The notes: generated from the sequence alone by a model not told the origin. Positions 1-64,000 are shown, numbered from the stretch's first letter. The stretch: 64,000 bases of DNA from a candidate division WOR-1 bacterium RIFOXYB2_FULL_46_45 (GCA_001771585.1 MEUE01000001.1:92744-156743); one strand, 5' to 3'. Program-made: numbers and translations.

Positions 1-730
1 AGATCTCCTTTAACATGAAAGGAATCTTTTTGGCGGCGGCGCGGGAGACCATCTTTAAGACCAGCGGATCCTCCGGATTATAAATCACAAAATCGGTCTT
101 CCCCTGGTTCAAAAAGATCCTTGCCTTAGCTTCCGCGTAGGCTTCCATATTTTTATGCCGCTCGATATGGTCGGGCGTCAAGTTTAAAAATAAACTGATC
201 CATGGGCGGAAAGAATATATCCCTTCCAGTTGGTAACTGCTGATCTCAACCACGACATAATCCAAATTACGGTCGTTTACCAAGATAAGGGGATGTCCGA
301 TATTTCCCGCCAGCGCCGCCCGCTTACCTCCGGCCTTTAGAAATTCATGGATTAAAGTGGCGGTGGTCGTTTTGCCGTTGGTTCCGGTAATCGCGATAAT
401 CGGTTTACGCAAAAAGCGGCAGGCCAGCTCCACTTCGGAGATGACCAATTGCCCCCTTCTTTTCGCCTCGTCCAATACCGAAATATCCAGATGTATCCCG
501 GGACTGACCACAATCAGTTCCGCTCCGGAGATTGAGTTTAAAGTGTGTCCTCCAAATTCAAAAATTGCCCCTCTGCTCTTTAAGCCGTCAATGAGGGCCT
601 CGTCGCACTCTTCCCGTTTTCTTTTTTCGGAAATTGTGACTCGCGCGCCAAGTTCCAGTAATTTTTCGGCGGCGGCAATCCCCGATTTTCCCAAACCGAA
701 AACCGTTACTTTTTTATCCCTATAATGCAA
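1..730 (-). CDS. murD: UDP-N-acetylmuramoylalanine--D-glutamate ligase MurD, partial; C-terminus lies beyond window start
   Basis: Minus-strand translation gives KVTVFGLGKSGIAAAEKLLELGA...ITGTNGKTTT, a Mur ligase N-terminus with a P-loop. It has no ATG start (candidate TTG at 728-730), which explains its absence from the ATG-only ORF track. It lies just downstream of mraY, as in the dcw cluster. Confidence 0.75.
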   Translation of the reverse strand, partial: MHYRDKKVTVFGLGKSGIAAAEKLLELGARVTISEKRKREECDEALIDGLKSRGAIFEFGGHTLNSISGAELIVVSPGIHLDISVLDEAKRRGQLVISEVELACRFLRKPIIAITGTNGKTTTATLIHEFLKAGGKRAALAGNIGHPLILVNDRNLDYVVVEISSYQLEGIYSFRPWISLFLNLTPDHIERHKNMEAYAEAKARIFLNQGKTDFVIYNPEDPLVLKMVSRAAAKKIPFMLKEI

Positions 731-1604
731 CGATCAGCACCCCCACAAGGCAAAAGATCAATTCAATTTCCCAAAAAAGAAAGACCACTCTTTTTTCGCT
801 CCACCCCAAAATTTCAAAATGATGGTGGAGCGGACTCATCTTAAAAACGCGCTTTTTGAAAAACTTAAAGCTCGCAACTTGAATTATAACAGAGAGCGCC
901 TCGATTATAAAGAGAGCCGAAATCGGGATTAAGAGCAGTTCATTGCCGGTTAAAATCGCCAGGCCGGCTAAAACCGCCCCGAGCGGTAACGATCCGACAT
1001 CCCCCATAAAAACCCGCGCCTTGGGAAAATTATAGGGGAGAAAACCAAGCAGCGCTCCGGCAACAATAAAAGCAAAGAGCGCTCCTTCCATAAAGCCCTG
1101 CATGGTTAAAATGTAGCCGAAAGCGGCAAAGCCGATAATCGCGGAACCGGACAACAAGCCGTCCAGTCCGTCTGTCAAATTCGCCGCGTTCGCTCCGCCG
1201 ACAATTATAAAGAGACAAAATAAAAAATAAAAAAGATTAAATGTTTCCGGCACAAAAAAAGAAAAAACGGAGGCAAAGATGATTTGTAAAATTATTTTCT
1301 GCCAAAAGGTCAGTCCTTCGTTTTTCTTTCTTAATATTTTCAAGAAATCGTCAAGAAAACCGATTGCCCCAAAGCCCAAAAAGAGGAGAAGCAGCGGATG
1401 AAATTGATCCGGCAGAAAAAGAAATCCGAGGAACGCGATAACCGCGACAAAGCCGAGCCCACCCATCGTCGGGGTCCCGGATTTTATCTTGTGGCTTTGC
1501 GGTCCCTCTTCCCGTTCGGTCTGCAGACTTTTGATTTTTTTAAGAAAAAAGACCAGCGGAGCGGTTAAAATCAGAGTGCAGAAAAAAGAATATAATGCTA
1601 ACAC
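720..1604 (-). CDS. mraY: Phospho-N-acetylmuramoyl-pentapeptide transferase MraY
   Basis: Polytopic membrane protein carrying the MGDVGSLPLGA and SPLHHHFE motifs that are characteristic of MraY. Confidence 0.9.
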   Translation of the reverse strand: MLALYSFFCTLILTAPLVFFLKKIKSLQTEREEGPQSHKIKSGTPTMGGLGFVAVIAFLGFLFLPDQFHPLLLLFLGFGAIGFLDDFLKILRKKNEGLTFWQKIILQIIFASVFSFFVPETFNLFYFLFCLFIIVGGANAANLTDGLDGLLSGSAIIGFAAFGYILTMQGFMEGALFAFIVAGALLGFLPYNFPKARVFMGDVGSLPLGAVLAGLAILTGNELLLIPISALFIIEALSVIIQVASFKFFKKRVFKMSPLHHHFEILGWSEKRVVFLFWEIELIFCLVGVLIVAL

Positions 1605-1690
1605 GAAGCTATTTTAGCACAAAAAAAAGGGTTAAGGGAGTGGAGGCCGGTATAGATACCGGACCAGCTTCCACCCCCAACACCCAAATT

Positions 1691-2119
1691 CTATTTCCGA
1701 ACCGTCATCCCGACTTCAGCCATCGCTCCCATCCTGGTATCGTAACCGACTTCGGCATAAACGTTATTCCTGATCTCTTTTCTTCCGAAGACCCGAATTC
1801 CCACTCCGGATTTGCTGACATTTCCCGGACCAAGGATATTCTGGACATCGGTTGAATAGGAGGAATAAGTCAGGCCGATCCCGGCCACAAGCAGGGGGAA
1901 TGGTTTAAAAATTGAGGCGCCGACCGAAATGAGCCCGTATTCGCTGTTGTAGCCGTAGCCAAGGTCAATTGAACCCGAAAGATCGGCTCTCAAGGCCTTA
2001 ACCGCTTCTACATCAATTCTCGCGCTTCCGCCGGCCAATCCAACCTTCGCGTTGATTTCAGCCAGCGAAGCAGAGGCCAGAAGAAACACCGTCAGAATTG
2101 CAATTCCTAAATATCTCAT
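1691..2119 (-). CDS. Hypothetical secreted or outer-membrane protein with signal peptide
   Basis: N-terminal hydrophobic signal (MRYLGIAILTVFLLASASLA) followed by a Gly/Ser/Tyr-rich sequence predicted as beta-strand. No recognisable motif. Confidence 0.35.
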   Translation of the reverse strand: MRYLGIAILTVFLLASASLAEINAKVGLAGGSARIDVEAVKALRADLSGSIDLGYGYNSEYGLISVGASIFKPFPLLVAGIGLTYSSYSTDVQNILGPGNVSKSGVGIRVFGRKEIRNNVYAEVGYDTRMGAMAEVGMTVRK

Positions 2120-2128
2120 CCTTCACCT

Positions 2129-2632
2129 CTATAAATACAGGGTCAAACCGGTATAGGCTATATTCGGACCGGTCAAAAGGTTGACCAGCGTGGTGCTGGC
2201 TCCTCCGGTGCTGGTCTGGGACAAACCGATAACATTGACCAGCGCAAAACCGGCAAGATCAGGAGTTAACCTGATTTCCGCACCTACGGTTCCGTTTAAA
2301 CTAATGGTGGTGGTCCCAACCCCTGCCGCCGTTGCGGATAAAAGGGTCAAGTTTCCTCCCCAAATCGCATTGGCCGTTTTGGAAATAGCAAAAAGCTTGT
2401 TGTTGACCCTGGCCATCAAAGCAATGGTCGAAGAATTCGCCGCCGTTTGAGAATAGTTAACCCCCAAATCAACGGACATATCCTTACTCATTGCCAACCT
2501 TAAAGAGGGCATCCCAATTCCTCCCAATGCCCCGGTCGCAACATCAACGCTCACTGCGGTAATTCCGCCGGCCGCAAAGGATGCGCTTGATAAAATACAA
2601 ATCGCCGCCAATAATACTGCTATTCTTTTCAT
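2129..2632 (-). CDS. Hypothetical secreted or outer-membrane protein with signal peptide
   Basis: Signal peptide MKRIAVLLAAICILSSASFA followed by a Gly/Thr/Ala-rich body. It sits in tandem with 1691-2119 and may be a paralogous surface protein. Confidence 0.35.
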   Translation of the reverse strand: MKRIAVLLAAICILSSASFAAGGITAVSVDVATGALGGIGMPSLRLAMSKDMSVDLGVNYSQTAANSSTIALMARVNNKLFAISKTANAIWGGNLTLLSATAAGVGTTTISLNGTVGAEIRLTPDLAGFALVNVIGLSQTSTGGASTTLVNLLTGPNIAYTGLTLYL

Positions 2633-2635
2633 TTT

Positions 2636-3295
2636 TCACCTCCCTTTAATTAGATTAGAAACAAAATCAGCCATAATGTCTTTACAGCCGAGCCCGAAGG
2701 CGATCGCGATCGCCAAGCCAAGCGCACCGATTATAACCCCAATCGACGGAACAATCAAGCTTGGTCCGATTCCCAGCTGTTCCAAAGCCAAAAGGAACGA
2801 AAAGATAATAACCGCGTATTGCATCAGGCGGGCAATCGTCTTTGCCCCGGCAACCCCCATCGCCGCCGCCACTACAAAAACAACCCCGCTCACAAACTGG
2901 GAGAGAAAAACTCCCAGCCCAAGAATCACCGCGGATAAAAAGACGATTCCGATAAAACCGACTACCCGGTCAAGAAGCGGATCAATCGGAAGATGCAAAA
3001 AGCTGGTCAAAGCGACCACCAGAATAAAAACCGCCAGCCAGTAGAAGAAATCGCCAATCAATTCGGATGGAAGGCGCCTTATCTCCGCCCGTTCCAAAAT
3101 ATCGGTAAAGTGGATCTTTTTAAGAAATTGGTCAAACGGAAAGCTTTTGAAGGTCTCTTCAATAATATGCTGGATCGCGCGGGCCACAACTCCTCCAAGA
3201 ATCAAAACAAACAGGGCGGCAAGAATATTTAATATGTAGGGGTAGATTTTAACGGCGGCAAGGAGGAACGAATTCAACAGATTGTCCAAAACCAT
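2636..3295 (-). CDS. Integral membrane protein, possibly mechanosensitive-channel or CmpX-like
   Basis: Multiple hydrophobic helices with no catalytic motif. The family assignment is tentative. Confidence 0.35.
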   Translation of the reverse strand: MVLDNLLNSFLLAAVKIYPYILNILAALFVLILGGVVARAIQHIIEETFKSFPFDQFLKKIHFTDILERAEIRRLPSELIGDFFYWLAVFILVVALTSFLHLPIDPLLDRVVGFIGIVFLSAVILGLGVFLSQFVSGVVFVVAAAMGVAGAKTIARLMQYAVIIFSFLLALEQLGIGPSLIVPSIGVIIGALGLAIAIAFGLGCKDIMADFVSNLIKGR

Positions 3296-3307
3296 AACTG
3301 CTCCTTT

Positions 3308-3523
3308 CTAGTTAATTCCTAAAATCAAAGAAACCAGCAAGAAAACCACGGCACAAGTGGTGGTGATTTTATCAAGCCCCTCTTCCAATCCTTTTGGAGT
3401 TCCGAACAACTTCGCGGCTCCACCGATCCCCCCCAACCCTTCCCCTTTCGCCGTGTGGAGGATAACCGTGATCACCAGGCAGATGGCAGACATAACTTGA
3501 ATAAAAATTAATAGTGCTTTCAT
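3308..3523 (-). CDS. secG: Preprotein translocase subunit SecG
   Basis: 71-aa protein with two TM segments flanking a TAKGEGLGGIGG glycine-rich loop, which is typical of SecG. Confidence 0.7.
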   Translation of the reverse strand: MKALLIFIQVMSAICLVITVILHTAKGEGLGGIGGAAKLFGTPKGLEEGLDKITTTCAVVFLLVSLILGIN

Positions 3524-3568
3524 GTTATTGTAATATTATCATCATGGAATCTTTTGTCAACACAAAAA

Positions 3569-3641
3569 TGGAGCCGAGCGGGATCGAACCGCTGGCCTCC
3601 TCGTTGCGAACGAGGCGCTCTCCCAGCTGAGCTACGGCCCC
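3569..3641 (-). tRNA. tRNA-Ala (anticodon CGC)
   Basis: Reverse complement reads GGGGCCGTAGCTCAGCTGGGAGAGCGCCTCGTTCGCAACGAGGAGGCCAGCGGTTCGATCCCGCTCGGCTCCA. It forms a cloverleaf with a G3:U70-type acceptor, a TTCGATCC T-arm and anticodon loop TTCGCAA. No CCA is encoded. Confidence 0.8.
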
Positions 3642-3647
3642 AGAGTT

Positions 3648-4847
3648 CTAGTCCTTGTCCTGCAAACAAGCGATTCCCGGAAGGACCTTCCCTTCCATAA
3701 ATTCGAGCGACGCTCCGCCGCCGGTTGAAATGTGCGACATCTTGTCGGTCAAGCCGGCCTTCTTGATCGCGGAGGCCGAATCGCCGCCGCCAATGATCGA
3801 GACCGCTCCTTTGGCGGTTGCTTCGGCAACAATTTTGGCAATCTCAATTGTCCCGGCCGCGAATTTATCCATCTCAAAAACACCCATCGGACCGTTCCAA
3901 ACGATCGTCTTCGCGTCCCTGATGGCATTGCCAAACTTTGAAATCGTATCCGGCCCGATATCCATCCCCTGCCATCCCTCCGGAATAGTCGCCCGCGGAA
4001 CAATTTGCGTATCTGCATCTTCGGCAAACTTGTCGGCGACAACGTGGTCGATCGGCAAAAGAAAAGGGACCTCGGAATCAATCGCCTCTTTTAAAATCTC
4101 TTTTGCTTCGGGGATCAAATCCGGTTCAACAATTGAATTGCCGACATCGATCCCGCGGGCCTTGAAAAAAGTATAGGCCATCCCGCCGCCGACGATCAAA
4201 GTATCCACTTTGGCCAAAAGATTTTTTAAGACCTGAAGTTTTCCGGAGATCTTGGCTCCGCCAATAATGGCGACAAACGGCCGCTTCGGATCGTCAAGAG
4301 CTTCCCCTAAAAACTTAAGCTCCTTTTCGATCAAAAAGCCGGCATAGGCCGGCAGATCGTGTGCGATCCCTTCGGTTGAAGCGTGCGCCCGATGAACCGT
4401 TCCGAAAGCGTCCGAAACAAAAAGATCGGCCAAGGAAGCCAGTTCTTTAGCGAATTGCGGATCGTTCTTCTCCTCTTCTTTGTGGAAGCGGAGGTTTTCA
4501 AGTAAAATGACATCCCCGTTTTTCATGTTGGAAACCGCTTTTTGGACTTCGGGACCGATACAATCGGAGGTCATCAAAACCGGTTTACCCAGAAGTTCGG
4601 CCAGCTTTTTTTGTACCGGAGCAAGAGAAAATTCTTTTTTAACTTCTCCCTTTGGCCGTCCAAGATGGGAAGCCAGGATAACTTTTGCTCCTTTGTCAAT
4701 TAAATATTTAATGGTCGGAAGAGAAGCTTTGATCCTTTTGTCTGAAGTGATATTCTGCTTTTCGTCCAAAGGGACATTAAAGTCACAACGGACAAAAACG
4801 CGCTTCCCGGAAAGCTCCGGAATATCCTTCACCGTTTTCTTGGCCAT
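3648..4847 (-). CDS. pgk: Phosphoglycerate kinase
   Basis: 399 aa starting MAKKTVKDI...RCDFNVPLD, full-length Pgk. Confidence 0.95.
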
Positions 4848-4857
4848 CTTTTTCTCC

Positions 4858-5904
<1,047 letters not shown>

Positions 5905-5978
5905 TTAAAATTCCTCCTTTTCTTTTGGTTTCATTATAGAACATTTTAGAAATGCCCGCAACCTGCTATAATTCGCGC

Positions 5979-7055
5979 ATGGAGCAAACTCCGTGGAAAC
6001 CGATTCTAGTCGGCACGATCGCGTCGCTCATCCTCCTCTTTTCGGTCTACTTCTTTGCCCTGCCCAAGCAGGAACTTGGCCGCCCATCGGAGAAAATCCT
6101 CGAGTTTAGCGGCTCAACCATCGTCGGGCACGATAAAGGGAAAAAGGTTTGGGAGTTTTCATCCAAGGGTGGCTGGGTCGGGAAAGAGCAAAACATCACC
6201 AACCTGGAAGAGGTGGTGAAGGGCAGTTTCTACAAAGACAACAAACTGCAGATAAAAAATTTTACGGCGGCAAAGGTCTCCGCCTTCCGCGATTCTAAAA
6301 TAATTGAAGCGAAGAGCGCCAACGCCCTGATCGCGATCGGAAAGGAGCGTAAGTTTGTAAGGATTAAGGCCGACTCTTTAAGTTACAACCCTGATCGAAG
6401 CGAATCAATTCTTTCCGGAAACGTAAAGGTGTCGGACAAAAGCGAGACCCTCTTCTGCCAAAACCTGCACATTGACCATAAAGAAGGGATTTCCACGGCG
6501 CGGGACAATCTCCGCGCGGTGATTTACGGGAAACAAATATCAACGCTTAAGGCCGATTCGTTGGTAATGGACGCCGACGAAAAAGAGGAAGTAATCTTAA
6601 ACGGTTCGGTTGAAGCGGTGCAAGGCAAAAAACAGGCCGTTGCCGATTCGGCGGTTTACAACAAAAACGGAAAAGATATCCGGTTAAAAGGAAAAGTCAA
6701 AGCGGTTATATCAAAAGCCGGAGCACTGATCAAAGAAGAGACCGCCCAAAAACTGCGGGACAATGAAACCAAAGAAATCTTAAAGGAGAAGACCCTTCAA
6801 ACCTCCGATTCACTCATCCTTTCAACCTTAAACGGGGATTATCGGGCGGAAGGGAATGTGATAGTTGAGCAGAAAAACCGGATAGCCAAGTCCGACACGG
6901 CCGAGTATTCGGACAAAGACGAAATCATCACCTTGACCGGCAACGTTTATATCAAGCAGAAAGAGCGCTGGGTCAAATGCCGGAAGGTACTCGTTTCGGT
7001 CAAAGACCAAACCTTTGAGGCTTTTGGATCGGTCGAGGCGGAATTCAAATTATAA
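5979..7055 (+). CDS. LptC/LptA-like periplasmic protein with OstA-like beta-jellyroll repeats
   Basis: N-terminal TM anchor, then repeated G-N-V...D...L segments typical of the OstA/LptA/LptC fold. Start chosen at MEQTPW (5979) rather than the upstream ATG at 5952. Confidence 0.45.
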   Translation: MEQTPWKPILVGTIASLILLFSVYFFALPKQELGRPSEKILEFSGSTIVGHDKGKKVWEFSSKGGWVGKEQNITNLEEVVKGSFYKDNKLQIKNFTAAKVSAFRDSKIIEAKSANALIAIGKERKFVRIKADSLSYNPDRSESILSGNVKVSDKSETLFCQNLHIDHKEGISTARDNLRAVIYGKQISTLKADSLVMDADEKEEVILNGSVEAVQGKKQAVADSAVYNKNGKDIRLKGKVKAVISKAGALIKEETAQKLRDNETKEILKEKTLQTSDSLILSTLNGDYRAEGNVIVEQKNRIAKSDTAEYSDKDEIITLTGNVYIKQKERWVKCRKVLVSVKDQTFEAFGSVEAEFKL

Positions 7056-7271
7056 TCTTTTTATCATCGCGGCAACCTTTTCTTTCGCTTCTTTGGTCTT
7101 TCTGCTGTTTAAGGAAATTTTGAAGGTTACAAGATCGCTTTCGGCGGCGGAATCGGGAAGATAACAAGTCGGAATTTCTAAAGTCACATCCTCATCATCG
7201 CCCAAATAAACCACCGCGATGCCGTCTTCTATCCTATCAATTAAACCTTTTATCTTTGTAACTTTACTCAT
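7050..7271 (-). CDS. Small hypothetical protein (DUF3006-like)
   Basis: 73-aa ORF that overlaps its neighbours by a few nt. No motif found. Confidence 0.3.
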   Translation of the reverse strand: MSKVTKIKGLIDRIEDGIAVVYLGDDEDVTLEIPTCYLPDSAAESDLVTFKISLNSRKTKEAKEKVAAMIKRL

Positions 7272-7272
7272 A

Positions 7273-8502
7273 TCAAAACACCAATTTTTGCCTGCGCATC
7301 GCGATACTCTGTATTATACCAATTGCCGCCAGGTTGACAACCAGAGAGGTGCCGCCAAAAGAGACAAAAGGGAGCGGGATACCCACCACCGGCAAGACCC
7401 CCAGGTTCATTCCGACCGAAACGATAAAATGAAAGAGGAACATCACTCCGATCCCGGCCGCCAGCATCGAACCCCAATAATCATAGGCGCTCTCCGCGAT
7501 CTTAAAAATCCTCCATATTAGAGTGGCAAATAGAGAAACAACTAATGTCGATCCCCAAAACCCGAGCTCCTCCCCGATCGCCGAAAAGATAAAATCGGAA
7601 TTCTGGATCGGGACAAATTGCAATTGGGTTTGCGTCCCGTGCATGAACCCCTTCCCAAAAAAGCCCCCCGAACCGATCGCAATTTTTGACTGCAGGGTAT
7701 GATAGCCGATCCCGTGCGGATCGATCCCCGGATTTAAGAAAGACAAGACCCGCATCTGCTGGTACGGTTTAAAAAGTCCCCATAAGATCGGAAGGGCGAT
7801 CCCCACCCCGATATTTATAGTCATGATCAAGAACAGATCAAATAATTTTACCCTCGAAAAATAAAGTGCCCCCCACAAAACCAGGATATAGGCGATCCAC
7901 AAGTAAAGATTCTGGCGGAAATAAATTGAAGCCAGAGGGGAAAAGATCATCGTTAAAAGTACCGGAGAAGATTTTCCCCAGATCAGCATCCCGACCGCGA
8001 TCGCTATCATCACCAAGCCGGTCCCCAGGTCCGGCTGTCTAAAGATCAAAAGGAACGGGATCGCGACCACCAAAAGCGTCTCCCAAATATTGGTCTTTTC
8101 TCCCCGCGAATTAAAAAACGCGGCCAAAGAGACGATTAAAAGCAATTTGGAAATCTCCGACGGCTGGAACGAAAGCGGCCCGAGCATGATCCAGCGCTGA
8201 GCCCCTGATGCGGCTCTGCCGCCAAACAGCACCAAAACTAAAATCATAAGCATAAAAAGATAAAAAAGAGGGGCGAATTTTTTTAAATTGCCGTAATCGA
8301 TAAAAGCAAAAAAAGACATCAAGGCCAGTCCCAAAAAAAGCGATCCAAACTGGCGCTTGGCAAAAGAGAACGGGTCCCGTTCTGCCTTGAGTTCGGCATT
8401 GTAGGTTGTGGAGATGATCATAAAAATACCGATAAAAACCAAAAGTGCCGTAATTATCCAGATCATCGGATCGGAGATATGGAGCATCCGGGGATTGATC
8501 AT
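7273..8502 (-). CDS. SEDS-family peptidoglycan glycosyltransferase (FtsW/RodA)
   Basis: 409-aa polytopic membrane protein with a conserved SEDS C-terminal region (GIIQSIAM...). FtsW versus RodA cannot be decided from sequence. Confidence 0.8.
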   Translation of the reverse strand: MINPRMLHISDPMIWIITALLVFIGIFMIISTTYNAELKAERDPFSFAKRQFGSLFLGLALMSFFAFIDYGNLKKFAPLFYLFMLMILVLVLFGGRAASGAQRWIMLGPLSFQPSEISKLLLIVSLAAFFNSRGEKTNIWETLLVVAIPFLLIFRQPDLGTGLVMIAIAVGMLIWGKSSPVLLTMIFSPLASIYFRQNLYLWIAYILVLWGALYFSRVKLFDLFLIMTINIGVGIALPILWGLFKPYQQMRVLSFLNPGIDPHGIGYHTLQSKIAIGSGGFFGKGFMHGTQTQLQFVPIQNSDFIFSAIGEELGFWGSTLVVSLFATLIWRIFKIAESAYDYWGSMLAAGIGVMFLFHFIVSVGMNLGVLPVVGIPLPFVSFGGTSLVVNLAAIGIIQSIAMRRQKLVF

Positions 8503-9914
8503 TTTAGCTTCTCAAGAGCGGAAAGGAGCGCTTTGGCTTTATTGCAGGTCTCTTCGTACTCCGCTTCGGGATTAGAATCGGCGACAATCCCGCCTCCCGC
8601 CTGCACATAGGCCTTTTTATCCTTTAATAATATGGTACGGATGGTTATGGCGGAATCAAGTTCCCCATTAAAGCCGAAATAGCAGACCGAACCGGCATAA
8701 GGGCCGCGGCGGGTATTTTCCAGTTCATCGATGATCTCCATGGCGCGGACTTTGGGGGCGCCGGAGACGGTCCCGGCCGGAAAGGCCGCCTTGATCAAAT
8801 CAAAGCAATCCCGGTCTTTTCTGATCTTCCCTCTCACATTTGAAACAATGTGCATGACATGGGAATATTTTTCAACCGTCATCTTCTCGTTCACTTCAAC
8901 CGATCCGAATTCGCAAACGCGGCCCAGGTCGTTGCGGGCCAGGTCAACCAGCATCACATGCTCGGCTATTTCTTTCTCGGAGGCCAGAAGCTCCTTCTCC
9001 AGCTCCTGATCTTCCGATTTACTGATCCCCCTTTTCCGGGTCCCGGCAATCGGGCGGATGGTGCATTCCCCCTCTTCCAGCCGAACCATCACCTCCGGTG
9101 AAGAGCCGACCAGTTCCAGATCATCCATTTTTAAATAATACATGTATGGAGAAGGATTAATGCCGCGCAGAACCGAATAGGCCTCCAAACCGCTCTTTGA
9201 AAAAGGGGCGGAAAAGCGCTGGGATGGAACCACCTGGATAATGTCCCCCGCAAGGATATATTCTTTGGCTTTTTCGACCAATGCGGAATAGGTCTCTTTC
9301 GAAAAATTGGATTGATACGCAAAGCTCCCTTCTTTTTCTTTTAATACCGGGAGCTTGGCTTTCTTTTTTAGTTTTTTCTCGATTTCCAAAATTTGCCGGA
9401 CCGCCCAGTCGTATGCCTCTTCCGGATCATCTTCGATATAGGCGTTAGAAATTATGATAATCTTTTTTTCCAGATGATCAAAGGCCAAAAGCGACTCGGC
9501 CAGCATAAAAACCATATCCGGAACATTCAGTTCGTCCGGGTTTTTACATGGAACGCGAGGCTCGATAAAACGGATTGAATCATAGCCGATATAGCCGACC
9601 ATCCCGCCGTGGAAACGGGGAAGTCCCGGAATTTTTACCGCCTTATACTGCCGTAAGAATCTTTTTAGTTCGTCAAACGGGTTTTCGGAATCTGCACCAG
9701 ACTTGAAGACAAACTTCGGATCGGAGCCGACAAAAGAATAGCGGGCGATTTTTTCGCCCCCCTCGATTGATTCCAAAAGAAACGAATAATCGCTTTCGAT
9801 TTTTTTGAAGGCGGAAAGCGGGCTCTCGGCTCCGCGGTCTATTTTTTTATGGACCGGAACCAGGTTCCCTTTTTTCGATAACGCTACAAATTCTTCTTTG
9901 GTTGGCGTGAACAC
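8499..9914 (-). CDS. trpE: Anthranilate synthase component I (chorismate-binding enzyme)
   Basis: LLESIEGG Trp-site motif in the N-terminus and PAGTVSGAPKVRAMEII in the catalytic region favour TrpE over PabB. No trpG/D/C genes are adjacent. Confidence 0.75.
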   Translation of the reverse strand: MFTPTKEEFVALSKKGNLVPVHKKIDRGAESPLSAFKKIESDYSFLLESIEGGEKIARYSFVGSDPKFVFKSGADSENPFDELKRFLRQYKAVKIPGLPRFHGGMVGYIGYDSIRFIEPRVPCKNPDELNVPDMVFMLAESLLAFDHLEKKIIIISNAYIEDDPEEAYDWAVRQILEIEKKLKKKAKLPVLKEKEGSFAYQSNFSKETYSALVEKAKEYILAGDIIQVVPSQRFSAPFSKSGLEAYSVLRGINPSPYMYYLKMDDLELVGSSPEVMVRLEEGECTIRPIAGTRKRGISKSEDQELEKELLASEKEIAEHVMLVDLARNDLGRVCEFGSVEVNEKMTVEKYSHVMHIVSNVRGKIRKDRDCFDLIKAAFPAGTVSGAPKVRAMEIIDELENTRRGPYAGSVCYFGFNGELDSAITIRTILLKDKKAYVQAGGGIVADSNPEAEYEETCNKAKALLSALEKLK

Positions 9915-10546
9915 AAAATCGCCTCCGCAATTAAAATATCTTCCGGTGTCGTGACCTTAATATTTTCGTATGATCCCATTATCATTCTAACAGGTATTCC
10001 CAAATCCTCAACCAGTTTCGAATCGTCGGTGGCGGCCGAAACGGCATTTCTATAGGCATCAACCAGGATTGAATATTTAAACGCCTGCGGTGTCTGCGCG
10101 GACCATAATTCACTCCTATCAAGCGTCTTCTTTATCTTGTTGGGACAGCACAGTGTGCTGTCATTACCAATTTGCTTTATAGTATCTTTCACCGGCACGC
10201 CAACAACAACGGCATCATGCTTTCTGCATTCCTCAATCGCGTTTTTGATGATCTCCGGTGTAATAAGCGGCCTTGCTCCGTCGTGGACCAAAACGATATC
10301 GCAATCTTTGGGAACCAAAGCCAATCCGTTCCGGATCGAATCGGTCCGCTCCGGTCCCGGATCACTTACCAGCGGCGACAATCCCGCTCCCGGACCGACA
10401 ATCACAATTCCATTAATTTCCGGAACCTGCTTGAACGCTTCAACTGTCCATTGCAGCATCGGCTTCCCCAGCAAGGGCAACAGCTGTTTCGGCTGTCCCA
10501 TCCGTTTTCCCGATCCGCCCGCGGCTATAATTACGTAAACCTTCAT
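9884..10546 (-). CDS. ispD: 2-C-methyl-D-erythritol 4-phosphate cytidylyltransferase
   Basis: IAAGGSGKRMG nucleotide-binding motif and the general IspD architecture. Confidence 0.85.
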   Translation of the reverse strand: MKVYVIIAAGGSGKRMGQPKQLLPLLGKPMLQWTVEAFKQVPEINGIVIVGPGAGLSPLVSDPGPERTDSIRNGLALVPKDCDIVLVHDGARPLITPEIIKNAIEECRKHDAVVVGVPVKDTIKQIGNDSTLCCPNKIKKTLDRSELWSAQTPQAFKYSILVDAYRNAVSAATDDSKLVEDLGIPVRMIMGSYENIKVTTPEDILIAEAILCSRQPKKNL

Positions 10547-11202
10547 AACGACAAAGTCCTTTTCACCTGCGTTAAAATTTTTGGTCCAATATGGGTAACG
10601 AGCACCATATCTTCAATTCTCATCCCGCCCCAATTTTTTATATAAATCCCCGGCTCGATCGTCACCACATCCCCGTCTTTCAAAACATGGCCGCTCTTTT
10701 TTGATATTCTCGGCGCCTCATGGGTCTTTGAACCGACTCCGTGGCCGCTCCCGTGTTTTAATTCATACCCCGCCCTCTTTATGACCCCCCTCACCGCTTT
10801 GTCGACTTCCGAACATTTCACACCATGCTTGGCTTTCTTTAATCCGGCCGCCTGCGCCCTTTTTAATATCTCATAAATCTTTTTCTGGCGCGCGGTCGGT
10901 TTCCCGACCACGTAAGTCCGGGTGATATCGGAGCGCCAGTTGCGGTAGAGCGCCCCAAAATCGAACATAATAATATCGCCGCATTTTATTTTCTTGTTGG
11001 TGGCAAAACCATGAATCAGCGCCGATCTTTTGCCGGAGGCGACAATAATGCGGAAGGATTCTTTGTGCGCCCCGTAACTTTTGAGCCGCCAGCGGATTTC
11101 ATCCGCTACTCTTTTTTCGGTTACCCCCGGCCGGACAAAAAACGGTAATTCCTCAAAGACCTTTTCAGCGATCAGGATGGCACGCAGAAAATTTTTGTTC
11201 AT
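10543..11202 (-). CDS. M24-family metallopeptidase catalytic domain only (Xaa-Pro or Met aminopeptidase-like)
   Basis: Pita-bread fold motifs (HGSGHGVG, metal ligands D/D/H/E/E), but at 219 aa it lacks the N-terminal domain. Confidence 0.55.
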   Translation of the reverse strand: MNKNFLRAILIAEKVFEELPFFVRPGVTEKRVADEIRWRLKSYGAHKESFRIIVASGKRSALIHGFATNKKIKCGDIIMFDFGALYRNWRSDITRTYVVGKPTARQKKIYEILKRAQAAGLKKAKHGVKCSEVDKAVRGVIKRAGYELKHGSGHGVGSKTHEAPRISKKSGHVLKDGDVVTIEPGIYIKNWGGMRIEDMVLVTHIGPKILTQVKRTLSL

Positions 11203-11207
11203 TGGCG

Positions 11208-11462
11208 CTAGCGATAAATATCCTTGCGATGGCCAATATCCAATATTTTAACCTGTTTATCATTATCCCTAATAGAATAAACGACTCGATAATCGCCTAT
11301 TCTAATGCGATAATATTCAGAACCATGAAGTTTTTTACAGCCGAACGGCCTAGGCTGATTTCCCAATCCCAAAATTCTGGCAACCAGACGATCTTGAAAC
11401 TTTGAGGGGTATTTTTTTAATTCTTTCTCTGCGGGACCAGTAATTTCAATCTGGTATTTCAT
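11208..11462 (-). CDS. RelE/ParE-family type II toxin
   Basis: 84 aa; KKL..HGSEYYRIRIGDYRVVYSIRD matches the RelE/StbE core. Its start overlaps the stop of the upstream small ORF by 4 nt. Confidence 0.65.
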   Translation of the reverse strand: MKYQIEITGPAEKELKKYPSKFQDRLVARILGLGNQPRPFGCKKLHGSEYYRIRIGDYRVVYSIRDNDKQVKILDIGHRKDIYR

Positions 11463-30497: not shown

Positions 30498-31834
30498 CCG
30501 ACCTCTTCGTATCTCATCTCTTTATTGCAGAATTTGGTAACGTCTTTGCGAAAGACCAGCTCAACGACTCCAATCGGGCCGTTGCGCTGTTTGGCGATAA
30601 TAATTTCGGCGATATTCCCCCGCTCCGACTGCGGATTATAATAATCTTCGCGATGGATAAACATCACCACATCGGCGGTCTGTTCAATCTCTCCCGATTC
30701 TCTCAAGTCCGACAGGCGGGGAATCCGGTCGGGACGCTGTTCCACCGCGCGGGAGAGCTGTGACAGGGCGATCACCGGAAGCTCCAGTTCGCGGGCCAGC
30801 GTTTTGAGAGATCTGGCAATCTCGGAGATCTCCTGCACCCGGTTGTCCGAGCGGGAAGCCCTCCCCTGCATCAACTGCATGTAATCAATCATCACCAAGC
30901 CCAGCCCCTTCTCCATCTTCAGCCGTCGGCATTTGGCGCGGATCTCCATGGCGGTGATGGAAGAAGAATCGTCGATAAAGATCGGCGCTTCGGAAAGTTT
31001 GGATAAGGCCTTGGTCAATTTTTTCCACCCCTTGTCCGGCAGGGTCGCAGTCTTCAATTGGAGAGCGTTGATCTCCGCTTCGGAGCAGAGCATCCTCTGC
31101 GCCAGCTGTTCTTTGGACATTTCCAAACTGAAGATCGCCACCGGAATATTGAAGCGGATCGCCATGTTCTGCGCCATGTTTAGCGCCATGGCGGTCTTTC
31201 CGACCGACGGCCGTGCCGCCAGGATAATCAGGTCGGCATTCTGCAGTCCGGCGGTTATATTGTCGAGATCGGTAAAGCCGGTCGGAACCCCGGTTATATG
31301 CTGGTTTTTTCCATACAAGCTGTCGATCTTATCGAGCACATGTTTCAAGACCGAATCAAGCTTGGTAAAGCCCTCTCGGGTCTTGCGCATAGCGATATTG
31401 AAAATGGTCTTTTCCGCCCGATCCAAAACCAATTCGACATTTTCCGGCTCTTCAAAAGCCTCCTGGACCATAAAGGTTCCGGCCTCGATTAAACGGCGCA
31501 GGATCGCTTTCTCTTCCACAATCTTGGCGTAATATTCGATATTGGCGGCGGTCGGAACAGAGTTAATCAGGTCGGTCACATAGACCGTTCCGCCGACCGC
31601 GTCGATTCTCCCGTTCTTGCGAAGCATCTCCGAAACCGTCACCAGGTCAACCGGCTCTCCCCGTTCAAAAAGATCGAGAATCGCTTCAAAGATAAAAGAG
31701 TGCGCGTCGCGGTAAAAACTGTCCGGCTTTAAAATTTCGATCCCCTTGACGATCGCGGTCTTGTCGATCAGCATGGAGCCAAGGACCGATTGTTCGGCGG
31801 CTACGTTTTGGGGTGGAATCCTCTCATCTGGCAT
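30494..31834 (-). CDS. dnaB: Replicative DNA helicase DnaB
   Basis: N-terminal PQNVAAEQSVLGSML and a RecA-like ATPase (GARPSVGKTA). Confidence 0.95.
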   Translation of the reverse strand: MPDERIPPQNVAAEQSVLGSMLIDKTAIVKGIEILKPDSFYRDAHSFIFEAILDLFERGEPVDLVTVSEMLRKNGRIDAVGGTVYVTDLINSVPTAANIEYYAKIVEEKAILRRLIEAGTFMVQEAFEEPENVELVLDRAEKTIFNIAMRKTREGFTKLDSVLKHVLDKIDSLYGKNQHITGVPTGFTDLDNITAGLQNADLIILAARPSVGKTAMALNMAQNMAIRFNIPVAIFSLEMSKEQLAQRMLCSEAEINALQLKTATLPDKGWKKLTKALSKLSEAPIFIDDSSSITAMEIRAKCRRLKMEKGLGLVMIDYMQLMQGRASRSDNRVQEISEIARSLKTLARELELPVIALSQLSRAVEQRPDRIPRLSDLRESGEIEQTADVVMFIHREDYYNPQSERGNIAEIIIAKQRNGPIGVVELVFRKDVTKFCNKEMRYEEVG

Positions 31835-34220
31835 TGGACATATATTCTACCATAATTTCTTTGGCTCGGTCGATTACTTCGTGGGGCAGACCGGCCAGTT
31901 TTGCCACCTGTATCCCGTACGACTTATCGGCAGGCCCCTCCATTATTTTATGGAGAAAAGTGACGTGGTCTTTTTCGTCCAGCACCGCAACGTTTAAGTT
32001 TTTCATCCCCGGGTGTTTTTCGGCCATCGCGCAAATTTCGTGGTAGTGGGTCGCGAACATCGTCTTCGCCTTTATTTTGGTATGGATATATTCGGCCACC
32101 GCCGCCGCGATCGACATCCCATCAAAGGTGGCGGTTCCCCGCCCGATCTCGTCCAAAATTATCAAACTCTTTTCCGTGGCGTTATTTAAGATATTGGCGG
32201 TTTCGGTCATCTCAAGCATAAAGGTTGATTGTCCGGAAAAAATATCGTCCATCGCTCCAATGCGGGTAAAAACGCGGTCAACCAGGCCGACTTCCGCCTC
32301 TTTTGCGGGGACAAAGGATCCGATCTGCGCCATGAGACAAATCAAGGCAACCTGGCGCATATAAGTGCTTTTGCCCCCCATATTCGGACCGGTGATCAGA
32401 AGAAAACTTATTTCATCCGAAAGCTCAACATCATTTGGAACAAATCTGTGCTCACCAAGCATCTTTTCAACTACCGGGTGTCGACTCTCTGATAATCTGA
32501 TGATCTGATGATCTGATGATCTGACCACCGGCTTGCAGTAGTTATTTGCAACCGCAACCTCAGCAAGAGACAATAATACATCCAATTGTGCAAGAATATG
32601 GGCAGTTTGCTGTAAGCTCTTGGTATGTTTCGCCACCTCTTCACGAATTTGGCAAAAGATTTCATATTCCAGTTTCTTCATCCGATCGTCCGCATTTAAA
32701 ATTAAAGCTTCCCGGTCTTTTAATTCCGGAGTGATATATCTTTCCGAATTGACCAGGGTCTGTTTGCGGATATAGTCGGACGGCACCTGGTCCAAATTGG
32801 ATTTGGTGATATCGATATAATAACCGAAGACACGGTTGAAGCTGACCTTGAGCGATTTGATCCCGGTCCGCTGGCGTTCTTTTACTTCAAGTTCGGCAAT
32901 CCACGCTTTCCCCTCTGTTGTCGCTTTTTTAATCTCATCAAGCTCCGCGTTATATCCCGACCTAATTATGCCCCCTTCGGTTATTTGGATGGGGGGATCG
33001 TCGATTAGTGATCCCTGGATAAAGGCAGAAAGATGTCTCACGGATTCGATATCAATATCCATTTCTAATAATTCCGCCTTGCAATTTTTTAAAACCTCGA
33101 CTATAGCAGGCAGTTTCCGCAGCGATTCTGAAAGCGCGATCAAATCCCGCGCGTTGCAGCTCTTCGCCGCCACTTTGGCTGTCAATCTCTCCACATCGGA
33201 GATCGCTTTCAATTGCTTCCCCAGCTCTTCGCGTAAAATAACCGAGTTAAAAAGTTCAAGAACCGCATCCAATCTATTTTGAATCTTTTCCGTATTCAAA
33301 AGCGGTTGTAGAATCCAGGATCTCAATAATCGTGAACCCATCGGTGTTTTGGTCTGGTCCAGCACCCAAAGCAAGCTCCCCTTGAAGCTTTTGTCACGGA
33401 TAGTTTTAACCAATTCCAGGTTCCGGCGGGTGCTTGAATCGATCAACATGAAATCTCCCACCCGATACGGGTTAATCTTATTAATATGGTCAAGCGGGGT
33501 CTTTTGAGTGTCGGATAAATAATCAAGAATTGCCGCGGCGGCCTGAAGTCCGACCGGAAAATCGGTCACGCCGAAGGATTCGAGGTTGTTGATTTGAAAA
33601 TGTTCTTTGATCCTTTCGGAGGCCGATTCGGAATCGTATTTATCGACGAATGTGGAGGCCGGTTTGAAACCGGCCTTTACAAAATTTTGTATCATATCCG
33701 AAACCAACAATTCGGACGGATTGATCCTATCAATTTCTTCTTTAACCTTTTGTTCCGAATCGACCTGGGTAATCTTGAATTCGCCGGTCGAGGCATCGGC
33801 GTAGGCGATGCCGTATTTCCCTTTATCAAAGGCAATTGCCATCAGGTAATTATTCGATTTTTCGTAGAGCATGGAAGATTCTATAATCGTCCCAGGGGTA
33901 TAGATTTTGATCACTTCGCGTTTGACGAGCCCCTTGGCCAAAGCAGGATCCTCTATCTGTTCGCAGATGGCGATTTTATAGCCCTTCTCTATCAATTTTT
34001 GAATATAATTTGAAGCGGCGTGGTACGGAATACCGCACATCGGCATCCGATTTTCGTCTTTTCCTCGGCCGGTTAGGGTCAGTTCCAATTCACGGGAGGC
34101 CAAAACGGCGTCGTCGTAGAACATTTCATAAAAATCCCCGAGGCGGAAAAAGAGGATGGCATCCCGGTGCTTGGACTTTATTTCATGGTATTGGGCCACC
34201 ATGGGGGTTGGTTCGGACAT
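31824..34220 (-). CDS. mutS: DNA mismatch repair protein MutS
   Basis: Domains I-V present with the GPNMGGKST Walker A. 798 aa. Confidence 0.95.
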   Translation of the reverse strand: MSEPTPMVAQYHEIKSKHRDAILFFRLGDFYEMFYDDAVLASRELELTLTGRGKDENRMPMCGIPYHAASNYIQKLIEKGYKIAICEQIEDPALAKGLVKREVIKIYTPGTIIESSMLYEKSNNYLMAIAFDKGKYGIAYADASTGEFKITQVDSEQKVKEEIDRINPSELLVSDMIQNFVKAGFKPASTFVDKYDSESASERIKEHFQINNLESFGVTDFPVGLQAAAAILDYLSDTQKTPLDHINKINPYRVGDFMLIDSSTRRNLELVKTIRDKSFKGSLLWVLDQTKTPMGSRLLRSWILQPLLNTEKIQNRLDAVLELFNSVILREELGKQLKAISDVERLTAKVAAKSCNARDLIALSESLRKLPAIVEVLKNCKAELLEMDIDIESVRHLSAFIQGSLIDDPPIQITEGGIIRSGYNAELDEIKKATTEGKAWIAELEVKERQRTGIKSLKVSFNRVFGYYIDITKSNLDQVPSDYIRKQTLVNSERYITPELKDREALILNADDRMKKLEYEIFCQIREEVAKHTKSLQQTAHILAQLDVLLSLAEVAVANNYCKPVVRSSDHQIIRLSESRHPVVEKMLGEHRFVPNDVELSDEISFLLITGPNMGGKSTYMRQVALICLMAQIGSFVPAKEAEVGLVDRVFTRIGAMDDIFSGQSTFMLEMTETANILNNATEKSLIILDEIGRGTATFDGMSIAAAVAEYIHTKIKAKTMFATHYHEICAMAEKHPGMKNLNVAVLDEKDHVTFLHKIMEGPADKSYGIQVAKLAGLPHEVIDRAKEIMVEYMSNAR
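32489..32524. repeat. 8-bp tandem repeat (CTGATGAT)x3, plus imperfect flanking units, inside the mutS CDS
   Basis: The sequence reads ctgataat ctgatgat ctgatgat ctgatgat ctga and encodes RSSDHQIIRLS. Confidence 0.9.
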
Positions 34221-34236
34221 AAAGAAATTATAACAT

Positions 34237-34596
34237 TTATTTAATCAACAAGGTTTTTTTCTTAAAATCTATCTGTAGGAATTTACCTGCCAACAACCTG
34301 GTTCCCAAAAGAATTTCTTTGGCATGCGAGGACAATACTCCAACTTTACGTTTTTTTCCGTCCAATTCAACTTCTCCGATATAAACTCTCGATTCGATAA
34401 TCTTGCCGTCAGCTAATTCGTACTTTTCATAACCGAGAAATTCCCATCCCGATTCAAGAATCAAATCGTGTGGAACGCTTAAAAACCCATTGAATCCCGT
34501 ATCGACAACCGCCGGCTGGGATATTTTTCGGCCGTTAAAAACCAGTATTATTTCTATAATGGGCTCTAAATCGTCGCTTATGACACCTTTAATCAT
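34237..34596 (-). CDS. Retropepsin-like (clan AA) aspartic protease
   Basis: VVDTGFNG carries the D-T/S-G active-site motif; 119 aa. Confidence 0.6.
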   Translation of the reverse strand: MIKGVISDDLEPIIEIILVFNGRKISQPAVVDTGFNGFLSVPHDLILESGWEFLGYEKYELADGKIIESRVYIGEVELDGKKRKVGVLSSHAKEILLGTRLLAGKFLQIDFKKKTLLIK

Positions 34597-34598
34597 TG

Positions 34599-34826
34599 CT
34601 ATCTAAGCTTATGAACGGAGGGAAATCCTATTCTCAAGAAATAAAAGATTTTATTGGGATGTTGCTTCTTTGCTTTTAGCGCCGCGTCAAGAGTATCTTT
34701 TCCTATCGTATAATCGGCCGATCCCGGCTCAATCGCAATGACATCACCCTTATGTGTTTTTTCAAGCTTGGTTTTTACTTTGCTATAAATTGATTCGCTT
34801 TTTTCAATAAACCGGTCTTTAGTCAT
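34599..34826 (-). CDS. Small protein, presumptive partner of the retropepsin-like protease
   Basis: 75-aa ORF that ends 2 nt before the protease start. Assigned by context only. Confidence 0.3.
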   Translation of the reverse strand: MTKDRFIEKSESIYSKVKTKLEKTHKGDVIAIEPGSADYTIGKDTLDAALKAKKQHPNKIFYFLRIGFPSVHKLR

Positions 34827-34940
34827 TTCAATGCCTCCTTTTTACAAAATAATTATAGCCCTTCGACAGGCTCAGGGCAAGCAAAAAAACGCATGAAATT
34901 TTTGGCTTATCGAGACAATCGGCATTTGGACAAAGGGGTA

Positions 34941-35363
34941 TTAGCTTCCGTGATTATAAAGATCTATCCCCGCCTTCTTCAACGCTTGTTCTGATTCTCC
35001 CGCTTCGTATTTTTTAATTACCCTATCGGCAGCTTTACATAATTGAGCGGAATGTTTTGCGCTTTGCCTATTACTTTGGAGGTTTTCTTCTACTCTATCG
35101 GAGTTACAGGAAACTGTTTTTTTAAGGTTTTTTGGATCATGAAACATATAAACCATCACTTCATATGATTCTCGAACTTTCGGTGTTTCACAGTTTCCAA
35201 GGTCTTTCTCACATTTCAGATAAGATTTAAGCGTATCGACAGCTTTTGTTTGTGCTTTTTGTACTTCTGGGGTCAAACATTTACGTGAATCGCCTGTTTT
35301 GTTTAGGCATGCCCTATAATCCCTCATTGTCTTTACCGGATTAAACCCATTAACTCTTGTCAT
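34941..35363 (-). CDS. Cys- and Lys-rich small hypothetical protein (paralog A)
   Basis: 140 aa with 8 Cys and no signal peptide. It shares its MTRV start and ~110-bp 5' leader with 35569-35964. Confidence 0.4.
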   Translation of the reverse strand: MTRVNGFNPVKTMRDYRACLNKTGDSRKCLTPEVQKAQTKAVDTLKSYLKCEKDLGNCETPKVRESYEVMVYMFHDPKNLKKTVSCNSDRVEENLQSNRQSAKHSAQLCKAADRVIKKYEAGESEQALKKAGIDLYNHGS

Positions 35364-35462
35364 CTTTTTTCCTCCTCTATGGGAATGTTGTTTACTGCTC
35401 TACTGGCAGTTGCCGTCCCCTTACACAGATATTATCGTGACATCGGACAAAAAACTTGCATC
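35352..35462 (-). repeat. Duplicated ~110-bp 5' leader/RBS/start region, copy 1
   Basis: ~95% identical to 35953-36062. It includes the GGAGG RBS and the first 4 codons (MTRV). Confidence 0.85.
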
Positions 35463-35493
35463 TTCCCATTCCCCCTCAAAAACAATCCCTAAT

Positions 35494-35546
35494 GCGGAAA
35501 AAGAGGATGGCATCCCGATGCTTGGACTTTATTTCATGGTATTGGG
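35494..35546 (-). pseudogene. Duplicated fragment of the mutS 5' coding region (codons ~8-25)
   Basis: A 53-bp stretch nearly identical to 34143-34195 inside mutS, with one g/a mismatch. Confidence 0.8.
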
Positions 35547-35568
35547 GATGCGAACTCTTTTCTGGTAA

Positions 35569-35964
35569 TTAAGAAGCATGTGGATCGTCTAAGTTCTTTC
35601 CAAAATACTCCCTGGCTTTTTGATCTGTTCTCGCGGCTTCTTTTCTCTGAGCTTTTTCTTGTCTTTCGACTGTTTCTTTTATATGACAAAGATACGATTC
35701 CAAAGTTGCTGGCCCTTTTTGAGCTTTTTTACAATTTTTCAACATTGGATCTTTTGGCCAAATCTCAATAAAATTCCGCGCAGAAGCCTCAAGCAAATCA
35801 ACTCCTACTATCTCTTTGCCCGGTATTTTGGCTTGCCCAGCTGCCTCCAGTCCTGCCTTATGGGCTTCTGCTTTACACTGGGTTACACCTTTTCCTCCAT
35901 CAAGACACTTCTTTAATGTGACTATAGTAGCCAAAGTGAATGGTTTTAAAGAAACTCTTGTCAT
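35569..35964 (-). CDS. Cys-containing small hypothetical protein (paralog B)
   Basis: 131 aa with an MTRV start. Its leader is duplicated from paralog A. Confidence 0.4.
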   Translation of the reverse strand: MTRVSLKPFTLATIVTLKKCLDGGKGVTQCKAEAHKAGLEAAGQAKIPGKEIVGVDLLEASARNFIEIWPKDPMLKNCKKAQKGPATLESYLCHIKETVERQEKAQRKEAARTDQKAREYFGKNLDDPHAS

Positions 35965-36062
35965 TTTTTTCCTCCTCTATGGGAATGTTGTTTACTGCTC
36001 TACTGGCAGTTACCGTCCCCTTACACGTATATTATCGTGGCATCGGACAAAAAACTTGCATC
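35953..36062 (-). repeat. Duplicated ~110-bp 5' leader/RBS/start region, copy 2
   Basis: See copy 1. Confidence 0.85.
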
Positions 36063-36076
36063 AGATTTTAAAAATT

Positions 36077-37996
36077 TTATTTTCGCAGTTCAACACCCAG
36101 CTTCTGAACCAACGCATCGCAGATTTTAGTATGGAGCTCGTTCACCTCTTCAACTTTCAAGGTGCGAGAAGGATCGCGGTAGGTTATCCGGTAGGCGCGG
36201 CTGTTATTATAAATATCAAATAATTGAATCTCTTCCACTAGATTGCCGCCGGTTTGGCGGATGATGGCCAGAATTGAAGAATGGGTTACCCCCTCTTTGA
36301 CAAAAAAGGCGACATCCCGGTCGGTTTTGGGAAACCTGGGTAAAGGAGCGTGCTTTTTGGTTGCCGCGGCATTCTTAAGCAGAAGCTCCAGGTCGAGTTC
36401 AAAAACAAAGACCGGTTCGGTAAAATCATAGTTGCGGGCAATCGGGATCGCCAGTTCCCCCAGCCACCCGATCCCCTCCCCTTCAAAAACAATCCCCGCC
36501 GATTTACCGAGATTAAGCAGGTTGGTCTTGATCTCTTTGAATTCAAACGAACCGAATTCGTTAAGCAGCGCGGAGACCGCCGCTTTGGTAAAAAAGAAAT
36601 CGGTTTTGGTCAAAGCGCCGGCCAGCATCATCCTTTCAATATGCGGCTCCCCTTTGTAATAAACTTTTCCGATCTCAAAAATCTTCACATCGTCAACTTG
36701 ATGCCTTCTATTATGATCGACGACTTTAAGGAGAGAGGGAAGCACAATCGTCCGCAGGACCGATTCCTCTTCCGTTAATGGGTTGGCAACCTTGATGAAA
36801 TCCCGCAAATGCGCGTCGCGCAGTTTGAGCCGGTCGGGATACTGCGGGTCCAGGATGCTAAAAGTCTGGACTTCAAAGAGCCCCGCCCCCGCCATAATTT
36901 CCCTGGTTTTTACGCAAAGCCGGTCAAGCGGATTGTCTTCAATCTCCTGGGGAAGCTTCGCTTTGATCTTGTGGTAGCCGTAAATCCTGGCAATCTCCTC
37001 AATCACGTCAATCTCCCGCTCTATGTCTCCGGCGCGGTAAAGAGGGATCCCATTCAAAAAATTGAGGCGCTTCAAGATGGCGTCGATCTCTTTTTTGGAG
37101 AGTTCCGTCCCCAGGATGCGGTTGACCGCTTCGGTCCTGACTTTGATAATTTTTGGTTCGCGCTCAAAAGATTTCTTGTCGGCCTTAAAATCACAAATTG
37201 TCCCTTCCGCCAATTCGGTAATCAGCGCCGCGGCGGCATGGAGCGCCATTTCAACCCCTTCCCAGTCCACCCCTTTTCCAAAACGGATGGAGGATTCGGT
37301 CCGCAATTTCAAAAACTGCGACGATTTGTTGGTTGAAACCGGATCGAAAAAAGCCGACTCAAGGAGAATATTTTGCGTCCGCTCCGAAACCTCGGATTCC
37401 TTTCCTCCCATGATCCCGGCAACGGCAATCGGACGGGTAGAATCGGCAATCACCAGAATCGAAGGATCAAGCTTATGCTCAGTACCATCGAGAGTTTGGA
37501 TTGTTTCACCTTCCGCCGCTTTTCTTACAACAATCTTGTTAACTTTGTCAAAATCAAAAGCGTGAAGCGGCTGGCCGTATTCCAGTAAAATATAATTGGT
37601 AATATCAACGATATTGTTGATCGGACGCAGACCGCAAGCCACCAGGCGTTCTTTCATCCAATCGGGGGAATCCTTTATCTTCACCCCTTTTATCACCCGC
37701 GCCATATACCGCGGACAGAGCTTGCGCTCTTTCACTTCAATTGGAACATTCGTTTTTTCCTTAGTACTTAATACTTTGTACTTAGTACCGTGCAACTTAC
37801 TGTCTAAAATCGTTACAATTTCTCTAGCAATACCTATAACAGACTGCAAATCTCCCCGATTCGGCAGGATATCAAGCTCAAGCAGTTCACCCCGCGCGGT
37901 TGTTTCGGTCCCCGCCATCGTCAGCCGCTCGGCGAGTTCTTCCGGCGAGATCTTTATGTCGACATATTCTTTTAGCCAGCTAATCGGTATTTTCAT
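36077..37996 (-). CDS. pheT: Phenylalanine--tRNA ligase beta subunit (compact form)
   Basis: B1, B3/B4, B5 and catalytic-like domains are recognisable. At 639 aa it lacks the N-terminal OB-fold tRNA-binding insert. Confidence 0.9.
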   Translation of the reverse strand: MKIPISWLKEYVDIKISPEELAERLTMAGTETTARGELLELDILPNRGDLQSVIGIAREIVTILDSKLHGTKYKVLSTKEKTNVPIEVKERKLCPRYMARVIKGVKIKDSPDWMKERLVACGLRPINNIVDITNYILLEYGQPLHAFDFDKVNKIVVRKAAEGETIQTLDGTEHKLDPSILVIADSTRPIAVAGIMGGKESEVSERTQNILLESAFFDPVSTNKSSQFLKLRTESSIRFGKGVDWEGVEMALHAAAALITELAEGTICDFKADKKSFEREPKIIKVRTEAVNRILGTELSKKEIDAILKRLNFLNGIPLYRAGDIEREIDVIEEIARIYGYHKIKAKLPQEIEDNPLDRLCVKTREIMAGAGLFEVQTFSILDPQYPDRLKLRDAHLRDFIKVANPLTEEESVLRTIVLPSLLKVVDHNRRHQVDDVKIFEIGKVYYKGEPHIERMMLAGALTKTDFFFTKAAVSALLNEFGSFEFKEIKTNLLNLGKSAGIVFEGEGIGWLGELAIPIARNYDFTEPVFVFELDLELLLKNAAATKKHAPLPRFPKTDRDVAFFVKEGVTHSSILAIIRQTGGNLVEEIQLFDIYNNSRAYRITYRDPSRTLKVEEVNELHTKICDALVQKLGVELRK

Positions 37997-38010
37997 ATTA
38001 TGCTTATAAG

Positions 38011-38057
38011 CCCCCAGAATAAATTCTGGGGAATAATCCCCACATTTTAATGTGGGG
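38011..38057. repeat. Tandem GC-clamped palindromic hairpins (REP-like) in the pheS-pheT intergenic region
   Basis: The two hairpins are ccccagaataaattctgggg and ccccacattttaatgtgggg. A related copy lies at 44799-44826. Confidence 0.8.
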
Positions 38058-38071
38058 TGTTTCTCTTACTC

Positions 38072-39052
38072 TCAAAATTGTTTCAAAAACCTCATGTCAT
38101 TTTCAAAAAACAACCGGATATCTTTGATCCCGAATTTCAGCATCGCGATCCGCTCGATCCCCATTCCAAAGGCATAACCGCTCCAAACTTCCGGATCATA
38201 ATCGACAGCTTTAAAAACATTCGGATCGATCATCCCGCAGCCCAAAATCTCCAGCCAGCCGTCTCCCCACTCCACATCCACCTCCGCGGAAGGCTCGGTG
38301 AACGGGAAATAGCTGGGGCGGAAACGGACTTTTTTTTCTTTTCCAAAAACGGCGTGGAGAAAAGCGGTTATAACCCCTTTCAGGTTGGCGAAAGTGATGT
38401 TTTTGTCCACCGCAAAGCCTTCAATTTGATGAAAAACGGTCGAATGGGTCGGGTCTGCGTCCCGCCGGAAAACCCTCCCCGGAGCAATTACCGCGAGCGG
38501 CGGTTTTTTCTTCTCCATCACCCGAATCTGCACCGGTGAAGTGTGGGTGCGCAAAAGGGTCTCTTCTCCAACGTATAGGGTGCTCCACATGTCGCGCGAA
38601 GCGTGATGCTTGGGGATGTTGAGCGCTTCGAAATTATAATAATCGGTCTCGATATCGGGTCCGCTTTCGACAATAAATCCAAGCCGCAGAAAAATCTCTT
38701 TGACCTCTTCCATAACCTGGGTGATGGGATGTAATTTACCCCTGGCATAACCTCTGCCGGGGAGGGTCACGTCAATCGCGTCGGTTTTTATTTTCTTCTC
38801 CGTCTCAAGGTTTTCAAAAAGGGTCTTTTTTTCGGCGATCATATCTTCGATCCGCCGCTTGGCGATGTTGAGATTCTTTCCGAAAACCGGGCGTTCTTCG
38901 GGAGTTAGGTCCTTCAAATGCTGGAGCAATTCGGTGATCAAACCCTTCTTCCCCATATAATGGACGCGGAAATTTTCCAGTTCAAGAAGGTTCTTGACCT
39001 CCGTAAGCTGTACAATCGCCTGGTTTTCTATCGCTTGAATTCTTTCAGCCAT
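38072..39052 (-). CDS. pheS: Phenylalanine--tRNA ligase alpha subunit
   Basis: Class II motifs 1-3 (FRPSYFPFTEPS; GWLEILGCGM). Confidence 0.95.
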   Translation of the reverse strand: MAERIQAIENQAIVQLTEVKNLLELENFRVHYMGKKGLITELLQHLKDLTPEERPVFGKNLNIAKRRIEDMIAEKKTLFENLETEKKIKTDAIDVTLPGRGYARGKLHPITQVMEEVKEIFLRLGFIVESGPDIETDYYNFEALNIPKHHASRDMWSTLYVGEETLLRTHTSPVQIRVMEKKKPPLAVIAPGRVFRRDADPTHSTVFHQIEGFAVDKNITFANLKGVITAFLHAVFGKEKKVRFRPSYFPFTEPSAEVDVEWGDGWLEILGCGMIDPNVFKAVDYDPEVWSGYAFGMGIERIAMLKFGIKDIRLFFENDMRFLKQF

Positions 39053-39725
39053 TTTTTTGCCTCAAGGCCTCATACATTATAACAGATGCCGAAACCGCCG
39101 CGTTAAGCGATTCGGCCTTCCCCGGGATCGGAATTTTAACCACTATATCAGCCGCTTCCAGGATCTCTTTTGAAAGTCCCGCCCCCTCATTCCCGATCAA
39201 AACCAGCGTATTACCGGTCAAATCGGTAAGCCAATAATCTTCTACCCCTTCACTATCGGCCGCAACGACCTTGAATTTTTTTTGTTTGAATTCGCTAATG
39301 GTCTCAAAAATGTTTTCCGTCCGGACAACCGGAACGCGAAAGATCGATCCGGCGGTAGCGCGGATCGTTTTCTGGTTATAGGGATCCGCGCAACCTTTTG
39401 TCGCGACAATCCCGGCGGCGCCAACCGCGTCGGCGGTGCGGATGATCGTTCCCAGGTTTCCGGGATCCTGAATGTCAACACATCCGACCAATAATGATCC
39501 TATCTGTAATGACAAATCGCAACTCACCTGCACATACGCTAAAACACCTTGAGGAGACACGACTTTTGATAATTTCTTGAATTGTTTCTCCGTAATTTTA
39601 TGGCAGGGAATCTTTAATCCTTTGGCCTTCGACAAAACCGGGAATTCTTTCGTGTAAAGGATCTCTTTGGCGTACGGAAGCGCTTCTTCCACCATCCGCG
39701 GGCCTTCGACAATAAATTTTTGCAT
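39045..39725 (-). CDS. TrmH/SpoU-family RNA 2'-O-methyltransferase
   Basis: SPOUT motifs (LVIGNEGAGLS; NVS...S). 226 aa. Confidence 0.75.
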   Translation of the reverse strand: MQKFIVEGPRMVEEALPYAKEILYTKEFPVLSKAKGLKIPCHKITEKQFKKLSKVVSPQGVLAYVQVSCDLSLQIGSLLVGCVDIQDPGNLGTIIRTADAVGAAGIVATKGCADPYNQKTIRATAGSIFRVPVVRTENIFETISEFKQKKFKVVAADSEGVEDYWLTDLTGNTLVLIGNEGAGLSKEILEAADIVVKIPIPGKAESLNAAVSASVIMYEALRQKNG

Positions 39726-39766
39726 TGGAATAATTATAACACGCGGTTATGGTAAAATAGAGGCAA

Positions 39767-41383
39767 ATGCGACGGTTGTTTTTTGTTTTAATTGCCCTTG
39801 TTTTATTTCAATCTTTTGCCGGAGCCCTGGTCTATAAAGACCGGATCGGTTTAATCCGCGTCGTTTCGGAAGAAACCATAAGCGTCTGGGACGGGACCAA
39901 GCTGTGGACGGAAAAAGACCTTAATCTTCCTTTTGCCGTCCATGATTTTACGGTCAAAAACGGGGTAATCCACGCGATTTATAAAGACAAAAACAGCTAC
40001 AATTATGTTTTTTCGTCCAACAACGGACGGTCGTTTGGCTATCCGCTAACCTTAAACCAATCCCCGTTGAAAAGGGTCTCCCCTATTTTTGTCTCCGACA
40101 ATCTTTTGCAGTTTGCCGCGATAGATAAAGAAGGGAAAAAGATCGATTGCTTTGAATCGCTAAATTCCGGAGCCTCTTTTTCAAAAACAGAAATTGATCT
40201 TGACGGGTTTAGGGGGGGAGAAGAAATCCTCGCCCTTTCCGGACAAATAATCCTGAAAACTTTTGAAAACAACCGTTCAAAAATCCATCTCTTCAAAAAG
40301 ACGGACGGGGTTTGGAAAAATTATTTGCTTTACGAGGGAAGCGATATCATTGGCGGTTTGAAATTGAAAGTTCTTGATAACGACCTCTTCCTCCTGAGTT
40401 TTAAGGCCAACGGCTTAACCCGCTTTGGGATCCTTCCGCAATTGAACCAAGTGATAGCCGAAAAGGTTGACGATTTCTTCTATGACAACAAAAAGCTTTA
40501 TTGGGTTAGCAACGAAATTCTCCATGAAACCATAATTGACCTTGGGATCGAACTGATCAAGCCGATGGCCGGACAATGGTTTAAGCCGAATTCAAGTCTG
40601 GTAATTGAAGTAAAAAACATCCTGCCGGGGACAAAGGTACTGGTGGACAATCAGTTTACCGAAGTAAAATTTTCATCAAAAGGGACCGGATTTTTATCTC
40701 TTGGCGCTTTTAATTTAAAAGAAGGGAAACATATTATCGAGGTGAGAAGTGAACCGCTGATCAGCCGAAAGAGTTATTTCCTTATTGATTCAACCCCCCC
40801 CTCCGCGATCCCCCCGCAATCCCCCACCGCCGAAAAAGACAAGGTTGCCTTAAATTATATTGAGAACGGCTCCGGAATCGATCTTCAAAGTTCGCTCATT
40901 GAAATCTCTTCCGGGACACTTGAGGTTTTCGGAACTCCGGAAGTCACCGGCAATTCAATCGCTTTTATCCCTTCCGCTCCGTTAAAATTTGGAAGCTACA
41001 AAATAAAAACAATCTTGCGGGACAAGGCCGGAAACAGCGCCGCCCCTCAGGAATTTTCCCTGCTGGTTGGCGATTCAATCTCCGCGAAAGGGGCAAAAAG
41101 CATCGGCTCGGCTGTTATAAAATCGGGACCCAACCCGTTTAACCCCGAAAGCGAGGAATGGAAATTAACCTGTACTCTTACATCTCCTCTGGAAACCAAG
41201 CTGTTTATCTTCTCTCTAACCGGAAGGAATATCTGGAGCATATCTTCCCCTTCCAAAGATACCCACACCTTAAGCTGGAACGGGAAAGACACTTCGGGAA
41301 GCCATCTTCCAAACGGGGTTTATCTCTATGCTCTCCTTGCGGGCGGTCAGGTTGAGCGGGGACGGATTATAATCTTTAGATAA
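39767..41383 (+). CDS. Secreted protein with a C-terminal FlgD-Ig-like / T9SS-type sorting domain
   Basis: Signal peptide, then a C-terminal GPNPFNP...WNGKD..G..LPNGVYLYAL..GG sequence matching the Por-secretion-tail / FlgD-Ig consensus. Confidence 0.45.
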   Translation: MRRLFFVLIALVLFQSFAGALVYKDRIGLIRVVSEETISVWDGTKLWTEKDLNLPFAVHDFTVKNGVIHAIYKDKNSYNYVFSSNNGRSFGYPLTLNQSPLKRVSPIFVSDNLLQFAAIDKEGKKIDCFESLNSGASFSKTEIDLDGFRGGEEILALSGQIILKTFENNRSKIHLFKKTDGVWKNYLLYEGSDIIGGLKLKVLDNDLFLLSFKANGLTRFGILPQLNQVIAEKVDDFFYDNKKLYWVSNEILHETIIDLGIELIKPMAGQWFKPNSSLVIEVKNILPGTKVLVDNQFTEVKFSSKGTGFLSLGAFNLKEGKHIIEVRSEPLISRKSYFLIDSTPPSAIPPQSPTAEKDKVALNYIENGSGIDLQSSLIEISSGTLEVFGTPEVTGNSIAFIPSAPLKFGSYKIKTILRDKAGNSAAPQEFSLLVGDSISAKGAKSIGSAVIKSGPNPFNPESEEWKLTCTLTSPLETKLFIFSLTGRNIWSISSPSKDTHTLSWNGKDTSGSHLPNGVYLYALLAGGQVERGRIIIFR

Positions 41384-41779
41384 AAGAAATTGGGTTTTGG
41401 GTGTAGAAGCCGGTATGGAAAGTGGAAGATAGAATCAAGAAGTTAGATTTTTTACCGACCCAACATCCACATTCAATTTTCCTGCATCCATACCGGCATC
41501 CATTCCCTACACCCATTTTCCTTCCCCTCCCTTAGTGCTTGCGGAGCTGCCATAAAAAAAGCTCCTCTGGCCGTCCCGCCTATGGCGGGACGACAAAAAG
41601 ATTTGGCTTGATCAAATCCTAATAGTGACTTTAGTTCCTAATCTTTTTGCCCCGATAAAATCGGAACCAGAGGAGCTTTTTTTATTCTTTTTCTTGGCTT
41701 GATCATACATTCCGGAAATTTGCGCGAAATTTTTCCTTTACCTCACCTACGCCTGCGCCTATGCCTTCGCCTTATTGCC
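41384..41779. other. Convergent ~400-bp non-coding region with two long inverted-repeat structures (candidate structured RNA or bidirectional terminators)
   Basis: IR1: 41401-41418 pairs with 41495-41512 (gtgtag..ccggtatgg / ccataccgg..ctacac). IR2: A-tract+gctcctctgg (41557-41573) pairs with ccagaggagc+T-tract (41668-41684), enclosing the inner hairpin gtcccgcc-tatg-gcgggac. Confidence 0.5.
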
Positions 41780-43120
41780 TCAGTAGGCGCCGGTGGTGAA
41801 TAGGACCACGGGGATCGTTCGGCCCAAAATCTTGATATCCATCCAGAGCGACCAGTTTTCAATATAATAAATATCGAGCCGCACCATATCCTCAAACGGA
41901 AGAAGCGACCGGCCGGAGACCTGCCACAAACCGGTAATTCCGGGAGTGATCCGCAGCCGCTTTCTATGCCAGGTAGAATATTTTTCGACTTCATTGGGAA
42001 GCGGGGGACGCGGACCGACCAGGCTCATCTCCCCGATAAAAACGTTGATCAACTGCGGCAGCTCATCAATGCTGAATTTCCGGATCCAGGTCCCCACCCC
42101 GGTAACCCTGGGATCGGCCTTGATCTTAAAAATATGCCCTTCAACTTCCGACCGGCTTTGCAGATCGGACAGCTGTTCGGCGGCATTTTCAACCATCGAA
42201 CGGAACTTGAGACAGTTAAAAATCTTTCCGTCTTTCCCCACCCGCTTCTGCGTGAAAAAGACCGGACCTTTTGAATCAAACTTGATCAACAGCGCGACAA
42301 TTAAAAAAAGCGGCAGAAGAAGCAGAAGCAACACAAAAGAGATTAAAACATCGAAGGTCCGCTTTATTACCGCTTTTATGCCGGTCAAGCCGATTTCGGA
42401 AATTGTGATTAATGGAATCCCCCCCACCTCGTCCACATCCACGCGGCTTACAATCAGGTCAAGCATTCCCGGAACAATCTTAAATTCAATCCCGGCAACT
42501 TCGCATTCGGTTACGATATCCAGGATCTTCTGTTCGGAAACGGCGGAAGAAGCGATAATAAGCTCATCCGCCTTGTTCAGGGCAATCGACTGCTTAATTT
42601 CTACCGGATCCGCTCCGACAAAGCCGACCGGCCGATAGCCAAGAGATGAATCCTTTAGCAGTTTTTGATGAAGCGCTTTGGCAATAGCATCTTCCCCCAG
42701 GATCAAAACCCGCTTAATCCCGATCCCCTTCCGATATAAAAAGACCCTGAAAAAATAAAAAGCCCCCCTTGATACGGAGAGCAAAAAGAAAGAGATCCAC
42801 CAGGCGTTCAAAATTAATAGGCGCGAAAACCAAAACCCGCGATATAGAAAGAGAAGACCAAAAAGCAAAAGAGAGGCAAACGTTATCCCCACAAAAACCT
42901 TGGCCAGCTCATCGATCAAATTGCGGATTTTGGTTTCCCGATAAAATCCGGCCAGATTGAAGACCGCCAGCCACAAAATGGTAACAAATATCATTACCCC
43001 CACATATTGGTCCGGGCTTCCGGCCCGTTCAGGGCCGATTGAGACCAGCAATTTAAAACGAAGATAATAAGCCAATAAAAAAGAGAGATTGATTAAGAAA
43101 GCATCGGAAATTAATCTCAT
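41780..43120 (-). CDS. Polyprenyl-phosphate sugar phosphotransferase (bacterial sugar transferase, WbaP/EpsL-like)
   Basis: N-terminal TM helices and CoA-binding-like domain, plus the C-terminal bacterial sugar transferase motif (KRTFDVLISFVLL...FKFRSM). Confidence 0.8.
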   Translation of the reverse strand: MRLISDAFLINLSFLLAYYLRFKLLVSIGPERAGSPDQYVGVMIFVTILWLAVFNLAGFYRETKIRNLIDELAKVFVGITFASLLLFGLLFLYRGFWFSRLLILNAWWISFFLLSVSRGAFYFFRVFLYRKGIGIKRVLILGEDAIAKALHQKLLKDSSLGYRPVGFVGADPVEIKQSIALNKADELIIASSAVSEQKILDIVTECEVAGIEFKIVPGMLDLIVSRVDVDEVGGIPLITISEIGLTGIKAVIKRTFDVLISFVLLLLLLPLFLIVALLIKFDSKGPVFFTQKRVGKDGKIFNCLKFRSMVENAAEQLSDLQSRSEVEGHIFKIKADPRVTGVGTWIRKFSIDELPQLINVFIGEMSLVGPRPPLPNEVEKYSTWHRKRLRITPGITGLWQVSGRSLLPFEDMVRLDIYYIENWSLWMDIKILGRTIPVVLFTTGAY

Positions 43121-45429
43121 TTGCCCAAAACCTTTTTGGCGTATTGGTTATTTGGATCAAGATAGATGACCGTTTCAAACTCCTGGCGGGCTTTTTCCCT
43201 CTCCCCCATCCTCTGATAAATAATCCCCAAAACGGCATGAGAATTTACATGCTTAGGGAATTTCATCAGGGTCTCCTGCACCATTTTGTAGGCCTCGTCC
43301 AATTTCCCGCTCTCTATAAGCGACCAGACCACCTTTTCCTGGGCTTCGATTATATTCGGATTGATCCGGTAGGCTTCCTTATAACAGTCCATCGCCTTCT
43401 TGGCATTCCCCTGCTTTTCCGCCACCGCCGCCAAAATCAGATAAACCTCGGCATAATAGGGATCGATTTTTAGCGCTATATCCGCCAGCTTGGTCGTTTC
43501 CGGAATATTCCCTTCGATTAAAGATATTCTCGACAGAATATAAAAATTATCCGCGTTGTACGGATCAACCCTGGTCCCGTATCTAAAGGTCTCTTTCGCC
43601 TGCCGGTAAATTTCTGCTCTCTGATCCGGAGCAGCGGAAGCTGCCATATTGATTAAGCTGATCCCTTTGTGCGTTATCGGCCCCCCTTCAAACGGCTGGA
43701 AACCCAAAGAGTTGTCATAGTATTTCAAGGATTCTTGAAAGCGTTTTACTTCGCTTAGGGTCTTCCCCATCTTAAACTCGCGGTCGGCCCAAAAGGGCTT
43801 GGCGGAAAAATAGCCAAAAACGGCGATCGCAACCAAGAGCACGGCGATCCAAAGCCACGGGATTTCATCAATCGGAACTTCCTTGTCATTGATCGTCTCC
43901 TTGTTCTCTTCCGGCAGGTCGTCGGTTTTGACAATCACCGCCCAGATGATCCAAAAAAGAGAAGTTATGGCAATGACACCGAAACTAAACTGGTTTTGGA
44001 TCAAATAAGCCAGGAAGGCCGCCAGAAAAGCGGAAAGGATCAACCTCTTTTCATCGCTTTGCCCGCCCCATCCTTTCTTGAAGATAAGAAAGAGAATAAG
44101 AAGATAAACAAAAAAAGTGACCAGCCCCTTGGTCACCGGAACATCCAGCGTCTCATTGTGGCAGCGGTCCTGTTTTACGTGAAAGGCCTCTTTGAAACGA
44201 AAAAGATCGGTCTCATAACGCGGAAAGATCATTTTCAGATTTTCGGGTCCGATCCCAAAGAAAGGACGATCGGCAATGATCCCAAAGCCGCTCTTCCACG
44301 TCTCTCCGCGAGATCCGGCCGCCCCCTCGAATTCAATCTTAGTCAAATCTTTATCTTGCGCCGGCGCCTCTACTTTTATCTCCCCCGCCATCCTGGTAAA
44401 GAGCGAAAACTGCGGATTTAAAAAAGTTGATCCGGTAATAAACAGAAGAGCCAGAGCCAGGGCAAGGACTTTCTGCCAGCTCAAAACAAAGATCCTTCTC
44501 GGCCCGATAAAGACAAAAAGAGACAAAGCGGCGAAGAAACCCAGGAAACCGCCGCGGCTCTGGGTGTAAAAAAGAGAGATACAAATTAAGATCATCCCGA
44601 TCCCAAGCAAAAGATCCAAAATAATCCCGGGGATATCTTCAAACGTATAAACGAACAGAACCGCCAAAACCGACATCAATCCGAAAGAGAGATACCATAA
44701 AATCACATCATTGGTCCCAAGATTATAGATCATCAGCAAGAAAATCAGAACCGCGGAAAAGAAGTAAACCAGAGGAAGGAACCACCATACTGAAGTATGG
44801 GGAATTCCCCACACTTTAGTGTGGGGTTTTGCGACATCTTCTTTCTTTGGCAACAGAAACAAAAAGAGGGTTATAAAAAAAGCCATGTCGGCAAAGGCGG
44901 CGTAGAAATTGGGCTGGCCGACGGTGGCGATAACCCGCTCCCAGGTCGAGACCCCTCCCCACTGGTACGGATCAATCCCCTGCCGCTGGATGATCGAATA
45001 AACCGCCATAATCACCCCGGAAATAAAGACCATGGCCGATAATCTTTTTACTCCTTTTATATCGCGGATATAATTGGTAGTGATAAAAAAGAGGAGTCCC
45101 AGATTATACCAGGTGATCAATCCTTCAAAGCGGCCGTAGAAACCGGAAACACTGATGTAAACATGGACCGACATGATGGCGGCAACGGTCACGCAAAGAA
45201 GATAAGTTAAGACCGGCCAATCGAGAATCGAACGGACAAATTTATTTTCCTTAAAGATTATAATTTTCAACACCCAGGCGGAAAGGATTATGACGGTCAT
45301 AAGCCGAAGGGCGGTAACTTTGGTTAGAGAAAAAACGATCCCAACCCTGCGGTCAAAGATGACCGCGGTCAAAAATACCGCCGCCAGAAAGAGCGCTTCG
45401 ATTATCAGGTTAAAGTGCTTGTATTTCAT
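43117..45429 (-). CDS. O-antigen ligase/polymerase (Wzy_C)-like membrane protein with C-terminal TPR repeats
   Basis: More than 10 TM segments and a C-terminal run of TPR-like helices (AEVYLILAAVAEKQGNAKKA...). Confidence 0.55.
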   Translation of the reverse strand: MKYKHFNLIIEALFLAAVFLTAVIFDRRVGIVFSLTKVTALRLMTVIILSAWVLKIIIFKENKFVRSILDWPVLTYLLCVTVAAIMSVHVYISVSGFYGRFEGLITWYNLGLLFFITTNYIRDIKGVKRLSAMVFISGVIMAVYSIIQRQGIDPYQWGGVSTWERVIATVGQPNFYAAFADMAFFITLFLFLLPKKEDVAKPHTKVWGIPHTSVWWFLPLVYFFSAVLIFLLMIYNLGTNDVILWYLSFGLMSVLAVLFVYTFEDIPGIILDLLLGIGMILICISLFYTQSRGGFLGFFAALSLFVFIGPRRIFVLSWQKVLALALALLFITGSTFLNPQFSLFTRMAGEIKVEAPAQDKDLTKIEFEGAAGSRGETWKSGFGIIADRPFFGIGPENLKMIFPRYETDLFRFKEAFHVKQDRCHNETLDVPVTKGLVTFFVYLLILFLIFKKGWGGQSDEKRLILSAFLAAFLAYLIQNQFSFGVIAITSLFWIIWAVIVKTDDLPEENKETINDKEVPIDEIPWLWIAVLLVAIAVFGYFSAKPFWADREFKMGKTLSEVKRFQESLKYYDNSLGFQPFEGGPITHKGISLINMAASAAPDQRAEIYRQAKETFRYGTRVDPYNADNFYILSRISLIEGNIPETTKLADIALKIDPYYAEVYLILAAVAEKQGNAKKAMDCYKEAYRINPNIIEAQEKVVWSLIESGKLDEAYKMVQETLMKFPKHVNSHAVLGIIYQRMGEREKARQEFETVIYLDPNNQYAKKVLGK
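44799..44826. repeat. GC-clamped palindromic element embedded in-frame in a CDS
   Basis: ggggaattccccacactttagtgtgggg is related to the 38031-38057 element. It encodes KPHTKVWGIPHTS. Confidence 0.75.
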
Positions 45430-46498
45430 GTAAAAAGTTAATCAACTTATCGCAAAAAGCCAGCCGGTCGAATTTTTCGGCGTGCTTCCTTATTTTATGC
45501 TTATCAAAAGAAACTTTCTCAAAATTCCGGACCGCTTCGATCAGCGACTCCGGCGACTGCCGATCAAAAAACAGACCGGTTTCACCATCAATTATGGTCT
45601 CTTCCGCCCCTCCGGCGCGAAAAGCGATGGTCGGCCTCCCCGATGCCGCGGCCTCCAGCGGCACCATTCCAAAATCGGCCTCTTCGGTAAAAATAAGCCC
45701 CCGGCAGTTTGAATAAAGGTCCCTTAGTGTATTATCGTCTACCTTGCCGAGAAAATCAATGTTTTGGCCTTTTTTTCTCTTTAATTCCTTTTCGGCAGGG
45801 CCAACTCCGACAATTTTCAGCGGCAATCCGAGCTTTGAAAAAGCGGCAACCGCGACATCGATCCTTTTATAATAATTCAGACGGGAAACCACAAGAAAAT
45901 AATCTTCGTCGCTTTGGGAAAGAGAAAACTTATCGCATTCGATCGGCGGATTGATCACAACCGAATCCCTGCCGTAATATTTTTTGATCCTTTGGGCGAC
46001 CGTCCGGGAATTGGCGATAAAATAATCTACTCCGGCATTGTTTTTGAGGTCCCACTTCTTTAGTTTTGAGATAAACCATGGAAGCATAACTCTTGCAATC
46101 GGATTGAGCGTCTCTTTTTCAACATAATCGTCAAAATTCCAGACAAAGCGCATCGGGTTATGGCAATAGCAAACGTGGATGGCCTCTTTTCTTTTTTTTA
46201 TCCCCTTGGCATATGCCGAACTGGAAGAGACAATGAGGTCATATTCGCCAAGATCAAAAGACTCAAACGCCTTCGGATAGAGCCAAAAGTAGGCGCGGAA
46301 ATTTTGCAGGACAAACGGCAGGTACTGCATGAAAGAAACTTTGATTTTCATCTCTTCAAATTCACGCGGCAGGCTGCGCTGGTCATAGATTGAGGTATAA
46401 AGCGGCGCTTCGGGAAATATCTTATGCAGAACGGCCGCCACCCGCTCCGCCCCACCAAACTGGTTTAGATAATCATGAACAAGCGCGATTTTTTTCAT
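45410..46498 (-). CDS. GT4-family (GT-B) glycosyltransferase
   Basis: Starts MKKIALVHDYL..FGGAERV and has a C-terminal EX7E-like region. Confidence 0.75.
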   Translation of the reverse strand: MKKIALVHDYLNQFGGAERVAAVLHKIFPEAPLYTSIYDQRSLPREFEEMKIKVSFMQYLPFVLQNFRAYFWLYPKAFESFDLGEYDLIVSSSSAYAKGIKKRKEAIHVCYCHNPMRFVWNFDDYVEKETLNPIARVMLPWFISKLKKWDLKNNAGVDYFIANSRTVAQRIKKYYGRDSVVINPPIECDKFSLSQSDEDYFLVVSRLNYYKRIDVAVAAFSKLGLPLKIVGVGPAEKELKRKKGQNIDFLGKVDDNTLRDLYSNCRGLIFTEEADFGMVPLEAAASGRPTIAFRAGGAEETIIDGETGLFFDRQSPESLIEAVRNFEKVSFDKHKIRKHAEKFDRLAFCDKLINFLHEIQAL

Positions 46499-46617
46499 TT
46501 TTTTAAAATTTAGTGAAATTTTTTAAACATCCTATCGATAATATATTATAGGGGAGATGGGAAGATAGAACAAGAGCATTTAAAGACTATAGAATACAAA
46601 AAGGGAGGACATAAAAA

Positions 46618-47778
46618 ATGGCTGGTATACAAAAAGTTTCTGTAAATGGTTCCATAGGTAGGGGAAATGATGGAAGAATACATTATTCAGAAGTTAAGTT
46701 TACAACCACCGCCGGATTAAAAATTTCAGGCAAGATACAAAGTGATTTGTTAACTAAATCTAATATTGGAATTGAGATGGGCATATTACGATTTGGTAGA
46801 AGAAATGTAAAAATTCAGGATTCATTCCTTATCGGTTCTGGCTTGGGTTGCCAAATAATGATTGATAATCCAAAAATAGAAGAACAACATCTACAAATCA
46901 CAAGAATTACAGGCAACAAATTTTTTATAACTGGCCTTTCCGCTCAGGAAAATGAGGTTTTTATAAGAAGACCAGAACAAAATCGAGAGGATGATTTAGT
47001 AAGGAAAATCTGTTTAAGTGCCGAGGACGAGGTTGAATTGTTTGACAATGACATATTATGTTTTAAAGTGTTAACCCGGCGTAAGGAGGATTATCTCGAA
47101 CTACAGTTTAAATCCACTGAGGATAGAACCGCTAAATTAGAAGAAGCTCTAGATACCCAACACCCTCGCCCGGAAATTGAAGCTGTTCCAGTTAGCGCAC
47201 TAGTAAAAAGATTAAACGCCCAAATGCAGGTACCGGCAGTAAAAGACATCGGTTTAGTGGCCGAAGGCGCCCAATCAACTAGAGATTTAGTTCAAATGCA
47301 TCAAAAGGCTATGAAGGGTGCCATAGTAAAATCAAATTTATACAGCACAGGTGGGAAAATTGTAGAATCCATGTGTGGGGCTAGTGCTGCTGTTGGTCTT
47401 TTTGATTCCCTTTTCTTGAAAGGAAGTATGGCTAATTATATCGCTCATTTATTGGGCACAGGAACTAATCCATTTTTTATTTCATTTATATTTTTTCTCT
47501 TCTTTAGTGGCGCTATAATAAAAATATTCTCTAGCAGAAAAGATAAAGGAATTGATGAGGCAAATTCTAGGCTTGCTAGTGTATTGGAAAGATTAACTCC
47601 TCAAAAAATCGTCGATACTATCAAATATTTAGAGGCAAAGGACAGAGAAGCTGTTCTGAAAAATATAAAAAAAGCAAATCGGGATAAGGCAATGGAAGTA
47701 AATCAATTACTAAAAGGTCCTTCACAAAGAAACCTTCGCGAGGGAAATGAATCAGATCCTAAATTGCTAAAAGAATAA
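46618..47778 (+). CDS. FHA-domain-like membrane-anchored protein in an AT-rich island
   Basis: The central region GRRNVKIQDSFLIGSGLGCQIMID...HLQI...GNKFFITGLS resembles an FHA fold. There is a C-terminal TM segment, and GC content is visibly lower than in flanking genes. Confidence 0.4.
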   Translation: MAGIQKVSVNGSIGRGNDGRIHYSEVKFTTTAGLKISGKIQSDLLTKSNIGIEMGILRFGRRNVKIQDSFLIGSGLGCQIMIDNPKIEEQHLQITRITGNKFFITGLSAQENEVFIRRPEQNREDDLVRKICLSAEDEVELFDNDILCFKVLTRRKEDYLELQFKSTEDRTAKLEEALDTQHPRPEIEAVPVSALVKRLNAQMQVPAVKDIGLVAEGAQSTRDLVQMHQKAMKGAIVKSNLYSTGGKIVESMCGASAAVGLFDSLFLKGSMANYIAHLLGTGTNPFFISFIFFLFFSGAIIKIFSSRKDKGIDEANSRLASVLERLTPQKIVDTIKYLEAKDREAVLKNIKKANRDKAMEVNQLLKGPSQRNLREGNESDPKLLKE

Positions 47779-47797
47779 AATCTAAATTAAAATAAAG

Positions 47798-48646
47798 TTA
47801 AATGAGTTTTGAGATGTACTTTTTTTCATCAATATAGGCCTTCAAAGCGTCTTTCCAAATTCTTAACCCAAATCGGCTGGCAAGAACCGAATACTTGGGG
47901 CGGTAAGCCTTGGTCGGATAGTCGGCGCCGGTCGCTTTTTGAAGATCGGCCTTTATCCCGGTCAATTCAAATATTTTGGCGGCAAATTGATACCACGAAC
48001 ACGAGCCGCTATTGGCAATATGATGGATCCCATAGCGATTAGTTTGGATCAATTTATAAAGCGCCTGTGCCAGATCATATGTATAAGTCGGAGAGACAAA
48101 TTCGTCGTCGACCACCCGGATCACGCCTCCCTGCTTGGCCTTCTTTATCATCCCTTCCACAAAATTTGTGCCGCCTTTACCCATACACCCCGCCACTCCG
48201 TAAAGCCCGCAAGTCCTGACGATAAAATATTTTTGTAAAATGTAGCGCGCGAAAAACTCTCCCGCCAGTTTTGAAATTCCGTAGGCGCTCTTCGGTTCCG
48301 GAACATCCTTCTCCGAATAAGGTTTTTTTCTGTCGCCGGAAAAGACATAGTCGGTTGAAATGCTAACTAAAGCCGCACCAACTTCTTTGGCCGCAAGGGC
48401 CAGATTTCTAACCCCATAGGCATTAACTTTCAGAGCCAGTAGAATATTATCCTCGCAATCATCCACCCTATGATACGCGGCGGTGTTGATGACAACTTCC
48501 GGAGAATGTTGCTTTAAAACCGCGGTGGTCATTTGGGGATCGGTGATATCAATCTCTTTTATCGTCAGCGGGATCTGATCTTCTTTTGGGATAACTTTAC
48601 ACAAGTCACATCCCAGCTGTCCGTCCGCGCCGATAATCATTATCTT
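47798..48646 (-). CDS. rfbD: dTDP-4-dehydrorhamnose reductase
   Basis: MKIMIIGADGQLG Rossmann motif and YxxxK. The start was trimmed to the internal Met. Confidence 0.8.
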   Translation of the reverse strand, partial: KIMIIGADGQLGCDLCKVIPKEDQIPLTIKEIDITDPQMTTAVLKQHSPEVVINTAAYHRVDDCEDNILLALKVNAYGVRNLALAAKEVGAALVSISTDYVFSGDRKKPYSEKDVPEPKSAYGISKLAGEFFARYILQKYFIVRTCGLYGVAGCMGKGGTNFVEGMIKKAKQGGVIRVVDDEFVSPTYTYDLAQALYKLIQTNRYGIHHIANSGSCSWYQFAAKIFELTGIKADLQKATGADYPTKAYRPKYSVLASRFGLRIWKDALKAYIDEKKYISKLI

Positions 48647-48653
48647 CATATTG

Positions 48654-49241
48654 CTACCATCCTTTAAACGCGTATGAAACCAGTTTAACATATTCCAGCA
48701 CCACTTCCTCACTGTCTTCGTTCCTGGTCCACCATCTGTGCAAATTAAACTTGCTGTTTTTGGCCGGATAGATCGCAACCTGGATCCCGGATTTATTAAA
48801 GACCTTCTTAAATACCCCTTTAACCCGCCGAGTGTGGGTTGGTGATGTTACAATCAGTACCGATTTTACCCCCAGTTTTTGTAAAATCGGCAGAGAGAGC
48901 GTGGCATTTTCATAGGTCGACTGGGATCGATCTTCAATTATAATCGCCGATAACGGAACGCCCAGCGCGTTGGCATGTTTGCGCATTAAATCGGCCAAGG
49001 TTACTTTCCAATAAACATACCCGCCGCTGACCATAAAATATTTTCCCAGCCCCTGCCGGTATAATTCCGCCCCCTGCCTGATCCGCTCTCCGTTTGAATC
49101 GCCTGAGACAACAACAATCGCATCCGCTTTTTTGAGCGGATCGGCAACAATTAAAAACCTGGCCGCGGATTCGAGGATAAAAGGATAGGAAAGGTAGACC
49201 ACAAGCAAAAACACTGCTAAAATCGTCAGTATGCGTCTCAT
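48654..49241 (-). CDS. DUF218/YdcF-SanA-family protein
   Basis: N-terminal TM segment and a DUF218-like core (VVSGDSNGERI...). Confidence 0.55.
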   Translation of the reverse strand: MRRILTILAVFLLVVYLSYPFILESAARFLIVADPLKKADAIVVVSGDSNGERIRQGAELYRQGLGKYFMVSGGYVYWKVTLADLMRKHANALGVPLSAIIIEDRSQSTYENATLSLPILQKLGVKSVLIVTSPTHTRRVKGVFKKVFNKSGIQVAIYPAKNSKFNLHRWWTRNEDSEEVVLEYVKLVSYAFKGW

Positions 49242-50181
49242 AAAATTAATTAATTATAGCATTTTCGCCCTGTTTTTGTTTTGCGCTATTTCCGCGGCGA
49301 ATGACGGCATCGAAAAATGGCAGATCCAGCAAAATCTCCTGGTCAGCCCCCCGCTTTATCTTGAAGCCGCCGACAATGACACCATTGAAATAAAATTCAA
49401 GTCGCCCTTAAACCAAACGGTTAGAATCCTCTGGGTCGGGACTTTTGACAACAACTTGATCCCTCAAAAACAGGTTGAGTTTGAAGCGAAAGAAAAAAAA
49501 GCTTATGTTATAAACTTAAAGCACCGCAATCCGCTCTGGGACGGGACCATCAGCCGGATTATTTTAACCCCGGTCCTGCCGATTGATTCCATAAAAATAA
49601 AAAAGGGAACCTTGGGCGACAATCTCTCCTCCGGAATCTTTGAATTTTTTGGCCCGAAAGGAAGGGCCGTTGTCGGCAGTACTATCAACAATATTCCAGC
49701 GAGTTCGTTTTGTGGACGTTCGGTCAACCACTATGCTTATTGGATTATTTTTATTGCCGCAATCGCACTCACCCTCTTATCCCTCTCTCGGAGAGAGAGG
49801 GAGGCAGGAACTAAAATTGTTTGGACAGTCATTGTCCTTTGGATACTGCTCGAAACAAACGCATGGTACAACCAAATAAACATATTGAAAAGCGACTGGC
49901 CGTTGTGGGGAAAAACCTTGGATGAAAAGCGAGCGGAAGTTACCGGCGCGGACTTTTATAATTTCTTAAAATTCTGCGACCAAAAGCTTCCGCCCGGATC
50001 CAAAATACAATTTGAAACCTCTGCCGGCTATTTCCATTCCAAAGCCACCTATTACCTTTATCCGCACCGGATGGTCACCAAAGAAGCCGATTATTGCCTG
50101 GTTTACCGGGAACCGGCAAAGGCGAAAGGAACAATTTTCGCGAAGTATAAAGAAGGAGAATATATCTTAAAATGCAAATGA
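49231..50181 (+). CDS. Membrane-anchored hypothetical protein (module A1); paralog of 58750-59745
   Basis: Shared blocks with its paralog: IAAIALTLLSLS, DFYNFLKFC and YYLYP. Confidence 0.4.
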   Translation: MRLIKLINYSIFALFLFCAISAANDGIEKWQIQQNLLVSPPLYLEAADNDTIEIKFKSPLNQTVRILWVGTFDNNLIPQKQVEFEAKEKKAYVINLKHRNPLWDGTISRIILTPVLPIDSIKIKKGTLGDNLSSGIFEFFGPKGRAVVGSTINNIPASSFCGRSVNHYAYWIIFIAAIALTLLSLSRREREAGTKIVWTVIVLWILLETNAWYNQINILKSDWPLWGKTLDEKRAEVTGADFYNFLKFCDQKLPPGSKIQFETSAGYFHSKATYYLYPHRMVTKEADYCLVYREPAKAKGTIFAKYKEGEYILKCK

Positions 50182-51470
50182 TTTACGCGTTAATTATCCC
50201 CTTTCTGTTGGGGCTTTCAGTATTTTTAATCGTCTATAAGAAACCGCCGTTATACCTGGCCCTGGCGGCTGCCTATCCGATTGGGATTGGCATCCTGGCT
50301 TTTATTATGTTTCTTCTGGGACTTGCCGGGATTCCGCTTAATTTAATTAATATTTCCGTCGCGGGATGGGGCGTTATTGTTGTTTTTTCTGTGTTTATCA
50401 TAATTGGAAGGCGAGGATTCGAATCCTCGCCTTCGTTTCAATTTCGGCCCATTGATTTTCTTCTCTTATTATTAATTGGCGCAAAAGTGGCTTATGTCCT
50501 TTTGGAAGCAATGATCAAGCCGGTCTTCACCTGGGACGCCTGGAGCAGGTACGCCGCGGCGGCAAAATATATCTTTTTTGACCATAGTTTTAGAACGCCT
50601 GTTTTCGCAAGGACAATGGAAGATTATCCGCCGCTTGTTATCTTCAACCAGGCCTGGATTTTATTTTGCGAGGGATACTGGAACGATATCGCGATAAAAA
50701 TCATCTCCCCCCTGCTCTTCTTATCTCTTCTTGTTATCTTTTATTACGGATTAAGAAGATTTCAGGAAAGGACCACCTCCCTGCTGTTCACTTTTTTGCT
50801 GTCAACTTTGCCATTTATCGTCTTTCACGCGACTACCGCTTATCTTGACCTGCCGATGACCTTTTATTACACCGCGGGGACCATTTTTCTTCTTTTGTTT
50901 CTAAAAGATAAAAACCCGCAAGATCTGCTCGTTTCGGCAATATTTTTGGGGCTTGGCATCTGGACCAAGCGGGCGGGGATTTACCTGGCGGGGATTGATT
51001 CGATCGTCCTCCTCGGTTACCTTGCGATTGAAAACCGGGAGAAACTTTGGGACACCCTGCAATATTTTATTATTCTTGCGCTGATCGGATTGCCGTGGGT
51101 GGTTTATAACAAACTGGTCGCGGTGTCGCATTATTATACGGTCGGCGATTTGGCCGCGGTGAATCCCGACTCTTTCAGCCGGCTTCCGGATCTTTTGGGG
51201 GCTTTCGCGGACAAGATGTTCCATTCGGCCAACTGGCATTTGGCGTGGGCATTGTTTTTGATAGCTTTAGTTTTCTTCTTTAGAAATATCAAAAAGGAAA
51301 AAGCGGCACTGTTGGCGATTATTGTCTTAAACCTGCTGGCACTTATTTACACTTTTATGTTTACCGGAAGCTATCAATTCTTGCTGGACGGCACCCTTTT
51401 TAATAGGGTTATGATGTATATGGTGCCGATTACGGTGTTCTTTGTCGGGTTATTGGCTTTTAAGGATTGA
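50172..51470 (+). CDS. Polytopic membrane protein, GT-C-like (module B1); paralog of 57473-58753
   Basis: About 12 TM segments, with N-terminal similarity to 57473-58753. Confidence 0.45.
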   Translation: MQMIYALIIPFLLGLSVFLIVYKKPPLYLALAAAYPIGIGILAFIMFLLGLAGIPLNLINISVAGWGVIVVFSVFIIIGRRGFESSPSFQFRPIDFLLLLLIGAKVAYVLLEAMIKPVFTWDAWSRYAAAAKYIFFDHSFRTPVFARTMEDYPPLVIFNQAWILFCEGYWNDIAIKIISPLLFLSLLVIFYYGLRRFQERTTSLLFTFLLSTLPFIVFHATTAYLDLPMTFYYTAGTIFLLLFLKDKNPQDLLVSAIFLGLGIWTKRAGIYLAGIDSIVLLGYLAIENREKLWDTLQYFIILALIGLPWVVYNKLVAVSHYYTVGDLAAVNPDSFSRLPDLLGAFADKMFHSANWHLAWALFLIALVFFFRNIKKEKAALLAIIVLNLLALIYTFMFTGSYQFLLDGTLFNRVMMYMVPITVFFVGLLAFKD

Positions 51471-52406
51471 GTCAACCGCGGATAAAACTTCTCCAACCGA
51501 AATATCTTTCAGGCACTTAATTTGAAATGGACACTTTTTAAAACTACGGTTATCCAGAAAACACGGACTGCAATCGTAACCTTTATATAAAACAATATTG
51601 TTTTTTCCGTAGGGACCGGTTTGTCCTGGATCGGTCGGCCCCATGACTGCCACCACCGGAGTCTTAACTGCCGTTGCGATGTGCATCGGGCCGGTGTCAC
51701 CCGTAATCATCACGGAACACTTCTTCAGCAGGGCGGCCAATTCAAGCAGCGTGGTCTTTCCAGTCAAATCTAATGTATCAAAATTAAGTTCATTGGCAAA
51801 GGAAGCGTCTTCTTTTCCGCCAACCAGAACGATTTGGTGGTCATATTTCTTATGGATTTCCCGGCAAAGCTCAATAAAGTTTTCTCGCGGCCAGCGCTTA
51901 CGTTCGGTTTTGGTCCCCGGATTATTGCCCCCGCCGGCGCAAACGGCAACATATTTACCGCCACCCAAAATCTTATCCTCATCCGGCCAGATGTTTTCTT
52001 CGCCCGTCTGTTGCAATAGATTTAATGCCTGTTCAATCTTATGTCCTCCCGCGCTATTTTTTGGAAGCGAAATCCGCTTTTTTGCACCGATAAACCGGAT
52101 CAGAAGGTTCATCCAAAAAGAGCGATGCAGGGATACGGAAAGGTCAAAATTTTCTTTTCTTAAACTCCAAATCAGCGCCGCCAATGCGGGAAGCTTTTTT
52201 TGGTAGAAAATTGAATCGTCAACCGCGATAATCCTGTCGATATAAGGGTTGTTTTTTAAAACATCCTGCGACCATTTTCCGACCAGCCAGGAAATTTCGG
52301 CTTCCGGATATTTTTTGCACAATTCCGGGAGAATAGCGGTTGCCATGACGACATCGCCGATGGCGCCGAGAAGAACAATCAGTATTTTATCGAAATTTTT
52401 CGCCAT
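51450..52406 (-). CDS. GT9-family glycosyltransferase (LPS heptosyltransferase-like)
   Basis: N-terminal ILIVLLGAIGDVVMATAIL and a GT-B C-terminal half. Confidence 0.7.
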   Translation of the reverse strand: MAKNFDKILIVLLGAIGDVVMATAILPELCKKYPEAEISWLVGKWSQDVLKNNPYIDRIIAVDDSIFYQKKLPALAALIWSLRKENFDLSVSLHRSFWMNLLIRFIGAKKRISLPKNSAGGHKIEQALNLLQQTGEENIWPDEDKILGGGKYVAVCAGGGNNPGTKTERKRWPRENFIELCREIHKKYDHQIVLVGGKEDASFANELNFDTLDLTGKTTLLELAALLKKCSVMITGDTGPMHIATAVKTPVVAVMGPTDPGQTGPYGKNNIVLYKGYDCSPCFLDNRSFKKCPFQIKCLKDISVGEVLSAVDSILKSQ

Positions 52407-53310
52407 TGCCTCTTCCCCATTTGCCCGCGTAAAAATCGATTACCCCACAAATCGTGGCCCACGCCCCCCGGGGCTGTCCCATCAATAAAGAGCCAAAAAT
52501 CCTTTTTGTAAGCAACAAAAGAAAAACCGGCCAGAATAAAGGGACATTGATCTTTAATTTTTCCTTAAAGATCAAATGGTTGCGGGTCCGGTAATACAAA
52601 TAGAAAGGGGACCTTCTTCCGCCGGAAGATCGTGCCAGCTTATGATAAATAATGCTTGCGGGATTATAGACAACTTTAAACCCCGCTTCTTTAGCTTTAA
52701 CACAAAAATTGGCGTCTTCATGGCTGTGATAATAATCCTCGTCGAGCATTCCAATCTTTTCAAAAACCTCTTTTTTTATCAGCATGGCACAGCCGGAGGC
52801 AAAATCAATCTCCAGGACATTATCATATTGTCCGTTGTCGGGCTCATTCTCCCCTCGATGGTAAGTAAAGCCGGTCTTTTTATTCAAGAATCCGCCTGCA
52901 AACCAGATGATTTTACTGTTAGAAAAATAAATTTTGGGTCCAACGATGCCTATTTGGGGGTCGGACTCGGCAATTCGTACCAATTCCGATAAAAAGTCCG
53001 GTTTTACAACAGTATCATTATTCAAAAGCAAAACATAATCGGCCTGATGCTCCAGAGCATATTTTATACCGACATTATTGCCGCCGGTAAAACCGAGGTT
53101 TTGCTTGTTCTCAACAAACGAAATATGGCCAAAAGCGGCCTTCAATCTTGGCAAAGAATTATTTTCTGAAGCATTGTCCACCAAAACGATACTGAATTTG
53201 GGATAATTGGCGACACACACGGATTGGATACACTTGCTGGCATCGTCAAAATTATTCCAGTTCAAAATTATAATATATATATTTATATTATTGTTATTTT
53301 CTGAATTCAT
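52387..53310 (-). CDS. Family 2 glycosyltransferase
   Basis: IIILNWNN...VDNAS...LLLNNDT DxD region. Confidence 0.75.
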   Translation of the reverse strand: MNSENNNNINIYIIILNWNNFDDASKCIQSVCVANYPKFSIVLVDNASENNSLPRLKAAFGHISFVENKQNLGFTGGNNVGIKYALEHQADYVLLLNNDTVVKPDFLSELVRIAESDPQIGIVGPKIYFSNSKIIWFAGGFLNKKTGFTYHRGENEPDNGQYDNVLEIDFASGCAMLIKKEVFEKIGMLDEDYYHSHEDANFCVKAKEAGFKVVYNPASIIYHKLARSSGGRRSPFYLYYRTRNHLIFKEKLKINVPLFWPVFLLLLTKRIFGSLLMGQPRGAWATICGVIDFYAGKWGRGNGEKFR

Positions 53311-54004
53311 ACCTTATCGCCTTTGGAAAAACATGTGATAAGAGCCAGCCGACTGGATAAGTCAAAACCCACAGGGGAAACAAAAACCAAAAAAATCTTA
53401 GCTCCAAAAACAATTTGGTAGAAAAAAAATCCTCCGAAAACATCCCCATGACCCTGCGCCAAAATAACGATCCCCGCTCAAAATCTCCGGTCTCGGAAAC
53501 AATCCGATTTCCCCAAAAAAACATTAGCGCCAAATATATGTTTTCAATCCCCCTCTTCTTTGTCTTTTTCAGTAAAATCAGGTTAAATTCTTTAATTAAT
53601 CGCACAATCGCTTCATCTGAAAAAATATTTTTATGGCCAATTTCAATTAAATACGCCGGATGGATTTTTTTTAAAAATTCTTCCGATTTATAATAAGGAA
53701 TCTCAACGATTAATTTGCCGTTCTTCTTCAAACACCTCAAAACCTCCTTAAAGGACGCATGCGGATTGTTTAAATGCTCCAAAACATCAAAAAGATAAAT
53801 CTCATCAAAAAAAACGTTTTCAAAAGGCAGGCTGTTTTCAGCAATTAAAACAAAAGATTTATCTCTATATTTATTTCTTGCCTTCTTTATGTTCTCATCC
53901 GAAATATCTACCCCCCAATAATCTGCCTTCCTGCCAAGATATATTGAGCGGTAGCCGTCCCCGCAACCAAAATCAAGAATTTTTTTTCTCGCCGTCAACG
54001 GCAT
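53294..54004 (-). CDS. Class I SAM-dependent methyltransferase
   Basis: ILDFGCGDGY motif I and an acidic motif II. Confidence 0.7.
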   Translation of the reverse strand: MPLTARKKILDFGCGDGYRSIYLGRKADYWGVDISDENIKKARNKYRDKSFVLIAENSLPFENVFFDEIYLFDVLEHLNNPHASFKEVLRCLKKNGKLIVEIPYYKSEEFLKKIHPAYLIEIGHKNIFSDEAIVRLIKEFNLILLKKTKKRGIENIYLALMFFWGNRIVSETGDFERGSLFWRRVMGMFSEDFFSTKLFLELRFFWFLFPLWVLTYPVGWLLSHVFPKAIRYEFRK

Positions 54005-55428
54005 TGCTTTACCTTCCTGATATAAGACCTGACTTTGTTTATTACAAGAAACAAAACCTCGCCAATCGTGGCAAAAGCATTTCTCTTAAAATTATACAAA
54101 ATGTAAGCGCGAGCATTGCTTATAGATATGCCGGCTTTGGCTTTTTTAAACAAAGCTATAAACTCGCTTTTGGGTATGTCTGTAAGATTTATATTGAGAT
54201 CGTCTACCAATGAACAATCCCAATTTTTGGCTTCTGAAAATTGTTTTTCAAAATCATTATAGAGTTTTGTTCCTGGAAGCAAAACGAGCTTATATAACCC
54301 AGCAACGTCCGGCTTGATCTTTTTCAAAAATCTCATGGTCTGGGCAAAATCTTCTTTAGTCTCCCCCGGCATGCCCACAATAAGGTTGGCCAATATTCTC
54401 AAGCCAACTTTGCGGGTTAGCCCAGCCGCCTTATAATTATCTGCAATTTTAACGCGTTTGTTCATTAAATCAAGCATTTTCTGCGATCCGGATTCAAAAC
54501 CGTATTCTACCTGAATACAGCCAGCCTTTTTCAGCTTTAAAAGAATATCTTCATCCACTGCATTAGCTTTCATCTGGACGGCAAATACGATTTTCCTGTT
54601 TATACCTCTTTTAATTATTTCATCACAAATAGCATGGGCGCGCGCCAGATTACTTGCGAACATGTCATCAGCAAAATAGATCCCTTCAACCTTATATCTT
54701 TCAATAAGATGTTCTAATTCGGCAATAACATAACCGGCCGAATGATAACGCACGCTGCGCCCAAAAACCAAGGGCGCACAACAAAAGCTGCACAAAAAAG
54801 GACATCCTCGGGTGGTAAAAATACTGGTTCCTTTAAGACTCACCCCTCTAATTAAATGTTTGGATTTTTGAGTATATGATCGCATATCCAAAAGCTCCCG
54901 GGCAGGAAATAATATAGAATCCATTTCTTTAATCGGCGGCGGCAAAGGATTTGCAACAACATCTTCCCCTTTGCGGTAAAGAATTCCCAAAATATTCTCA
55001 GCCTTATTTCCAAGCAGGATATTCACAAAGGTTTCCTCTCCCTCGCCCACAACCACACAATCTATTTCCTTACAATCCGCCATAACCTGATGAGACAAAA
55101 TAGTCGGATGCACCCCGCCGGCAATTACTCTTGCCAAAGGAACTATTTTTTTGACCATTCTGGCAACTTTATAGGTATCGAAAATAAGAGGAGTAGTTGC
55201 CCCAATACCAACAAAATCCGGCCTCTCTTCCCTAAGCATCTTTTCTGTTAATTCATCAACTCTTTTAAAATCCATATTATTTTTCCATAACAATAAATCG
55301 CGGTCAAAAACAAAAACCTCAAATCCTAATGCGAGAACTTTTGCAGCAATGTAGGCAATTCCAAGCGGAGGGAAAGAATACCCCCAGTCCCTATTGACAT
55401 TAGTGGGATTAATCAGGCAGATTTTCAT
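53995..55428 (-). CDS. B12-binding (class B) radical SAM enzyme
   Basis: N-terminal B12-binding Rossmann-like domain and TTRGCPFLCSFC (CxxxCxxC). Confidence 0.75.
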   Translation of the reverse strand: MKICLINPTNVNRDWGYSFPPLGIAYIAAKVLALGFEVFVFDRDLLLWKNNMDFKRVDELTEKMLREERPDFVGIGATTPLIFDTYKVARMVKKIVPLARVIAGGVHPTILSHQVMADCKEIDCVVVGEGEETFVNILLGNKAENILGILYRKGEDVVANPLPPPIKEMDSILFPARELLDMRSYTQKSKHLIRGVSLKGTSIFTTRGCPFLCSFCCAPLVFGRSVRYHSAGYVIAELEHLIERYKVEGIYFADDMFASNLARAHAICDEIIKRGINRKIVFAVQMKANAVDEDILLKLKKAGCIQVEYGFESGSQKMLDLMNKRVKIADNYKAAGLTRKVGLRILANLIVGMPGETKEDFAQTMRFLKKIKPDVAGLYKLVLLPGTKLYNDFEKQFSEAKNWDCSLVDDLNINLTDIPKSEFIALFKKAKAGISISNARAYILYNFKRNAFATIGEVLFLVINKVRSYIRKVKQCR

Positions 55429-55431
55429 TTG

Positions 55432-56850
55432 TCAGCCGCCGGCCCTAATCTTGCCATAAAAATTTATTATAAAATTTCTTTCCAAAACCCAAACCACGGC
55501 AAGATAAAGACACAAAAAAAGCAAGGCAAAACCCACAGAAGGCAGATTGAAAAAACTTATCACGCAAAAAACCGGAATGGATATAAGTACAGATGAAAAG
55601 GCGTTTTTGACAATATTTATCTTAATTACCCTGCAAACAAAATAAAACAAAATAACCACAACAACTGCTTCGGATAAAATGGTAGCAAAGGCCGCACCGA
55701 CAAAATCCCAATATGGGATAAAAAACGAATTCAAAATAATATTGACAAAAGCCCCAAAGCCAACCGCCCACAAAAATTCCATATTCATACCAGAAGGGAT
55801 AAGCACTAAATGGCCATATAAACCACTAAGCGCAACCAGAATCAAGCTACTTATCAAAATTTGCAGGGCAAAAACAGAAGGGGCATAGCTGCTGCCAAAA
55901 AAAAGATGAACCATTGCGGAAGATAAAATAATTACCATAAATATTAATGGCACCAGAGCCAAGAAAGTTAGTTTAATATATTTATTTAAAAAATCTTCGG
56001 CCGCCACTCTGCCCTGTACAAATTTTCCGCTGACTACGGGGAAAGCCGTGGCCTGCCATAATAACAAAAAACCAACAATAGCAGAAAAAAGCTTATAAGC
56101 GGCATTATAGTATCCCACCGCTTCAGGATCACTCATAAATCCCAGCATGATTGTATCCAAATTGTGATATATCTGGACTAAAATCAAAGACGCTCCTACG
56201 GGAACAGCATCCAAAAAATATTTCCACCAGTTTGAAGGCTCTAAATGCTTAAATCGAACCGCAATGAAGCGGCTAAACAATAAAACTAGAAAAACTAGGG
56301 AAGTAAGCATGCCGCTTAAAAAATACAGCACGGGAATAAAAACAAAGCCTTCCGGCGACTTAATAAATAAAATAACCATGCCCAGAAAGAGGGTGCCGAA
56401 TAATATTTTAGAAAATGCAATAAACTCCATTTTTTCAAGCCCGGCAAAAACCCAGTCAGAATTTAGCGCCCGATAGAAAATAGAAAGAAAGGTCATAACA
56501 AAAAGCATTCTGATTGTAAATGTCAGAGGCAACAAATACAGGATAACAGTTGAAACGATAAAAACAAAAAAAGCCGCAGACAGCCTTAATAAAAAAATAT
56601 TGATCGAAATAACTTCCGGATGGCTCTTTTTGCTGGCAATATCCCTGGTTCCCAATATGGTCAGCCCCGAATCAACTATAAGCTCAAGATAGACAAAGAA
56701 TGCAAACGCAAAATTAAAAAGACCAAAAGCTGCCACCCCTATAACTCTGGCGATATATATCATCGCAAAAAAATTCAAGCCCCTGCCCACTATATCGCCG
56801 GCAGAGAGCCATGAAAAATTTTTAGCCATTTTTTTTGTTATATTAGTCAT
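55432..56850 (-). CDS. Wzx-like polysaccharide flippase (MOP superfamily)
   Basis: 472 aa with about 12-14 TM helices. Confidence 0.65.
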   Translation of the reverse strand: MTNITKKMAKNFSWLSAGDIVGRGLNFFAMIYIARVIGVAAFGLFNFAFAFFVYLELIVDSGLTILGTRDIASKKSHPEVISINIFLLRLSAAFFVFIVSTVILYLLPLTFTIRMLFVMTFLSIFYRALNSDWVFAGLEKMEFIAFSKILFGTLFLGMVILFIKSPEGFVFIPVLYFLSGMLTSLVFLVLLFSRFIAVRFKHLEPSNWWKYFLDAVPVGASLILVQIYHNLDTIMLGFMSDPEAVGYYNAAYKLFSAIVGFLLLWQATAFPVVSGKFVQGRVAAEDFLNKYIKLTFLALVPLIFMVIILSSAMVHLFFGSSYAPSVFALQILISSLILVALSGLYGHLVLIPSGMNMEFLWAVGFGAFVNIILNSFFIPYWDFVGAAFATILSEAVVVVILFYFVCRVIKINIVKNAFSSVLISIPVFCVISFFNLPSVGFALLFLCLYLAVVWVLERNFIINFYGKIRAGG

Positions 56851-56852
56851 AA

Positions 56853-57431
56853 TTATATGCCGGCTCTGCGCAAACTACAATTAACATTTGTGCTCATCCC
56901 ACCCCCCCAATACCCATCCGCCAATTTATCCGCCAGGTTTAGAGATCGAAAACCGTTCAATCTCTCCCCGCTTTTACCGACAAGAACCAGGGAATCCTTG
57001 TTTTTTATCTCGCCAACACCAAAAACCCTCTCATAATCAAACCCCTTCAATGCCAGCTCGATAATATCGGCCAAATCATCGTTACCCAAAACAATGAATT
57101 TACGCTGCCCCCGGTTATACTCTTCCAAAACAATTCTCGCGATCTCTTCTTTGACTTTTTTGACCAAATCAACCGTCTTTAACATGTAGTTATAGGTTTT
57201 TTTGGCTTTTTCGGAAAATCCCTTGGGGGTTACCATGTATTCAACTTTTTTGGGAGTCAACCCACCGGTCTTGATCGCACCGCGGCGAATTAAGCGTCTT
57301 ATGATAATATTGACCGCGCCCAGCGATAGATTGGTCTTTTCGGAAAGCTCCCGCTGGGTCTGCCGCCCTTTTTTGGATATTTCTTCTATGATTTTCAGCT
57401 CGTTCTCGTTTGGCATGATATGTTCAAACAA
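56853..57431 (-). CDS. Winged-helix transcriptional regulator-like protein
   Basis: N-terminal wHTH (QRELSEKTNLSLGAVNIIIRRLIRRG). The C-terminal domain is unassigned. Confidence 0.35.
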   Translation of the reverse strand: MFEHIMPNENELKIIEEISKKGRQTQRELSEKTNLSLGAVNIIIRRLIRRGAIKTGGLTPKKVEYMVTPKGFSEKAKKTYNYMLKTVDLVKKVKEEIARIVLEEYNRGQRKFIVLGNDDLADIIELALKGFDYERVFGVGEIKNKDSLVLVGKSGERLNGFRSLNLADKLADGYWGGGMSTNVNCSLRRAGI

Positions 57432-57472
57432 TGTTCAATATATGAACATTATAGCGCAAAAGAAGGGAAGGG

Positions 57473-58753
57473 TCAAGGAGTTTTTTCTGTTTCAACGGCC
57501 AAACCAACGCATAAAACAACAATCGGCACAAAATGAAGGGCCGTCCGGTTAAAGGTCACGCTTGCCCCACTGAGCCACACATACATCTCCGTAAACAAAA
57601 AGACCATAAATATCGACAAGACCGCGGAAAAGAGCAATAAGTACAAATATTTCAAATCTGTCCCAAATATCCGGCGGATAAAGATAAGCGAAACAATCAG
57701 CAGCGCAAACCAGGCCAGGTTCCAATTCCCTTCAAACAAAAGTTTGTTGTAAAATGTCTGCAAAATAAATCCAAATCGGCCGGCGATAACATCAAGAGTA
57801 TACGGCACATCGGGAATTATCTTATTTCCGGAAGGAGGACGATAAATAATCCGGCATAAAACCCAAGGCAGGATAATCGCGAATAAAACGCCAAGTGAAC
57901 CAAAAAAATCCTTCTTTTTTTTCTTTTTTTTCCAAAAATAATATCCCAAAACCAGCAAGTAGCCAGTAAGATAAAAGGCCCCCTCGGTCTTCACCAGCGC
58001 CATCAGGCCGGCAAAAAGAAGCGAAAGGGGCAATAGGCCGACATATAAACAGGCCGCCGTGAAATAATAAAAGACCGCCATTGTAAAATCGGCATAAGAA
58101 ATCGTGGCGTGATAAGCCAGAAGAGGAAGCGTCGCCAAGAAAAAAACAAAAAAGATCGAATGGGCGGGCTTTTTGTTCCTCCTTAAAACAAAATAAAAAC
58201 TGGCAAGCATGCATAAAAAGTAGAGCGGATAAGTAATCTTGTACACCTGATCATCCCACCCCCCGCCCACTATCGAAAACCAGGCGGAAAACAACGGAAC
58301 ATGCAGGGGATAATCATTGCCAAAAAAATTAACCGGAAGACGCTCATAAAATATGATTTTAGCCCGTTGGATCCAATTTCCCGCCGCATCCCAAGTATAA
58401 ACCGGCTTGAGCATCGATTCAGAAAAGACAAAAAACACCTGCAGTGTCACCAATGCGATTAATACCCAAAAGATCCAATCCTTCGGCCAACCAAGCCTAA
58501 AGTTAAAAAACAGCCGCTTACGGTTAAGCAGCATAGAAATAATTATGAAAATTAACAGAAAAATAATTATCAATGAACGTTCCAATGGGATTTTTAACGC
58601 AATAAATAGAGTCATAAGTACAGTAAGAAAACCGCTTCCCAGTACAAAGGATATCGCGGCGCTTTCCAAAAGATTAATCTCCTCTTTTTTACACAAAAAC
58701 AAGATCAGTGAATACCCGAGCATAAACGGCAAAAGTAACGCCAAAAAAATCAT
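57473..58753 (-). CDS. Polytopic membrane protein, GT-C-like (module B2)
   Basis: Paralog of 50172-51470. Confidence 0.45.
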   Translation of the reverse strand: MIFLALLLPFMLGYSLILFLCKKEEINLLESAAISFVLGSGFLTVLMTLFIALKIPLERSLIIIFLLIFIIISMLLNRKRLFFNFRLGWPKDWIFWVLIALVTLQVFFVFSESMLKPVYTWDAAGNWIQRAKIIFYERLPVNFFGNDYPLHVPLFSAWFSIVGGGWDDQVYKITYPLYFLCMLASFYFVLRRNKKPAHSIFFVFFLATLPLLAYHATISYADFTMAVFYYFTAACLYVGLLPLSLLFAGLMALVKTEGAFYLTGYLLVLGYYFWKKKKKKKDFFGSLGVLFAIILPWVLCRIIYRPPSGNKIIPDVPYTLDVIAGRFGFILQTFYNKLLFEGNWNLAWFALLIVSLIFIRRIFGTDLKYLYLLLFSAVLSIFMVFLFTEMYVWLSGASVTFNRTALHFVPIVVLCVGLAVETEKTP

Positions 58754-59745
58754 TTTATCCTCTCCAAAATATAGGCCTCCCGGCTAAATTCGGCGAAATT
58801 CCTAAATTTCCCTTCCGGTTTAATGTCCTGATAAACAATAACATATTTTGCTTGCGGTTTAACAATCAGCGGAACCAGATAATACGGCCCTTTCATCTTT
58901 AAAAAATCGGTCGGCGCCCAGGAAACGTTTGAAGGAACCATCAGTTCAACATATTTTTCCCCCTTCAGTTTCTCCCCGCACCACTTCAAAAACTGGTAAT
59001 AATCCCCTCCAGTCAATTGAATATGTTTCTGCTCCAAGCTTTTTCCAAAAAAATCCTGATAATCCCGATAAACCACCCGATAATTGTCGTACATGAATTT
59101 TAGCGACAGGATAACCCACCCTGCCATAACCAGGACCAAGGCTCCTTTTCCCGCCTTCTTCCATTGCCCTTTCCATATCCAAAAAGGGAGCGAAAGAATG
59201 AAAAGCGCTATGGCACCGATATAAACAAATTGGTTAAACGGTTTTCCAAAAAGCGTCGCCGGCATAATTATAAAACAGGTTCCAAGATTCGGCATTCTGA
59301 AATAAAAAAACTCCTGCCAGGCAGCAATTGCAATCAAATAAGGATTGGCCGGCTGGACTTTGATATAAGAAATTTCCGTGCCGGGAGGATAAGATAAAAG
59401 GACCTGGCGGATCGAACCGCGCCAGTAGGGATGCGTTTTCATGTTCAAAAAACAACTGCCATACCTATCGCCTCTCCCCGTATTAAACGGCAAGCTCAAT
59501 CCCCGCTCAAACGACTGAAATTCAAAAGGCATAAAAAAGAAGCGGCATTCGTCATAACTTCTTGTAGTCTTCAACTTAATTTCAACAATCGAATCAATAT
59601 CCGCATCAATATAATCGTAGATTGGCGTGGCCGAAATGCCTTCTTTGGACAACAGCTCGCTTCTCCCCCACTCTTTGGCAAAAGCGCCGCCGGCCAAAAG
59701 CAAAATAAAAAGAAAAAAGAAACTAAATGCTCTTTTCATAAACAA
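58750..59745 (-). CDS. Membrane-anchored hypothetical protein (module A2)
   Basis: Paralog of 49231-50181. It overlaps B2 by 4 nt. Confidence 0.4.
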   Translation of the reverse strand: MFMKRAFSFFFLFILLLAGGAFAKEWGRSELLSKEGISATPIYDYIDADIDSIVEIKLKTTRSYDECRFFFMPFEFQSFERGLSLPFNTGRGDRYGSCFLNMKTHPYWRGSIRQVLLSYPPGTEISYIKVQPANPYLIAIAAWQEFFYFRMPNLGTCFIIMPATLFGKPFNQFVYIGAIALFILSLPFWIWKGQWKKAGKGALVLVMAGWVILSLKFMYDNYRVVYRDYQDFFGKSLEQKHIQLTGGDYYQFLKWCGEKLKGEKYVELMVPSNVSWAPTDFLKMKGPYYLVPLIVKPQAKYVIVYQDIKPEGKFRNFAEFSREAYILERIK

Positions 59746-61285
59746 TTGCCCTAAGATACAGGTTGGAAAACTCCTTCTTCTCGTACAATTTTACCTGCCC
59801 CCGCCGTTCCGCTTCTTTTAAAAAAGCGTTCCATCGGCCAAGCTGGGGGATGCGCTCCTCATGTTCAAACTCCCAAAAATACGGGAATTTTTTATCCAAA
59901 ATTTCAATGGTTATAAAATAGCGGCTTTTTAGAAAATTGGGGTCCTGGGTCATATATGAGGAATAAAAATTAAACCGATCGTAAAAATGGAAAGTCATGG
60001 TGTAGGGAGTAAAATAGTTGCTCTGGAAAGCACAGGAAACGGAAGAACCGGGAGGGATAACATCGTAAAAAAAGTTTAAGACATCCTCCAAATTACTGAT
60101 TTTATTTTCCTGAAAAGGGGGCTTTATAACATAATCGTCGTTATGGGCGTACTTAAACGCTCCGGGCGAAAAAAATATCACCCCACACACCCCAAGAACC
60201 GGCAAAAGACCGTATAAAACCTTTTTCGGCTTTATAAAATCGTTTAACAATGTAAAAAACAAAATATAAAGTAACGGTATAAATAAAGAGATGTAGCGGA
60301 TTTCCTGGTGCTTGATAATGGCGGAGAGGATCAACGGAACCGCCACAAAAACCGTAAGCATTCTGATTGTCTTGTCTTTCCAGTTTAATATTCCGTAAAT
60401 AATCCCCAGGAATAAAAACCATCCCAAAAAAGGAGAAAAGCTGTAATACTTCACTATACCCAAAGGATAGTAGGTGATCTTATCCCACAAAGTTACCGTC
60501 CCACCGTGTGACCAGGCCGCCGTTCCCCAGGCGTAAAACATCATCCCGATTTTCTTGTCGGTTGGAGGAATCAAAAACCAAAGAGCAACTACCGCGAAAA
60601 AACCGGCAAAAAGCAATCCGTATTTCACCCACAACCTTTCCAGTATCCCAAACACAAAAACCGCAAAGCCAAAAACAACCGCGTATTGGTACTTTACTAT
60701 AAAAAGAAACCCCAAAAGCAGGCCGGACAAAAAATACGAAAGGTTCCGGTCTTTTTTCACGGAATGAAGAAAGAAAAAAAAGAACAGCAGGGAAAAAAAG
60801 GCGCTCAACGCCTCAATCATGCACTCCGTCCCCTGTTTCAAAAAAGCGGAAGAAATTAAGACCAAAAAGGAAGAAGAAATCCCGACTAAAACTCCGTTCT
60901 CGCGATTAATTTTTACCGCAATTAAATAAGTCAGAAGCGCAATTCCCAAAAACGGCAGCAAACTGAAGCTTCTCGCAGAAACATAGCTTGGCCCGAAGAT
61001 CAAAAACCATGCCCCCAAAAACCAGGAATGCACCGGCGGCCAAAGTGCTTGCTTGTTGGTGTCAAACCAAAATTGTTCCCAGTTTAAGTTTTTCAGGTCG
61101 GAAAATATTTGCAGGCCGTACAAAGCATGATGCGATTCATCCCAGTAAAATATATCCCGTGGGATAACCAGGTAATAATACGCCCAGATGGAAACAACTA
61201 TTCCCAAAATGAGAATAACAATCAGCCCAAGAAGGTTTTTACGGTCCTGCATAGCCCCTCTTCCAATTGAATCTTCGGCTCCCAT
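59723..61285 (-). CDS. GT-C-fold glycosyltransferase-like membrane protein (PMT/ArnT-like)
   Basis: 520 aa with about 11 or more TM helices and a soluble C-terminal domain. Confidence 0.45.
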
Positions 61286-62142
61286 TTCAAGAGTCTCTTC
61301 GCTTTTGAGATGTCGGGCTTGCGCTGCTTCGGATCATCTTGTGGAAGTGAACGGTGAACGGTGAATGATGAATGAAAAGACCTCATAACAAGTTTCGCCA
61401 ATTCATTAATTGTAAATTCATGCGGATTGCCAAGATTGATCGGATCATGGTGGTTCGATTGCATTACCCTGTAAATTCCCTCAACCAGATCGCTAACATA
61501 GCAAAAACTGCGGGTTTGGGTCCCCTTGCCATATATAGTAAGCGGTTTTCCGGCCAGAGCCTGGGTGATAAAATTCGGCACTACCCTGCCGTCATTCTTC
61601 CTCATCCTCGGCCCATAAGTATTAAAAATACGGATAATTCTGGTATCAAGTTTGTGCATCCTATGATACGCCATCGTGATCGCTTCGGCAAAACGTTTTG
61701 ATTCGTCATAGCACGACCGCGGCCCAACCGGATTGACATTTCCCCAATAACTCTCTTTTTGGGGAGAAAGAAGAGGATCTCCGTAAACTTCCGAAGTTGA
61801 TGCCAAAAGGAATTTCGCTTTTTTTGCTTTAGCAATACCTAAAGCATTATGCGTTCCCAATGCCCCCACCTTTAATGTTTGTATCGGCAGATCGGCATAG
61901 TCGACCGGACTGGCGGGAGAGGCAAAATGAAGAATAAAATCGATCTTCCCCGGGATCGTTATTGGTTTTGAAATATCGTGTTTTATAAACTTAAACTTTT
62001 TGTTTTTCAGGTTATGCTTAATGTTGTCTTTTGACCCTGTGATCAGATTATCTAAACAAATAACGTTAAATCCTTTATCCAATAAAAAATCACACAGGTG
62101 CGAACCGATAAACCCTGCCCCACCGGTAACCAAAATCCTCAT
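61222..62142 (-). CDS. UDP-glucuronate decarboxylase-like SDR (UXS family)
   Basis: [15 protein letters not shown] Rossmann motif and YxxxK. 306 aa. Confidence 0.75.
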
Positions 62143-63410
62143 CGTCCTACTCCGTAGTATTCAATGCCGACCTCCGCCATCCGCTTTTTGTCGTAAATAT
62201 TCCGCCCGTCAAAAACAATCGCGTTCGGAGCCAGTTTCTTTACCCGCTCAAAATCGAGCTCCCGAAATTCATTCCATTCGGTCGCAAAAACGATCGCCTC
62301 CACCCCTTTGACCGCATCGTACGGATTGGTAAATTCGGAGAGCTTTGAGACCGGATCGTATACCGCAACTTTTGCTTTTGCTTTCTTAAGGGCGGCGACA
62401 ACTTTTAATGACGGCGCGTCTCTCAAATCGTCGGTCTCCGGCTTAAAGGCCAGACCCAACACCGCGATCTTTTTATTTTTTAAATTACCCAAACGCTTAT
62501 GGATCTTTTTTATAAAAAGATTGATCTGATTATTATTCACCGCTCCGGCGGCGTTTAAAATCTTTGGTTCATAGCCCGACTTTTTGGCCAGATGGATAAG
62601 AGCCGAAACGTCTTTGGGGAAGCAGGAGCCCCCGTAGCCCAGTCCGGGATTCAAAAACTGCCCGCCGATCCTTTTGTCCAACCCCATTCCATAGGCGACT
62701 TCGGTCACATCGGAACCGACTTTCTCACAAATATTTGCGATCTCGTTTATGAAAGAGATCTTGGTCGCAAGAAATGAATTGGACGCGTACTTAATAAGTT
62801 CGGCGCTTTTGACCGAGGTAAAAATAATATGAGCATTGAGCGGACGGTAAAGTTCGGTTATAAGATTGAAGGCGCGGTTGTTGGATGCCCCGATTACAAT
62901 CCGGTCCGGATGCATAAAATCGGAGATGGCCGATCCCTCCCGTAAAAATTCCGGATTGGAGACGACCGAAAAGAGCTCATCATCCACCCCTTCTTCCAAA
63001 AGTATCTTTGTGACGATGTCACCCATCCCGACAGGGACAGTGCTCTTGTTTACAATTACCTTAAAACCGTCTTTCTTCATCATTGCCAGAGCGATTCCTT
63101 CTGCCACCGCACGGACGGCCGAAACATCCGCCTCGCCGTCTTTTTTCGGCGGAGTCCCGACCGCGATAAAGACAACTTCCGACGCGATAACCGCAAAAGA
63201 TAAATCGGAAGAGAAAGAGAGGCGTTTTGCTTTTTGGTTCTTTTTGACCAGCTCAGGCAACCCCGGCTCGTAAAAAGGGACAATCGCTTTTTTTAGTGAG
63301 GAGATTCGCTTTTTGTCTTTGTCGACACAGATAACCTCATGCCCCAAATTGGCCAGGCAGGCGCCGGTCACCAAACCAACGTATCCCGATCCGACTACCG
63401 CTATTTTCAT
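62139..63410 (-). CDS. ugd: UDP-glucose 6-dehydrogenase
   Basis: [12 protein letters not shown] and the GGSCFPKD catalytic Cys. Confidence 0.9.
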
Positions 63411-64000
63411 TGTCTTGTCTTATACCAGCTTTCTTTAAAACTTTGGAAGGACTTTTGTTTTTTTATGATCTTCTCCCACCATTTCCGGTGGTTAATATAC
63501 CAGTCGATCGTGTCGTTCAAATCTTTTTCGAAATCAAGTGAAGGTTTCCAACCGAGCTTTTTTACTTTTGACGAATCGAGAGAATAACGGCGGTCGTGCC
63601 CGGGCCGGTCGGTTACAAACTTGAGCAGATCGGTTGACTTCCCCAGTTTCCTTAAAATCGCTTTGGCAATTTTGATATTCTCAACTTCAACCGCCCCCCC
63701 GATGTTATAAACCTCCCCGTCTTTCCCCCTGCGCAAAACCGCGTCGATCGCGCGGCAATTGTCGACCACCTGTAGCCAGTTGCGGACATTTTTTCCGTCG
63801 CCGTAGAGCGGCAATTTTTGGTCATAAATGGCCTGCGTGATAAAAAATGGAATAATTTTTTCGGGATACTGGTAGGGACCAAAGTTGTTGGACGAGCGGG
63901 TGATGATTACCGGGGTCCCATAAGTTTTAAAATAAGAACGGACCAAAAGGTCCCCCCCGGCTTTGGAAGAAGAATACGGACTGTTGGGAGCAATCGGACT
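63407..64000 (-). CDS. rfbB: dTDP-glucose 4,6-dehydratase, partial; N-terminus lies beyond window end
   Basis: The C-terminal RmlB region (SSNNFGPYQYPEKIIP) is present and the ORF continues past position 64000. Confidence 0.8.
   Translation of the reverse strand, partial: SPIAPNSPYSSSKAGGDLLVRSYFKTYGTPVIITRSSNNFGPYQYPEKIIPFFITQAIYDQKLPLYGDGKNVRNWLQVVDNCRAIDAVLRRGKDGEVYNIGGAVEVENIKIAKAILRKLGKSTDLLKFVTDRPGHDRRYSLDSSKVKKLGWKPSLDFEKDLNDTIDWYINHRKWWEKIIKKQKSFQSFKESWYKTRQ

Follow-up and report, generated by a model that had tools for sequence, protein, structure and literature searches.

Variable regions beside mismatch-repair genes are exemplified by the enterobacterial mutS–rpoS polymorphic region, by mosaic mutS alleles and by the SpyCIM1 island in mutL of Streptococcus pyogenes. 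In the groundwater Saganbacterium (Margulisiibacteriota) analyzed here, an apparently lineage-specific island likewise abuts mutS, mosaic mutS alleles occur, and a mutS-null variant is present in the population. The island differs from the described regions in phylum, in partner gene (pheT) and in content, and it lacks phage-like excision functions. The island also resembles integron arrays in that small, unrelated and often orphan genes follow one another in the same orientation at a fixed site in the chromosome; however, it is devoid of intI, attI and attC, and two of its genes (ORFs A and B) each possess their own putative promoter and RBS. Proteins with shared signal peptides are encoded by the Mycoplasma vsp/vsa/vlp and Neisseria pilE/pilS genes, which recombine via dedicated machinery or silent copies. 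As in these systems, A and B combine a near-identical upstream region and identical first codons with differing bodies, but their proteins are unrelated and lack an evident signal peptide, and switching was not observed. The explanation we favor, with a probability of roughly 0.6, comprises an insertion island, a leader of a promoter/5′-UTR class, and duplications that represent scars of recombination.

Organization of the pheT–mutS island

The features of the island are as follows; positions refer to the window, which is the whole 64-kb stretch of DNA analyzed.

36077–37996, minus strand: pheT (639 aa; Pfam B3_4, B5, tRNA_synthFbeta and FDX-ACB), left island border
35569–35964, minus strand: ORF B (131 aa), an orphan, predicted all-alpha and Lys-rich, 4 Cys (3.1%), GC3 0.29
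35476–35546, minus strand: apparent relic copy of mutS codons 9–31, in the same frame as B, past its TAA stop and seven codons
34941–35363, minus strand: ORF A (140 aa), an orphan, predicted all-alpha, 6 Cys (4.3%), GC3 0.30
34852–34880, minus strand: sigma-70-type promoter-like site, TTGCCC-17-TATAAT, preceding the 75-aa gene
34599–34826, minus strand: 75-aa partner protein without a Pfam family, homologous to a 91-aa protein of a Tolypothrix plasmid
34237–34596, minus strand: clan-AA (retropepsin-like) aspartic protease (119 aa), DTGF motif, TIGR03698
34227–34232, minus strand: TATAAT box
31824–34220, minus strand: mutS (798 aa; Pfam), right island border, carrying the source copy of the duplicated fragment at 34126–34195

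The gene order of the island recurs on 24 contigs from NCBI, JGI and ENA assemblies, and direct comparison revealed identical island sequences in L004 and L010 and in L002 and L003; the locus is confirmed not to be an assembly artefact. In four relatives (L093, L094, L095 and L101), only 1–2 nt separate the pheT stop from the mutS start, which identifies the low-GC stretch of 1.85 kb as inserted DNA. In further relatives, the slot is occupied by unrelated genes, namely a methyltransferase gene in L012 and genes for proteins of 76 aa in L096, 251 aa in L092 and, on the opposite strand, 411 aa in L100. The GC content of the island is 0.38–0.41, compared with 0.45–0.52 in the flanks, and its GC3 is 0.29–0.40, compared with 0.55–0.56 in mutS and pheT and 0.52 in a 14-gene reference set. 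These observations are consistent with a lineage-specific, low-GC insertion island at 34221–36076, at a junction that is a tight pheT-stop/mutS-start overlap in several related Saganbacteria. It holds orphan B followed by orphan A, with one copy of an expression module each, together with a mobile two-gene protease module. As read directly from the sequence, the TATAAT box precedes the mutS ATG by 6 nt. The same arrangement is found in L091, L092, L096 and L100, and the box suggests a leaderless-type mutS promoter.

The 119-aa protein of the protease module scores 63.8 bits against TIGR03698 (cutoff 57.35), carries VDTGFNG at residues 31–37, and has homologues with 30–35% identity on cyanobacterial (Nostocales) plasmids. 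On the Tolypothrix plasmid, the gene of the 91-aa protein precedes a clan-AA protease gene with a 4-nt overlap, and the 75-aa protein matches the 91-aa protein with a pairwise E of 5e-9. The earlier note described a retropepsin-like protease pair; one member is indeed a clan-AA protease, while the other is a small non-protease partner. Together, they would form a horizontally mobile module with its own sigma-70-type promoter.

The products of ORFs A and B have no homologues among 5.8 billion proteins, and an exhaustive HMMER search with the A product also returned none. Both proteins are Cys-containing, as had been noted, at levels above the ~1% of MutS and PheT. Both start with MTRV and then differ, in agreement with the earlier observation that only the first four codons are shared.

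The duplicated leader and its homologues

Three copies of the leader class lie in the window.

35953–36062, minus strand: leader copy B, with TGCAAG at 36055–36060, CGATAATA at 36030–36037, CATTCCC-ATA-GAGGAGG at 35971–35987, ATG at 35962–35964 and the MTRV codons
35352–35462, minus strand: leader copy A, with TGCAAG at 35455–35460, GATAAT at 35431–35436, CATTCCC-ATA-GAGGAGG at 35371–35387, ATG at 35361–35363 and three shared codons
23692–23739, plus strand: third, promoter-only copy, GTGCAATTTTT-N13-CGATAAAT followed by an SD (nhmmer E 0.024)
23742–24788: 348-aa ORF behind the promoter-only copy, no Pfam domain, GC3 0.35

Including the ATG and three codons, copies A and B are 95.5% identical over 111 nt (blastn E 8e-46), which bears out the previously described pair of ~110-bp, ~95% identical leaders with an RBS. 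Without the codons, the repeat search gave 96% identity over 98 nt (35365–35462 versus 35965–36062). The edges of the repeat are sharp at either side, and the identity falls from about 96% to none exactly past codon 4. The window contains exactly two occurrences of a 49-nt core, compared with zero expected from shuffled sequences. Each module consists of TGCAAGTT-N16-CGATAATA, a hairpin of variable sequence, the CATTCCC box, GAGGAGG and the ATG.

The leader is not confined to these two copies, contrary to the refuting condition set in the earlier note; homologues occur at seven other places in related genomes. Comparison of the locus located homologues in the same slot in the close relatives L092, L096 and L091 (a full copy in L091, nhmmer E 5e-8), and a metagenome scan recovered L097–L099 at unrelated loci in other Margulisiibacteriota, two of the three with an NCBI Margulisiibacteriota annotation. 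Copy B is homologous to the leaders in L092, L091 and L097–L099, while L096 and window positions 23692–23739 retain only the upstream promoter-like part. The arrangement TGCAAGTT-N16-CGATAATA is invariant in copies A and B, L092 and L096, and is absent from the rest of the 96 loci compared. All seven full leaders carry an invariant CATTCCC box 2–4 nt before GAGGAGG; L097–L099 were retrieved by requiring exact matches to three blocks, and the conservation of those blocks there is consequently by construction. Shared features outside the search pattern include a T-rich stretch before ATGCAAG, GTG(T/A)AG after the −10 box, the placement of GAGGAGG 2–4 nt after CATTCCC, and an ATG 6–9 nt further.

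Eight of the nine proteins downstream of leader copies have no Pfam match, and the remaining one contains only TPR repeats; no function was identified for any of them. The GC3 of the genes is below that of their neighbors in every case (9/9), and those at unrelated loci stand singly. Within this genome and also among species, the leader is conserved while the coding sequence behind it differs. As judged from its position and conservation, the leader probably belongs to a promoter/5′-UTR class that is shared across Margulisiibacteriota and drives genes that are unrelated, poorly conserved and AT-rich. It would comprise the promoter-like boxes, a short 5′ UTR with a stem-loop, the CATTCCC box, a strong GAGGAGG SD and the ATG, and would not be a riboswitch-like RNA or a mobile-element end. 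The class looks like a regulon signal.

Comparison of the leader boxes with sigma-28 promoters

The consensus for sigma-28 (FliA/SigD/WhiG) is TAAAGTTT-n11-GCCGATAA (PMC2859248). In the E. coli aer promoter, the T1→C and A3→T substitutions abolish sigma-28-dependent activity. Like sigma-28 promoters, the leader has two A/T-rich boxes at a strictly fixed spacing, AAGTTT upstream and CGATAA downstream. The latter, containing the CGA core of the GCCGATAA −10 element, is invariant in nine of nine leader-class copies, L097–L099 being included as block-selected members. In the upstream box, AAGTT(T) is conserved, but positions 1–2 are GC, AC or GT, compared with TA in TAAAGTTT, and the −35-like box starts with GCAA instead of TAAA. 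All copies have 12 nt between the octamers, one more than in E. coli, and AAGTTT lies 14 nt from CGATAA. Tolerance of n11/12 spacers is known for sigma-28 promoters from the Chlamydia literature. Unlike typical sigma-28 targets, the genes behind the leader copies are not flagellar or chemotaxis genes. A consensus scan called no sigma-70 promoter inside the leader. Flagellins and FlgV have been reported from some Margulisbacteria (PMC7018530, PMC11607428). The leader regulon may be served by an alternative sigma factor, the −10 element (CGATAA) being sigma-28-like.

The leader as a possible structured RNA

The earlier note proposed that the leader could be a cis-regulatory RNA. A structured element of this kind, such as a riboswitch, thermosensor or protein-binding leader, would control translation of the following gene through the CAUUCCC box and the hairpin. 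The invariant position of the box before the SD favors such control, as does the ability of UUCC to pair with GGAA of the SD region. Hairpins of differing sequence are present between the −10 box and CATTCCC in four independent homologues (L092, L097, L098 and L099; p 0.0007–0.027), with a Fisher combined p of 9e-5 over the window copy, L092, L097 and L098; the hairpin of the window copy itself is weak (p 0.24), and four of the five leaders tested are better than shuffles. However, the folds of whole leaders are no better than those of shuffled sequences (z −0.25 to −2.1 across the leaders folded, −0.3 to −1.8 for that of the window). Searches against Rfam were negative for the window (gathering score), for 34800–36150 (E ≤ 1) and for L097–L099 (E ≤ 0.1). 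The internal complementarity proposed previously (ctactggcagt...gacggcaactgccagtag) proved to be one segment, 35400–35417, read on both strands, and is not an inverted repeat. Furthermore, the strongest conservation resides in the two upstream A/T-rich boxes, whose fixed 16-nt spacing is a DNA-level promoter signature, and it is this two-box part that L096 and 23692–23739 keep. The proposal thus holds as regards a conserved cis-acting element that occurs elsewhere, while its RNA aspect is at odds with the shuffle-like fold of the window copy and the lack of an Rfam family; we regard a structured regulatory RNA as doubtful. The E. coli ompA 5′ UTR and the Bacillus cry3A STAB-SD provide examples of 5′-terminal stem-loop mRNA stabilizers and strong-SD leaders. 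The leader resembles them in having a hairpin within a few nucleotides of the inferred transcript start, varying in sequence but retained in structure, with an unpaired, A-rich stretch and a very strong SD behind it, but differs in its additional invariant CAUUCCC box and its conservation, together with its putative promoter, across the phylum.

Origin of the duplications

The mutS segment at 34126–34195 matches 35476–35546 over 71 nt with 91.5% identity (blastn E 7e-22), and the repeat search gave 92% for 34130–34195 versus 35481–35546. The 53-bp mutS repeat reported earlier is real: it is in direct orientation, 52/53 identical, and lies in codons 9–31. The repeats are 92–98% identical while the coding bodies share nothing, which argues that they are products of recombination and not of a diverged tandem duplication. 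The most plausible reading of the leader and mutS duplications is that they are scars of recent recombination. The leader with four codons and the mutS codons 9–31 would have been left, at 2–8% divergence, by a recent duplicative or illegitimate event that brought a second block of genes under these signals beside mutS. In the scenario we favor, homology-facilitated illegitimate recombination would have imported a block consisting of the leader, A, the 75- and 119-aa genes and mutS into a resident pheT–leader–B–mutS locus, leaving the resident mutS 5′ end as the relic. Such an import predicts a relic with mutS codons 1–31, but only codons 9–31 remain, and an extra deletion is consequently needed. 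A tandem duplication with subsequent replacement would be an equally good fit.

The mutS gene itself varies in the population. An 8-nt tandem repeat has lost one unit in some assemblies, which truncates MutS, and P0133 is a mosaic allele with 99.9% identity to the window MutS over 680 aa and 78% thereafter, which speaks for a recombination-prone gene.

Other origins or roles for the repeats have to be weighed against these scars. The earlier note called A and B paralogous. As tandem paralogues of a local duplication, they would have diverged beyond recognition in their bodies while selection or gene conversion held the leader, and both are small, basic, Lys-rich, Cys-containing and predicted all-alpha, with a C-x9-C spacing (residues 19/29 and 20/30). 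Their similarity is nevertheless at the level of shuffled sequences (Smith–Waterman 30 versus a shuffle mean of 30.6, p 0.5; BLASTP E 3.7), and the abrupt loss of identity after codon 4 also contradicts paralogy, which we consider unlikely. In addition, the similar divergence of the mutS relic points to one recent rearrangement, not an ancient duplication, and the slot proteins of the relatives resemble neither A nor B. Cassette exchange at the leader had also been suggested, and the recombination products agree with that suggestion as far as recombination is concerned. A dedicated integron-like or site-specific system with the leader as its recombination site would account for the conserved leader with differing coding sequences and for slot contents that differ in every relative, but it is very improbable: no integrase, recombinase or transposase was found among the Pfam families of the genes called within 10 kb on each side, and the search of 33000–37500 for attC-like inverted repeats gave six distant or weak pairs, none of them at the 3′ ends of A or B. 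Moreover, each gene has a promoter copy instead of one in common, leader-bearing genes elsewhere are single and at unrelated loci, and the island does not vary in the assemblies compared or in the 24 contigs on record. The direct mutS repeats could alternatively be functional, as a programmed mutator switch in which recombination between 34126–34195 and 35476–35546 turns mismatch repair off by removing A and the protease module as well as mutS codons 1–8 and their promoter. The 98% identity and direct orientation of the 53-nt core are compatible with this, as are the mosaic alleles and the demonstrable inactivation of mutS by another route, the contraction of the 8-nt repeat. The deletion junction is, however, absent from all 24 recorded contigs, the deletion would be irreversible, and repeats of 53–71 nt are poor RecA substrates, making a programmed switch highly unlikely.

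Implications for Margulisiibacteriota

To our knowledge, no member of the Margulisiibacteriota has been cultured, and neither promoters nor regulons are known for the phylum. A phylum-wide leader regulon and a history of mutS loss and rescue can be joined in a single reading, which we put forward tentatively and give a low probability. A dedicated, sigma-28-like factor and the CAUUCCC-box 5′ UTR may drive floating, fast-turnover, AT-rich orphan genes, which may enter genomes at operon junctions as self-contained promoter–gene units. The pheT–mutS junction may have been remodeled while mismatch repair flickered on and off via the 8-nt tandem repeat, and the mutS relic and leader duplication may record such a loss-and-rescue cycle.

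The combination TGCAAGTT-N16-CGATAATA, hairpin and CATTCCC-N2–4-GAGGAGG is a concrete, searchable cis-element for Margulisiibacteriota. Its apparent association with lineage-specific orphan genes makes it a means of finding such genes and sorting them into groups, and copying the 111-nt promoter, RBS and start segment would be a way to give a new gene ready-made expression signals. In one natural, clonal groundwater population, mutS lies amid several signs of instability, namely the island, the 5′ relic, the mosaic alleles and the repeat-mediated frameshift; mutator rise and rescue are therefore testable in metagenomic time series.

Gene order and the two repeat pairs

Around the island between pheT and mutS (34221-36076), the minus strand carries pheS, pheT, B, A, a 75-aa ORF, a 119-aa ORF and mutS, in this order:

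38072-39052, minus strand, pheS
36077-37996, minus strand, pheT
35569-35964, minus strand, ORF B, 131 aa
34941-35363, minus strand, ORF A, 140 aa
34599-34826, minus strand, 75-aa ORF
34237-34596, minus strand, 119-aa ORF
31824-34220, minus strand, mutS

A and B, two small genes for Cys-containing proteins, are each preceded by a copy of the leader. Both repeats described in the earlier note are real. When the ATG and the next three codons are counted in, the leader copies extend over 111 nt with 95.5% identity (blastn, E 8e-46) and have a sharp boundary at either end; the window contains exactly two copies of the leader core, against zero expected by chance. The duplicated mutS piece, or relic, corresponds to codons 9-31 and spans 71 nt with 91.5% identity, including a 53-nt core matching at 52 of 53 positions. 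The internal complementarity once attributed to the leader turned out to be a single segment (35400-35417) read on both strands, and the leader contains no notable inverted repeat. The arrangement cannot be put down to assembly: its gene order is recorded on 24 contigs, taken from independent assemblies at NCBI, JGI and ENA, and the island is identical in the assemblies that were compared base by base.

The pheT-mutS junction as an insertion site

In four relatives with 67-68% identical MutS (L093, L094, L095 and L101), the mutS ATG follows the pheT stop by 1-2 nt. Elsewhere the space holds unrelated content: a methyltransferase (L012), a 76-aa ORF (L096), a 251-aa ORF (L092) and, on the opposite strand, a 411-aa ORF (L100). 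The adjacent state appears in two clades of a rough neighbour-joining tree of MutS and the basal L012 is tightly packed, which points to the junction as a recurrent insertion site. The GC content is 0.38-0.41 over 34200-36000 versus 0.45-0.52 in the flanks. In GC3, mutS and pheT reach 0.55-0.56, the 75-aa and 119-aa genes 0.37-0.40, and A and B 0.29-0.30. We read the island as an insertion.

In another Saganbacterium (L011, 2538-2765), a 75-aa fragment of an IS200-like (Y1_Tnp) transposase lies directly upstream of mutS, a further sign that insertions collect there. The 76-aa insert of L096 ends in an 8-bp hairpin (CATGAACC...GGTTCATG; 5930-5975) followed by a T-rich run, and for this reason it looks like a self-contained promoter-ORF-terminator unit. 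In all five genomes with an insert upstream of mutS, the ATG of mutS lacks a Shine-Dalgarno (SD) sequence and is preceded at 6-7 nt by a TATAAT box (window 34227-34232; L091 ~9976; L092 ~9983; L096 ~5991; L100 ~5990), and the box is absent in the relatives with adjacent pheT and mutS. This arrangement suggests a leaderless mutS mRNA in the insert-bearing genomes. On the other side of the junction, the 639-aa PheT of the window lacks the N-terminal tRNA_bind domain (PF01588) present in the 802-aa PheT of the Saganbacterium L012; PheT comprises 660-665 aa in L093-L096, L100 and L101, and 769 aa in L092.

Genes of the island

A match to TIGR03698 above the curated cutoff and a DTGF motif identify the 119-aa protein as a clan-AA aspartic protease. 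Homologues with 30-35% identity are encoded on plasmids of Tolypothrix, Nostoc and Microchaete, where a small gene, encoding a homologue of the 75-aa protein (E 5e-9), overlaps the protease gene by 4 nt from upstream. The supposed pair of retropepsin-like proteases is thus one clan-AA protease with a small partner. The partner has no match in PADLOC, PHROGs or NCBIfam. The two genes, preceded by a sigma-70-like promoter (TTGCCC-17-TATAAT), constitute a conserved, mobile two-gene module.

A and B encode basic, Lys-rich proteins with 4.3% and 3.1% Cys, respectively. ORFs of their length have a probability of about 1e-4 each in 39% GC DNA, and both have a strong, conserved GAGGAGG SD sequence and ATG; on these grounds we take them as real genes. 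The codon-usage log-likelihood ratio separates real small genes from antisense ORFs too poorly to prove coding. Paralogy of A and B, as proposed earlier, is not demonstrable: the BLASTP E-value is 3.7, and in a Smith-Waterman alignment the pair scores just as shuffled sequences of the same composition do on average (p 0.5). No homologue of either protein was detected among 5.8 billion clustered proteins, and neither matches Pfam, NCBIfam, PHROGs or PADLOC. An exhaustive HMMER search with A against 1.84 billion representatives returned only A itself and a spurious match, P0123 (E 1.8e-4, five matched stretches), a repeat protein that is not credible as a remote homologue. Single-sequence AlphaFold2 models of A and B are all-alpha with low to moderate confidence (pLDDT 60 and 73), and a Foldseek search of the PDB with the B model gave no match below E 0.8. 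An apparent motif, C..KAQ..L.SYL.C, in A, B and the 251-aa protein of L092 fails shuffling tests (p 0.3-0.5).

Origin of the mosaic

The two repeat pairs are similar in divergence (2-8%), whereas the coding bodies of A and B have nothing in common, so the difference between the two genes does not date from after the duplication. The arrangement contains at least two new junctions, one between the B 3' flank and mutS codon 9 and the other linking mutS codon 31, via about 13 nt, to the leader start, with an additional break after codon 4 of A and B. We favor a scenario of homology-facilitated illegitimate recombination. A donor block consisting of leader, A, the 75-aa and 119-aa genes and mutS, from a related source, would have recombined homologously in or beyond mutS, while its other end was joined illegitimately inside the 5' end of the resident mutS. 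The resident leader and B, together with the mutS relic, would thereby have been left upstream of the imported block; this import requires a later deletion of relic codons 1-8. A tandem duplication from the leader to mutS codon 31, followed by replacement of the content of the upstream copy, fits equally well. No source copy of A or B was found by blastn or tblastn in the rest of the window or in any fetched locus. From the interpretation in the earlier note, recombination at a conserved cis-element survives; paralogy and internal complementarity do not, and nothing within 10 kb points to a dedicated cassette machinery.

Two further features lie at the relic. Read on beyond the TAA stop, the B frame enters the relic in phase with mutS (...DDPHAS*LPEKSSHPQYHEIKSKHRDAILFF; window 35476-35571), an agreement that may be due to chance (one in three) or a trace of junction formation. 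A 20-nt pheT-like piece beside the relic (35470-35489 versus 36477-36496, 19/20) was considered as templated filler and set aside as probably a chance match, because its blastn E-value in the window is 0.019, a second such match exists at 62199-62220, and 14 of the 20 nt are already covered by the mutS homology.

The mutS gene itself varies in the population. A tandem repeat of 4.6 copies of an 8-nt unit (TCAGATCA; window 32488-32524, minus strand; L003, 12840-12872) sits within mutS in the variable loop before RHPVVE. Over 20,423 nt, the sole difference between an ENA assembly of the same strain and those of NCBI and JGI is the loss of one 8-nt unit, which breaks MutS up into two products of 581 and 212 aa; the split form is recorded on three contigs versus six with the intact form. 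The repeat is a candidate slipped-strand on/off (mutator) switch. In a further MutS allele, P0133, residues 1-680 match the window MutS (798 aa, 31824-34220) at 99.9% identity, and the last 152 residues are closest to P0004, a relative's MutS of 84% identity, with 89.5% identity versus 78% to the window; the mutS alleles are thus mosaic. The window MutS lacks the C-terminal tail of P0004 and P0133 ending in QVSLF, a clamp-binding-like motif. The 8-nt loss and the mosaic alleles, at sites outside the island, are consistent with a recombination-prone mutS neighbourhood.

A conserved leader class

The leader recurs beyond the two island copies. In L092 (same synteny, MutS 77% identical), the 95 nt between pheT and the 251-aa gene align with the window leader, sharing TGCAAGTT and CGATAATA 16 nt apart, then ..GTAAG.., a hairpin, CATTCCC and, after a further three to four nt, GAGGAGGAAA and the ATG. 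Both upstream boxes also lie right after pheT in L096, and among the 96 loci compared this two-box motif is confined to the window, L092 and L096. Scanning public metagenome contigs for a three-block pattern yielded three more leaders (L097, L098 and L099) at unrelated loci: beside rpe and a PASTA kinase gene, beside a glycyl-radical-like gene, and divergent from argF. NCBI annotates genes in L097 and L099 as Margulisiibacteriota. A profile HMM detected a full leader in the close relative L091 (E 5e-8), before a 1497-aa protein without Pfam domains just upstream of mutS, and a further copy in the window:

23692-23739, plus strand, third leader copy, promoter only (GTGCAATTTTT..CGATAAAT)

The ORF behind it (23742-24788) encodes 348 aa with no Pfam domain, a GC3 of 0.35 and a Lys-rich N-terminal tail. 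Directly upstream of this copy lies a gene for a 125-aa HEPN-domain protein (23252-23629), possibly one component of a HEPN/nucleotidyltransferase toxin-antitoxin pair.

The leaders also agree at places on which the search pattern placed no demand: ATGCAAG follows a T-rich run, the second box is followed by GTG(T/A)AG, and CATTCCC is separated by 2-4 nt from GAGGAGG, which in turn lies 6-9 nt ahead of the ATG. Every copy has 14 nt between AAGTTT and CGATAA. Hairpins of differing sequence that fold more stably than shuffled sequences (p 0.0007-0.027) lie between the second box and CATTCCC in L092, L097, L098 and L099. The window leader's own hairpin is weak (p 0.24); combining the window copy with L092, L097 and L098 by Fisher's method gives p 9e-5. 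No Rfam family matches any of these leaders. Exact searches with a leader 24-mer in metagenome and viral contigs and with a 21-mer in genome contigs gave no matches, these collections evidently being without this organism, and the three-block pattern gave none in viral contigs.

Genes behind the leader and its possible function

The downstream genes encode A, B, the 348-aa protein and proteins of 251, 1497, 76, 420, 167 and at least 234 aa, which are mutually unrelated where tested. Eight of the nine are without a Pfam match, and TPR repeats are all that Pfam finds in the ninth; GC3 is below that of the core neighbours for all nine, by 0.09-0.25. Given the copies at unrelated loci, the common blocks, the fixed spacing, the varied hairpins and the lack of an Rfam match, we read the leader as the promoter and 5' UTR module of a regulon, and not as a riboswitch or a mobile-element end.

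The sigma-28 consensus is TAAAGTTT-n11-GCCGATAA (PMC2859248). The leader resembles it in the invariant CGATAA and in the AAGTTT box at a fixed spacing, but departs from it at positions 1 and 2 of the upstream box and in a spacer one nt longer. Flagellar genes are indicated in some Margulisbacteria (PMC7018530, PMC11607428). Recognition of the leader by a sigma-28-type form of the polymerase is possible, if doubtful.

The island is of an ordinary kind, an insertion hot spot with orphan genes and a mobile module. To our knowledge, no regulon promoter and 5' UTR had been described in this phylum; as such an element, the leader class is well defined and new.
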